Shown in pieces: positions 1-64,000 of a stretch of 64,000 nucleotides of DNA. Every line of letters starts with the position of its first letter. The stretch's first letter is position 1. Under the pieces are notes generated by a model. The model saw only the letters and a list, made by a program, of their open reading frames with translations, was not told where the DNA came from and did no database searches. Source of the stretch: Adineta vaga. Taxonomy: Eukaryota; Animalia; Rotifera. The DNA is taken from the NCBI GenBank assembly GCA_021613535.1, contig CP075494.1, forward strand, positions 9,238,001 through 9,302,000. Reading direction: 5' to 3'. A program made the translations under genes and the position numbers.

Positions 1-1787
1 AAAGAATGAAGTACGAGTTTTACGTTTAATGACGGTGAATACAGTCGAAGAAAAGATCTTAGCATGTGCAAGATATAAATTGAATGTCGATGAAAAAGTT
101 ATTCAAGCTGGCATGTTTAACCGATCATCAACATCGAGTGAACGACATGATTATTTGGAACAACTTATCGAAGGAGATGATGAATGTAAAGATGATGATG
201 AAGATATTCCAGATGATGAAATTCTCAACCAAGTAAGTTCTATTTCTTTCACAGAATTCATAGATAATTTTCTTTGATAGATGATTGCTCGAACTGAAAG
301 TGAATTCAATCTATTCAATCGTATGGATGTTGCACGACGAGAATACGAAGCATTACATGGTGTGGGTAGTGGTGGTGATGGTGCAAGCGAACGTCGTAAT
401 TGGAAATTAGCTTCTGCTGTACCGGCAGTAACGAACGCTGATAATAAACCAATTACACCTCGAGTTAAACGTCTGAAGAAAGAAAGCGATAATGAGGACT
501 ATCGATCCAACAACAAAAACGCTGTCGAAAGAAAAGTATGAGATATTTTTCTCGTTATTTATATCGAATTTTGTTTTCTTTAGTAAATCAACGACAGAAT
601 TTATGGATCAAAGTGATGATGAAGGTACTCGTGGTGGAGAAGAAACAACAACAACGACAACGAATGATGAAATAACGCCTTCCCCATTGGATGATCTTGA
701 AGATGAAGAAGATCTCGATTTTTCACAAGCGACACCAAGTGTTCATCGTAGAATGAAACTTAATCGTCTTATTACAGAAGATGAATTACCTGATTGGTTA
801 AAGAATGATGTTGAAGAAGTGGAAAAAACTCTTGAAATTGATGAAGATCTTGGTAAAGGTCATCGACAACGTAAAGATGTTGATTATAGTGATAATTTAA
901 CTGAACGAGAATTTCTTCAAGCACTCGAAGAAGGCAATCTAGATGATGCTGTTGAACAAAAACGTATTCGAAAACAATCACGAAAAAGTGTATTAGTATC
1001 ATCACAAGATGACGATATTGATCTCGATGAAACCGAAGCACGTTCATCCTTCGATAATCCTTCAACACCAATGGCTAATCATCAAAACTTATCATCAAAA
1101 CGTGGTAGTGTCAAAAAACGTTTACAATCTGTTGATCCTAAAGTTGCACCACAATGTCGAGCAATTCTTGAACGTATCTTAGCTTATCGCACTGAAGATA
1201 ATCGACAATTAGCACAACCGTTTATACGTTTACCGGGTCAAAAACAATTACCGATCTATTATCAAACGATTGAAGATCCAATCGATTTTCAACGTATACG
1301 AAGGAAAATTGATACATATCGTTATTCACATTTAGATGAATTTCAAGCAGATGTTGAATTATTAGTACAAAATGCTCAAACATTCAATTGTGAAACTTCA
1401 TTAATTTTCGAAGATTCAATTTTAATTGGAAAAGTTTATAAAGATCTACGTCAACAGTTAGATGCTGGTCTGATTGAAATACCATCCAATGAATCACCAT
1501 CAGCAGCAGCAGCAACATTACAACCACCAACTACAAACACAACAGAAACAGAAACAGAAACAATAACAACAACTCCTCGTACATCGGGACGACGAGGTCG
1601 TAGTACACGAACACCGATCACACCCGTAACAACGAATGGAGAAGTATCCAAACGTGGACGAAAAAGAAAAGTAACGGTTATTAAAGATGATGATGAATCA
1701 GAAGAAGAGCAACAGCAACAACAACAACAACAACAAACCCAACATACATCCGAAGAAGAACATGAAAATGGAGAAGTCGAACAATAA
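1..1787 (+). CDS. SMARCA4: SWI/SNF ATPase Brahma/BRG1 (SMARCA2/4), 3' part: end of helicase-C, SnAC, bromodomain; 5'-partial, 2 introns
   Basis: [34 protein letters not shown]|[33 protein letters not shown], and bromodomain [23 protein letters not shown]...NAQTFN...SLIFEDS. There is a frame inconsistency at the intron at 536-583. Confidence 0.95.
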
Positions 1788-2345
1788 TTGTTATATAAAT
1801 ATAAATATATATATATATCTGTATATCTCTTTTTTTCTCTCTCTTTTCTCTTTATGTTAACTATGTGTCTGTAATTGTCAAGGACAAAAATGAATAAATC
1901 CATGAAGTGAAATATTGTGTTAGTTTTTCTCATTCGTGATCTTACCCGATTTCCCATCTTGCACGTTCAGATCGATCGAAGAAACTATCAACCAACTAAT
2001 GAGATATATGAATAAGTATTTTATTCATTGATTGTTGAACATTATTTTGAGGTTAATTTTCAATTGATTGAAGAAATATCACATTCGAATGATTTACCTT
2101 GAATGTCGAGAGAAAAAGAAGAGAAAGAAAGAGCACGAGTGTCAACGAAGACGAGCAAGTACCACTAATTCACACGTCACTGGTTCGTCTTTTTTCAATA
2201 TATACCAAAAGAAAATGCAGTCGAGCGTACAAAAGTAAAAGAAAATGTCTGTATGCCAGTCAATGGACGATATTCACATACTAAGCTTCTCTTTTTTGTT
2301 GTTGTTGTTATATTGAATAAATTTTAACGAAAATATTTAGATTAA

Positions 2346-4104
2346 ATGACATCATCATCATTAATCTTGATTGCAGATACACATTGGAATGTTCCGTATG
2401 TATTTAAAGGTGCAAGAATTGTTCGAGACACATATTCATGGTCAGATGGACAACGATTAGCTGATTTATTCCAAGGAAAACTATTATCATTTCGAATTGG
2501 CAAACGACAGAAGTCTTTTTTCGGTAGTTGAAGATAAAATGTTTAATTATTCGATAGAAGACGAATGTTGTTGTTTTGTCCTTATGATATGCATGAGTTA
2601 ACAAAAAAACAGAACAAAACTAAAGTTTTAATTATCGACTAAAGCACCTTCCTAATTTCAGTTGTAGAAGAGAAGATTCTTATCAAGAAATTAATTATTT
2701 TAGATGGAGAAAAATTATACTTAGTCAAGGATATTCGTCGTGATAAGGCCGACCAGTTATACTTACATAAATTTTGATCATTAAGAATAGAAAAATAATA
2801 TCAATCCAAGATCGATATGTTTAAAATGATCTATTTTAGATGATCGTGTTCAATTTGAAAAAGATTGTCATCATATTCAATCTACTGTCAATGATTTCCT
2901 TTGTTGGACGTTAACAAATGATAGCAGTTCACTTCCTCTTCATCATCCTTTTAAACAATATTCAAATCAAGATTATTTTGCATATGCTGATTATATGCAT
3001 TTACCTGAATTGTTCGGTGATGATCAACATGCTTTAATCGATGTATGATTTCAATATGTTTGATTGAACAAAATGAAATGAAGTATTCTGTTTTGTAGAT
3101 GATCAATTGGTCTGATATGGGCATGAGAGATCGTAATGGAAAAGAATCAACTTTGTGGATAGGTTCACAAGGAGCACATACACCGTGTCATTATGATACC
3201 TATGGAATTAATTTTGTTGCACAAATTGTTGGGCGGTATGAATTCAACTAAAGATAAATTAGACAAAATTTCCTTTGGATACTTATAGAAAACGATGGTT
3301 ATTATTTCCACCTGATAGTCCTATTGGTCAATTACAAACACGGATACCTTATGAAGAATCGAGTGTTTATATCGATATTGAACCCAATGTTTTAAATAAA
3401 TTTCAAGTAAATTAATGAATTTTATTTGAATTTATTAATCTTTTTGTAGAATATCGATGTTTATGATGTTATACTTGAGCCGGGTGATGTTTTATTTGTA
3501 CCAAAACATTGGTGGCATTTCGTTTCATCTTTGGATTCAATTACAATATCAGTAAATAGTTGGTTAAAACAAGTAAGTAACCCATTCGATTGAAGAAAGA
3601 ATACAAGATTTTTGTAATCATTCTCATAGCCTGAGGATCATAAAGAACGAATAAAAGAAATGCTTGTTCGACAGATTATTACATCTGCAATAGTTGCACA
3701 TGATTATTCAGTGGATGAATGGTTAAATCATAATGAGGTTAGATAAAAAAAGATCCATGGAATTATTTCATCGATTGTTTAATTTTTGTATTCAGGTTAT
3801 TACCGATCCAATGACAAATTTAACGATATTATCGAATCTAATGAATAATCCTGAATCTAATGAAACAGAAGAACCTTCTTCAAAACGATCTCGAAATGTC
3901 ATTACTCCTGTAGATTATGTACGTGAACAACGTTTAACTAGTACTACATTTGGAAATCTCGGATTATCACCTGCAAATGAAACATTATCGATAAGTAGAT
4001 CTTCTGATCTCTCAGAGAATGATGTTATGTTAAAACGTCTTGTAAAAGTAATGACTGAACGTGATACAATCAATTTCATTTATAATAAATTATTTTCTAT
4101 TTAA
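2346..4104 (+). CDS. HSPBAP1: JmjC/cupin-8 protein HSPBAP1 (PASS1)-like, multi-exon
   Basis: Manually spliced exons give YFAYADYMHL, GKESTLWIGSQGAHTPCHYDTYGINFVAQIVGRKRWLLFPP, TRIPYEESSVY and LEPGDVLFVPKHWWHFV, including the HxD...H Fe-binding triad. Confidence 0.9.
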
Positions 4105-4857
4105 CTCTCTTTCATGTTGATATTTGTCATAATGAAAGATATCTTGACCATGATTACTAATCTTTGAACATAAAACATTTTGATTTAACTTGAATTCTAT
4201 TCGTTTCTCACAACGATTAATGATTCTCATTGTAAGAACAATGCAATGTATTTAAGATGTCACAAAGAGGACAAACACATGTATAAGTGATTATAAATCC
4301 AAACGACGAGAAGAAAAAAAAACGTTACATAATCGACCTTTGCCTAATCACGCACTTGTCTTCCTATACTATTTAATCAATGGTGAGAAAAAGAAGAAGA
4401 AGATTCCTCACACTTTCTTTTAATCGTATTAATTTTGGAAGATATTTTTTCCCAGTTGAACTTCGAAAATGTCATTGATTTATGTTGAAAATATCTGATC
4501 TTTCTAACAGATGTTTCTTTCATTGAATTCAGTCAAGTTAAAAGAAAATAAAAGATCGTCTTCAAGAACATTGAATATATCTCTTGTTCAGGTGTATGAT
4601 CACCTTTCTTTCCTTCCTCCTTCTTTCTTTCGTTCGGTTATTGTTCTTCTTCTTTACTTCCTTCTCGTTGTTCATGTAAGTATTAACATTTATTTGTATA
4701 ACTTTTTCTTCTTCTTCTCATTGTTTCGTTTTTGTTGATTCATACAACAATGTACTTTCGATACGAATGTTCGAACATTCTTTTTCATCGTTTATTCTAA
4801 ATGAAAATTTTTCATAAATGTTATTTTCACAATGTTCACAATGAATATACATTCATC

Positions 4858-6640
4858 ATGTCACAACGATTTTTATTGTACTTCTTAATTATTTGTAAGT
4901 TAAAACAATTGATTTTCGAATGAAAATAAACATTATTTTTTTTCCTCTATTCTTAGTTATTGTTATTCAATCGGGAATAGCCGATAGTTTTAAATGTGAA
5001 AAAGATGGATTCTTTCCGGATAAAAATGATTGTTGGCTTTATCATATTTGTGTAGGAACATCACATTCAGTGAAAGCTTGTAAAGATGATCTTTTATTTA
5101 ATCCAATTAAAAATGAATGTGATTGGGCTATGAATGTAAGAACTAAATTCGTTGTATTGGCGAAATTCAAATCTTCTTATTCTCTCTTTAGGTAAATTGT
5201 ACTAATTTATCTTCGAAAAATTCTTTTTCAACAACTGTCACACCATCGAATATACATCGACCAGCAGGTTCGTATCCATGGTAATAGTATTTCTTTTCAT
5301 AGAGTAGTTTTTGTTAGTTATTTTAGATATAAAGAAACCTGCTAGTGATAAGTCAGCAGATGAATCAATTCTTGATTATTTATGTCAATCAGTCGCTAAT
5401 GACTATATTGCTCATCCAACAGATTGTAAACAATATGCTTATTGTGCAAACGGTAAGAGAAAGACGTGACATCGATATAGGATATCTAAGACAATTAAAC
5501 GAAAGAAAGCGATTCAGTACAAATTGTTTACCAAGGGAAAGAAAAGTCTAGTCAAATCAATCGATACAAGTCGAAGTATTTACATTGAATCTATATTGAC
5601 CGTTACAAAGACAAGGATATATATTTTAGAAGATCAAAATTAATCCATTGTCTTTTTTTGTATTTTACAGGTGTGCCACAAACAAAATCATGTAAAAAAA
5701 ATCTTTTATGGTCACAAGCAGAAAAAATGTGTGTATGGCCTGCTCAATCTGATTGTAAATCTATTCTATAGAATCGCTTTCAATCATTATCTTCGTGATA
5801 TTTGTAGGTCCGGTGAAGAATACAACTCCAACACCTTTCACTACTGTATCAATTCAACGGAATATACCAAATATACCTGAAGATTCGACCTATTCTCCAT
5901 CTTATATCGTAACAGATGCTCCAGCATCTATTATTTGTCCTCCTACAAAATCTTGGCGTATTCCTGATCCTTACGATTGTTCTATTTATCATGATTGTTA
6001 TCAAGGTTCTGATATTGTTTCATATTGTCCAGCAACGTTGCAATATAATCCTGAAAAACAAAAATGTGATCATCAACATAATGTTCAATGTAAAGAATTT
6101 CTTGATTTCATCATTGTCTTTGAAAAAGAAAAATGTTCGTTTTTAGGTAAAAACAAATGTACAGCACAAAATAATGGTACTCGATTTATTGATTATTCTA
6201 GTTGCTGTCATTTCTATCAATGTATATCAAGTAAATTAGTTATACAAACATGTCAACATCCGAATTTATATGATCTTCAATCTCGAAAATGTTTACCATA
6301 TAAAAAAGTCAAATGTGCTGGACGACGACAGTGTTCAAATAAATGTAAATCAATGTCAATAGACGAATAATACATGACATCGAATTGATTTACTTTTGTT
6401 TCTCTAGGTCATTATTCATCGAAACATGGAGATGGTAAAAGTTCATGTGATTATTCACCATTATGTACTGGTCATAGTAATGGATTTTATCCTGATCGAA
6501 CAAAACCAAATTGTCAATCGTACATTCAATGTTTAGATTATCGTGTAGCAAATCATAGTCGTTGTACAAATGGTCAACGTTTTAATAGAAATATGGGAAA
6601 ATGTACACCAGCTGATCAGGTACTTTGTCTTGGTAAGTAG
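4858..6640 (+). CDS. Secreted multi-CBM14 (chitin-binding type 2, peritrophin-A) protein
   Basis: Hydrophobic N-terminus followed by about five 6-Cys repeats, e.g. CEKDGFFPDKNDCWLYHIC...C...LLFNPIKNECDW and CPPTKSWRIPDPYDCSIYHDC...CPATLQYNPEKQKCD. The 3' end is uncertain; a last exon may extend to ~7100. Confidence 0.85.
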
Positions 6641-7507
6641 TCTCTATAAAAAAAATTGATCATTTCTCATTTTACTGAGAGTCTTATTTGCTACTGAAAC
6701 TCTTTCAATGGTATCAAGATATCGAGACGCGTCAGTTTCCATATATGCCTATAAAGGGAGTGGTTAAGTTTTCTATGATTGTAAAATCTTCTTAACTTCT
6801 TTTCGCATTACGAAGTTGTTTTATACTACGAGATTTGAGTATTAAGCGTTTTTAAAAGATAATACTTCTAAAACTTGCTATAGACTTACTTCAAATATAC
6901 TGATAGAGCTATTACGTTAGAAAACTATTATCTTAATATCCTTGAAATTAATATCAAATTATGTATTCAAATTCGAATTCTATCTAGATAATATCAAAAA
7001 ACATAGATATTTCATACTTTTCATCGTTATTCGACTTTCGTTCGCCCCACTTTTTCAATTCCTTTACCGATTATTATCATTTTTTTTCTTTCTTCATTTG
7101 ACATTTATTTAACATATGACATGAATGATGTTTTTATCGTTTGTATCTATAAAATAAAGCTTGCGTATTAAGATTGACAATAAACAAGAAGAATTACAAA
7201 AAATGTACATTGTCTTTTTGATTAGTATCATTGTTATTGATGTTGTTAAATGAAACAGAACATTTATTTATTTTTCTTCATTTTAGCATCATCAATTCGA
7301 CAGTCACAAATCATCTATACTATTTTCATCATTTCCATTTCGATAATCCTGTGAAAAACCTAAATGACCAAGCTTAACTTCGTATTTTTTTGTTCGTTTG
7401 TTTAATTATACTGCTACTTTTATTTTAATGAAAATAATTTGAAAAGAAAAATGAAAAAAAAGAAAGAAGTTAGAAGTTAATGATTTTTATTCTTTGATTT
7501 CTTATCC

Positions 7508-8840
7508 TTATACATCTGCCACTTGTTCAACTACTTTTGCGTCTGATTTCGTGACAGATTCAGCTTCAGCATCATCTTTTACTACGGTCGTCTCTTTCGT
7601 TTTCTTCTCTGCTTTTGCTGTGGCTTTAGCCTTAGCTTTCTCTTCTGCTGCGGCTTTTGCTGCAGCTTTTGCTGCAGCTTTTGCTTCAGCTTTTGCCTTA
7701 GCTTTTGCTGCAGCTTCTGCTTTCGCGGCAGCCTTTGCGTCAGCTTCTTGTTTTAATGCTTTCTTTATGTCAGCTAATGTCGTTTTATCGTTACAATCAC
7801 GTTCATATTCATTGGTCAACTGTGAACTATTGGCGATATATTGAAGTACTCGTTGATTACTTTTCGCATTTGATAAACTAACAAAATCATTAAATTGATG
7901 TTCAATATAGACTTGATTAATTGTTTGAAAACATATTTCACTATCTTGATAATAGCCAAGTAATCTCGTTTGTTGTTGATTATTTTCACAAAATAATGTC
8001 GATCCTTTCGTAACGGATATTGGTGGTGTAAATTCTTCGTTATCATCAGTTGTGGAATTTAAAATTTGTCGGAGATACTTTTCGTTTTCACGACTAAAAG
8101 GTTTACAAATTTTCTTGATCTTTTGTGGTTGATTACAAATCTTTTTTGTATTTGTACGATACCATGACCAATATTCACGCTCTTGACGAGTTGTAGGTTT
8201 AACATCATTTAAATCAAGTTGAAATGTTTGACGAACAGCTACACCTTGACCTTGATAGATTTGTATGGCTTCTGCAAGATCTACACGACGGATTTCTACT
8301 TGTTCAACAGCAGGCTCTTCATTTGTTGTATTTTTTTCTTTTCGTTCTAAAAAACAAAACAAAAAAAAGACATTTTTACTCCATTTAACGTTACTTTTTG
8401 AAATTCTTCTTACTACTTTTTTTTGCTTCGACATTTGCGAAAATAATATGACATTTTTCTAAATTGATATTATTATTATTTGCCGTTGTTAAACAGAGAA
8501 GATCATCTTTAAGAATCTCTTTTTCTAATGGTTTACTTAATTCAATTAATATTTGTTGGCCAACTTTTTCCGATGATGCGACAGTCAATCGACGAATAAC
8601 TTTCTTAAGATCATCTTTCGTTTTATCATTCGCATTCAATTGTTGACAATCTCGATCAACTTGAATTAAACTACGTGTCAACGGTTGTGCCAAACAAAAT
8701 TTATCGTTTAATTGAACAAGACAACAATGTTCTTCATCATTACCAGTACCATCATTATACGTAAAAACATTATAATTTGCTTCGACTGTTCCGGTCAAAA
8801 CTATCGAACATATACCAAATAGATAGAATGATGAAAACAT
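7508..8840 (-). CDS. Uncharacterised putatively secreted protein with Ala/Lys-rich helical repeat near the C-terminus; 2 exons
   Basis: ORFs 8391..8840 and 7508..8434 are joined by a short GT-AG intron at ~8347-8393. Signal-peptide-like start; AKAAAKAEAAAKAKAKAEAKAAAK repeat. Confidence 0.65.
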
Positions 8841-9101
8841 CAGTGATACAATTTATATCAAAACGAGAAAAACGTCTATGATTTGCAATAAATATTGCAC
8901 AGTGTTTAGTTTTGTGGTAGACAATTTTACTCTCTTCTTTTTTTTTCTTCTTTTGCTATGCTCATACATCCGTGACCGCAAAACTACTCGTATTGCTGTA
9001 AGTAATGTAGAAAAAAAATGTTAGGTTTATATTTATTCATCATGAAAATAATAAAGCAAAAAATAAATTTGTATTCGCTTTTTTTCTCCCCCTCTTCTCG
9101 T

Positions 9102-9656
9102 TTAAACAACATGTATTTTCTCATTCAATACAGCACGCGAATCAGGCTGATGTCGAATTGTTTCATGAATAAGTACATCGTTGATTGTTTTCATTATGTC
9201 CGACCATGATTCAACCTTGATCATATCATCAGGTTGACTTTCTTCTGAAGATGAAAACCATAGAAATTTCATGGTGGGAATGGTACGTTGAATATGTTTT
9301 AATGTTTTTAATCGATCTTCAATCATTATATCACAACCTAATGCTTGACATACATCGAGCTTATTCGATGTTCTTTGAGTAAAATAAAGTCCATCGAAGA
9401 AAGTTTTTGATGGAAGAATTTTTAAAAGATTTCGTTTTGTTTCTCTTGCACGTCGTTCGCCACAATATGAGATTAAATAAAGTTTATGACCTGATTCTTT
9501 AAGTTTAATCAAACTTGCCATTGCATCTGGCATATTAAGTTCCACCGATTCATGCTCATCATCTTCAGATGTACGAGTTTTATCATGAATGCAAAGTACA
9601 CCACCAAAATCAATTCCAATTCTTAACGGAATACTACTCGTTGATGCCATAGCCAT
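9102..9656 (-). CDS. Intronless HAD-superfamily hydrolase-like protein
   Basis: Motif I RIGIDFGGVL, motif II KLYLISY, motif III K in SNKLDVC, and motif IV DIMIEDR, in HAD order and spacing; 184 aa single exon. Confidence 0.7.
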   Translation of the reverse strand: MAMASTSSIPLRIGIDFGGVLCIHDKTRTSEDDEHESVELNMPDAMASLIKLKESGHKLYLISYCGERRARETKRNLLKILPSKTFFDGLYFTQRTSNKLDVCQALGCDIMIEDRLKTLKHIQRTIPTMKFLWFSSSEESQPDDMIKVESWSDIMKTINDVLIHETIRHQPDSRAVLNEKIHVV

Positions 9657-9894
9657 ATGTATGTGATGTAAATAGATTGATCTTTCTTTTTCTTTTTATT
9701 ATGCATTTGTAATTTACACCAGACTTACGAAATAACAGATGTCATCATAGTGTTTTTATTGGCGATAAAGAAGAGAATAGAAAAAAGAAAAAGAAACAGT
9801 CGTATTTTAAGGTAAAAGAAAAATTTCGTTGTTTTAAAATTTACTGAACAAAATGTACAAACTAAAAGAGATGAAAAAAATCGAATATTTCATT

Positions 9895-11721
9895 TTAAAT
9901 TTGCCATTCATCTTCATTGAGATCCGATGTAAGACGAAGAGCATCATCACCAAATGTTTCAAAATTTTTTTCATCTGCATCCATTTCAGTATAACCAACA
10001 GCTGTACCAGTTGTAGCTGTACATGAAATTCTATCGAAAAAGGAGATTTCTTTCTTATAAGAATGACTTTGAGATTGTTGAAGATTTGTTTGATCATCCG
10101 AATGAGAACCTATTGAACAAGCAGGTGATGTACGTCGTGTTACTAATTGTTCCATTTCAAGATAACGACGAAATACTTCATTAGCTTTTACAAAATCATA
10201 TTCACCATCACTAGAAATTAAAGTATTCGATGTTGAATCAAGTTGAACGATTGAATGAGGGCCAATATCAATACTCATACTACTGCCACTGCTTGTGCCA
10301 GAAATAGTACGTGGTCCACGGCGAGAACCAATTGGTTCTCCATACGATAATGGAATTTGTAATTGATTGAAATCTCCTGTTGTTCGATATTGATACGGTA
10401 AACTACCAGTTGGATGTAAGTTAACAGGAGATCGATTGAGACGATTATAATTTGGTACTGATGAACGTTCTCGTCGAGGTGGTGTTGCTAATACTTGATC
10501 CATGATTGATGAGGGTGAATGCATTAATCCTAAGAAAAAAGATTGAACTGTACAAGAAAAATATTTAAATAGAAGTTTACTTGGTATTGGTTCATGACTT
10601 GATGTTTTACGTTGATTTTGTTCTAGATGTGAACGATTATTTGTAGATGATGGTGTTTGATTATTGAAATTTTGTCTGACTGCCATTTGTCGTAGTGGAA
10701 CAAATCGATGATGCTGTTGAGCCTGTCGAATAGGAGGATTTCCTTTCGTTTCTCCTTGTGATCGATTGCGGTCATAGAATTTGAATGACGAATTTTGATT
10801 TGTAGGTTGCATTGGACGTATTTGTTGTTGACCATAGAAAGGAGTGGCATTTGGATTTAATTTACTTGTAATTGTAACACGAATAGGTGATGGTTTACGT
10901 TGATTATTCAAAGAAACAATTTTGATAAGATTAGGATTGTTTGATGAACTTTCACGGGTCGAAGGATGAAATGTATTTCGCTGAATTTTTTTTGTTAAAA
11001 CTTTTTTCGCAAGTAATGTCGCTGGTTTTGGAGTAACAGTTGTTGTTGTTCTTGTTGTCGAAAGTTGACTGAATTTTTCGCATTGTTCATCAAATGAATT
11101 ATTATCAATGTCCTTAGGTCGGTAACCAATGGATGATGATGATTCATTTGAACTGGAGGAAATCAAAGGCCCACCACCTGTACTTCCGAGAGATTCGCAA
11201 CGTATACGTCGAGTTAATGGGCTCGGTTGTTGATATTCATTTGGCATACTTTCTTGTTCGTCAGATGATGAAAGACGAATGTCAAGAAGACATGGATCAA
11301 TTGCACGTAATTTCGCTTGAGATTCATGAAATGTTGCTGGTAAGCGAATAAGACTTAATTCTTGGATATCACGAACATTTAAACATACTTGATCATATAT
11401 ATGCATGTCATTTGTTAAATGATCAATCATTACCGTGTTCGCTGTCTCAAGTTCTTCGATTGAATTTGCTAAATAGAATAAATTATAAGTTCCTTTTTTT
11501 TTATCATAAATTTTCTTTGATTTACTTCGACTCGATAAATTCATCGTACTTCCTTTGACACGAACATTTTTTAGAAAAATTCGATCTTTATCTTTATTGA
11601 TTCCATCTAGTACACCTTCGTAGGAAACTTGAGCTTTTGACACAACTCGTACAGTACAACCATAATAGGGACTATGTGTAATTGAGTTTGTATCACGATG
11701 ATCTTGTTCCTGAAGTTGCAT
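9895..11721 (-). CDS. LSM14: LSM14/RAP55/Tral-family protein (LSm, FDF, FFD, TFG boxes) with PAM2 motif; 2 in-frame introns
   Basis: SPYYGCTVRVVSKAQVSYEGVL (LSm14 N-terminal), EYDFVKANEVF (FDF), SFFDRISC (FFD), EKNFETFG (TFG). Introns at 11469-11525 and 10530-10580. Confidence 0.85.
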   Translation of the reverse strand: MQLQEQDHRDTNSITHSPYYGCTVRVVSKAQVSYEGVLDGINKDKDRIFLKNVRVKGSTMNLSSRSKSKKIYDKKKGTYNLFYLANSIEELETANTVMIDHLTNDMHIYDQVCLNVRDIQELSLIRLPATFHESQAKLRAIDPCLLDIRLSSSDEQESMPNEYQQPSPLTRRIRCESLGSTGGGPLISSSSNESSSSIGYRPKDIDNNSFDEQCEKFSQLSTTRTTTTVTPKPATLLAKKVLTKKIQRNTFHPSTRESSSNNPNLIKIVSLNNQRKPSPIRVTITSKLNPNATPFYGQQQIRPMQPTNQNSSFKFYDRNRSQGETKGNPPIRQAQQHHRFVPLRQMAVRQNFNNQTPSSTNNRSHLEQNQRKTSSHEPIPSKLLFKYFSCTVQSFFLGLMHSPSSIMDQVLATPPRRERSSVPNYNRLNRSPVNLHPTGSLPYQYRTTGDFNQLQIPLSYGEPIGSRRGPRTISGTSSGSSMSIDIGPHSIVQLDSTSNTLISSDGEYDFVKANEVFRRYLEMEQLVTRRTSPACSIGSHSDDQTNLQQSQSHSYKKEISFFDRISCTATTGTAVGYTEMDADEKNFETFGDDALRLTSDLNEDEWQI

Positions 11722-12548
11722 TTTGTCTTCTAGTTATTCGTATGCACGCATGTAAGTGCAAAAATAGTTTAAATATTTTCTTCTCTTCTTACGATATTTT
11801 GTATATATGAGAAATGTTTCATCTTTCTTCTTCTTCGTCTCTTTTTTTGATCCTATCAAAATTGACGAAAGTGAGAACGAACCAAGGCACATGAATGTTT
11901 ACCTTATACTAACGTCAATCGATTGTTTTTTATTTCTTATGGGTAACGAGCAAAAAGAGAAGAGAAAAAAAGGAGAAAACTGGAAAGACGAAACGATGTA
12001 ATAATTAAAGAGGACTAGTATGCACGTTTCTTTGATCAGTCAACCGTGAAAACAAAAAAGAAAACTGAAATATCATGTCTTTAAGAAGTCAAATACATTT
12101 ATTGAAACTAAAGATTTGCATATGATACGATCTAACAATTAAAAAGAGAATACATTTTTTCTTCGTTTCTATTCATTATAGTTGGAAAAAATAATCTGGT
12201 TTTATCAGTTTCATCTATTAACTCAATTTAATATAATTATAAAGAGTAAAATATAAAGACATAATAGATTTCATATGATCATCACATGAGAAATTTCAAA
12301 TAATTACGTCAAGAGAGATATGATTGATAGAGTCAATGAATCATCAAAATCGTTCGATTATACACTTGTTTCTTTCATACGATATCAAAAATAGCAATCT
12401 ACGTTGAATGTTATGATGAATCAAAAGAAATACTAAAGATTCCTAAACAGAATTACTTTCGAGGTAGATTTTTCTTATTTATTGACAATAAATGATGCGA
12501 AAATAATTACAGAAGATAAAAAGTTTGTATCCATTCGACAATAATATG

Positions 12549-15390
12549 TTAATGATGATGAAGTCTGATATCATGCAATGGTTCTACGATATTCTTCAAA
12601 GGTCGACCAAAAAAACGCGTAGAAATCTTATTAATTAATGGAACGACAAGTAATTTACAAATTAAAAATATCATTGCACATAATTCCAGACATAAAAATG
12701 CGAATAAAAGAGTACGAAATATAACTTCGGGTTGTTTAGCAATCGGTGATTGTGTATTTTTAATATAATACGATGTTTCACTTATATCAATGGTGATACT
12801 AGTTGATGTAAGATTAGCTGATATTCTATATTCTTCAGCTGTGAGAAACATTTCAGAAGAACTGTATGTAAATGTAGGATACCATATTCCTCCAAATTTT
12901 TCATCGTCGTCATTGAACAATGACTCAGTTTGATTGATAACCTAAAAGAAATGGATTCAATAAAAACTAGACAATTATTTGAAAGTATCAAATTACTTTT
13001 GTTAAAGCCATCTTAATTATTGGTGATTGTGAAAGAGTTTCTAAAGATTGACTATAAAAGGTTTGAAGAAAATTCAATTCCTTTAATGTATATGAATCAC
13101 GTTCCTGACCAGCACCTGAAATACCCACACGTAGTCCACCAATCAACTGAATATCGCTTACAACTGCTTTGATAGTTAGAGCATGTTCAGATAAACGAAT
13201 CGTTGTAGAAACTGTTCCATTTAAATTAGAACATGATAAAAGTGCAACGGATGTTGTTGAAGAGTCAGTGACTTCATAAAGAGCAATTTTTATACATGAT
13301 GTTACAGTATTGAGTAAATCAATTTGTAATGTAAAATTTTGGGCATCTAACAAATCGAATATGGGCTTTTCTTCAGTTGATACAGGAACAGCTAATGCTT
13401 GAAGATTTGATTGAAATTGTGCATTTCGAAGACTAGAATCACAAGCAAATTTTGATCCTTGAGTCGTTTCGATTGGATATTGATACATATAAGATATTGC
13501 AAATGTATATGCCATAATAGACATCAAGATAACTGCTATCGATGCAAGTCCACCTAACCACATTTCGCCTTCACCCTAAAAATATTTCAATTCGAAAATA
13601 GAATGATTGTTATAATCATCGATATACTTACTACAAGGTCTGTTCTTTGAAAAATACTCTTGATAGTTGTGCGATAACGTTCTCGTTTGTGTGGTTGCAT
13701 GCACCAACTAAATGATGCCATGACAAATAGTAAAGTTAGAAATAAGAAACATAATATCAATGTCCAAAATATTGGAGAAATAAGTAAACAAGATGTTGTT
13801 GTACCTAATGTAAACATATTTTGTAGAAGAATATCTTCAAATGAAGTCATATCTGGTGAACGAGGATATGCATATGCTTGACTAACAGAAATGAGCGAAC
13901 TTGAATTAAGTTCATAAGCTGCTCCCAATGGGCAAAAACTATTTGATGAACAATTTATACATGTTGAACTAGGTTTGAACCTGGATTTCTTGTTCCATTT
14001 GCACAAATATGACATGGATGAATACCAGTATCAGATTTATAAGTACCTGCAATACATGTAGTTGGATGACTAATGACAGGCATTGCAGCAGCTATTGGTG
14101 AATAGGTTGTATCCGTTGATGCATAAGAACCAGAATTTTCAGCTAAAATAATAAGAACACCACCATCAGTATCAAGTATAGCAAGTGAAAAAGATGAAGA
14201 AACCATGCGAATTAATTTCGGATTAATTGTTGATGGTATCGGTTGTTGAGTATTCGGTATAACAGCTGATGGTGATGAAGGTAAAGTAATATTACTGAAT
14301 GATGTATATAGATACACTTTTGAGAAATACCATGTTAGATAATTAGTTGAATAAGATGAAACGAGAATGGTTGCGTGTGATTGTGTTAACCAAGCAACAT
14401 CCTTACCATAACCAACTGTTTCTCCATTATCAACATAACTAGCTAGCGTCAGATTTGACCGTTAGTAACAGTAAATAAGAAGACTGTATTCAGAAAGGGC
14501 ATTCCAACAAGTACTCGTGTTGAATCATCGGAATTGATCTTTACTGACATCGTATATTTGCTACTCCAAGTGTCCACACCTGAATACGTTAATCGTGATT
14601 GCCAAGAACTATCAGTAGCACTATAAGACCATGTTGATAGAACGGTTAAATTGGTATTGGAAATTAAATAAACAGTTGGTGTTGCACGTATGCGTGATCC
14701 AGATGAACCAGCAACAAAACCAGCAACAATTGTAAATGTTCCACTAGTATCGGCTGCTAATGGACTAAACGTTGAATTATTTGGCCAAATCTGTGCAGCA
14801 GACACAGTCGTTGCCATACCGAATGAAAACGGTCGATAAATAAATGCAAAATCACTAGCTAATCCAATTGCATACTGTCCATATGGTTCAACAGCCATGA
14901 CAAAAAATTCTTGATCGTCATATGCACCAAAAAATTGAAGATCTTCAACTTGAAAATAGTTACATGCTAAAGATTGTCTGGTTAATAAATAATGTTCAAT
15001 ATTAAGTGGATCTTGATTAACCCAAACACCAATGAATGTACCATTTCGACCTGAATGATCGGTATCCGAACCATCATCAGATGCAACATTACCAATAATA
15101 TAAAAATAAACATCTGATGTTGTATTTTGTTTTCGTCCGACACCAACTGAATAAATATAATGTGAAGAATCATCATAATCAAAGGAACATTGCAATGAAT
15201 CAAATACATAATTGTAAGGAGCAAATTGAACAAGAAATGTGCCTCCTTCATTCTTTGCTTGGACGAACAATACATCATTAATAGCAATCTTCACACCATA
15301 AGCATCGTTATCCGATTTATCAGGAGAAAAACAGTTGAGAAACAAATTTTCATAGAGTAGAATCCAAAGAAAAACAAATCGTACGATCAT
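12549..15390 (-). CDS. Membrane protein: signal peptide, beta-rich ectodomain, Cys-rich ephrin-receptor-like (GCC2/GCC3) repeat, ~3 TM segments; two 1-nt frameshifts as assembled
   Basis: CIAGTYKSDTGIHPCHICANGT...CINCSSNSFCPLGA; hydrophobic segments IFWTLILCFLFLTLLFVMA, WLGGLASIAVILMSIMAY and TLLFAFLCLELCAMIFLI. Introns near 13.6 kb and 12.95 kb; frame breaks at ~14459 and ~13975. Confidence 0.6.
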
Positions 15391-16323
15391 TTTGTTTTCA
15401 ATACTCTTTAGAAAAAAACTACGAAGTTTATTTTTTCTTGTTAAGTATAAGAATGCAACTAACTACTCTTTTATATATTTTCTCTATGCTATGATAATTG
15501 TTAACAACACTACTGAAAATTAGAAAAAAGTAATTTTCTAATTTCCCTATAACGTACTATGTTTGAATATTAACGAGCCGTTTTCTTGATCAAAATATTT
15601 TGATTGCGTATGAAGTTCTTATCCAGTACTGTTCGACATTTTATTATGAAGAATGACTAGGAATTAATTGAACTTCTCTTCAATCGACGTTTGGAAACTT
15701 CGATAAAAGAGGAAAAACAGCAAGAAACAATCGACTAAAATATGTAATAGTTCGGCTTTTTATGAATTAAAAACAGAAACTTTCCGTATTAGAAAGCGCT
15801 TCTATGGAGATATATTTGTTTGAAAAGTCATTTTATTAAATATTGAAGAAGGTGCATCTCAAACCAAAAGAATATTTAATGGACTTTTCTAGTTCCATAT
15901 TATTAGTTAAGAAGATGACTAGGTCATAGTTATGTAGAGCATCGCAACAACAATAAATATACTTTTATGTATTTCGTTAATTATGAAAGTTACAACTACA
16001 TGCACGAGAAAAGTGCTTTGATTAAGTATAGCACTTCATTTTCATGCATAAAAGAGACCAGACAAAATAAGTTTTTTTTTATATTTATTCGAAGAAAATT
16101 AGGGTAATCTTACTTTATAAAAACTTGAAAAGATAGATTGATCAAATATTCTTCAGAAAAAAGTAAAAATATCAACTTCACTTTTCTTTGAAGTAATAGT
16201 TACGCCATCTATTTTCATTCTTAAGTTGCTAATGTCTCCATGACATTCCGAATGGATGAATGGTCGGAAGTAAAATTTTAAAATAAATTTTTTTTTCTAA
16301 AACTATGTCTTTATCTTATTATT

Positions 16324-17935
16324 ATGGGATTTTGTTCTAGCAAAATGGCAGAAAGCTCGAAATATACGTCCCAATCAGATCCATTATCTGTATACGTACC
16401 TCTAGAGTCGCTTACTCAATCAGCTGTTCGTTCAATCATTAAAGTGGCCGTTCCTAAATATATGCCGACATGGGATCATAGTCAACGTACGCTTCTTATA
16501 TTCTTACTTGCAATAGATAAAAAATTGAGAGAGATTGAAAATAATGCAGAGAATGGTGGTGAGAACAAACCTGATGATCATACTATTGAACGCCAAACAA
16601 GTTCGTCAATGGCTAGTGAATAAAAGTAATAAGCCATTGGATTGGGAGAGGCTTCAGCAGAAATATGAAGATACACGCCACGAACATTGTGATGAATTGG
16701 CGTATCAATATGGATTAGAGAAAGCATTTCCTTACTTTGAACTAGAAATCGCAACTGTAAGTTAGATATAATTCATGTACAACTAACGCTTGATCGTAGA
16801 ACTAAGTATGCATCTGTAAATCTATCTATTTAGCGTCACAATGTCGTCAAACAATCTCGTCGTTATATGAATATATTTCGTAAAGACGGCTACAAACCTG
16901 AAGAACTCAAAGTTTACTGGAATGCTGAGCAATTAGAAACTCTATGTCAACAAGATGGAGATGATCCACATAGAATGCCACCACACGATCCGTCAGATAC
17001 CGACGCTATTGAAAATCTTCGAAAATATCCAGTTGCAACTCGGAAACATAGCGGACAAATTACATACGTCGATAAAGGTATCGAAAAAGCGGTTTTCGAT
17101 ATACCTGACGATGCTCAAGTTATTGTTCTAAATTTTGCAGTAAATTTCATGATAAGTAATTTCTATCACCTGTATCTCAATTCTTTAGAATGAACAATCA
17201 CCAGGTGGCGGTTATTTACGACATGCAAGTAAGTAGTATTCATGTCAACTAAGTTATACTTATTAAAGAAACATATTTGACACTTGAATAATTCATTGAT
17301 TCTATTTTGTTTTATCTAGTGGCACAAGAAGAAGTTATTCTTTTTAATTCGGATGGTTATCGAGCATTAATGGATCTCAAGTATCAGCGAATGGGTGGTG
17401 GATATGCAATACCAGAATTTGGATTAGCTTATGTACGTAATATGTGCTTCTTCGATGCAAATGATGAGAAAAGATATCGTAAAACTGACATGTTAGTTTC
17501 TGCATGTTATTGTATGAACGGTGCTGAACTTTACGAGAATCCACATCCTCAAGAGGTAAATGTTGATGAACTCATGTAGAATAGTTGTTTTTATTTGAAA
17601 AATATCAATCAATCATCACATTTCTATTCTAGTGGAAAGAAAATAATTTAGCGAAATTTCGTGCCTTCATGGCTGCAGCTGTTGCAAATACTATTGGTGA
17701 TGGAAAGAATACCTATCTTTTACTTGGTCCTATTGGCACGGGAGCATTTGGAAATAATGTCGATGCTATAGCTGAAGTTTTCGCTACAGTATTGGATATG
17801 GAAATGATGGGTTCGGATGGACCAATTCGATATGCTTTCGAAAACATATGGTTTGTTTCTATAGATGCGTGGAAGAACACTGAATTTCGGAAGTATATAC
17901 CTGATAAGAAACCTAACAATAATGAGGAGAATTGA
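16324..17935 (+). CDS. Microbial-type poly(ADP-ribose) glycohydrolase macrodomain (TIGR02452/DUF2263-like)
   Basis: Splicing introns 16559-16601 (putative), 16757-16833, 17140-17188, 17229-17319 and 17556-17632 gives VIVLNFANEQSPGGGYLRHAMAQEEVILFNS (PARG signature GGG-x7-QEE) and LLLGPIGTGAFGN (diphosphate-binding loop). Confidence 0.85.
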
Positions 17936-18181
17936 TTTTTTTGTATTTTCTTATCAAACAAAATAGTCTAATATAACGAAAGGATGCCACTCTTTTTATA
18001 TTATATTCCATAGAAAGTAAGTCATCAGTCGACTGCGCGCTTGATACAAGAAAAACGATGAGACAAATACAACAGTGCAGGTAAAAAAATAGAATCTGTA
18101 TTTTATTATTTCTCCTGCATAAAATATATTATTATGATACAAAAAAAGATTGGAATAAAATAAATATACGAGTTCTAAAGA

Positions 18182-20440
18182 TTATTGTTGATGTGCATCA
18201 CCGTAAAAAGATTTTTTCCACCATTTTGACGGTGTCAATGTTGCTGGATCGATGTCTGTTACACGCATCATCAAGCCATAACAGATAATGTCATCTTTGA
18301 TAAACTCTTGACCGTTTTTACCTAGTATAATCCACTCCAGTTCGCTATTCTTGAAATTTTGATCTACTATCACAGTTTGCTTATATTCATCTTGTATTAA
18401 CGTTTCAGGACCAACAAATTTAATTGATGCCGGATTTACACGACATTGGAAGACTAATTGATACCATAATGATTGACCATTTTTAGTTGTTTCTTTCCAT
18501 GGAAAAGCATATCGTGGATGTGCACAGTATTCAATACTTGGTGAAACATAAACTCGTGATTGTCCATCACCAAAGAAACATCCAGTTGTGCTAACCTTGA
18601 GTCCTGAAGTAAGTATCTTTGACGCGTTTTCACCACGAGTTCCGTGATAGGCCATATACCAGCTGCCCCATTTAGAATCAAATTCCTTCTCATCTTCAGC
18701 CACTTTAACACCAAAACGTTTCCAACCTATACATAAAAATTGGCAGATATGAAGATAATGATAAGACAAAATCGTTCTCTACTAACCTGATGGACAAAAA
18801 TAAGGTTTTCCTCCTTGATTAATGGGAGTTGCCCAAAAGTGTGCCTGAGGCTCACCCGGTGCCCAACCATACTTCTTATTCCATCTGGGATCCATAAGTC
18901 TATTTTCAATTTTTAATCCAAATTCACCAAGTGTTATTGATTCAACATGTGCGTCGACATCTAAACAACATTTACGAACGGCATACATTCGTGCCACAGC
19001 ATCAGCAGCACCACCATTTAAACTATCGACAACTTTTTTACCGTATGGTGGTAAAACACATAGATGAATGATAGCTTTTTCACGATCAACACGGATGATA
19101 CGTATTTTATTCTTTGGTACACCAAATGCTTCACATAGATTATCAACAAATCGTTCACGAATACCACCTTTATTTGTATCCCATTGATTCATATAGGCAT
19201 CATCCGCATCCAATTGAATCATGAAACCTAATTCGTCACCTGAAATATTGAAAAGAAAGCAATTACCATAACTATAAGTTTGAATAGAAAAATAAGAATG
19301 TTACCTTCTGGATCGCGAATATCACCCGAAATGATTGGTAAACTTTCTTCATTACTATCCCTTTGTTTACTCACAGTTTTCTTTAATTGTTTATTGAATT
19401 GTTGATCATTACCTGATCCAACAGCTAATCGACATAATAGAGCTGCTAGAGCAAGTTTCTTAGCTTCTTGTGCGATTCGTTTTCGACCATGTCTTGCTCT
19501 GGCATTTTCCAGTTTCTCTTCATCTAAGATAAAATTAAATTAAAGAAAATGAGTATTTTACATTATCAATTGACATACATGGATCTTCTTCCTTTTGATT
19601 ACGAATTTCATCACGTTGTGCAAGCCATCTTTGTGCATACTCAATAATTTCATCGATTTCTCTACCATTCAATCGATCAATCAATTCATCAGCATCAACT
19701 TCATTTCGTTTATCTTCATCGATCGATAAAAGTTTTCGAACAAATTTACGTACTATATCAAAATATGTAGGCTCAACAGGTATAACTTGTCTAGCAGCAA
19801 TTAATTTCTTTGCATGTGTTATTACTCGACTTGTTGGTGATAGAATAGCAAAGTTATTTTCTGTAATAGTTCCATTAAATTTTTGATTACGTTGATTAAT
19901 ATCTGCTATCTTAGATCCATAAGTATCTTTCCACCATCTGTGAATATTTCGAATAACATCATCTGAATCACTTTTTTCTATTAGTGCATACAAATCTTTG
20001 AAATTATTTTCAAAATCTTGTTGACGACGAAAATAATCAATCGTATCATTACAAATTTGAACGAATTTCGTTGAGTTTGGTAATGGTTGAGCTAAGTTCC
20101 GTAAACGTAATAAATAGTTTGCACATGCACCAACTTTTACTGATAGTTCAGCACGTAACGAATCGATACAAGCCGGATCATCTATCACTGTTCGTGTTTT
20201 ACTTGGTTCTGCACCACTTTGACGAAGATCGTCACAGAATTTATCAACAAATGCCTTCTCTTTATCATGTGAACCTTTGTCTTTAGGTGGAGGTCGCTTT
20301 TTAATATAATCTGCTTGTTGCTCTTCAATTCCATGACATTCTTCTTCTTCTTCTTGTTTAATTTTTTCGATACAATCATCAATTAATTGAACTTGATCAT
20401 CGATAAAATGATTAAGACAAAAAGCTAGATCTGTATCCAT
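18182..20440 (-). CDS. ADP-ribosyltransferase: N-terminal helical region plus C-terminal NEURL4-like PARP-fold ART domain; 4 exons
   Basis: GGKPYFCPSG|WKRFGVKV, WYMAYHGT (H), ILTSGL, RVYVSPSIEYCAHPRYA (Y), YQLVFQCRVNP, ELEWII (E). Exons are joined by short GT-AG introns at ~19524-19578, ~19240-19304 and ~18727-18786. Confidence 0.8.
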
Positions 20441-20914
20441 TATTTTTTCTCACAGTAGGAAGTAGAACGATGTTATTGATTCAAGCAAAATAAAATGAAG
20501 TTTTGCGTCTCGTTTGTCTCTATTTATTTGATCTCTGTCAAGAGGAGAGAAAGAGAACGAGAAAATTAAAAAATCGACATAATCATGTATTGTTATGTTT
20601 ACTTTGACTTTTCACAGAAATTTTTGCGTCTATTCAGAGTGTGTTATCGATTCTTGAAATATTAATAGAAGCATTGTAAATCAGAACAGAAAAAGTGTCG
20701 AAAATCATGCACTGTTTGTTATTAATTCATAAAAAGTCAGAATAACAGAAAAATAGGTGTTAGATGATGACAAACATCATTGCTTTTATAAATATGTTTG
20801 TGAATGAGTACATTGATCTTAAAGGTATAACTTACAAATGAATATCAAATTTGAAAATAATCAAAATCTTTAATATACTAACAGATTGTTTTTTATTTAT
20901 TTAAAACAAAACAT

Positions 20915-21832
20915 TCAAACAAAGTCATCGAGCGCTTTGAAATAATCTGCTAAACGTTTTGCAACTAGTTTAACGTGTACTTCTTCATTTAATTGTGTAT
21001 CACGATTCCATACGGAACAAACACCAGTTTTTAATGAATTATCATCAAGTTTTATATGAAATGGTATATAATCATCAATATCTCTATCGATTACACGTAC
21101 AACACGTAAACGATATTTATATGTTAATAATTTTGAAATATATAAAGACAGTTCAGTTGTTTTTAATGTTGCTTTGATTCCAATTTGATGTGGTGTTAAT
21201 AATGGATGTAAACATTTCATTTGTGAATCGAATAATAATGAAATTAATGTATGGTTAATATTTAATGATAAATCTAATGAAGAATTACTATTATTAGATT
21301 GAATCATTTCAAGATTATATGGTTCAGTATCAGATGAAAAACGATAATTAATGTCAAATTGATTTTGCTTTGATGATAAAAATTCAACCTTTTCGCGACT
21401 AGAAAAATATTTCTTCCAAAAACGTGTTCGTTCATCAGCTAAACGTCTAAGATTGATTTCTTCGGTTGGTTCTATATATTGTACACGAAGATAATCATCA
21501 TCATTATTATCGGTAGATTCTTCACGTTTAAGAATCACTGGTAGTTCAGAACGATTTGTCGTAAGTTTGGTTTGCCAAGCAACAGTCATACTTGGAGTTG
21601 GATTGACTATTTGATCGATTGAATCGACCCAAAGAAATTGATAACGACCAGAACTATTCCGTATGAAAGATTGAATCCATTCATGACGAAAATTGAAGAA
21701 AAGATTGGATGTAAGTGGTTCGTAATTAAAGATTGAAGGAGAAGAAGGATCGATACGGTTGGAATTAATAGATGGAAGTTTTAGAAAACCAGAAGTTAAA
21801 CCTTTTTGAACAAATTGTTTAATTGATAACAT
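20915..21832 (-). CDS. POLG2: Mitochondrial DNA polymerase gamma accessory subunit, intronless
   Basis: ERTRFWKKYF, LHPLLTPHQIGI and the anticodon-binding-like C-terminus IPFHIKLDDNSLKTGVCSVWNRDTQLNEEVHV match the POLG2 pattern. Confidence 0.75.
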   Translation of the reverse strand: MLSIKQFVQKGLTSGFLKLPSINSNRIDPSSPSIFNYEPLTSNLFFNFRHEWIQSFIRNSSGRYQFLWVDSIDQIVNPTPSMTVAWQTKLTTNRSELPVILKREESTDNNDDDYLRVQYIEPTEEINLRRLADERTRFWKKYFSSREKVEFLSSKQNQFDINYRFSSDTEPYNLEMIQSNNSNSSLDLSLNINHTLISLLFDSQMKCLHPLLTPHQIGIKATLKTTELSLYISKLLTYKYRLRVVRVIDRDIDDYIPFHIKLDDNSLKTGVCSVWNRDTQLNEEVHVKLVAKRLADYFKALDDFV

Positions 21833-22457
21833 GAAAGCGAATATGAGATAAGTAAAACTACGATTTTCATAGAGAACTTCTTCTATTGGGATAATTTTAG
21901 ATTCGTCTTATCAATATTTCGATTTGATTTTATGTAGATGGCGTTCGTTACGTTAGAAAAATATTTGTGTTGCTACGATGGAACATATAATTTCGCTTCG
22001 CTAATTTATATTGAAAAATAGAATTTGATAATCTTAAATAGATTCTTGTCTGTTCAAAGCATCGGTCTCGGTCAGGAACAAGTGATCAATTTTTCAATTA
22101 ACTTTTAATTATTTTATATTTGAAAATGTTGTGTAGGTGGGCCAGATGACTTCAACAGATGTCACTATTTATTACCAAAGAATATGTTGAAATAATAATT
22201 TGATTTTGGATTAGATAGATAGAAACTTTCAATTGATACAGTTATTTCCCAGTATCTTACTTTTTCATTACAATGAATTCTTCGTCGTAATCATTATCTC
22301 ATTGCCGGATATCAATCCAATCATAACAGAGCAATTGTTTTCATCAAACAAGCTGACTGACTTCTCTTCTCTATCGTTAGTCAGTATTACGATTGCGAAG
22401 TGAAAAGTAAAAAATAACGTGTTAATCATCAAGTTTCTATTTCTATATTTAGATCAG

Positions 22458-23063
22458 ATGTCGATGTCACGAAAAAAATTCAAATCCGATCACGATGAAG
22501 ATCTCTTTTTATTTGATCTATCCGAACGTTTTCATTCATTTTGTTATCCTCAAATGGATGATGAATCTTCTTCAACCTCATTAGATGATCTTTATCAACG
22601 TTTGAATGAACATGATCTTCAACATCGTTCATCAGTAAACTTAAATCTTCGAAATTTAAATCAAGAAATTCTTTCCAATGAAGAAAAACTATTTCAATTA
22701 AATAATTCAATTCAAGAAATAAAACAAAGTTTAAATGAACGAAAAAACTATTTCAAACAAGCGAAATTAAAACGTCGTCATCAATCAGATTATTTAACAA
22801 TGTACAATGTAATCAATCGTTATTCATCACGTGATATTTTACAAAAAAAATTAGCACAATTAAATTTAGAATATGAACAACAAAAATCGGAATTAAACCA
22901 TTTAAATCAACGTTTAATTATTTATCAGAAACAATCGAAAGTTGTATTGTATTCCTTACTTGAACTTGTAGGATTTATTGATGTTAAACTACCGATTAAC
23001 TTTGAAGATGAAATTGGTCGATTAGATAGTAATCCATTATTAGAAAGTAATGGAGATAAGTAA
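22458..23063 (+). CDS. THOC7: THO complex subunit 7-like coiled-coil protein
   Basis: KQAKLKRRHQSDY...INRYSSR...QKQSKVVLYSLLEL parallels the THOC7 pattern QAKRIRKNRQEY...IQHHPDR...RKQFHVLLSTIHEL. Confidence 0.65.
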   Translation: MSMSRKKFKSDHDEDLFLFDLSERFHSFCYPQMDDESSSTSLDDLYQRLNEHDLQHRSSVNLNLRNLNQEILSNEEKLFQLNNSIQEIKQSLNERKNYFKQAKLKRRHQSDYLTMYNVINRYSSRDILQKKLAQLNLEYEQQKSELNHLNQRLIIYQKQSKVVLYSLLELVGFIDVKLPINFEDEIGRLDSNPLLESNGDK

Positions 23064-23424
23064 TCCTTTTCATCAATGTATTTTCTTGTTGTTGATGTTG
23101 TTAAATAAAAGTCTTTCGATTACTTTTGTTTAGTTTTATGTAATTCACTTAGTAATCTAACCCAAAGGATCGTTTCTATGTCTTTAAAAGAAAATAACCC
23201 GGATATAGTTCAAGGAGAATAGATGCTGTGAATGAATTTAGATCATTAGACAGGAATTTTGTGACTGAAAATGGATTCATAGAGAGTGTTCATGTCAGAT
23301 GCATTCTCTACTCGGAAATGGTATAAAGATGTTCTGTAATATTTGTATTTTTTAGATTATGAATTTTGTGAAGATCTGATATATACATCTACATACGAAT
23401 TTACTTTACTTGATATTCAATTAA

Positions 23425-24088
23425 ATGGCTTCAGCTAATTATACTCGTCCACAAAACTATGTATGATTTGATGATGAGAAAAAGTTTTCTTCTTATAATG
23501 CGTTCTTTCGTTTAGTCATCAATTGGAGATGATGATGATGAAGCACTCGATATTCGAGTCGATTCGTAAGAAGATATTGATGTACATTTTCTAGATATTC
23601 GATTTTCGATTGTTTCAGAAATAATACTCGTTCAGCTGGTGGTGAAAATGTAAAAGCGTAAGTATTGAAAAAAGATCGTTATGTTCGTGAAATGAAGATT
23701 CGTTTGTTTTCTAGACTTCATGGTCAAGTTCAAGAAGTTGTTGGTGTTATGAAACAAAATATCGACAAATTATTAGATCGTGATGTTGCATTAAATAATC
23801 TTTCATCACGTGCTGATGAACTTCAATCCTCAGCAAGTACATACAATCAAACAACAAAACAATTACGACGAAAATATTGGTGGAAAAATATGAAAGTATG
23901 CATAGTTAGTTGGAAAAGAATTTCAGTGTCTCTTTACTTTTTCAGACAAATGTTTGTATTGCTGGTATTGTTCTTGCAGTGTTCATTATTATCATCAGTA
24001 AGTTTATTTTACTTTTATTAATACACAAAATCTAATGAAATCTATTTTTGATTTAGTGTCAATAGCATTAAGTCGTCGCAAGAACTAA
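23425..24088 (+). CDS. Synaptobrevin/VAMP-family R-SNARE (VAMP4-like acidic N-terminus), multi-exon
   Basis: QVQEVVGVMKQNIDKLLDRDVALNNLSSRADELQ...LRRKYWWKNMK followed by a TM exon (CIAGIVLAVFIIII). Confidence 0.9.
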
Positions 24089-24606
24089 ATCATTCTCGAA
24101 AAATACTCAATAAGATCTGATTCTACAGTTTTACTTCTGCATACCAAAACTTTTTCTCGAAAAGCGATCTTTGTTTTTTTTCTTTTTATTTCTTCTTCTG
24201 CTGCTGCTGCTCTTTTTCTCATTTTAACAAAGGAAAAAAAACGCATTCGGATTTGTTTTTCTCCAATGGATAATGATGATCTTCACTAAGTAGACAATTG
24301 AAAAATTGATTAGAAGAACGATGTTTAATTCTGTATGAACCTTGGTAATTGAACGGCCGTCTCTATAGACATGGCACCCTGCTAAGATTATTTGTTGAAC
24401 AATAGAATACGAAAATCAATAGGTGCGAAAGAAAAAACACAGTAGGAGGCATTTATAAGAAAGTTTTATTTCAATATTTGATCCATCCGCATTGAAGAGA
24501 AAGTAATTATATGTTCGATTCTGTATACAAGAATTAATTTCGGTGAACGAATATTCCATATGTATATTTTTATATATAAAAAAACAAATACAACAAAAAC
24601 ATTTTC

Positions 24607-25894
24607 TTAAAATTGAAGACCAGCGTAATGTGATGGAAAAGCGGTTGGGTGATGATATACATTCATTGAGGGCATTAACATCGGCGCAAGATTTTCGAAC
24701 GAAGATGATGATGGTGGTGAACAACTATCTGTTGCTAGAGAATTATTTACTGGGGGTGATCGAACACGACGATGATTGTTAGATCGTTTTGCTGTTAATG
24801 CATTAGTTGAATCAGTTGATGATTCATGCATTTTCATATGTTTCCGTAAAGCTAGAGAAAACAAGGAATAGATTTTGTCTTAACACCGTATAATATGAAT
24901 TAGCTTACATGATGGATGAGTATAGGTTTTATCACAGCCCTCCACTCGACATGTGTATGGTTTATCAAATGTATGAACATGTTGATGTTTCTTACGATCA
25001 GAACTATTTGCAAAACTTCGGTCACAATACTGACATGGAAATGGGCGTTCTCTAAAAAAAACAAAAAGGAGATTTCGATAGATATTGAAAGACTAAGTAA
25101 AGAAAACTAACCCTGTATGAGTACGTTTATGTATTTTGAGATTCTCTGATCGTGCAAAAACTTTCCCACAATGATCGTATGGACAAGCGAACGGTTTTTC
25201 ACCGGTATGAACACGTATATGATTAACTAATTTATATTTTGCTTTGAATGCTCGACCTTGTCGAGAACAATCGAGCCACAAACATGTGTGAGTCGATTGT
25301 TCAGATCCACTAACATGTTCAACAGTTAAATGAGTCACTAGAAAACAAAAGACAATGTAAACTAAGAAAAACTTTATAATTTCTCTTCTTGAATTCTTAC
25401 CTATATCTGGCATACAAGAAAATGTTCGATTGCAAATTTGATGAGTATCAGGATCAACCCATTTACATGAATAATGATCGATTTTTTCATTTGATATAGT
25501 TGGTGTTGCATTAAGACTGGGACGATAGGACGGATAGATGTATGGAAAAAATGCTGTTTGATTGGTTGCATCAATATGACGAGAATGATATGGATTAGTT
25601 GTATACTGTTCAGCATCGAACATTGGATATGGTCTAAAGATGAATATACATATGCAATTGTTTCGAAAAAATAAATGAGCAGTAAGAAAAACTTTACATC
25701 ATATCTGGTGTTGGATTTGGATATGTAGGAAAATCTGTAAAACGCTGTTGTTGATCATCGATCGATGATGTTGGTATATTGAAAAGAAAAGATGATGATG
25801 GTGTCGATGTAAATGGTCGATATGTCGCAGATGTATAAGGATTTGTATAAGGATCAGTGGATGGATTAGAGAGATCAAACATTGCTATATGCAC
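24607..25894 (-). CDS. ZIC: Zic/odd-paired C2H2 zinc-finger transcription factor
   Basis: CKW...[79 protein letters not shown]. Confidence 0.95.
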
Positions 25895-27962
25895 AGTCGA
25901 GGTTGTTAAAGATAAACTTAATAATTATCTTCACTGTATGATTGATTGATAAGAAATTAGCAGTTATTAATTCCTATTGAGTTGGAAGGTAAGCAATGCC
26001 TTTCAAGCTCCACAGGTTCTAACTATTGATACGATAGAAATCACTCCAGTAGGTAACCTTCGAAATATTGATACATACACAATAGTAGTAGTAGTAGAAT
26101 TGAAATGAGAGTGTGAAGATTAATATCTATTGAGAAGAAATAGAAAGGAAAGTCACTGATATAGTTGTATGTTCGGATTATATGATGAGATTCCCTGAGG
26201 TGTGAACCGAATGATAGGAGATGAGGAAATGCATGTGTTATATCAAGCCAAGTTTTTTTTTTGTTTTAAAGAATATGAAAGAAAGGAAGAGAGAGAGAGA
26301 AAGAAAAAGCGAAAGAGAGAAACGGCAGGGTGTTGATTGGCAGAAATCATGCTGAGTTGTTCTTTACTTCTTTTTCTTTTCTACCAATCGATATTTCTTT
26401 GAACGAAACTACCAATAAGAGAATGGATGATTACTTTTCTTCCTCATATTATTATTAGTCTTAATTTAAAATCAAATATTTCACATGTTTAGATAGAAAG
26501 ATTCAATCCTTCGATACAAATGCCTGAAAAATAGTTTTCATAATTGACTTTTCGAATGATTATATTAAATTCTTCTCCTAATCGAATGTTCTTCAGCTGT
26601 GTTAACTACCTCATGATCTTCATCACCTCCTGTTGTCCACTTGTCATTGTCATGCTTATGTAAAATGAGTCGTTTGATCATATGACATAACTTACCTTTA
26701 ACAATGATCTCTTGTTATTGTTTGATCGAAATCGATGAGTCGGAAAAGTTAAATATGAAACGATTGCATTTCATTCATTAACAACTTGTGAGTGAGTTCA
26801 TTTTCTTTTCAATCTAATCTGTTCTACTTGGAATATAATTCATAACCAAAATGAACAAATTAGTTACATACGACGCAGATATAATTGAATTGCATTTCAG
26901 AATAATTTTCTTCCTATGATATCATTTAATATGTCTTCTTCTCTCATCCAATTGTTAATTGCATTCATACTTATCAAAAACAACGATTGGAATACGATGT
27001 GAACAAATGTTTTGTCAATAATTTGTATTATTATTTGTAAATTCGAAACAGATTTTATTAATTCAATCAATCATTCTAAAGAATAAATATTATTCATCTG
27101 CTTTTTCGAATCAAACTTTCTAAATAAACATTGCCATCTCCTATTCCACATTGACATATAATTACTCGAATGAGACGATCAGCAGGTTCATATGCTATAA
27201 TATAATGAACAGCAATAGTAGGGGGTGAGCTAACAAAACACTGTCTTTATCTTAAGAAAATAAATATGGATGACAGAAAATAGACAATGTCAAATGATGA
27301 GATTACAAAATCTATCAATCAAAATGCGTTTTTCTTCTAATTTAACTAGTTAGTTCATTTCGTAGACGAGGTGATAAGTCATTTTCACCTTTTTCACATT
27401 GATGTGTGACATTCGAATGTTGAAATATGTGAGGTAAAAACAGCAGGAAGCTTATGTAATCGATTATCATGGTATACTAATATTTTCACATTTGGACACA
27501 AACAAATTGACTTCTTGAACAATGAACGAATGTTATTACACATTGAAAAGAATGAAAGAAGATCTTGTTTAATCCGAGGTAATCATACAAACATAATCGA
27601 TTCATACATATCGATATCTTGTTGATCAGCAGGGAGTCGTAGACTAAATATACCTACATTGCTTCATATGAATGACGAATTTCTTTCTGCTTCATTTATT
27701 AAAAATAAACTTCATTTTATATTTTTTTTAGATTTGTGCCGAGAAAAATGATGCGACATATTCTGCGCTGTTGTTCAATTACTACCGGAAACAAAAAGGA
27801 TAAATGTACTTTCTTTCTTCTCATTCATATATGAAATTTCATTAGACAGGAAATGAACAAAGTATGATGTAAGTATAGAAGAAGGTATTTGAGTTAAGAT
27901 AAGGAGTTTATTTAAAACATATATTAAAGTAAAGCAATTTAAAACTCTTTTTGATTATGTTT

Positions 27963-30900
27963 TTAAGTTTTTCTTCTGCTACTATTTGGTCGTTTGGGAT
28001 AAGTTTCAGGTGAGTTAGGAGGACGTCGCTGCATATCATCATTTGTATGTATTGGTGATCGTGCTGATCGATCTCCTCGTGAACCAGATGGTGATCGTCG
28101 TCGTGATTTCGAAGGATCTGATTGAGAAGTTGGTGATTTAATTGATGATCGTTCACGTTCGTTAGATGTACTTCGACCTGCTCGACTTTGTTGACTGAGT
28201 GATGTCATATGTAATGGACGCACTAAAACACGAACATATATGTATTCAATAATTGAAAATAGATTCTTTTACTGGGTGTCGCTGGATTAGACATTCCTTC
28301 CAGGTAATATTTTAGTTGTTGTAATTCTCCAATCAGACGATGTACAATAGAACCAACTTTTGTTTTACGTTTTTCTGTTTGTTTAAGTAAAGCAGTTAAA
28401 ATTTCGATGTATTCTAAATCTTTTTGTGCAGCTGTATTTTCAATTTGTCGATCTTTATTCCAGCCTATTTTCAGAATTCCTATCAACGACAAAAAAAAAG
28501 AAATCAATTCAAGAAAATATAACAAAATTACCAACCGAGTAGATCAAAATTACTGGCATCGATATTTTTCAAATCCGTACCAGATTGTGCATTAAATCGA
28601 TTGAATAAATTAATTTGTGATTCCAAATAATCAATCGCCTGAAATATAAATCTCCGTATAATGAATTTCTTTCAAAGATTCCTTACTTTTTGAAATCGCT
28701 CATTTTCCGCTTCTAATGTTTCTAATCGACAACCTTTATCATAAATATCTTCTTCAATTTTTAAGACTTCTTCATGTGCTTTTTGCATTCGTTCTTGTGT
28801 TTCACGTTGACATTCTTTTACAGCTAAGATCGCAATATCACGAGATTTATTTTTCTCACGAATTTCCCGTTCAACTTGAGCGATTTTATCGAGTACATCT
28901 TGTTTTTTACGTTTTGTTTCAATCATTAATTCTTTTGCCGATTCATATGCTGCACTTACTTTCTCATGTTCAACTACAAGACGTTCATATTCAGGAGTAT
29001 ATTCAGTAATTTTCTCTCGATTCGTATCGATAGAAACCAATAATTGTGTAGTATCTTCCTATATAATGTTCATAAAGCTTGAAATAAAAGTACTTTTGAA
29101 CTTACTTCAAGAAACTTGATTTCGTGTTCTAAACGTGTTTTCATTTCTCGATATTCTTCCTTTAAGGATGAAACTTTTTCTTCTAATTCTTTCAATAATT
29201 TCTGATCTTCTTCAGCAGTTCGTTCGAGAAATGCTTTCTATTGAAATCAAATTGATTAATTATTTTAAAGAAGCGAGATTCCTTTTCTCGAACACATACT
29301 CGTTCAGTTAGATCTTTTATTTTCGCAGTTGTTTGTGTTACAAATCGATTATGTTTTATATCATTATCTTTAGCTGTTAATTTGGCTTTTTCAATTGTTT
29401 TAAGCAATGCTTCACGTTCTTTTTGTTTTGCGACACTAGGAAAATGAATCGAACTAAGAAATTTATTTTCACTGTTTCTTCTTACCGATTATTTCGAATT
29501 TCTTGAAGTTCTTTTTCTAATGTTTCCATTTGAAGTTTTAATGAATCGATCATCATGTAATGTGCTTGTTTCATTGATTCAAGTTCTTTCGTTGCTTCAG
29601 CATTTTCCATATTCAATTTCGATGTTAGTTCAAGTTTTTCAGCAATCGATTTTTTAATTTCTTCTAATCTACAGAAGATAAAATGGATTAAAAGGTTTAG
29701 ATTTGAAAATGATCAACAAACTCTTTGCCAATTTCTTCAATTGAATTTTCTAAACTTTTCAATAGTGCACTACGTTCTTCGAGTTCTTTGAGAAGATCAT
29801 CATGTTTTTGTTTCAAAGTTTTTAAATTTTCTGCTTCTTTATTTGCTTGTTCATGAGCCTGAATGAATTCAATTGTATCAAACAGACTAATTATAAATAA
29901 AGAAGAAACTTACGGTTTTCGATCGATTTTCAAAATCAAACTTTTTAGCTTGATAATCAAGTAAAGCTATAGCAGCTGCTTCTGTTTGTTCAAGTCTATT
30001 GAGAAAACAGGAATGACAAGAAGTATTCTTTCGAGTTTAAAAACAATTTACTGTTCTCGTAGTAAACGATCGTGTTCATGTTGTTCCATTTCAAATAATT
30101 CTGTTTGTTCCTCAACTTGTTGTCGTAATTCATCACGTTCATTTTCAAATCGTTCACGTTCCTAATAGAATATAGACAATTTTTATTTACTTTTTCTGAT
30201 CGATTGTACTCAACTCTATACATTGTACGTAATTGGATTTCACTTTCGGATAATTTATTTGTAGCAAGATCGACATCTCTAAAACAATCATGTAGAGAAT
30301 ACAACTTATGAAGTAAAGATTTGTGAAGATAAACTTTTTTAGAACTTGATTTGTATGATCTTGTTCCTCAAATTGTTTGGTAGTCGTTGCCTGAAAAAGT
30401 AAATCAATCACTTGATTAGAATGTACGAATAAATGACTTACAATTTCTCCTTCGAGACGAGCTTTCTCTTTTCGAGCATCATTTCGTTCTTGCATAATAC
30501 GTTCTTTTAATGCCATAATATCTTCTTCTAAATCGAATGTCTATAATATTAGAAGAAGAAAAAACAATAAAGATATGTAGCTATTTAAAATTCTATGATA
30601 ACTGACTTGTCTATTTGTTTCTCGAACAGCATCTCTTGTTTCATTTAATCTGATTTGTAATGAAGCTTTTTGAGATACACGTTCATTAACTTCATTAATT
30701 GTCGCATCATATTGATCTTGTAATCTCTTCTTTTCTGCTCTTTAATATTCACCAAAGAATAAATAATAGTTTTATTTATGTTATCTTACTGTAATTCTTG
30801 TATAGCTTTCAGATATTGTTTATCTTGTTCGGTACATCCACGTATTTGTTCAAGATATGTATCAAGTTCTTTTTGTAATTGTTGAATTACACTTAAATTC

Positions 30901-31357
30901 GATACTCTTGCCATTTTTATTGCCTCTAGAATGATAGATCATACCTGAGTAAATAATCATAATTGAGGCTTTTTATTGATTACCTTGAATCTCATTTTTA
31001 ATTGTAATTGGTAATAGTTTCAATCGATGACGAAGTCGACTAGAATCAATCGATTCAGTTTCATAATCACTATATAATTTTAAAATTTCTTTTTCCTATA
31101 AATATTCAAATGAAATGAGTACTATGGAAACCTAATATAGTTTGTCATTTTACCAATGTCATCAAAGTATCAGCAACAGAATCGATATTATTCAAATCAT
31201 TTTCAGTAAATGTATTTGTTTGAAGTGATCCACCTATATCAAAAGATACTCAAACATATGGAAAATGTTCTTAGATAAACTACTTACCAAGTTGTTTTAA
31301 ATGACGAACAGCATTTTTGATGGATGTAGTTATTTCTGAACTATCGATGAAAACCAT
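27963..31357 (-). CDS. Long coiled-coil protein, CCDC175-like, many short exons, Ser/Arg-rich tail
   Basis: Many heptad-rich exons with GT-AG introns. The N-terminal ETESIDSSRLRHRLKLLPITIKNEIQEAIKMARVSNL resembles the CCDC175 N-terminus. Confidence 0.6.
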
Positions 31358-31757
31358 TTTTTTTTGTTGCAGTAATCAAGTCTTTTTTTCTTGCCCGATA
31401 TATATTTTCAATGATCAATTTTTTTGCCATTTACATATTGAAGTCAGAGAGACGTATTGGTTACTGCTCATTTTATATGTTTTGAAAGGACATCTTTCAA
31501 TCAATCGACTGCGAGTTACGTTGAAAATATGTCGCTAAATGTACAATTTAAATTGCAAGTCACTATGATTAAAGTAAACAATTCGTCAAGTTGACTGTCT
31601 ATATTTACATTGTACTACAATAGTAATGGAAATCGAACATTCAAATTCATCTCTTTTCAGCTTAATGTACAAAAAAAAGGGAAGAAGAGGAAAAACAACA
31701 AGGATAGGTATCCAGTCAGAAAACGATATAAATTTATTCTCTACCATATCACAGGTT

Positions 31758-32759
31758 CTACTGCATAACAGTCGGAACTCTGTTCATAGTTCTCATACCT
31801 AAATTCATCGGAAGTACAGCGTCTCGTCGTCGATACAATTGGGAAATTCTCTTGATGTTTTCTCGTATTGTTGGTATTGTTCCCATCGTAACAATTGGAA
31901 AGAGGAGCAATGTATAGTAAGTGGCGTATGTGATACGATTTAAAAACACGGCACCAAAATCAGATGACATGCCACATAGCTGTAGAAAATATATTAACAT
32001 GGCAGGAAACACGAATAATAAATATATAGTTGAAATCATTGACACTTGAACTATCATCTGTAGATATTGTCGCCACTGAATCTGTCTTCGCATCTTATGT
32101 CTTTGCCATAAACTACGTATTAAGAGAAAAATACTAGAAAAAACAATAGTGAATGTAGGAACTATTGCATGGGTTATAACATTACATAAATTAAGCGCAT
32201 TGATGTCGTAACTGCAAGGATAGTTAAATGAGATTTGTATGCTGTCGAAATGATTCTCACACGGAAAACCAAAGAAGATTATTGTCTGATATGTGAAAAT
32301 GTAGATAGTTATAAGAATTGGAGGAAGATAATGAATAAGAATACGTTTCTTTCTCGTGGATACGAGATGGTTATGAAAGATCAGAATATGTCTTTCAATT
32401 GTTAACCAAGCAAACAGTATAACATGATGAAAATAAAATGTCCAATCAATATATAGCCAAATTGTTCGAAGGATTGTATTCCCCATGAAGGAGTCGTAAG
32501 TTCGAAAAAAATGAATTAGTAAAGAGATATCTGTCATTAGACAAAATAGATTGAAGATTAGAAGAACAATTATGACATGGTGATGAAGAGCTTGATGAAG
32601 TTGTTGATCTCGAATGAGATAATATAAAGTGATCAATGAACAGATCAGTGATGGAATAATCAAAACAAGAAAGATCCAAAATTGAATTACAAAAGTTTGT
32701 CGAGTGTCATCATCGAATAAAGAAGAATAATCCGAAGAAGTACTGTTAGAACTTGCCAT
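31758..32759 (-). CDS. Intronless class A (rhodopsin-like) orphan GPCR
   Basis: 333 aa with seven hydrophobic segments and a divergent DRY-equivalent TIERHILIFH. Confidence 0.8.
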   Translation of the reverse strand: MASSNSTSSDYSSLFDDDTRQTFVIQFWIFLVLIIPSLICSLITLYYLIRDQQLHQALHHHVIIVLLIFNLFCLMTDISLLIHFFRTYDSFMGNTILRTIWLYIDWTFYFHHVILFAWLTIERHILIFHNHLVSTRKKRILIHYLPPILITIYIFTYQTIIFFGFPCENHFDSIQISFNYPCSYDINALNLCNVITHAIVPTFTIVFSSIFLLIRSLWQRHKMRRQIQWRQYLQMIVQVSMISTIYLLFVFPAMLIYFLQLCGMSSDFGAVFLNRITYATYYTLLLFPIVTMGTIPTIRENIKRISQLYRRRDAVLPMNLGMRTMNRVPTVMQ

Positions 32760-33916
32760 GTTGAAGTTGAAAGGAATTTATACTGAATAACATTAGACTG
32801 TAAAAATACTTTGAAGAAATAAAGCATTAAAACTTCGGTATATTTGTAGTCATTCATGTATTCCTTGTATATTAGATATCATTAAACTGAAAGTACAGAA
32901 ATTATTAAAGAATACAAAGAAACGTGTGCTGGTTTAAATAGAAGTAATCTTTTCATTCCGAATTATGAATGAAGAATCACGTCATGTCAGATAAAAATAA
33001 TACAATGCAATTAGTGAGGATAATTTTTTATGTTAATGAACGCCTGATAAACCGTGAAATACATCTTTATTTATAGCAATATTATAATCGTATCCATATT
33101 GTCGTGATAGTATTCATCGTGTTTCTCATAATTCAATGATCAAAACAGAATATTTTGTAGAATTTTTATGATGATAGCCAAATATATCTGAATCTTTTTG
33201 TATAAAAACAGAAAACTCGATCATATTATTCCTTCATCTGCAAAAAGATTGAGCGATTTCGCTGGTTTATTTAGATATGGTAGTGCTATAATCGTTTGAT
33301 ATCATGAATAGTCGAATCTATTGTGATAAATATATGTGAACCATAGGTAGATGTGTTCTACTAAACCACTGCGATCGTAATAATTTATTTGGTTTCATCA
33401 ATAGATTGTCAGTCTACGAAACATTATCAAATACGAAGTGTCGCAAAATGTTTGTACACTTTCGATTTGGCATATATCTAAGCATGGCTAATTCATATTA
33501 GTCTCAATTATTTTTTCGGAAAAATGCACTGCGAAAAACTCTGCAAAAACGATAATAACATATTTCTAATTAAATATGTCAATAATTTGCCCATATAGTT
33601 AGAATAAATCCTGCCAAAATTAACTTGATGATTTATGAAACAAATTTTAATAACCTATTAGAAAAGTTCTCATAGACTACAGGAAACTGTAGGTACTTGA
33701 CTATAAAAGATCTCAAATGAAAATATAGTACTCGCTTTTATTATTCCTAATCTTGAGACAAGAAACGATCATTACAACTATTATGATTCTTTTTTTATAA
33801 CGTTATCAAGAAAATTCATATGCACTTCATTGAAGATAAGTCATGTTTTCCAACAATATAATTATCAAAAAATTCGATTAAATGTTAACAATATTATGAT
33901 TTTATAAGATACTCAA

Positions 33917-34015
33917 GCTGTGATGGCCGAGTGGTTAAGGCGTCTGACTTGAATCACGACAGTGTCAAGTTATCAGATGGGTTCTCCCGCGTAGGTTCGA
34001 ATCCTACTCGCAGCG
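33917..34015 (+). tRNA. tRNA-Ser(UGA) with 18-nt intron (33954-33971)
   Basis: Acceptor GCTGTGA/TCGCAGC, A box TGGCCGAGTGG, anticodon stem TCTGA/TCAGA, long variable arm, B box GGTTCGAATCC, discriminator G, downstream T-run. Confidence 0.95.
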
Positions 34016-34104
34016 TTTCTTTTTACAGTTACTTGGTTCCATTAGTCTTACGGAAAATAAGAAAAATGAATATTCACTATCTGTTTTATACACCAAATCA
34101 ATGT

Positions 34105-34206
34105 GCTGCGATGGCCGAGTGGTTAAGGCGTCTGACTAGAATCATGAAAATGACGTATAGTTATCAGATGGGTTCTCCCGCGTAGGTTCGAATCCTACTC
34201 GCAGCG
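34105..34206 (+). tRNA. tRNA-Ser(AGA) with 21-nt intron (34142-34162)
   Basis: Same body as the neighbouring copies; anticodon AGA at 34138-34140; oligo-T terminator. Confidence 0.95.
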
Positions 34207-34305
34207 TCTCTTTTTTTTTCTTTTCTCTTCTTTCCATCATTTTATAATCTTACAGAACCGATAAAATCAACCAATAACAATACTTTATTAGCAGTTAGTA
34301 GTCGT

Positions 34306-34404
34306 GCTGTGATGGCCGAGTGGTTAAGGCGTCTGACTTGAATCACGACAGTGTCAAGCTATCAGATGGGTTCTCCCGCGTAGGTTCGAATCCTACTCGC
34401 AGCG
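34306..34404 (+). tRNA. tRNA-Ser(UGA) with 18-nt intron (34343-34360)
   Basis: Identical to the first copy except for one intron base; oligo-T terminator. Confidence 0.95.
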
Positions 34405-35085
34405 TCCTTTTTTTGCAACATAAATGAATTTTAAAATAGTAATCACGCACATACATTTTTCTTTTTATACTTTACTCGCATTTTTTTTTTCAACACAAAA
34501 GGAGATAATATGCTCGAACAATTTTTAATATCTGACTTTCCATCCACATTTGCTTTTTTTTCGTGTCAAGTACATTTGTTTCTAATTCTATTGTCAGTGT
34601 CGTTCATGTGGATTGAAGCACAGTACTAGTTCTATATTTCCTTTGTGGTCTGGTAATACATATATTAATATAAAGATAGCAAAGAATGATTAATACAATT
34701 CTTGACATATGACTCAATACTCATAACTGAACTTAATATAATTCAATAATTTCATTTTTTTGTTATTATGGTCTCATCAAAGTGGTTGTTTCAGTCATCC
34801 ACATTCTTTTCTTTTTCTTTTTCTTTCATCGTCGTACGATTTTATCGATAAATATTCTGATTCATATGTACTAACAGTCGTTTTTCCTTTATTTTCTACA
34901 AGTAGTATATAATATATTCGAAAAAAAAACTAGCTGTCTTCAAGGTTTTAAAATCACCTTTGACATACATTTTCTTTCTTGAAAAAAAAATACTTCCATA
35001 TTTATATAGATATATGTATATTTAAAACATAAATAACAACAGCAATAAAATCTCTTCCTCTTCTTTTTCTTTGTTTTCTTTTGTA

Positions 35086-36658
35086 TTATGTACATAGCAC
35101 CTCAATAGGTTTTGATTCAAATGATGAATAAGAGTCCACCGGTGAATGATCACTGCGTGAATGTCTTCGATATGTTTCACTTAATTCGACTGTAATATAT
35201 TGAGAACTATCATTTTCTGTTGAAAATTTTCTTTCATGATTTGTATTATACAAAGGCGATAATTCATTGGCAAGACGAGATAATGATGTTGATGTGGCCG
35301 CTCCAATGGTCGTTATCATTGGAGTTAGTTGCGTAAACCGTGAAGCATTCGATGTTCGCATTAAACAATCACTTTTACAATTTGAGGAAAGACGTGCATT
35401 ATTATTTTGATCAAGCATTCGTCGAGTCCTAATACTTTCGTTCGCTCCAAATAGATGTCGTTTCGAATACCGACAACAAAGTAAATCGATAAATGATGAA
35501 CGAAAATTTTTCGACATAAATCCATATAAAATTGGATTTGTACACTAAAATAACAAATGCATATCAACAAACAAACAAACAAAAAAATAATTCGATACAT
35601 ACGGAATTTAAGTAAGCAAAAACATTTGCAAATGTTGTTAAAATATCCATATAAGTTGCAAAATGATGACCAGTATTATTTGAAAGAATAACATTTGAAA
35701 TAAATAATAATTGCATGAAGAACCAACATAATGCATATGTTAAAATAACAGCTAAAATCATTCGTGTTGCACGTCGTTTACTTTTTCCAACAGATTGTCC
35801 ACGAGCGCCACGTAAAAATTTTAACATTAAACCATATAGAATAACAATCAGTGTTAATGGAAGTGCATATAGAAATATGACAAAACCAAGCCAATAGAAA
35901 CTTGCTTCGATTGGTAAAGTTTGAATTTGACTACTCGAATTTGATGTATTGATAGAATCGAAAGTATCATTTGTATTCGTTTGTAAATAACGTAAGAGAC
36001 AATACATAGAACTCGGTGTTCCATATTCAATAACGGTAAACAATGAGCCGATAGGTATGCATGTACTTATTCCTATTAACCAAAGAGCTCTAAAAGAAAA
36101 GGTAATTATTATAAAAAAGAATTTCTATGAAAATCATATAAGAATGTTTACATAATTGAAATCGTTGTATTTTTAGTTGTTCGATAATTTGAAATAGAAT
36201 CTACAGCATGTACCACAGCAAAATAACGATCGATGGACATGAAGACAAGTAAATAGATACTCATAAAAGCTGAGAGATGATTGATAAATTGTGCTATAAA
36301 ATCATTTATCAATGAATAAACAATGAATAGAACAAAAACGTTCATATTTACCTAATTTACAACCAATTTCTAAAAATGGCCAACGACCAAAAAAACTAAA
36401 TAAAGTTGTTGGAATACAAACAATAATAAATAAAACATCCGCAAGTGCTAAATTAAAGATTAATAAATTCGTTGATGTTTGCATGCCTTTATTTAGACCA
36501 ATACCAATCAATACAAGAGAATTACCAATAAGACCAAGCGCAAAAAATGTGCTAAATAAACATATCTTAGCAATACCATATTTTAATTCATCTCCAGATT
36601 CATTATTAGCATTGTTCATTGCAGTCGTATTATCAATAATCTCTTCGATATCCATCAA
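35086..36658 (-). CDS. Allatostatin-A/galanin-receptor-like neuropeptide GPCR, multi-exon
   Basis: GLIGNSLV, TNLLIFNLALADVLF, WPF...CKL, LVFMSIDRYFAVVH, SKRRATRM, AYLNS|..NPILYGFMSKNFRSSF. Confidence 0.85.
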
Positions 36659-39248
36659 TAATTAGGTTATATCTATGTTCATAGGTAATTCGAATCTAAA
36701 AGAATCATTTTGTCGTCGAAGTATTGTTATGCAAACGATAAGTAGGATGGAAAATATTTGTCAAGAGGAGATTTTTTTAAGAAAAAACAACAACAACAAG
36801 AGAGAAGAAAAAGCGAAGAAAGTATGTCTCTTTTACTCATCATAGATATATGATGTGCATCGCTATCCTGTCCTGATCTCCGGTCCCGGACAGAACGTCG
36901 ATTCCAATCCCATTAGTAAGGCGAACACTATGATTGCAATAGTCATATAATAACGATGACAAGAGAATAATAGCGATGACAATGATAAAAGGAAAAAAGT
37001 GCTCGAAGAAAAGAACTAAAGAAAGAGAGAGAGAGAGACGAACAGATTTCTTTACATGTTATTAGATAAAAATAGAAATTTAAATGTTAAATATTCAGCC
37101 CAATGTAATATATACCTCGACTAGATGTTACAAATTGAGAACATGATCTATTAAAATAGATCTCACTTAACAATGATATCCGAAGAGAAAAAACTTGAAT
37201 AATTACAATTTTATAGTTTGCATAAATACATAAATAATTCTCTATTACTATCACTTACGTCATCATCTTTCTTGTATAAATAGAATGTAATGAAAACTAC
37301 ATACATATCTAATCTTTTTCTCTATAAAACTCAAGGAATTATTCTGATGTCACACATTATCGATGGAACACTGTTCTTCTTCCTCGATTATTTCGAATGA
37401 TATATAGCATCAATTAAATAGAATTTCTAATTAGAAACAAAGACAAACTAATCTTTCTGTATTTATTGATTAGACTACGATAGATACCTTGTAGATAAAG
37501 ATGCCATTTTCCTAGTCAAGATGTTATGTCTACTTTCTCATGTCTCATTTAGCGATCTATTCCAATAACATACATGCATACATACACACAGCTGCTTTTC
37601 TCCTGCTTTCTTATTTCCATTTTGTCGTTGAACAAACAATGATATGATTCAAGAATAATGATGCATTCATATTACTGTAAATGACGCCTTTGGTTATGTA
37701 TAATGACTGTTAAGAGGCATATATGGATGTATTAGCACTATTCACAAATAAATCATGAAACTAAAGATACAATTGAAAATTCTATTGATAAGTAAATGTA
37801 TATATATATATATATTGAATCTATATCGATTGTGCTAATCATTTTATATGAAAATTTCAAATCTTGTTCTTCTCGTTAATATATATATATATAGCAGAGT
37901 TGATTCATTAGACTTTCTTGAAAGAAAACAATGACTAGAGAGGAAGATTCGATGAATAAAATAGTAACGACAGCTCGTCAAGAGCAATAGGACATCATAA
38001 TGCAAATGGAAATTCCGCTAATCTTGTCTATTTTTACAATCTATGTTTTACTTAATACGTGCGTAGGCTGTTCCGTGATGCGCGAAAAAAGAAAATACAA
38101 AAGATGAGTGCTTGTTTTCTATCATTATTCATTATCGTTTTTCTTGAATGTCATCGAGATAGATGACATTAGTCTAGAATCGAAATACTTTTTACATATG
38201 TAAAACTAACCTCAACTATCTGATTCGTCTAATTGATCATGCGATTGATTTCAATCTTATGGAATCATATTGACGAAAGCAAATGTATTCATCTGAACTT
38301 TTATGTAAAGACAGAATATTCACGCTATTGAATGAATAATTGATTGTATTTATAATCAAATAGTATAAGAAAGAAAAAAAAGAAAACAGGATTTTAGCTT
38401 ATGTTTCTCACGTGAAGAGATTAAGGTAAGAGATATCAGCTTAATATTAGTGTTGTAAAAAAGTAAATACTAAGACTTTTATAACAATCTCAATCGCTTG
38501 TCTCTAAGCTCAGATAAGTTCATATTCATTGGTTCAGACAGTTTAACAATGAGATCGATGTTCAACTATCATTTCTTTCCTCAGAAACACATTAACGATT
38601 CTTTATAGTATAACACTGACCTTGCATGGTATCTGAAGTTTACAATAAAAATGAAGTGTTTTGATTTTAGACGCTAAGTTAACATCGAGTTTATGTTACA
38701 AGCGAATGAATGAATGAATGAATGAAATTCTAGATTGACGATAATAAATCCTACCGAATGAATGAATACCTTTCAATATGTAGTAGACAATAATCGGAAA
38801 ATGTTTCGCGTGATGTCGGCAATTGCCACCTACTCTTTATAATTTACCAGCCTTATGAACAAGTATTCATAGAATTAGATTGAATTCAACTCGCGGAAGG
38901 AAATGAATCGGAATGAGAAAATGTCTAACGTTGCATTGAAATTAGATCAGTTCAAAAAACGATTTTTGTTCGTTAAGATGCATTTTAAGAAACAAAAATT
39001 ATGCATTCATATTCGGTTGTTGACTATCCATCTGAAAAGTTTAATCAATATACGTATTCACTATTTAATAACAAGGTATGAATCATTAATCATATTTGTA
39101 TATGTTCCAGTTTTGTTTGATCAGTCATATATTCAAAGATGAATGACATATTTTTTTCTTTATTGACTGAAAAGAAAAATGATTCTCAAGTATAAAAACA
39201 AGCTCGTATTTATTTCGATTTCCATGTTTAAAAATACAAAATCAAGGT

Positions 39249-40531
39249 ATGAAGGTGTATCGAATATTATGTACTGTTATTCTTCTGAGTGGATGTCAAG
39301 GACTTTTCAGTGGTACATCATTACAAGATTATATTGAGAGTTTCGTTGATGCAGCGAAATTTAAGATTGAAGGAAAATTGAATATGAATGATTCGAGTAT
39401 TAGTCAAATTTGGTCTTTTTTTAAATCAAAATATGGTCGAGTTTATTCATCGATGGGTTCGTAACATAAAAATTGAATGAATATTTGAAATGAATTATTT
39501 TTTTAGACGAAGAAAAAGAACGTCTTCGTATATTTCGTGATCATCTTCGTTATGTTATTGAATCAAATCTAGAACGATTACGTACATATGAATTAGAATT
39601 AAATGAATTTGCTGATTGGACATCAGAAGAATTTAATTCATTAAAGAAAGGTTTGATTATTTCAACAAGCTTACAACGTGAAATTGTCGATGATGAAAAT
39701 GATTCTGTTCGACGAAGTTTAACAAAACTCTATCAACATCATTATCATCTCAAACGAGTGAAACGAAATCTTGATAGGAAACGAATGAACAACAAGCGTT
39801 TTCTTCTTGATTGGTTTCGAAATATATTTCATCCGAAAAATAAACCAGGTCAATTCAATGATTTATTCGATTGGCGTACGAAAAGTGTTGTTAGTAGTGT
39901 TAAAACTCAAATGAAATGTGGATGTTGTTATGCATTTGCGACAGCTACAATTATGGAAACACTCTATGCAATCAAAACCAATTCAACAAATATAATCGAT
40001 TTTAGTGCCCAACAGATAACCGATTGTTCAAGTAATGGAAATAATGGTTGTCAGGGAGGAAATTTTCCATCAAGTGTTCGTTATTTGTTAGAACAAGGTA
40101 GTAAAATAGCAACAGAAACATCATATCCTTTTGCAGGAAAAAAACAAGCTTGTAAAACAAATGATCTGAATCAAATTCATCTTGGAAATATTGAATATGG
40201 TGCAATTCCTGAAGGTGATGAAAAGAGTATGAGTGAAGCATTAATTAACTATGGACCAATATTTATTGGACTTGATGCTGAATCTCGACGTTTTATGTTT
40301 TATAAATCAGGCGTACTGCAAATACAAAATTGTCCAACTCGTCAACAAGATATGGATCATGCCATGGTGATTGTTGGTTATGGTTATGACAATGTTCTTA
40401 AAATTCCTTATTGGATTATAAAAAATTCTTGGGGAACAAAATGGGGTGAACATGGATATTTACGATTAGCAAAAGATAATGGTAATATGTGTGGAGTCGC
40501 ATCTATGGCTTATTATGGTAAATTAATGTAG
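39249..40531 (+). CDS. Cathepsin L-like papain-family (C1A) cysteine protease with I29 prodomain; 1 intron
   Basis: Signal peptide, prodomain LNEFADW, FDWR, QMKCGCCYAF (catalytic Cys), MDHAM (His), IKNSWG (Asn). Confidence 0.92.
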
Positions 40532-40603
40532 ATGAAACTGCCTTTTTCTCTAAATTCTTGTATGAAGATTTTATTTAAAAAAATGAATGAATAACATAGA
40601 AGT

Positions 40604-42129
40604 TTATGATGATGATGGTTTGTTTTGATCGGAATCTAGAAATAGAAACATAAATAGATGATGCAGAGAATTTCTTTTTGTTTTATACACACTTGGTGTG
40701 TTATTATTGTTGTTATTTGATGGTGGCTGATTTCCAATATTGCGACGAAGACTTTCAATCAAATCAGGATTGGTAGCGGATAGCTCACTTGCCATACGTT
40801 GACCTCTATAAGAAGAAGAAGAAGAAGAAAACCCAAAAAACATGAAGGAACGAAGATAACAATGTTGAATCTTACGTTTGTAATAACGTTTCTAAACCAA
40901 CCTGACCTCCTTCTTGTCCACCTAAGTTAGTAACTAAATTAGCCATTCTAGCAAATCAAAGATAAGAATAAGAACTAGTATTTCAAAATCTATTACAATC
41001 CTTGAACTTGTGGATTTTGAACAAATTGTGATGCCTAAATGTAAGAATTCATTCCGGGATCATTCAGTTCAAATAACAAACCATATTCATTAGAGCTGGA
41101 TTATTAAAAAGTGACATCATATCAGGTGTACCTCCTCCTGCACCACCTAATAATGAACTAAACATGGGTGGTAGATTGAAACCCTACAAATATATAGAGA
41201 GAAATTTCATATATAGACGAAGGATCTGATATTTTAATCTTACACCAGCTGCTGCTGCTGCAGAAGCACCAGGATTGTTTGCTCCATTCAAGCGATCTTC
41301 ACAAAGTTTAATCGATTGTTTATAATTCTCATTAGTTGATTCAAGTGCATGCGCTTGTTTATAAGCATCTAATGCTTCATGGACTTTGTCCAATGATAAA
41401 TAGATCACACTTAAATAAAGTATATTTATCTTACAAGAAGAAGAAAGTCAATGAAAAGTACCCAAGTCTTCCATAAGCTTTGCTATAGTTTGGATCAATT
41501 TCAATTGATCGAAAACAATCATTCAGTGCTTGTTCATTATTGTTTAATTTATTATGAGCAGCCGCTCTAAAGAACAGAAAAGAAAAATCTATCATTTGTT
41601 TCATAGACAAACGAATAATAACTTGCCGATTGCAATAATAAATGGTATTATTTGGATCAATTTGTATTGCTGAATTATATGCATCAAGTGCTTCTTTATA
41701 TTTCTCTTGTTTAACAAAATCATTCCCTTGATTTTTAAATTTATCCGCTTGTTGTCTCATATCATCGGTTAATGGCACGTTCATTGACTTGAAAGAAAAC
41801 AATTCCCTAAGGAATTACAAAACTATTATCTAAATGCGTTTTCTTACTGTTTTATTTGACACAAGAGACAAAAGATCAATTGGTTCACTGCGATTTAAAT
41901 CATTTGGTGGATTTGCAAGCGATACCTCAAATGCTGTTTCAATGCATTGCACGGCAACTATGAGAAAAAAGGAAATGATTTTTTTGAATAAAAGAAAATA
42001 TGTTGATTAAACTTTACCTTCGATACTTTCACGTCGCTCACCATTAACTGATTCACTTTGAATTTCTTTATCAAGAAATTTCAAAATGGAAAAAATTAAA
42101 CGTTGTTTTGCAAGCTGTTCTTGGGCCAT
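40604..42129 (-). CDS. SGTA: Small glutamine-rich TPR co-chaperone SGT
   Basis: N-terminal dimerisation domain (ESIE|VAVQCIETAF), TPRs ADKFKNQGN...YYCNRAAA...DPNYSKAYGRLG, C-terminal NPDLIESLR. Confidence 0.92.
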
Positions 42130-42287
42130 CACACTCACTGTCGACACAAATAAATTAAAAAAAGAATCAAATGATTCATGCACAAATTTTATTGGTGTTC
42201 GTTCTCGCCATTGTATTTTACTTTCTGCCTTCGAACGCAAAGAATGAAACTTTCTCCTTTATCTTATCGTTATCGATCGCGTGCGTG

Positions 42288-42619
42288 ATGACGAAGAGGA
42301 AACGTCAGCCGCAACAGCAACAGACAAAACGTCGAACTTCAAATAAATCTTCACGTTCATCTCGAATAGTAACAAAAGATTTTCAAATATTTGTAACTGA
42401 TTTTTTGACAAATCCATGTGGTTTACCTATGGAATTGAAAGATTGTGTTTTAATCGATGGAACATTACCGCTCAATGACAATTTAGGTAACTTTCAATTC
42501 TAATCTTTGAAAATATAATATTTTTCTTTAATTTAGATAATTGCTCATTGAATGATACTCAAGTTTTGAAAAATATCTTTTCTAATTTATTAGATAATGA
42601 TGATAAAAAACTCGAATAA
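42288..42619 (+). CDS. Small uncharacterised protein with basic N-terminus, 2 exons
   Basis: MTKRKRQPQQQQTKRR... joined by a GT-AG intron to an exon ending DDKKLE*; head-to-head with SGTA. Confidence 0.4.
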
Positions 42620-43139
42620 ATGTAAATTTTTCATTTTACAGTATGTAAAGAAAGTGAAATCGATGATTTTCTTTTAACGAAATATATTGAATGATCTGTT
42701 TGTACTTGTAAAAATTTTTGGATTTGAAATAAAATATTTATCGATATAGATTGTATGAATTCGTATTGAAATAAAACGTTCGCAGCATAGGAGGAATACT
42801 TGATTAAAATCACTAAAAATGACCGCAATCCTATACAGTTGTACTTATGGCCTACACATTTCTCGTGGCTAGTTCTCCTAACATTGCCTAAATTGTATAT
42901 TTTTTCATTACGTTCTAAAATATAGTTTCCTTTCAATACGAATATTTTCTCATCGTAATATGCATGACTTTTGCGTCACAGCCTATGGTAACAAGACTGG
43001 TTAACAATTAGTGTTATTTTTTTAATGTTCCACTTGTTGATGTCACACATCTAATTTGAATCTTTTTGAAACTTACGTATACATATATATATATATATAT
43101 TAGACTTCCACCGTCTAGCACTCATTTTCAACTACTATA

Positions 43140-44178
43140 ATGGGTTTAGAATGCACCTCATGTAGTTTGCATATTTCTCCAACATCAAGAATGTATAAGT
43201 GTTTACAATGTACTAATCATGTCATTTGTACATCATGTTTTCATAAGATACATAATCGTGCTAGCACGCCCTTTCATACAATGCTTAAAGTAAGAATTAC
43301 AAGTATTAATCATGTCAAAGACATATTTTTATTTCTTTTCTTTTCTTTTCTCTTTTTTTTATAAAGATCGATCCCGTGGTCCACTTAGTAGTACCAAAGT
43401 CTTATGCAGTAGTAGAACCAAAAAGGAAAGTTATGTCATATGATCTTCCGGTAAATCTTCTCATATAAATGCTGATCATTGTATTTCCTTTTTTAAATTA
43501 TAGACTACGTCAACAATATTTACAAGTCGAGATTATTTAACACAATTTTTAGGCTATTGCAATCATTGCTTGAAAGTTATTGTTGGTAATAAAGACGAAA
43601 TTTATACGTGTAATCAATGCACAAACGATACGTTTAATGTTTGCAAGCAATGTATGCCATCAATGACGAAATATCATACACCAACGCATACGTTTTCCAA
43701 GAAAATCACTAATAGTGAACTTGTACAACTTGCTAGCAATTTAAATCATTTAAATACTAAATGTAATTCTTGTCTACAAAAAAATTTCAAAGGTATTCGT
43801 TATCATACAAAATCATCAGATCTTCCTGGTGATGTTTGTCAACATTGTGTGGAAAAAACTTACAAACAACAGCCAATTAAAATTATTCCGCATCCATTTT
43901 TATTAGCTACGAATAAATATTCATTAGCTAAACGTGCTATTAAAGTTATCGATCAATATTCTCATCCATCTGATCCATTAACGGGATGGACACGATCTGA
44001 TGCTGAAACAATTATCGAAAAATCACTTCGTGAACAAACATCTTATCGAAAATATTTATCAGAGATTTTGGCTAAAAGAGAAGCTTTGACAAATCATGAA
44101 ACAGATCTCGACTGGAAGACAGCAAAATTCGGTTTGGATTTAATGAGTCACATGGGTGATTCTCGTGTTATCTATTAA
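43140..44178 (+). CDS. Multi-ZZ-type zinc-finger protein
   Basis: CTSC...MYKCLQCTNHVICTSCF...H..H; CNHC...YTCNQC...VCKQC...HTPTH; a degenerate third copy HLNTKCNSC...FKGIRY. Confidence 0.7.
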
Positions 44179-44807
44179 AGATCGTATTAAAAGCATCTAA
44201 CTATATTTTAATCTATTAAGCTTTTTAACCTTTGTCATAGTTTTAAACAATAGTTTCCTTAAAAATCAATCAATAAATATCAATATTTTCCCTCTATTTC
44301 GTTCCACTTACAATATATATCATGATATTTTCTTGTTTTTGTTAATTAATAAGTGCATACAAAAACCAGGTCACGAACTGATTGATATCTATATCGATAC
44401 AGAATATCAAATGAAATATATTTTTGGCCGATATTGTTTTCCAAAGTGGTTTTGCTTGAATGAATTCGATTCAATATTCATAGGTTTTAAAAATCTGTGA
44501 AACCAACAATTATATATTATAAATAGACATCTCAGAAATCCACACCCACACCCTCAAGATGGATTTTAACTTCCATTTATTTTCAATTGATCAAAACTTG
44601 ATTATAAATCACGATAATAAATAAAAGTATGTCTTCTTGAATAATTTATTTATATATTTACAAACTACACTAAAGTAGGGCACGCTTTGCTTCTCGTTCG
44701 ATTTATTACAAAAGTCAAAAGGTATAACAGTTACTGTCACAATTACAGACACTGTAGATTTACGACGCATAAGAAAGACTAGATAGTAGAGTTGTTTTTC
44801 TGTTCAG

Positions 44808-47800
44808 TTAATTATTTGTATCCGTATTTCGTTGCTTTTCAGTCATTTTTTGATTCGCTAAATTATTTGATTCGTTCCAAAAATTTACTAGCCGATCTCT
44901 ATCATTAGCACAAAATGCTCGAAAATCAGCTAACATTATATCTTGATATTTTTCTTCTCCTGTTTGAGTACTTCGCCATTTTTTTCCAAGACAAAAATTC
45001 CAACACCAATAAAAACCACAATCAAGTGGTGATAATTGACTATCAACAGTTGTTCCTATTGATGCCACACGTGTTGGTCGATTATTGTAATGAACATTAT
45101 AGACATCAGAAATAATGTAAACTAACATTCCGCCACTGATATGAACATAATAGATTTTTTCATCTTTATAACTAATACAAGCATTCAAAATAAAACCGTA
45201 ACTAAAATCAAACGAAGCAAATGAAGTGAATTATGTAGAAACGAATTTTAACAAACCGTTTTAAGATCAGTTCTTGAAAGATATTTATTCGAAGAATTTG
45301 TTTATCTTTTGGAAGATGAACGAGTTTATCAGTAAGACATGACGAGTCAATTTTAATGTAAATAGGACCTAGGAAAAAACATACCGTTAGCAGATCTGAC
45401 TTGTTAATCAATAATTTTCATTTACCTCGAAGTGCATCAAATTCTGCAAAAGGATCACATGGAATTGGTACAAGATGAAAAGCTACTTGATTTGATCCAA
45501 GTATGGTTCCTGTACGTTGTGACCATTGCATAATTAAATCGCCTAATATACATGAAGTTGCAACAAGCCATCGAATTTCTAATTCAAATAGACAATGTGG
45601 ATTATAAAATGAATGATAATGTGCTGTTGCCCATTCACGTCTATCCGATATGTGTTTAGGATCAACATCAACATTACAGTCACGTTTGAGCACAATCAAT
45701 GGTTCTTCTGGATCGGTTTTAGATGGATTTATTTGAGATGAAAGATTTATAACATCGCCTGTCGATCGTGCTGGTCGAGGTTTTGATTGTGGATTATCGA
45801 TTAATTTCGGTAATAAACGCATTGGTTTACATTCACCAAAACCTAAATAGTCCATTGATGGAATGAATGATTGAGTTTGATGAAATTCCACTTCGGCATA
45901 ATCATTGGAATCGAGACGAACTAAATATTATTTGGAAATAAGAAGATGAAAAACACAAAACAAATGTCTATTTACAATTATCGGTTGTTTCTGTAACAAT
46001 ATAATAGAGAAAAAATCCAAAACGAAAAGTTTTTTCTGTATTTGTACAATGTTGAATATATTTGTTACTAAATAAGAACTAAAGAAAAACAATGATCCTT
46101 ATTTCACATTGATTCTTATGTTGATTTCTTTACTTCGAACAGACTTAGAGCTGTTTCTTCATTTGGAATATCTGTACTATGTTCAATTGACCACCAAATT
46201 GCTTCAATAGCAATGAATGTATATTCTGGTAGAACAGCATCTTTGACGTATAAGAGACCTTGATGTTCATCTCGAAATAAATTTAAAAGATTTTTTATTT
46301 CAACCACATCACCGGATAAAATAGTTTTTAATTGAAATGTTTGAATTGGTTTTCTAAAAAACTGTCGAAAATAGAAGGAGAATATCTATGATAGAAATCG
46401 TACGTTGTTTTTCCTTGACGTTTAACAGTTTCCGTACGTTTTTTGCCTGTAATTGGATCGAGAGGCTAGAAATATAAATAAGAAACTTTCGTTACATATA
46501 AAATCATGAACTTACACGATGAATACATTCATTTGATCCAATAGGTAAACGAATGAGTTTATTGAGCATAAATAAAAATCGAACAAAATGTTCGACATAA
46601 AGAAAAAAATCTTCATGAGACATTTCTTCTCGACTATCACATTTGGTTTGACCAGATTCAATATTTTTGATTGTATAATCGCGTGAAACAGGCATAAGAA
46701 CAAGACGTGTATGCCAATATTTTACTAACTAAAAAAAACGTATTACATATTATTGTTATTTGAACATATAAAGTTTGTACATACATCTGATAGTTTATGA
46801 TCGCCAGTACCATGATTTACAACGATGTTATCTACTGAATTCCATGGAAAAGATTCTATATTATCAAGTTGTAATTGATACTGTGCTAGATCATAATCAG
46901 AAGAATCTGGACATTGAAAACGATATTTATAATCGACTGATTTAGGTAGAAGTATATGTCTAAATTATTTTCAAATGAATTATTGAAAAATGATTTTTAG
47001 AATATTTCTTACTGAGGTTTATGCTGTTGAACATAGACAACGACTGTATCCTGAGATTGAGCATCTTCTATAACAATACTTAGTGTATGATATATTCGAC
47101 CAATACTTAATAAACGATTATATTCTGTTTCTTGAAAACCAGCACGTCGAATCGTATCAATCATTTTTGTACGAATATGTCCTGGAATTTCTACAATCAT
47201 TTGAAAACCCTTTAATGAAACAGATTATAATCAAAGAAAACAGGAATTCAATGACTTGCTTGTGATAATCGTTGATCGATTAATTCATCAAAAGTAATTC
47301 TTCGTCTTTCCATAGTATCATCACTAAAAGAAGGATTCTTAAGATGAAAAAAGTTTTGAAGAAAGTATGAGAAGAATCTTACGATGTTGCTTTGTCTTGA
47401 TTATTATTGCCATTGAGGAGATATTTTTTCTTTCGATCATATTCATGTTGTGATGGAAGAGCACGAATAAGTGTATAAGCATTATGTATATAATCACGAT
47501 TTAATTCTTCAGCAGAGGGTGCAACATCAAAGGTTGTTGGAAGAGATGCGGGAATCGTCAGTGATTTCCAATCGATACCTGTAATCATCGATGCACTCCA
47601 TGGTTCAACACCAGTAGGTCCCCAAATAATTGCTTCTTTCTTTTCTCCTGAAAATATCCCAATTCGAGGGAAAACAAAAGAGAAAATAAAATGTGCAAAC
47701 TTTTTGATGACGATGATTTGGTCGCTCCATCAGGATTAGATTTTTTTGAATTACTACTACTACTACTAAAACTCAAACGCATGTCATCAGTAACACTATC

Positions 47801-50800
47801 TTTACGTTCAGATGCTTCACGTTTTAGTTCATAATTCGATGGACTAAGAATTCTAAAATGAAAATAAATTAATATGATCAATATCTAGATAAGTAAATCT
47901 CTTGGTTTACCGTTTATTTCGAGACGATGAATCAGTATGTAATTTTGCATGATGACGTGTTCGCTTTGATATAAGTCCATTAAGGATTCTTTTCGACGTA
48001 CCCGGAAGTACAAGATGTGCAGAGGTAGTTAGTCCCACAGTTAATTCTTCTTTTGTTGCACCTTCCGTTTGACGTAAATGATGAAAATGCCATGGTAAAT
48101 TATTTGGACCTACAGAATCATTCGAATAAATCATTATTTTTCATTGATAAATAGTTTTATTTTACCCATAGGAAATGTGTGTGCCCATCGTCGTCGTCCA
48201 GGCACCATTGGTATTCGTATACTAGCTGGTGCAAATGGATTAGTCAATGCTTTAGGTCGTGCTTGTAGCCGAGCAAAAAGATTCGATACTAAAAAATATG
48301 TTTCAGCACTTTGTGCAGCACGAGATGAACTGAGTGGATTATAAAATAAAAGTTGTGCTGATTGATTATATGGTTGATGAAATTGAATGTTATTTATAAT
48401 ACTCGACGGTGCACCGGCATGTGATGTTGAAAGGATCATATCATCTTTTATATTAGCATTAAAATAACGATATTCATCATGAACTACGGACATTGAGTGA
48501 TTTTTGCCATTGACAATAACTAATCCGTTTGATTCCGGTTCACATTCCTCTTCTTCAATTGCGGCTTGAACTAAAATAAGAAGAAAAATTAATTTCGATC
48601 GATTTTCAAAGTTTTCGAGTATTGAAATAATAATAGAAACTTTTTTTTATCAAGTGGTATACGTGTCATTTGTAGATTTCAGTTTGGATTTTTATAAAGA
48701 TTACGATTATAATTATGTTCTTACAATTATCTAAAATAGTATTTTAAGTATACTTACATCTAGGACCTTCAGTAATATATCGTCTCCGTGGTAATCTTGA
48801 CTCATTCTTGACAGTTCTTTCTGTATAATTATCCTTTGTTGATCTGTAGAAAAAAGTAAAGGGTTTTGCTTTTGTTAAATGATTTATTTTTCTAAGATCA
48901 ATTACGTTTTTGATTGTGTACGAAATACTTGAGCATCATATTCTTCCATAGAGACATGTAATGGTTTCATAAAAGGTTCTTCAGCAATTGAATTCATCAC
49001 ATATTTCACCTCTACGGTATGAAAGAATGAACGAAAATAAAACAAATAGGAATGACTCTACCTAACATTCCACTTTTAATTCGACTTGTAGCAAACTGTA
49101 AACGTGGAATGAAATGTTGAAAACTTGATGGTGTTGTCGAATTATGGTAATAACTACAAAATCATTAGAAGATTTCAACAATTTCTGTAAGAGAAAAAAA
49201 CGTCCCAACAAACCTTAAATTCATCCAGTGTGGTATTTGATAATCATCTGCTGCATTTGGATTTTCTTTAGAGAATTTAAAAAGTGGTACAGCAAACAAT
49301 GGTTGTTCACCTAAACACACGAGATCACTACCAATACCATTATCCAACACACGTTGTTTGGTCATATTGGCCAGTTCACGTTCTACCTCAAACACACCTG
49401 CACCAGGAGTTATCACTAAAGACATCTGTCCAAGACGGTCAAAGGGTCGATCAATAAAATGACGTTCGAATACTGAAAAGAAACGGTTCATCCATTCAAA
49501 TAACTTTGATTACACTCAGCTTCAATACAAACCGCTCGATGATAAATTTAATGTTTCAAGAAAATTTCCATCTGCTGCACACGATATTGTTCCATTGGGC
49601 ATCTTTTCGGCTTCTGATTTTGGTGATTGTTTTTTATGATAAGTGAGAAGATCTTCTTTATAATTTACAAGAACTTGTTTTATTTTAGCTAAACGAGGTA
49701 ACCAATCATCATAACGTTCATTTTGATAGATTACACTAAACAAGATACAATAGTTTTATCATTCAATTATGAAACATTTAGAGAATGAAGAAGTGATTTC
49801 AAAAGTCATCGTCTTCATTTCTAAGTTGAATTTTCTTCATTTTCAAGATAGATTCATGATCAAACTTCTTAATTTCGATTTTATTTATCGAGTTTTTTTG
49901 GTATCCAAACCTATAAACATTGCCATTACATCGATATATACGCTTGATCTTGAACAGATATTTAATAAAACGAGATAATGGTAGAACGACTTCAAGAAAA
50001 ACTAGTCGTCGTGGACAAATCATATTATATAATTCATCAGTTAGAGAGATGTATGCAATTTCCCATGAAAAAAGAAAAGTAATGACCTATTTCAGACAGA
50101 TTTATCTTTGTCAAGGGATCAAATCGGAACAGATACACTGACGTTATCTTAATGGCGTACGTGATAATGCAAATCAAACCAAACTCTTAATCATCGAGGA
50201 AATATGGATGCATATAAAAAGTACTGGAATGCAAAAGAGTTTTATTGTCATTTCTTTGTCTATCGTATACTTCTCATATTCAACATATCTTACATTGCAA
50301 AACGTATCACTTGAAATAAAAAACAAATCCGAATGATGGGGATTTCCACATAGATTTACAACAGAAAGAATGTCTGCTGTCGAAATATGCAAAGAGGTTA
50401 TCACGATCATGGGAGAAAAAGAAACGTTTAAATATTGAATATAATTTCTTGTTTTGACAAAAGTTAAAGTGAAATAATTACAATTCGTTTTACTTTCATC
50501 TTTCTTATCAATAGATAAGCGAATATATTTACCGATAGAAATCTTCATAAAATCGTCCTCGATGATCTCTATTAATATTTTGTTGTAAACTTTTTGGAAA
50601 ATCTTCTAAAGATTTAGCATCATAGAAAACTCGTGAGAATAGAGTCATTGTCACATCATGTTGACAGCTCATCGACTAGAAATAGAAACTCCAATTCATA
50701 AATTTTCTCGTACACTATCATCTTTAACTCACCTTCCATCGAGTGAATAAATCAAAAAGAAAACCATCAACAGCTTTTTCATAATATGTATCACCATGGT

Positions 50801-52277
50801 GATCAAAATCCCACATTTCTTTAGACATTTGAAGAAATATTGTACAACAAGCACTCAATGAACGAAAGACAATCTAATCGAGAGTAAAAGTTTTATTTTT
50901 CTCAAATTTTCCAAGTCTTAAAATAATTACTTTCGTATCTTTTGTAATATAACCAGATGAAACACGATAGGGTGCTGCATCAACCCATAAACCATAAACC
51001 GTTGCACTACATCTATATAATTCATTTAGTGTGGTGTTGTATAGAAAAAAAACTAATAACTTACCGCATACTATACATTTCTAATGCTTTCTTCAAGTAA
51101 ACAGTTGTATTAATCTTTAGAATAGAGATGTATTGAGAATGTCTTTATTTTTCAACAGAATAAAACTTACTAATTTACGAGTAAATCTCCACATATCACC
51201 TCGACTTAAATACTGTTCTTTCACTTGCAATTCAACTAGATACAATGCAAATTTCTAAATAGATCAAACGCAAATATACTCATGCATTGATACAATTAAT
51301 TAATTAACTTCATATCATATCAATTTAAAACGGTATATTATTCACAAGTTCGTCCCTTTTTTCTAATCTTATTATTGTACGAGTTCAATCAGTACAGAAT
51401 TATTTTTTAAGTTGAATATGTGCAACAGTATCACGTACGAAATAATTGTATATGCGTTTAAAAATACGTAAACAACTCATTTCCATGCAAATCAACACAC
51501 AGACTATAATTCATTAGCATTATTTATGAGTGGAGATTGGTAGCATATAAAATAGTCTATACCATATATCAAATAAAATATGACTAATACAGGGGGCGTA
51601 ACAGAGGGGTGGAGGGTTACGCCCCTAGCTTTTGAGAATTTTTGTGAATAAAATTGAATGAAAGGCGTTTGTGAGGGGATTTTAGTGCTGGATGTAAACG
51701 AATGAAGTTGTCACACTCTCATCGCTTGCCTTCGATATCTCACTACGTTTGTGAACAAATCTTACCTCTTTTGCAACAACTTTTTGTACCGAATGATAAT
51801 GTCTCATAAAACTAATGACAGAAAATGTTCGTTTGATTGATTCATCGATGAGAATTTCTATGGAAGTCAAAACACTACGAAATAAAGTATTATTATTCTT
51901 AAAATTTATTACCTGGATCAACTGCTGGTCCAACACGTTCTTCATCAACTTGCATGACAAGTTTTTGAGTTCCTTCATCATTTAAACTAATGACAAATAG
52001 ATCACCTTTATGTAGGTTCGTTCTACTATTCACCAATGTTGGTGCAGTTGCATCTAAACATGAATCCATTCGATAAGAATAAGAGTTCGTTGATAAATTT
52101 GATATACTTTGTCCACGTCCATAAAAACTTAATCGACATCTGAATCTGAATTTCAATAGAAAAATGAACTATAAACAATAGATTTTGTTTTTGAAATGTT
52201 TTAAGTACGTACGGTGCTCCATCAAATATAAACTCGTCTGAGGTCATACTGGAGTTTATTTCAGAATTTGTTTTCAT
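44808..52277 (-). CDS. DEPDC5: GATOR1 subunit DEPDC5/Iml1, many exons
   Basis: [102 protein letters not shown]. Confidence 0.95.
51593..51625. repeat. GC-rich 10-bp perfect inverted repeat in a DEPDC5 intron, possible transposon-end remnant
   Basis: GGGGCGTAAC-13 nt-GTTACGCCCC in otherwise AT-rich intron DNA. Confidence 0.55.
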
Positions 52278-52593
52278 TACACATAAGAAGATGATAGACA
52301 AACAAAATGTTATTACAAGTAAACTATAACTATTTGCTTCATGATAAGAAATAAAATGAAGAAGATAGATACAGCTGTTTCTTTGGGTCAATTGATTAAT
52401 TTGTCAAAAAACGTAACCAATCCAATAAGGAGTTATGTTTGATTTACTGGTGACCTCTTACGAGGAAAAAAGTCAGTTAGTACTACAAAGTTCATTTTTC
52501 CAATCTAAATTTACGATTATACCCTGGATATTTTCTTTGTTGAAATCCGCACAATCTCTCTCTCTCTCTCTGTCATTTTTCATTCACTGTCAA

Positions 52594-53337
52594 ATGGATG
52601 TTTCAGTAAAAGAATCCCATGATTATTTATTTAAATTATTATGTATCGGCGAAGCAAATGTCGGCAAAACAACGTTTCTTCATCAATATATTCATGATAA
52701 TTTCGCTAATTTTCGTTCCACTGTTGGTGTTGATGTTTTCGAAAAATATATTACTTACAATAATAATCAACGTATTCTTTTACAATTATGGGATACTGCT
52801 GGACAGGTGAGAAATCTTTTATTCTTTGTTTTTTTTCTTTCAATTTCAATTGATTCAAATTTGTAGGAACGTTATCGTAGTTTAACAAAATCATTATTTC
52901 GTGATAGTATGGGATTTCTACTTTTATTTGATGTTACGAATGAATCATCATTTCTATCCATACAAGAATGGTTAACTTATATTGATACATATACACGAGT
53001 TGATGATGATTTTCGTCCACCAATTTTACTCATTGGAAATAAAATTGATTTAGTAACCAATCGAATTGTTGATACCATTCGTGCTCAACAATTAGCTAAT
53101 GAACTTCAAGTAGTTTATATAGAAACAAGTGCTGTAACAGGAACGAATGTTCAAGAAACGTTTCGTTTACTTGTAAAAAATGTCTTCGACTTTATGGACC
53201 AATCAATGCAAAAATTTTATCCGAAATCACCCATTATACAAATACCAACAGGTGAAGAAAGATATAAAAAACGAACGCCAGTCAAATTAATAACTAAATT
53301 ATCTCAAGCTAAAAAACATTCATGTTCTTGTACATAA
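52594..53337 (+). CDS. Rab GTPase, Rab27-like; 1 intron
   Basis: HDYLFKLLCIGEANVGKT, LQLWDTAGQ|ERYRSLT, FRDSMGFLLLFD, GNKID, ETSAVTG, C-terminal CSCT. Confidence 0.85.
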
Positions 53338-55424
53338 AAATGACGTTTTTCCTTTTCTTTACGAACTCTTTTTAAATATAAAAACATATTAAATTTGATA
53401 ACATCTACAGATATAATTATGACAATATAAATTTAAGAGTATCATGTTCATTTTATATTATTGAAACTATTTTGCATCAGATATTGATCAGACAAATCAA
53501 GAATGTTCGACGATCTCATCTATTGAGTCATCAATGATTTTCACTATATCATCTTTGTGACTATGTCTTTTCCCAAACGGATATTAATATGTCAAGTAGT
53601 ACGCTGATATATTAATACGACGTAGTACTACTAAAAAAGACTATAGAAGTGAGAAGTTTTCAACATTTTATAAGTATTTATTCATTTGCTTTTATCAAGT
53701 CAGAATCTATTGTAAAATAACGATTGAATGCCGTATGTCTTTACGCAAACATACATCGTATCCTTGTTTCTTTATATTCATTTATCAACACTTTTTTATC
53801 CCCAACTGACATCAGTTGTTAATTAGTATTACATCAGATGTTACTTTTGTCTCGGCATTCATTTCGAGGAGATCAACACTTTTGATTTTTTGTAACTATG
53901 ATCGAATCAATCAAAATGTATCCTTTCTATACTTGAAACGTTGTCATAAGAATGTATCGTATTGTTATTAGAAACTTGAAAGTCAAGTTGTTCTAGATTA
54001 AATAATAACAACAATAAACTTATGATTTGTTTTAACTTGTTCAGTTTATTATGCTCTTTGACATTTTCATAAACTTCTGTCTTATTGATAATCAATCTAT
54101 TCATCTAATCACATATTGTTCCTATTACATTTGATCTTTGATGTCATTCTAGATGCACGTACATGTCCATTGAGAGAAAATAGCTCGAAGCGTATCATTG
54201 AATTAGATTAGCAATCTTCTCATTTGGGAAAAGATTTTTATGTGAACAAGTTCATTAGCTTTTCACATATGTTTGTCTCTTCATTTTTACATTGAACTCT
54301 TCAAATTACAATTATCAATGTATGTATTTTCTTCGTGATCATTTGTCGACAAAGAGAACGAGAGAAGATGCAAATGAATTTTATGAAAACGAGCACAAAA
54401 TTTGATTAGAAGATTGTATAGCATAGATGACATCAAAATGCATGCGTAAGCACTCTTATACATTGATCAAATACGAATAGCGGAAAAACCTATTAAGAAA
54501 AAATGTAATGACGACTAGATTTTCTCATTATTTTACAGATCATTTTGATCGACATTTGAAAAATAAAAGAAACCTTGATGATAACACTGCAATGTCTAGT
54601 CTAATAGACTAAAGTGTCACTCATTAATGAAACTTATCTAGTAACATTCTATTATCGAAAAGAAACATGATAACAACAATAAACTATCGTTGATCACAAC
54701 ATGAGACCAATTATTTCTTGTAAAGATATCTGTTAGATTCATCGTCAACTTGTCCACTATAGAAAATGCTATGATGAAGAAATACCAATCGATGTTTACA
54801 ATAAACATTTTATTATTATCAAATTATTCCACATTCTAACCTAATCTGACTATCATTCGCTTCTGACTAGTTCTAGTCAATTGTTACAAGAACGAATAAA
54901 GAAAACTGAAGAAAAAAAGGAAGAGAAGAGAAGAACTTGTTCTTCCAATCGTTTTTTCTTCTATCTCTCGTAACTCTATTACTGATGATGAGAATGAAAA
55001 AAAAAGGGAAGAAGTCTCGCCTATTTACATGACCTCAGTACACTCGAACAAAAATTTTGATCGACAATCGTTTGTGTTTCGTAAGTATATCTATTTCTCT
55101 TAACGAGTAAGACAATTTATTATCGGACGACATGTATAAGTAACGATCGAATGGAATAAAGTACTACTACTACTACGATAGATATATAATATCTATCTCA
55201 TTGATCGATGTTATAAGAGTTCTATCTTATCCTAAATATATTGTACAGACAATTTCACACTCAATTTGATAGAAGTATTGTACTGATAACTGACACTGTA
55301 ATAACATTACTGACCAGTTAGATTGGTTGAATATTACACAATCTCTGATTATATATATATATAAAGAGAGAGAGAAAGAATTCACTGGTGTTTTCTTTCT
55401 CTTCAGATTATTCATATTGATCAA

Positions 55425-56469
55425 ATGCGAAATATGAAAAGTTACTTTTCATCTTGGAAATCCTTTTGGAAATCATCGACGAATACGTCTCATACTCAAA
55501 CGTTAACATTAGCCCCTTCGATTATTAATTTTACGGATACAAGTTTAGGTGATCTTAAACATTCAGTTATTGATGAACAATTAATGATTGATATATCCAC
55601 AAAATTAATTGAAAGTGTTTCACCACCGAAATTACAAGTTTGTGCACATAATAATCAATGGTTTGCACTAAATAATAGTCATTTATTGGTCTATCGACAA
55701 TTAGAACGTATCGGTCTATGTGATACCGTCGGTATGTTTGAATTTTCAATAATAAAATATGAAAAATAAGATTTCATTTTTCTATTAGTATGCGATATTA
55801 TTCGAAGTCAAGATGTGCCGATTGGTATTCGACAAACATTGACACCGGTGGGTATAGCACAAGATGAATCAAATCATTGTTTACAAAATTCAAAAGAACG
55901 TACAAGAGATCCATATATGCTGTTGGATGATGAAGGTTTGTTGATAGATTGATTGATATGAAAGATTTGAATGAAATATTTTTGTATGAATAGGCAATTG
56001 TAGTCAAGATGAAATTATCTATTGTTCTGATGTTCCAGCTGATTCATGTGGTTGTTTCGAAGATGAAGATCCTTGCGATACTAGTGGTGCAACAGGTGCT
56101 GATAGTGATGAAGATGATGATGATGATGATGATGACGACAATGATTCTGATAATGAACGTTCTGGTATGATAAATCATCAAATAATGAAAGAATATATCA
56201 CTTTCGTTCTAATAGATATCGTATGAGACCAATAGTTTTACAAGATATTAGAAAAATTCAATATCTATCTGATAGTATTCTTCTTCGAGATAGAGTATTC
56301 TTTAGTTCAGACAATTGCTGCAATGTCACTAGCTTTTTCTTGTTTCTTAGAAACTCAACGAAATATTTCATTATTTACAAAATCAATTATTAATACTCAA
56401 TTTAATGGAGTTGATCTTGACGATGATGGTATTGAAGATGATCGAAAAGAAATGCAAAGTTTATTATAA
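55425..56469 (+). CDS. Uncharacterised protein: ParB/sulfiredoxin-like N-terminal domain, acidic tract, C-terminal dileucine motif; multi-exon
   Basis: LAPSIINFT...PPKLQVCAHNNQWFALNNSHLLVYRQL, poly-Asp tract, last exon ending DDRKEMQSLL*. Confidence 0.5.
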
Positions 56470-56872
56470 ATCGTTTTATTTTTTTTTTCGTCCTTTTTTT
56501 CTCTCTATATATATTTATAATTCTTGACAAACAATTAATTTAAATTTAAGATCGATGGGCGACAATCATATAAATAAAAATTGATACTAATGAAGACTAA
56601 ACATTTGAAAAAAAGAAGAAGAAGAAGAAGAAGAAGTGAAAAACTATCACAGCGAAGAAGAGATTGAATGTAACAGAAGAAAAAAAAGAAGAAAGAATAA
56701 AGATTGTTTGTTTTTGTATATAAGTATCTCTTCTTCGTTGATTGAATTGATGTTTTGGAATGCAAAGAAAAGGATAGAGATTCAAAGCGAATTGGAACAA
56801 AAAGCATAAAAGAAAAAGAAAAAGTTTTGTTTCACAGTTTGTTTTTGTCATTTATTGATTGATTTTGCTCGT

Positions 56873-59800
56873 TTATTTGTATTTACGGACGCGATTATAT
56901 CGGACATATGGACGACAAACACAACCAGCCATGAACATAACACATAAAATCAAAAGAATAATACTGATCAGATAGAAACTATTGTTCGATTTGGTAATTT
57001 CTTTTGTTAATGATGCAACACCATCTACGTTAGAGATCTAAAAAGAAAATCGAAGACACATTGATGAAATCATCTCTAAGTTATTTAAATGATCATCGTC
57101 TAACTTACATGTCCCCATAATTGTTGTCTTTGTTTTAACATATTTTGACATTGAGTTGTCACTGTATTACCCATGTTCAATAAACATTGTAGTTGTTTTC
57201 CACTTCCTAAAGAATAAAATTCTTTTTCTAGATCCCTTTTCTTAAGAATTCATTTACCTATAGGAATATCATTACAATATTTTAATACATCTGCTTGACA
57301 AGCGAATGCTAATGCACGATCGACATGTATATCTGCTCTCCCTTCTCTTATAATACGTTTCACTTGTTCTCGGCAATCATCACTTTCAAGCTGACTTTTT
57401 TGATAAAGTAATTTCAGACAATCTTCTTGTTCAATACCCGTACATTGACTGTTAAGTTCTTTTCGACAACTTTGATAAAGTTTTATATCAAGTTTAACAT
57501 CAAGTTTCGATGTTTGAATGACATCAATTAACTCCGTAACACATTGAGATTCTAATGTAACTGATGTATCAGCATATTTTGTACGTAAACATTGAATAAC
57601 GCGACCGCCCATATCACGATCTACAATTTTGTTTTCATTGGGATTTTTATCATCATCATCATCATCATCTAAATAAATAAGACAATTAGAAACAAAATCA
57701 ATCAAATAGTAATTTACCTTTATCATCTTTTTTCAAAATATCATCTTCATCATCATTGTCATCATCATCTTCAATAACTTCTTCGCCGCATAAATTCGCA
57801 ATATCTTTCTGACAATTTTCAATTAAACCTTTATTGAAATTAGCATCTAAGAACGAAGGAGAACAATGTTATAGATCATCTGAAAATTGTTTCTTTCTTA
57901 CTGCTATTTAATATCATCAAACGATGATATAAAATTCGTCGACATACAACTGGCATAGAATCCTGATTAGCATTACGTCGTAAACATGATAATATATTTT
58001 GTTTTTTTTCATTTCCACATTGTTTCTGTAAGAAGAAAAATTTCGACATAAAGAGATTCTTCCCATATCAGAATCAATCTACCTGAATGACTGAATCACA
58101 TTTTGTCATTAGACTGTAATCATTTTCTGGTAAAACAACATCAAGTTTTTCACGTTGTCGTAATTTCACATAACATGCTGGAGAAACTTGATTACGATTA
58201 TCTTTCAAACAATCAAGAATCTGGAGAAAACAAGATTAGATAATCATATATGCTAATAAAAAAAAATCATACTTCTGCATTGCCCGGAGTATGATCAGCA
58301 CAAAATTTTCGAATATCTTTATGACACACTTTAGCTAAGATTGGATCGAATTCAATATTTTCACTCTAAATAGAAATTAATGTTTTTTTTTCTTTTTGTT
58401 CGAAAGTATACAAAAAGATGAAAACGAACACGTTGAAGAAGTTCAAATTTCAATTCATCACGACATTCTTCTCTGATTTGATTTTTTTGTTTCAAAACAT
58501 CTGCTAACATTAAATCAGCCAAACATTGAATAACAGTTGCTCTTCAAAATCAAATAGAATTGAATTGATATTACAGAAAGAGAACAAAAGCAATTGACTC
58601 ACTTTGTCTTTTTTGTTTTGCAATGTTCATTGACTTCTAAGCCGCATTTTTTTCGAAATTGTTGACTGAGAAAAGCTTCATCCTTCATGCTTGTCTATTT
58701 ATTCGTGAAAAAGAAAAAAGAAAATTTTAAAATCATTGAATGAATCTACTTACTATTTGATGATGATCAATACCAACTTTACATTGAAAATTCATTTTTT
58801 GTTCATTTTTATGTCGTATTAAACAACGAATTAAATAATTTTCATTTCCACTTTCAATATTCTAAAGAAACAAGCATATGATTTCTTTTGATTCTTGCTT
58901 AATGATGTATCTTACCGCACAGAATAATTGAATCATAGGTTCGCAGGCTTTCATTAGAAGAAAATCAAGAGTTGGATCAGACATAGTAATTTCTGTGAAA
59001 TTTCGTACAGCATTTTTACATTTTTCTTCAAGTTTATTATATTTCTTTTGTAAGCAGTTCATTTCCTGAAAAAGATATTTTAGATTTGAATCAATATGTG
59101 AAAATTTTATGAAAGATAATTTAATAAGTGAAACGATAAAAACTAGATTTATGAGTAGTAGTGACTATAAAAACGGAACAACGTTGAGTATTCTATGATA
59201 TTGCTCTCCTGTTTAAATATGTAGCTACATACTTCTCCTTTGATTCCTGGATTTTTACATGTTGCTAGATCTTCCATACAATTATCTTCAATTTCTGGCA
59301 TTAAACCAATTGATTGTGTTCTTATATGCATAAGTCGTTTCAATTCACTGCGACAATCACTCTCAAGCTAAATAGAAAACCATAGATTAAATTTTTAAAA
59401 AAAGAACATTTTTCTCTCGCTATACTTGTTGCCGTTTTTGATATAGACAACCCAAATACATTCCAACTTCAGCATCATTCAATTCAGTTGACATCGACCA
59501 ATCTGTTGGAAGTTCACATAAATTAACAAGATTTGTTCGACATGATCGTAATAATTTGGGTGTCAGTCTAGAGTAAAAAAAAGAATATGATGTTCGACTC
59601 AATAAGTGGAATTGTACGTCTGTCTTTTTATTACCTCCAATCTCGTGCCATAAAATATGCTACTTCCATTAATCGTTCTTCGCAATCTTCACTCATACGA
59701 CTATTCTTTAAATTATCCAATAAACACATGATTACATTCGAATCACCAGGTTTTATTCTTGAACATAATGTATCAATAACTGATTGACATGCTGTTTCAA

Positions 59801-61657
59801 GCAATGGATCAGATCGTATATCACTACCTGGATCAACTGCTCGTATCAATGATTTCAGTACGGATAAGCATTGAGAACCAAAACTTTTGTCTTTTCGTGC
59901 TGCATTTAATAAACAATGAATCATTTTACCACCACGTTGATCGACTGAACCACTAGCACCTTGTTGAAATACTGATGGACAATGTTTAATCATTTCATTT
60001 TTACATTCAGATTCAATTCTAGGTGAAAGCTCATAATCAGACATTAACATACGACGATGAACAAGCATTTCACGTCGACATTCATCTTGAATATGATTGC
60101 CTAAAATATCGATCTTTTGAATAGATAGACGAAAATTATCGATCGATTACTACCTTTCTTCATTGTATCTTCAAGACAAAGAAGTAATTTGACAAGAGAA
60201 GAACGATTATCTTTGTCATCCGAATTAATCGTACATTTATGTTCACGCATTTCGTTATTACATGCTAGAAAAAAAAATCAAAACTAGTATTAATTCATTC
60301 GTTTTTATAATCAAAATTATTACCTCGGATTAATGGTGCATCCATTTTAACATCAGCAACAACTAATGATTGTCGACGATGAACTTCTTTACGACACTAA
60401 AATAAAAACAATCATAATATTCTTAAAAAGAAACAATTCTATCTCTTAGTATATAACTTACAGCAGGTGACATCATCGAATTAAATTTTTGATCATATAA
60501 ACATCGATAAACTCGACCGTTTCCACTGGAAACTTGTGAACATAAACGTTCGCGATCATCTCGGCATGCATAAAACAAAGCTCGATCCAAATGATAATCA
60601 TTTGATTGCACTTCTGCTAAACGAAAGATTTCTTTTTTACATCTTGCATCTAATCGTCCGTAGTTTTGTGATAAACATGCAATCACAGCACCTTGTTCAT
60701 GTGGTATCTAGAAGAACGGAACATTCTTTTTATTTTTCCATTATTAAATACATACTGCATTATTTTCATCATCTAATCGACCACACGAGAGTTTTGTAAC
60801 ATCACTGTGACATGCGTCCGAGAAATATTCTGTTAATCGCCAATCACTGAAAACAACTGCTTGCATTTGATTAATAAAATACCGACACGATGATTCAGTT
60901 ATGTTTGGCAATTGATCATATAAACATGAAACGAGACGACCAGAACCTCTTTTATTAATATTATCACATTCTTCCAATAATTTGATATCTTTTTTACATT
61001 GCTTTTCTGCTGCATCATCGAAACGTGGATCATGAGTCATATTATATTTAAAATCGTAAATTAACTAAAGGAAAGCAAGTATAATATTTTATTTGTTGAT
61101 TTCTATTCTGAAGAGAGTAAGAAAAACAATTTTTATTACTTACATTCTGACATGGTTTACTGATGAGATTAACAGCCTGAATAGTAAAAAGAATGATAAA
61201 CTAATTTCGATAGAACTTAGTTCAATAAGCTTACATTATCAAGTTCATCAACACATTGTAATACTTTCAAATTTGAAAGAGTTTGTTTACTTCCTTTTGA
61301 ACAATATCTCTGTACATCAGCTTGACATTCGTCACTTTTAGCAAGTGGCATCACTGACGATGATGATTGACCTTGATTTCCACTTCGTTGCTGTTGTAAA
61401 GCTCGATTCGAATTTACAGATTGTTGTTGATCAGAATTTTGAGATGCAACTCGTCTAGTATTTTCGATATTGTTCGATGAAATGCGATTTTGAGATTTTT
61501 CATTATTGATTGATGGTTGTTGTTGCTTTCGATTATTTTGATTAACATCGTTTTCATCATCAGCTTCATCATCATCATCATTGGCAACTCTTCTCTGAGC
61601 AAAACTGCTCATAAACAGAATACACAAACAGAGAAAACTAAAATGTCGAAGTCGCAT
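56873..61657 (-). CDS. GLG1: Golgi apparatus protein 1 (cysteine-rich FGF receptor/ESL-1)
   Basis: Signal peptide, many Cys-rich GLG1 repeats (DYHLDRALFYACRDDRERLC, CEERLMEVAYFMARDWR), C-terminal TM and basic tail. Confidence 0.95.
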
Positions 61658-63328
61658 TTACGCGTCTATCTAAAATATAAATTATTCATCTACATTTTCT
61701 TGAAAAAAAAGAATAAATATGTCATGAACAAAAATAAAGAATTATAATTGTTATAGTAAATTTTACAATAAAATTGAGGTTCTTTCACTTTCAAATGATA
61801 CTTCATTCATTCATGCAGAACGTTGTTTTATACGTGGCTCAAGGAGAAAAATCATGAAAGGAAGAGAAAAAAAAATTCAAACGCACAAAAGAGTACATTC
61901 ACCTTCTACTCCTAGTTTTGTACAATATCAAACGATAGTTAGTAAATGCCTATACATATAGAATATCGCACATGCTTCATCGGAATAGAAAGAGAATGTA
62001 ACCCAACACGGTTTGTATATGCTAGTATGTTTTTTTTTCTTCCGAAAATCTATCGAACGAATCAAAAACGAATGTTTGGCAAATGATCGTTGGTTAGATG
62101 ATCAAAACCAGATTTCTAACAAAATAATTTCGACTAAATATCCAATAACGTCTAAGAGAGATCGAGAAAAATCTACGTAAGTTACGCGTAAAAGATTTTC
62201 TTTAACAACTACCATTGAACTAAAAAAATAACAACAATAATTATTATTTTCTGTTATAATTTTTTTAAAGTATTTTACGTCATCAATAATAAATTCTCAA
62301 TGCCATTAAGGTTGTCCGTCCTGAAAATTAGTACACTCACCGAGTTCCATCTTTTACCAGTACGATGTTGTCAAGTCAAGATCACTTACTTATTATGTCA
62401 ATCGTACGTACGAGTTAACGAACAGATGATTATAATTTCAACAATTCAAAAATGAAGTAACGAAGAATCTTCATCAGAAGAGAAAATGTACGAAATGATT
62501 TTTGTCATGATTTTCTCGCACGAATTGTTACTTCTTTCGATAGAGGACGCTTATGTCTAATGATATCAAAATAAAAACTATATTGATCATTCTATATACA
62601 TGTACACATAACATAAAATGAAAGAAAATACTTTGTCAACAAAAAATCGTTTCATAAGAAAAAAAGTATGATTAGATAGTTAACTCGAATACTATGATTA
62701 TATCAAGTTCATTTATTCTAAGAATAGTAACTATGCGTATTCTTATGCTTGATGGATAGAGAGCAATCGATGAGGAACGATGTAACGTCCTTTCAAAGTA
62801 TTCTTATTATTGGTTCATCGAAGATTTAAGTGATATATGACTATAATAATCATTATCAAGTTCTTAAATATATCCTTCAATGAAATTACTTTGTTTTCTT
62901 TTTCTTAAGTACATAAAATATTCGATGTTTTATATTCAATTTAAATTTTCAACTAACAATTAATTTACATTGAACACGGCATGAAAATCTATAACGGTCC
63001 ACTGATAGATCATCTAGACATCGTTAGATGAATTTTGTTGGTTATTTTAGTCTTTCATCTAACGATCATTACTAGTCAAATTATGCATCTCTCAAAGAGC
63101 GGAATCTAATAATATATGATCATTATTTTCCGGTATATATTATCTCTATGAGATTCCTGTTATTTGAAAAGAATCTTTTTTGCGGTCTTCAAATGACTGA
63201 GTAAGAAGTATCATTTTTTTTCTTTTTCTTTGAACTATCCAGACCTTTCATTTCTATTTTAGTGTTAATACTCATCGGTTCTCACATATTCATCACATCC
63301 GTCTTATACAGAGATAAAAATTATTGAA

Positions 63329-64000
63329 ATGGAAAAGCAATGCTGTGTTGTGATTATTGGTGCAGGTATTGCTGGACTTTCATGTGCAAAATATTTGATT
63401 GAAAATGATATACAAGATTTTGTTATACTTGAAACCAATAATCAAATTGGTGGACGTTGCCAAACGATTAAATTAAGTATGGCTTTATTAAAAAGTTTAT
63501 ATATATATACTAATCAATGATTTTTGCTATTTTAGTGGATCAATCAATTGAATTAGGTACTGAACTATTACAAGGTAATTCAACAAATAATCCATTGTAT
63601 CAATTAGCTGAAGAACATCATTTATTCGATCAGAGTGACAGTAAGTTTTTTATCCTTGACTTCTTTCATGTTCAAAGTACAAATGTATCTCTATCAGCCA
63701 GTAATTATCCGTAATTAAAGGATCCAGGTTGACTATTTCTCTTTTCATCTAGGTGGATTTGATCGAGATGATTGTTATCATGATGAAGATGGCGAATCAA
63801 TTGATGAAGATATTATAAATGAAATTCGAACCATTTATGATGAAATTTTAGAGAAGAAAGTACCAACATATCCATATGAAAATTATCCTGATTTATCATT
63901 AGGCGAATTTATTTTAACAGAATTTGATCAATATTTTCAATTGAAAAAGGTTGCATTAGATAAAAATGAAATTGATCAAAGAGAAAAAGTTATTGATTGG
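63329..64000 (+). CDS. Flavin amine oxidase (spermine/polyamine oxidase-like), 3'-partial
   Basis: FAD motif VVIIGAGIAGL, ETNNQIGGR, IELG...G...NNPLYQLA. Confidence 0.85.

Follow-up and report, generated by a model that had tools for sequence, protein, structure and literature searches.

In the bdelloid rotifer Adineta vaga, we examined a 64,000-nucleotide stretch of DNA (the window) in which a gene for a microbial-type PARG (+ strand) and a gene for a PARP-fold ADP-ribosyltransferase (ART; - strand) converge tail to tail. The PARG gene stops with a TGA whose last base is 17935, the ART gene stops with a TAA ending at 18182, and 246 bp lie between them, as the first-pass annotation described. 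That annotation also proposed that the two enzymes form a dedicated reversible switch. The enzyme identities and the conserved adjacency fit this proposal; against it, paralogs of the two genes do not co-occur, and the pairing is one event in a block of genes that is equally well kept. We think it most probable (roughly 60%) that the two enzymes belong to expanded ADP-ribose families and act in trans, and that their genes are neighbors by ordinary microsynteny.

Table 1. Features of the PARG and ART genes (positions within the window)
Feature	Position	Strand	Basis
PARG exon 1: N-terminal helical extension common to the bdelloid subfamily	16324..16756	+	RNA joint 16756/16834; frames either side of the break match orthologs
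Frameshift site in PARG exon 1: window 2 nt short relative to RNA contigs	16591..16593	+	Insertion rows, both haplotype contigs, runs X11 and X13
PARG exon 2	16834..17139	+	RNA joints; agrees with P0046
PARG exon 3: 40 nt, PGGG of catalytic loop	17189..17228	+	RNA joints 17139/17189 and 17228/17320
PARG exon 4: QEE at 17325-17333	17320..17555	+	RNA joints
PARG exon 5: GPIGTGAFGN loop at 17726-17755, stop	17633..17935	+	RNA joints
Spacer with both 3' UTRs	17936..18181	.	246 bp
ART exon 4: PARP-fold catalytic domain, H539 (YHGT), Y571 (VYVSPS), Y578, E642 (ELEW), stop	18182..18723	-	Model pLDDT 93; residue conservation
ART exon 3: alpha/beta middle domain (residues ~362-450) and start of ART domain	18784..19237	-	RNA joints
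ART exon 2: helical	19303..19523	-	RNA joints
ART exon 1: ATG, long helical N-terminal region, no known family	19579..20440	-	RNA joints; no Pfam or Atlas assignment

The predicted PARG exceeds the curated cut-offs of both PF10021 (43.6 bits versus 23.5) and TIGR02452 (62.6 versus 50), so by these cut-offs it is a microbial-type PARG, as had been claimed, and we predict that it hydrolyzes poly(ADP-ribose). Its catalytic motif is GGG-X7-QEE, which fits the definition GGG-X6-8-QEE (PMC4245714). Both this signature and the GPIGTGAFGN loop had been noted in the first-pass annotation. The signature exists only in the spliced message, since exons 2-4 must be joined to form it; RNA contigs support this joining, with GT..AG joints at 16756/16834, 17139/17189, 17228/17320, and 17555/17633. 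Like the bacterial-type PARGs (PF10021/DUF2263, TIGR02452), the protein has a G-x-G-x-F loop as well as the catalytic motif, and both align to 3SIG (T. curvata) and 5ZDA (D. radiodurans). Unlike them, it carries a helical N-terminal extension and its gene has four introns, features of a bdelloid subfamily. Among 88 matches, the named ones are all bdelloid, and the sole non-bdelloid-like match is weak (31% identity over 35%). Bacterial-type PARGs have already been recorded in rotifers (PMC6445106, PMC4245714).

Read from the ATG at 16324, the window's uncorrected PARG frame reaches a stop at codon 100, which was overlooked in the first-pass annotation. Two extra bases at 16591-16593 are present in both haplotype contigs of each of the RNA runs X11 and X13. 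The insertion is absent among the DNA rows listed, and the long contigs of all four DNA runs start at 16594. If the site is read as X, the frame is open for 439 codons, and the corrected protein is 69% identical over 431 amino acids to the ortholog from A. ricciae (P0144). We conclude that the two missing nucleotides are probably an assembly error. Because they are missing from the assembled exon 1, the public gene model (P0046, 365 amino acids) is truncated. If the two genes are neighbors by microsynteny, then the corrected model is a small resource in itself.

Translation of the four ART exons, whose GT..AG joints in RNA contigs are at 19579/19523, 19303/19237, and 18784/18723, matches the annotated 692-amino-acid protein P0001 exactly. 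The H, Y, and E claimed for this gene are intact, within YHGT (18638-18649), VYVSPS (18536-18553), and ELEW (18332-18343). Across the 230 members of the family, H539 is kept in 203, Y571 in 187, Y578 in 223, and E642 in 210. We take H539, Y571, and E642 to correspond to the triad positions of PARP1. The hit to PF00644 (20.4 bits, E = 4e-4) is below Pfam's gathering cut-off of 26.7, but structural comparisons of the modeled catalytic domain support the claimed PARP fold. The top 10 matches from Foldseek are all PARPs (E = 2e-4 to 9e-4), and the top 10 from VIA are all from the PARP family (Z = 6.7-7.8, rmsd 3-5). The matches include PARP14, PARP10, PARP15, and PARP16, and the Atlas assignment is to PARP clusters at 0.95. 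These fold-match scores are modest but mutually consistent. By motif and by modeled fold, this is a PARP-fold H-Y-E ADP-ribosyltransferase, with predicted activity.

The rest of the ART is harder to classify. The middle domain is possibly SEA/ferredoxin-like, on the strength of a weak match by a low-confidence model (84 residues; Z = 6.8, rmsd 2.8); it is shared by 16 distant representatives. An identification as TRADD-N was not supported by Pfam or by a sequence search of the PDB. Folding the whole protein from a single sequence gave a poor model (pLDDT 39), whose helical matches carry no meaning.

The ART had been described as NEURL4-like, and its motifs agree with this: NEURL4 carries HGS and ELEW, human NEURL4 is killed by mutating these motifs (PMC8932523), and the rotifer protein has HG[ST] (as YHGT) and ELEW. 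Going by the accounts of the NEURL4-like class (de Souza and Aravind 2012) that are found in PMC3417536, PMC8932523, and PMC7955679, a PARP-like H-Y-E fold is common to both as well. However, it is not an ortholog of NEURL4. In place of Neuralized repeats, it has a helical N terminus and an alpha/beta middle domain. In NEURL4, six Neuralized (NHR) repeats come ahead of the ART domain, and PF07177 was found neither in P0001 nor in 44 members of the alignment. Similarly, no NEURL4 protein or Neuralized domain was found in the 66 scanned of 150 listed representatives of the ART's relatives. (The match lists from VIA and Foldseek hold no NEURL4 structure and have no bearing against kinship with NEURL4.)

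Given these features, the ART may be an intracellular, NAD+-using H-Y-E enzyme that ADP-ribosylates proteins. We suggest an intracellular location because it lacks a hydrophobic segment. Its product would probably be chains of ADP-ribose, as reported for NEURL4 (PMC8932523). It is likely to be activated or targeted via its helical N terminus and adaptor-like alpha/beta domain, perhaps in a response to stress or infection; such a role is suggested by the partner domains of distant relatives, which include ubiquitin, WWE, caspase, and kinase domains. The PARG would act in trans, cleaving ribose-ribose bonds in poly(ADP-ribose) that comes from this ART or from any of the rotifer's many other PARP-fold enzymes.

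Instead of two working enzymes, the locus might hold a decaying or non-functional pair, if the frameshift in PARG were a real null allele or if the ART's mark could not be cut by this PARG. The window's own reading frame, the ART's PF00644 score, and the fact that both activities are predicted from sequence would all fit. But the frame is restored in both RNA haplotypes from two runs, PARG exon 1 is open in the orthologous loci L002 and L009, and the ART's catalytic residues are kept in most of the family. Also, both genes are under purifying selection: dN/dS is 0.09-0.60 in 58/58 pairs, or well below 1. We consider decay to be improbable.

The tail-to-tail arrangement is conserved. It is present in all 12 of the testable orthologous loci (six sequence types), with the orientation kept and with spacers of roughly 50-380 bp. 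Judging by the order of accessions, the pair is also found in six named species of Adineta and Rotaria. So adjacency does hold in relatives, and the writer and eraser are genetically linked, as in systems of the DarTG type. Accession proximity is an indirect measure of linkage, and by this measure, 47 of 78 orthologous ART accessions adjoin a PARG accession, including some on contigs of just 4.8-7 kb. The look-ups covered 20 ART or PARG clusters beyond the nine clusters of orthologous ARTs, as well as unnamed records. Because all of the PARG-linked ARTs lie in a single clade (support 97/91), the many linked records amount to one event, and on this tree the juxtaposition of ART and PARG is a single ancestral event.

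The genes around the pair are conserved as well. In the longest orthologous locus (L002), 9 of 10 gene junctions are in the same order and orientation as in A. vaga. Leaving out the ART-PARG junction, 8 of 9 are kept, one of which skips a gene; this background rate comes mainly from one lineage and nine junctions. The ART's 5' neighbor is also retained in L012, and PARG's 5' neighbor is within ~2.1 kb in L009. The surrounding genes are ordinary ones for an animal (SNF2, LSM14, synaptobrevin, Zic, and Rab), and it is suggestive that two adjacent ADP-ribose genes, both lineage-specific, lie in such company. (For 20918-21907, a POLG2-like identity was considered, but searches of PDB and Pfam gave no match.) Because most of the other neighboring genes are also kept, an old accident of gene order is likely. 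ART and PARG probably became neighbors once, in an early bdelloid, and probably stayed together by conservation of gene order rather than as a dedicated unit. The very short spacer between their convergent 3' ends would make breaks between them rare. To our knowledge, convergent genes do not share a promoter. If this explanation is correct, then conserved adjacency is the norm in bdelloids and should not be taken as evidence of a module, and the locus holds two intact, expressed, uncharacterized enzymes of an expanded ADP-ribose toolkit. Two observations go against microsynteny: the junction is intact in all of the testable loci, and in the lineage of L001-L004, a rearrangement broke the block at PARG's other side while PARG stayed with ART.

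Alternatively, the two genes could be a dedicated bdelloid pair, in which the PARG specifically reverses the mark of the NEURL4-like H-Y-E ART and selection holds them together, for instance through coupled 3'-end processing. This would be a self-resetting switch for immunity or stress: a bacterial-style module, rebuilt in an animal genome. Besides the conserved adjacency and the intact catalytic residues of both proteins, expression is consistent with such a pairing, as spliced transcripts of the two genes come from the same RNA runs. (Four runs were taken as RNA; three of these have joints that skip introns, and run X19 has short unspliced pieces only.) The transcripts are not operon-like: they come from opposite strands and are separately spliced, and PARG's poly(A) tail lies behind 17989. 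For the ART, an RNA contig extends to 18142. The entire spacer lies within one RNA contig, but a contig that spans both genes does not prove a single transcript.

The chemistry would also fit, provided that the ART builds chains, as NEURL4 reportedly does. On the other hand, a bacterial-type PARG was unable to remove Glu- or Ser-linked mono-ADP-ribose (PMC6445106), so this PARG may be an incomplete eraser. Comparing ART and PARG profiles gave no shared homology, and a complex prediction with the A. ricciae ART (residues 285-692) and its PARG, run without alignments, scored 0.00, which speaks neither for nor against a complex.

If a dedicated pair were favored by selection, linkage beyond the background of synteny, or independent recurrence, might be seen. 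We saw neither. Contrary to the idea that paralogs would co-occur, 0 of 30 accessions for ART paralogs and 0 of 63 for PARG paralogs have a partner within 60 accession numbers. Among 38 non-orthologous loci, none has a PARG match, including nine with at least 1.8 kb of downstream sequence. Some of these loci have the same full-length architecture. Also, further copies from this ART clade occur in A. steineri (P0010) with no PARG accession nearby. None of the 230 ART-domain or 159 PARG-domain proteins bears both domains. Unlinked paralogs do not exclude a specific partnership, because the proteins act in trans. Still, with a single phylogenetic event and similarly conserved flanks, we regard a dedicated pair as possible but rather unlikely. 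If it exists, an animal genome would hold a linked ART-PARG unit, which would supply a ready pair of enzymes for finding the targets of NEURL4-like ARTs and a route to how asexual, stress-tolerant rotifers use them.

Both families have multiple copies: the first roughly 7,500-8,000 of 32,378 gene rows include at least 6 with PF10021 and at least 21 with PF00644. Depending on the assumed family sizes, we estimate a rough chance of 1-20% that a microbial PARG and a PARP-fold ART would be adjacent at some place in this genome.

The first-pass annotation also raised a role in desiccation. R. magnacalcarata is desiccation intolerant (PMC5916493), and since the pair persists there, a desiccation-specific role is less plausible. 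In a look-up of stress expression, 12 of the 16 supplements of PMC11258130 gave no match. The gene numbers in PMC12220480 differ from the public locus tags: 007286 is an EF-hand protein there, and is a PARG paralog by public tag.

Another suggestion was a selfish element in the manner of DarT/DarG, with the ART as the poison and the linked PARG as its obligatory antidote. R. sordida seems to keep PARG without the ART, which is the direction of asymmetry that such systems allow: none of the six accessions that we looked up for its PARG ortholog is near an ART, and there is no ART ortholog among 45 matches. Toxins do exist within the ART fold family, and eukaryotic ART parasites are known (AACRNL; PMC12957317). 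However, we found stable orthology at one locus, purifying selection, and no mobility, and PADLOC reported nothing of note. Paralogous ARTs persist without a linked PARG. Furthermore, drive by linkage depends on outcrossing, and bdelloids outcross rarely or not at all. We found no support for a selfish element and consider it very improbable. As for joint transfer of the genes from a microbe or virus, pattern scans of prokaryotic genomes and viral contigs identified no relative of either gene, which is weak evidence because such scans need conserved short words.

The locus does resemble DarT/DarG and other bacterial toxin-antitoxin pairs in that an ART gene lies beside an ADP-ribosyl hydrolase gene. 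In contrast to DarT/DarG, the rotifer genes are convergent, contain introns, are separately polyadenylated rather than in an operon, and are not mobile; the hydrolase is of the PARG type, neither DarG nor NADAR; and the ART is PARP-like, with a fold match to DarT of Z = 4.7 and higher scores for PARPs (Z = 7.0-7.8). The SirTM/Zn-macrodomain pair of bacteria and archaea, which is fused in fungi, is a precedent for a linked writer and eraser of stress responses that reaches eukaryotes (PMC11490716). That link recurs as pairs, operons, and fusions, whereas the rotifer pair arose in one event, with no fusion. Finally, the Crinkler-like ARTs AACRN and AACRNL (PMC12957317) are conflict-type ARTs in free-living animals, including Rotifera, and some distant relatives of the A. 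vaga ART bear ubiquitin-like domains, which is a point of similarity. AACRNL is H-Y-Y, transposon-linked, and mono-ADP-ribosylating, whereas the A. vaga ART is H-Y-E, lacks a ubiquitin-like domain, and lies at a stable locus.

The convergent pair consists of two intact, spliced, and conserved genes with opposing predicted chemistry. The last exon of the ART gene (18182..20440, minus strand) is 100% identical to the Adineta vaga hypothetical protein I4U23_024870 (P0001, 692 amino acids), which the minus-strand exons reproduce exactly, and the last exon of the PARG gene (16324..17935, plus strand) is 100% identical to I4U23_024869 (P0046) from A. vaga. In three presumed RNA runs, contigs lack GT..AG introns, four in the PARG gene and three in the ART gene, which shows that both genes are transcribed and spliced. 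Only short unspliced pieces came from a fourth presumed RNA run. As the first-pass annotation reported, 246 bp lie between the two stop codons. The PARG side has a poly(A) loose end behind 17989, an ART RNA contig extends to 18142, and one contig spans the whole intergenic spacer. The 3' ends are therefore close, and they may overlap in some transcripts.

From its ATG at 16324, the PARG frame in the window reaches a stop at codon 100. Both haplotype contigs from runs X11 and X13, which have RNA contigs, include two additional bases at 16591-16593 that are absent from the window's assembly. In all four DNA runs, long contigs begin at 16594, and the insertion is absent from the DNA rows listed. 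With an X placed at the break, PARG is an open frame of 439 codons. Seven orthologues match it over its length at 60-70% identity, and two metagenome loci (L002 and L009) have an open exon 1. The frameshift likely arose because a heterozygous site was misassembled, which we favor over a rare null allele. Because the assembly is short of 2 nt, the public model I4U23_024869 (365 amino acids) is missing roughly 75 N-terminal residues of the true protein.

The plus-strand gene is a microbial-type PARG, as first proposed: P0046 scores above the curated cut-offs of PF10021 (43.6 vs. 23.5 bits) and TIGR02452 (62.6 vs. 50 bits). In the PDB, a profile of the family matches only PARGs from Deinococcus and Thermomonospora, with the GGG-X7-QEE and GxGxF loops in register. 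Among 88 matches, every named one is from a bdelloid, and one weak match looks bacterial; at least three members of the subfamily are present in A. vaga. Rotifers with bacterial-type PARGs were mentioned previously (PMC6445106, PMC4245714). In a second deep clade of bdelloid PARGs (P0079, P0080, P0084, P0085, and P0092), PGGY replaces PGGG in the catalytic loop and QEE is kept.

The minus-strand gene is a PARP-fold ART, in agreement with the first reading. It scores under the cut-off for PF00644, and the structural model of its domain is confident (pLDDT 93). The best matches in two structure searches were PARP14, 10, 15, and 16, at modest levels (E = 2e-4; Z = 7.8, rmsd 4.3); the match to DarT was far weaker (Z = 4.7). 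The H/Y/E residues are present, and among 230 family members, H539 is conserved in 203, Y571 in 187, Y578 in 223, and E642 in 210. The proposed resemblance to NEURL4 extends to the HG[ST] and ELEW motifs (YHGT in the window ART, HGS in NEURL4), but not to the Neuralized repeats, which are absent from the window ART and from the 66 relatives that were scanned (of 150 listed). Mutating these motifs inactivates human NEURL4, whose domain forms chains in vitro (PMC8932523). The AACRNL ARTs that are present in Rotifera are of the H-Y-Y type (PMC12957317), unlike the H-Y-E window ART. Across the 58 pairwise comparisons made for the two genes, dN/dS always fell within 0.09-0.60; dS approached saturation in the deeper pairs.

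The ART family has 470 representatives (E up to 0.001). An alpha/beta domain at residues 362-450, for which the fold match is weak, is common to 16 distant representatives. Ubiquitin-like, Hint, WWE, caspase, TIG, or alpha-kinase domains are carried by 16 of the 66 scanned relatives. The distant relatives suggest a family of modular make-up, active in conflict or signalling, for which Pfam has no model.

In P0293, P0314, P0276, P0295, P0349, and P0367, a distant ART is combined with a ubiquitin-like, Hint, WWE, or caspase domain, and several have in common with the rotifer ART its short header motif at the N-terminus or its alpha/beta middle domain. P0041, P0044, and a metagenome gene (L031:9580-11292), apparently from non-rotifer eukaryotes, join a window-type ART domain to a C-terminal alpha-kinase (PF02816). 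P0017 from A. steineri (533 amino acids) fuses two ART classes, arginine-type (PF01129) and PARP-fold. Another locus (L035:5147-10516) has a single ORF of 1,790 codons with repeated helical units and this ART domain at its end; a GTPase gene is nearby. At one paralogous ART, the second gene upstream is an intronless adenylation-carrier-reductase (NRPS-like) gene (L019:4362-6956).

Related loci keep the adjacency. Among 54 metagenome loci, 16 are close to the window ART (69% identity or above), and 12 of these have PARG just downstream on the opposite strand; in the other four, the sequence ends within 114 bp of the ART. The close loci represent seven sequence types, and all six testable types are linked, with spacers of ~50-380 bp. 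Also, a PARG accession lies within 60 numbers of 47 of the 78 orthologous ART accessions (see table). Many of the ARTs without a PARG nearby are partial proteins from short contigs, and the listing gives no more than four accessions for each protein. Several pairs sit together on contigs of 4.8-7 kb, where an intervening gene would hardly fit. One further ART record and one PARG record are both on contigs of 16,832. A. steineri has a PARG-ART-ART tandem plus further ART copies elsewhere; by accession order, the ART tandem duplication beside one PARG (P0012, P0015, P0050) recurs in several assemblies.

Orthologous ART accessions with a nearby PARG accession
Taxon	ART accessions near PARG	Basis
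A. ricciae	2/3	accession order
A. steineri	14/19	accession order
R. socialis with R. magnacalcarata	16/32	accession order
R. sp. Silwood1	10/16	accession order
Silwood2	5/8	accession order

The adjacency is thus real, and there is no evidence so far that it means more than inherited gene order; both genes are new members of known families. A dedicated writer/eraser module whose linkage is under selection seems unlikely. All of the PARG-linked ARTs fall in one clade of 24 rows (support 97/91 in a midpoint-rooted tree; the PARG trees were resolved less well). The longest locus compared, L002, shares eleven genes with the window and keeps the A. vaga order and orientation at 9 of 10 junctions, with gene limits read from tblastn blocks and one counted junction skipping a gene. 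Leaving out the ART-PARG junction, 8 of 9 are kept. Co-occurrence of paralogues, a check set by the first-pass annotation, was not seen: 0/30 ART and 0/63 PARG accessions are linked, including every Didymodactylos accession examined. We keep some weight on the module because the ART-PARG junction is never broken in testable lineages, while a neighboring junction, on the 5' side of PARG in L002, broke once.

Other searches bear on linkage. A bdelloid-subfamily profile, which could miss distant erasers, found PARG at none of 38 non-orthologous ART loci (nine with at least 1.8 kb downstream), and none of 405 proteins combined ART and PARG domains. R. sordida has a PARG orthologue with an intact motif, and no ART orthologue was found among 45 matches of at least 313 amino acids; it may have lost the ART. 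Under a quarter of the rows of an A. vaga gene table (PMC12220480 supplement) hold at least six PF10021 and at least 21 PF00644 occurrences. Given 32,378 genes (PMC8494291), some such neighboring pair would arise by chance with a probability of roughly 1-20%.

DarT/DarG is an established linked writer/eraser pair. So is SirTM/Zn-macrodomain, which is fused in fungi (PMC11490716; for background see also PMC3417536, PMC7955679, PMC8195603, PMC9503650, and PMC11258130). Animals also have proteins that fuse a macrodomain to an ART, such as an A. vaga row that pairs PF00644 with PF01661. We found no paper describing the ART-PARG pair in a literature search that had most subscription journals outside its coverage.

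We propose, with a probability of about 0.6, that the two genes are neighbors by inherited gene order and that PARG acts on chains from any PARP-fold enzyme. The ART would form chains inside the cell under the control of its N-terminal region and serve in stress or infection signalling. PARG would trim chains whichever PARP-fold enzyme built them, which needs no linkage to the ART, and tight convergent 3' ends may of themselves resist separation. DrPARG is reported to leave mono-ADP-ribose linked to Glu or Ser in place (PMC6445106). That the pairing is non-functional is improbable, and a selfish toxin-antidote pair, as first suggested, is more improbable still. Desiccation and radiation induce ADP-ribosylation genes in A. 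vaga (PMC10809525). A role in desiccation only is weighed against by the pair's persistence in R. magnacalcarata, which is desiccation intolerant (PMC5916493).

Three other minus-strand genes in the window were noted. The single-exon gene at 20918-21907 (330 codons), which may resemble POLG2, had no match in Pfam or PDB searches; it adjoins the ART also in L001-L004, L008, and L012. A receptor-like ORF at 31761-32777 (339 codons, no Pfam match) is missing from the otherwise collinear block of L002. Upstream of PARG, a multi-exon membrane-protein gene at 12552-15462, with no Pfam family, has a second copy that is ~80% alike in all four DNA runs.
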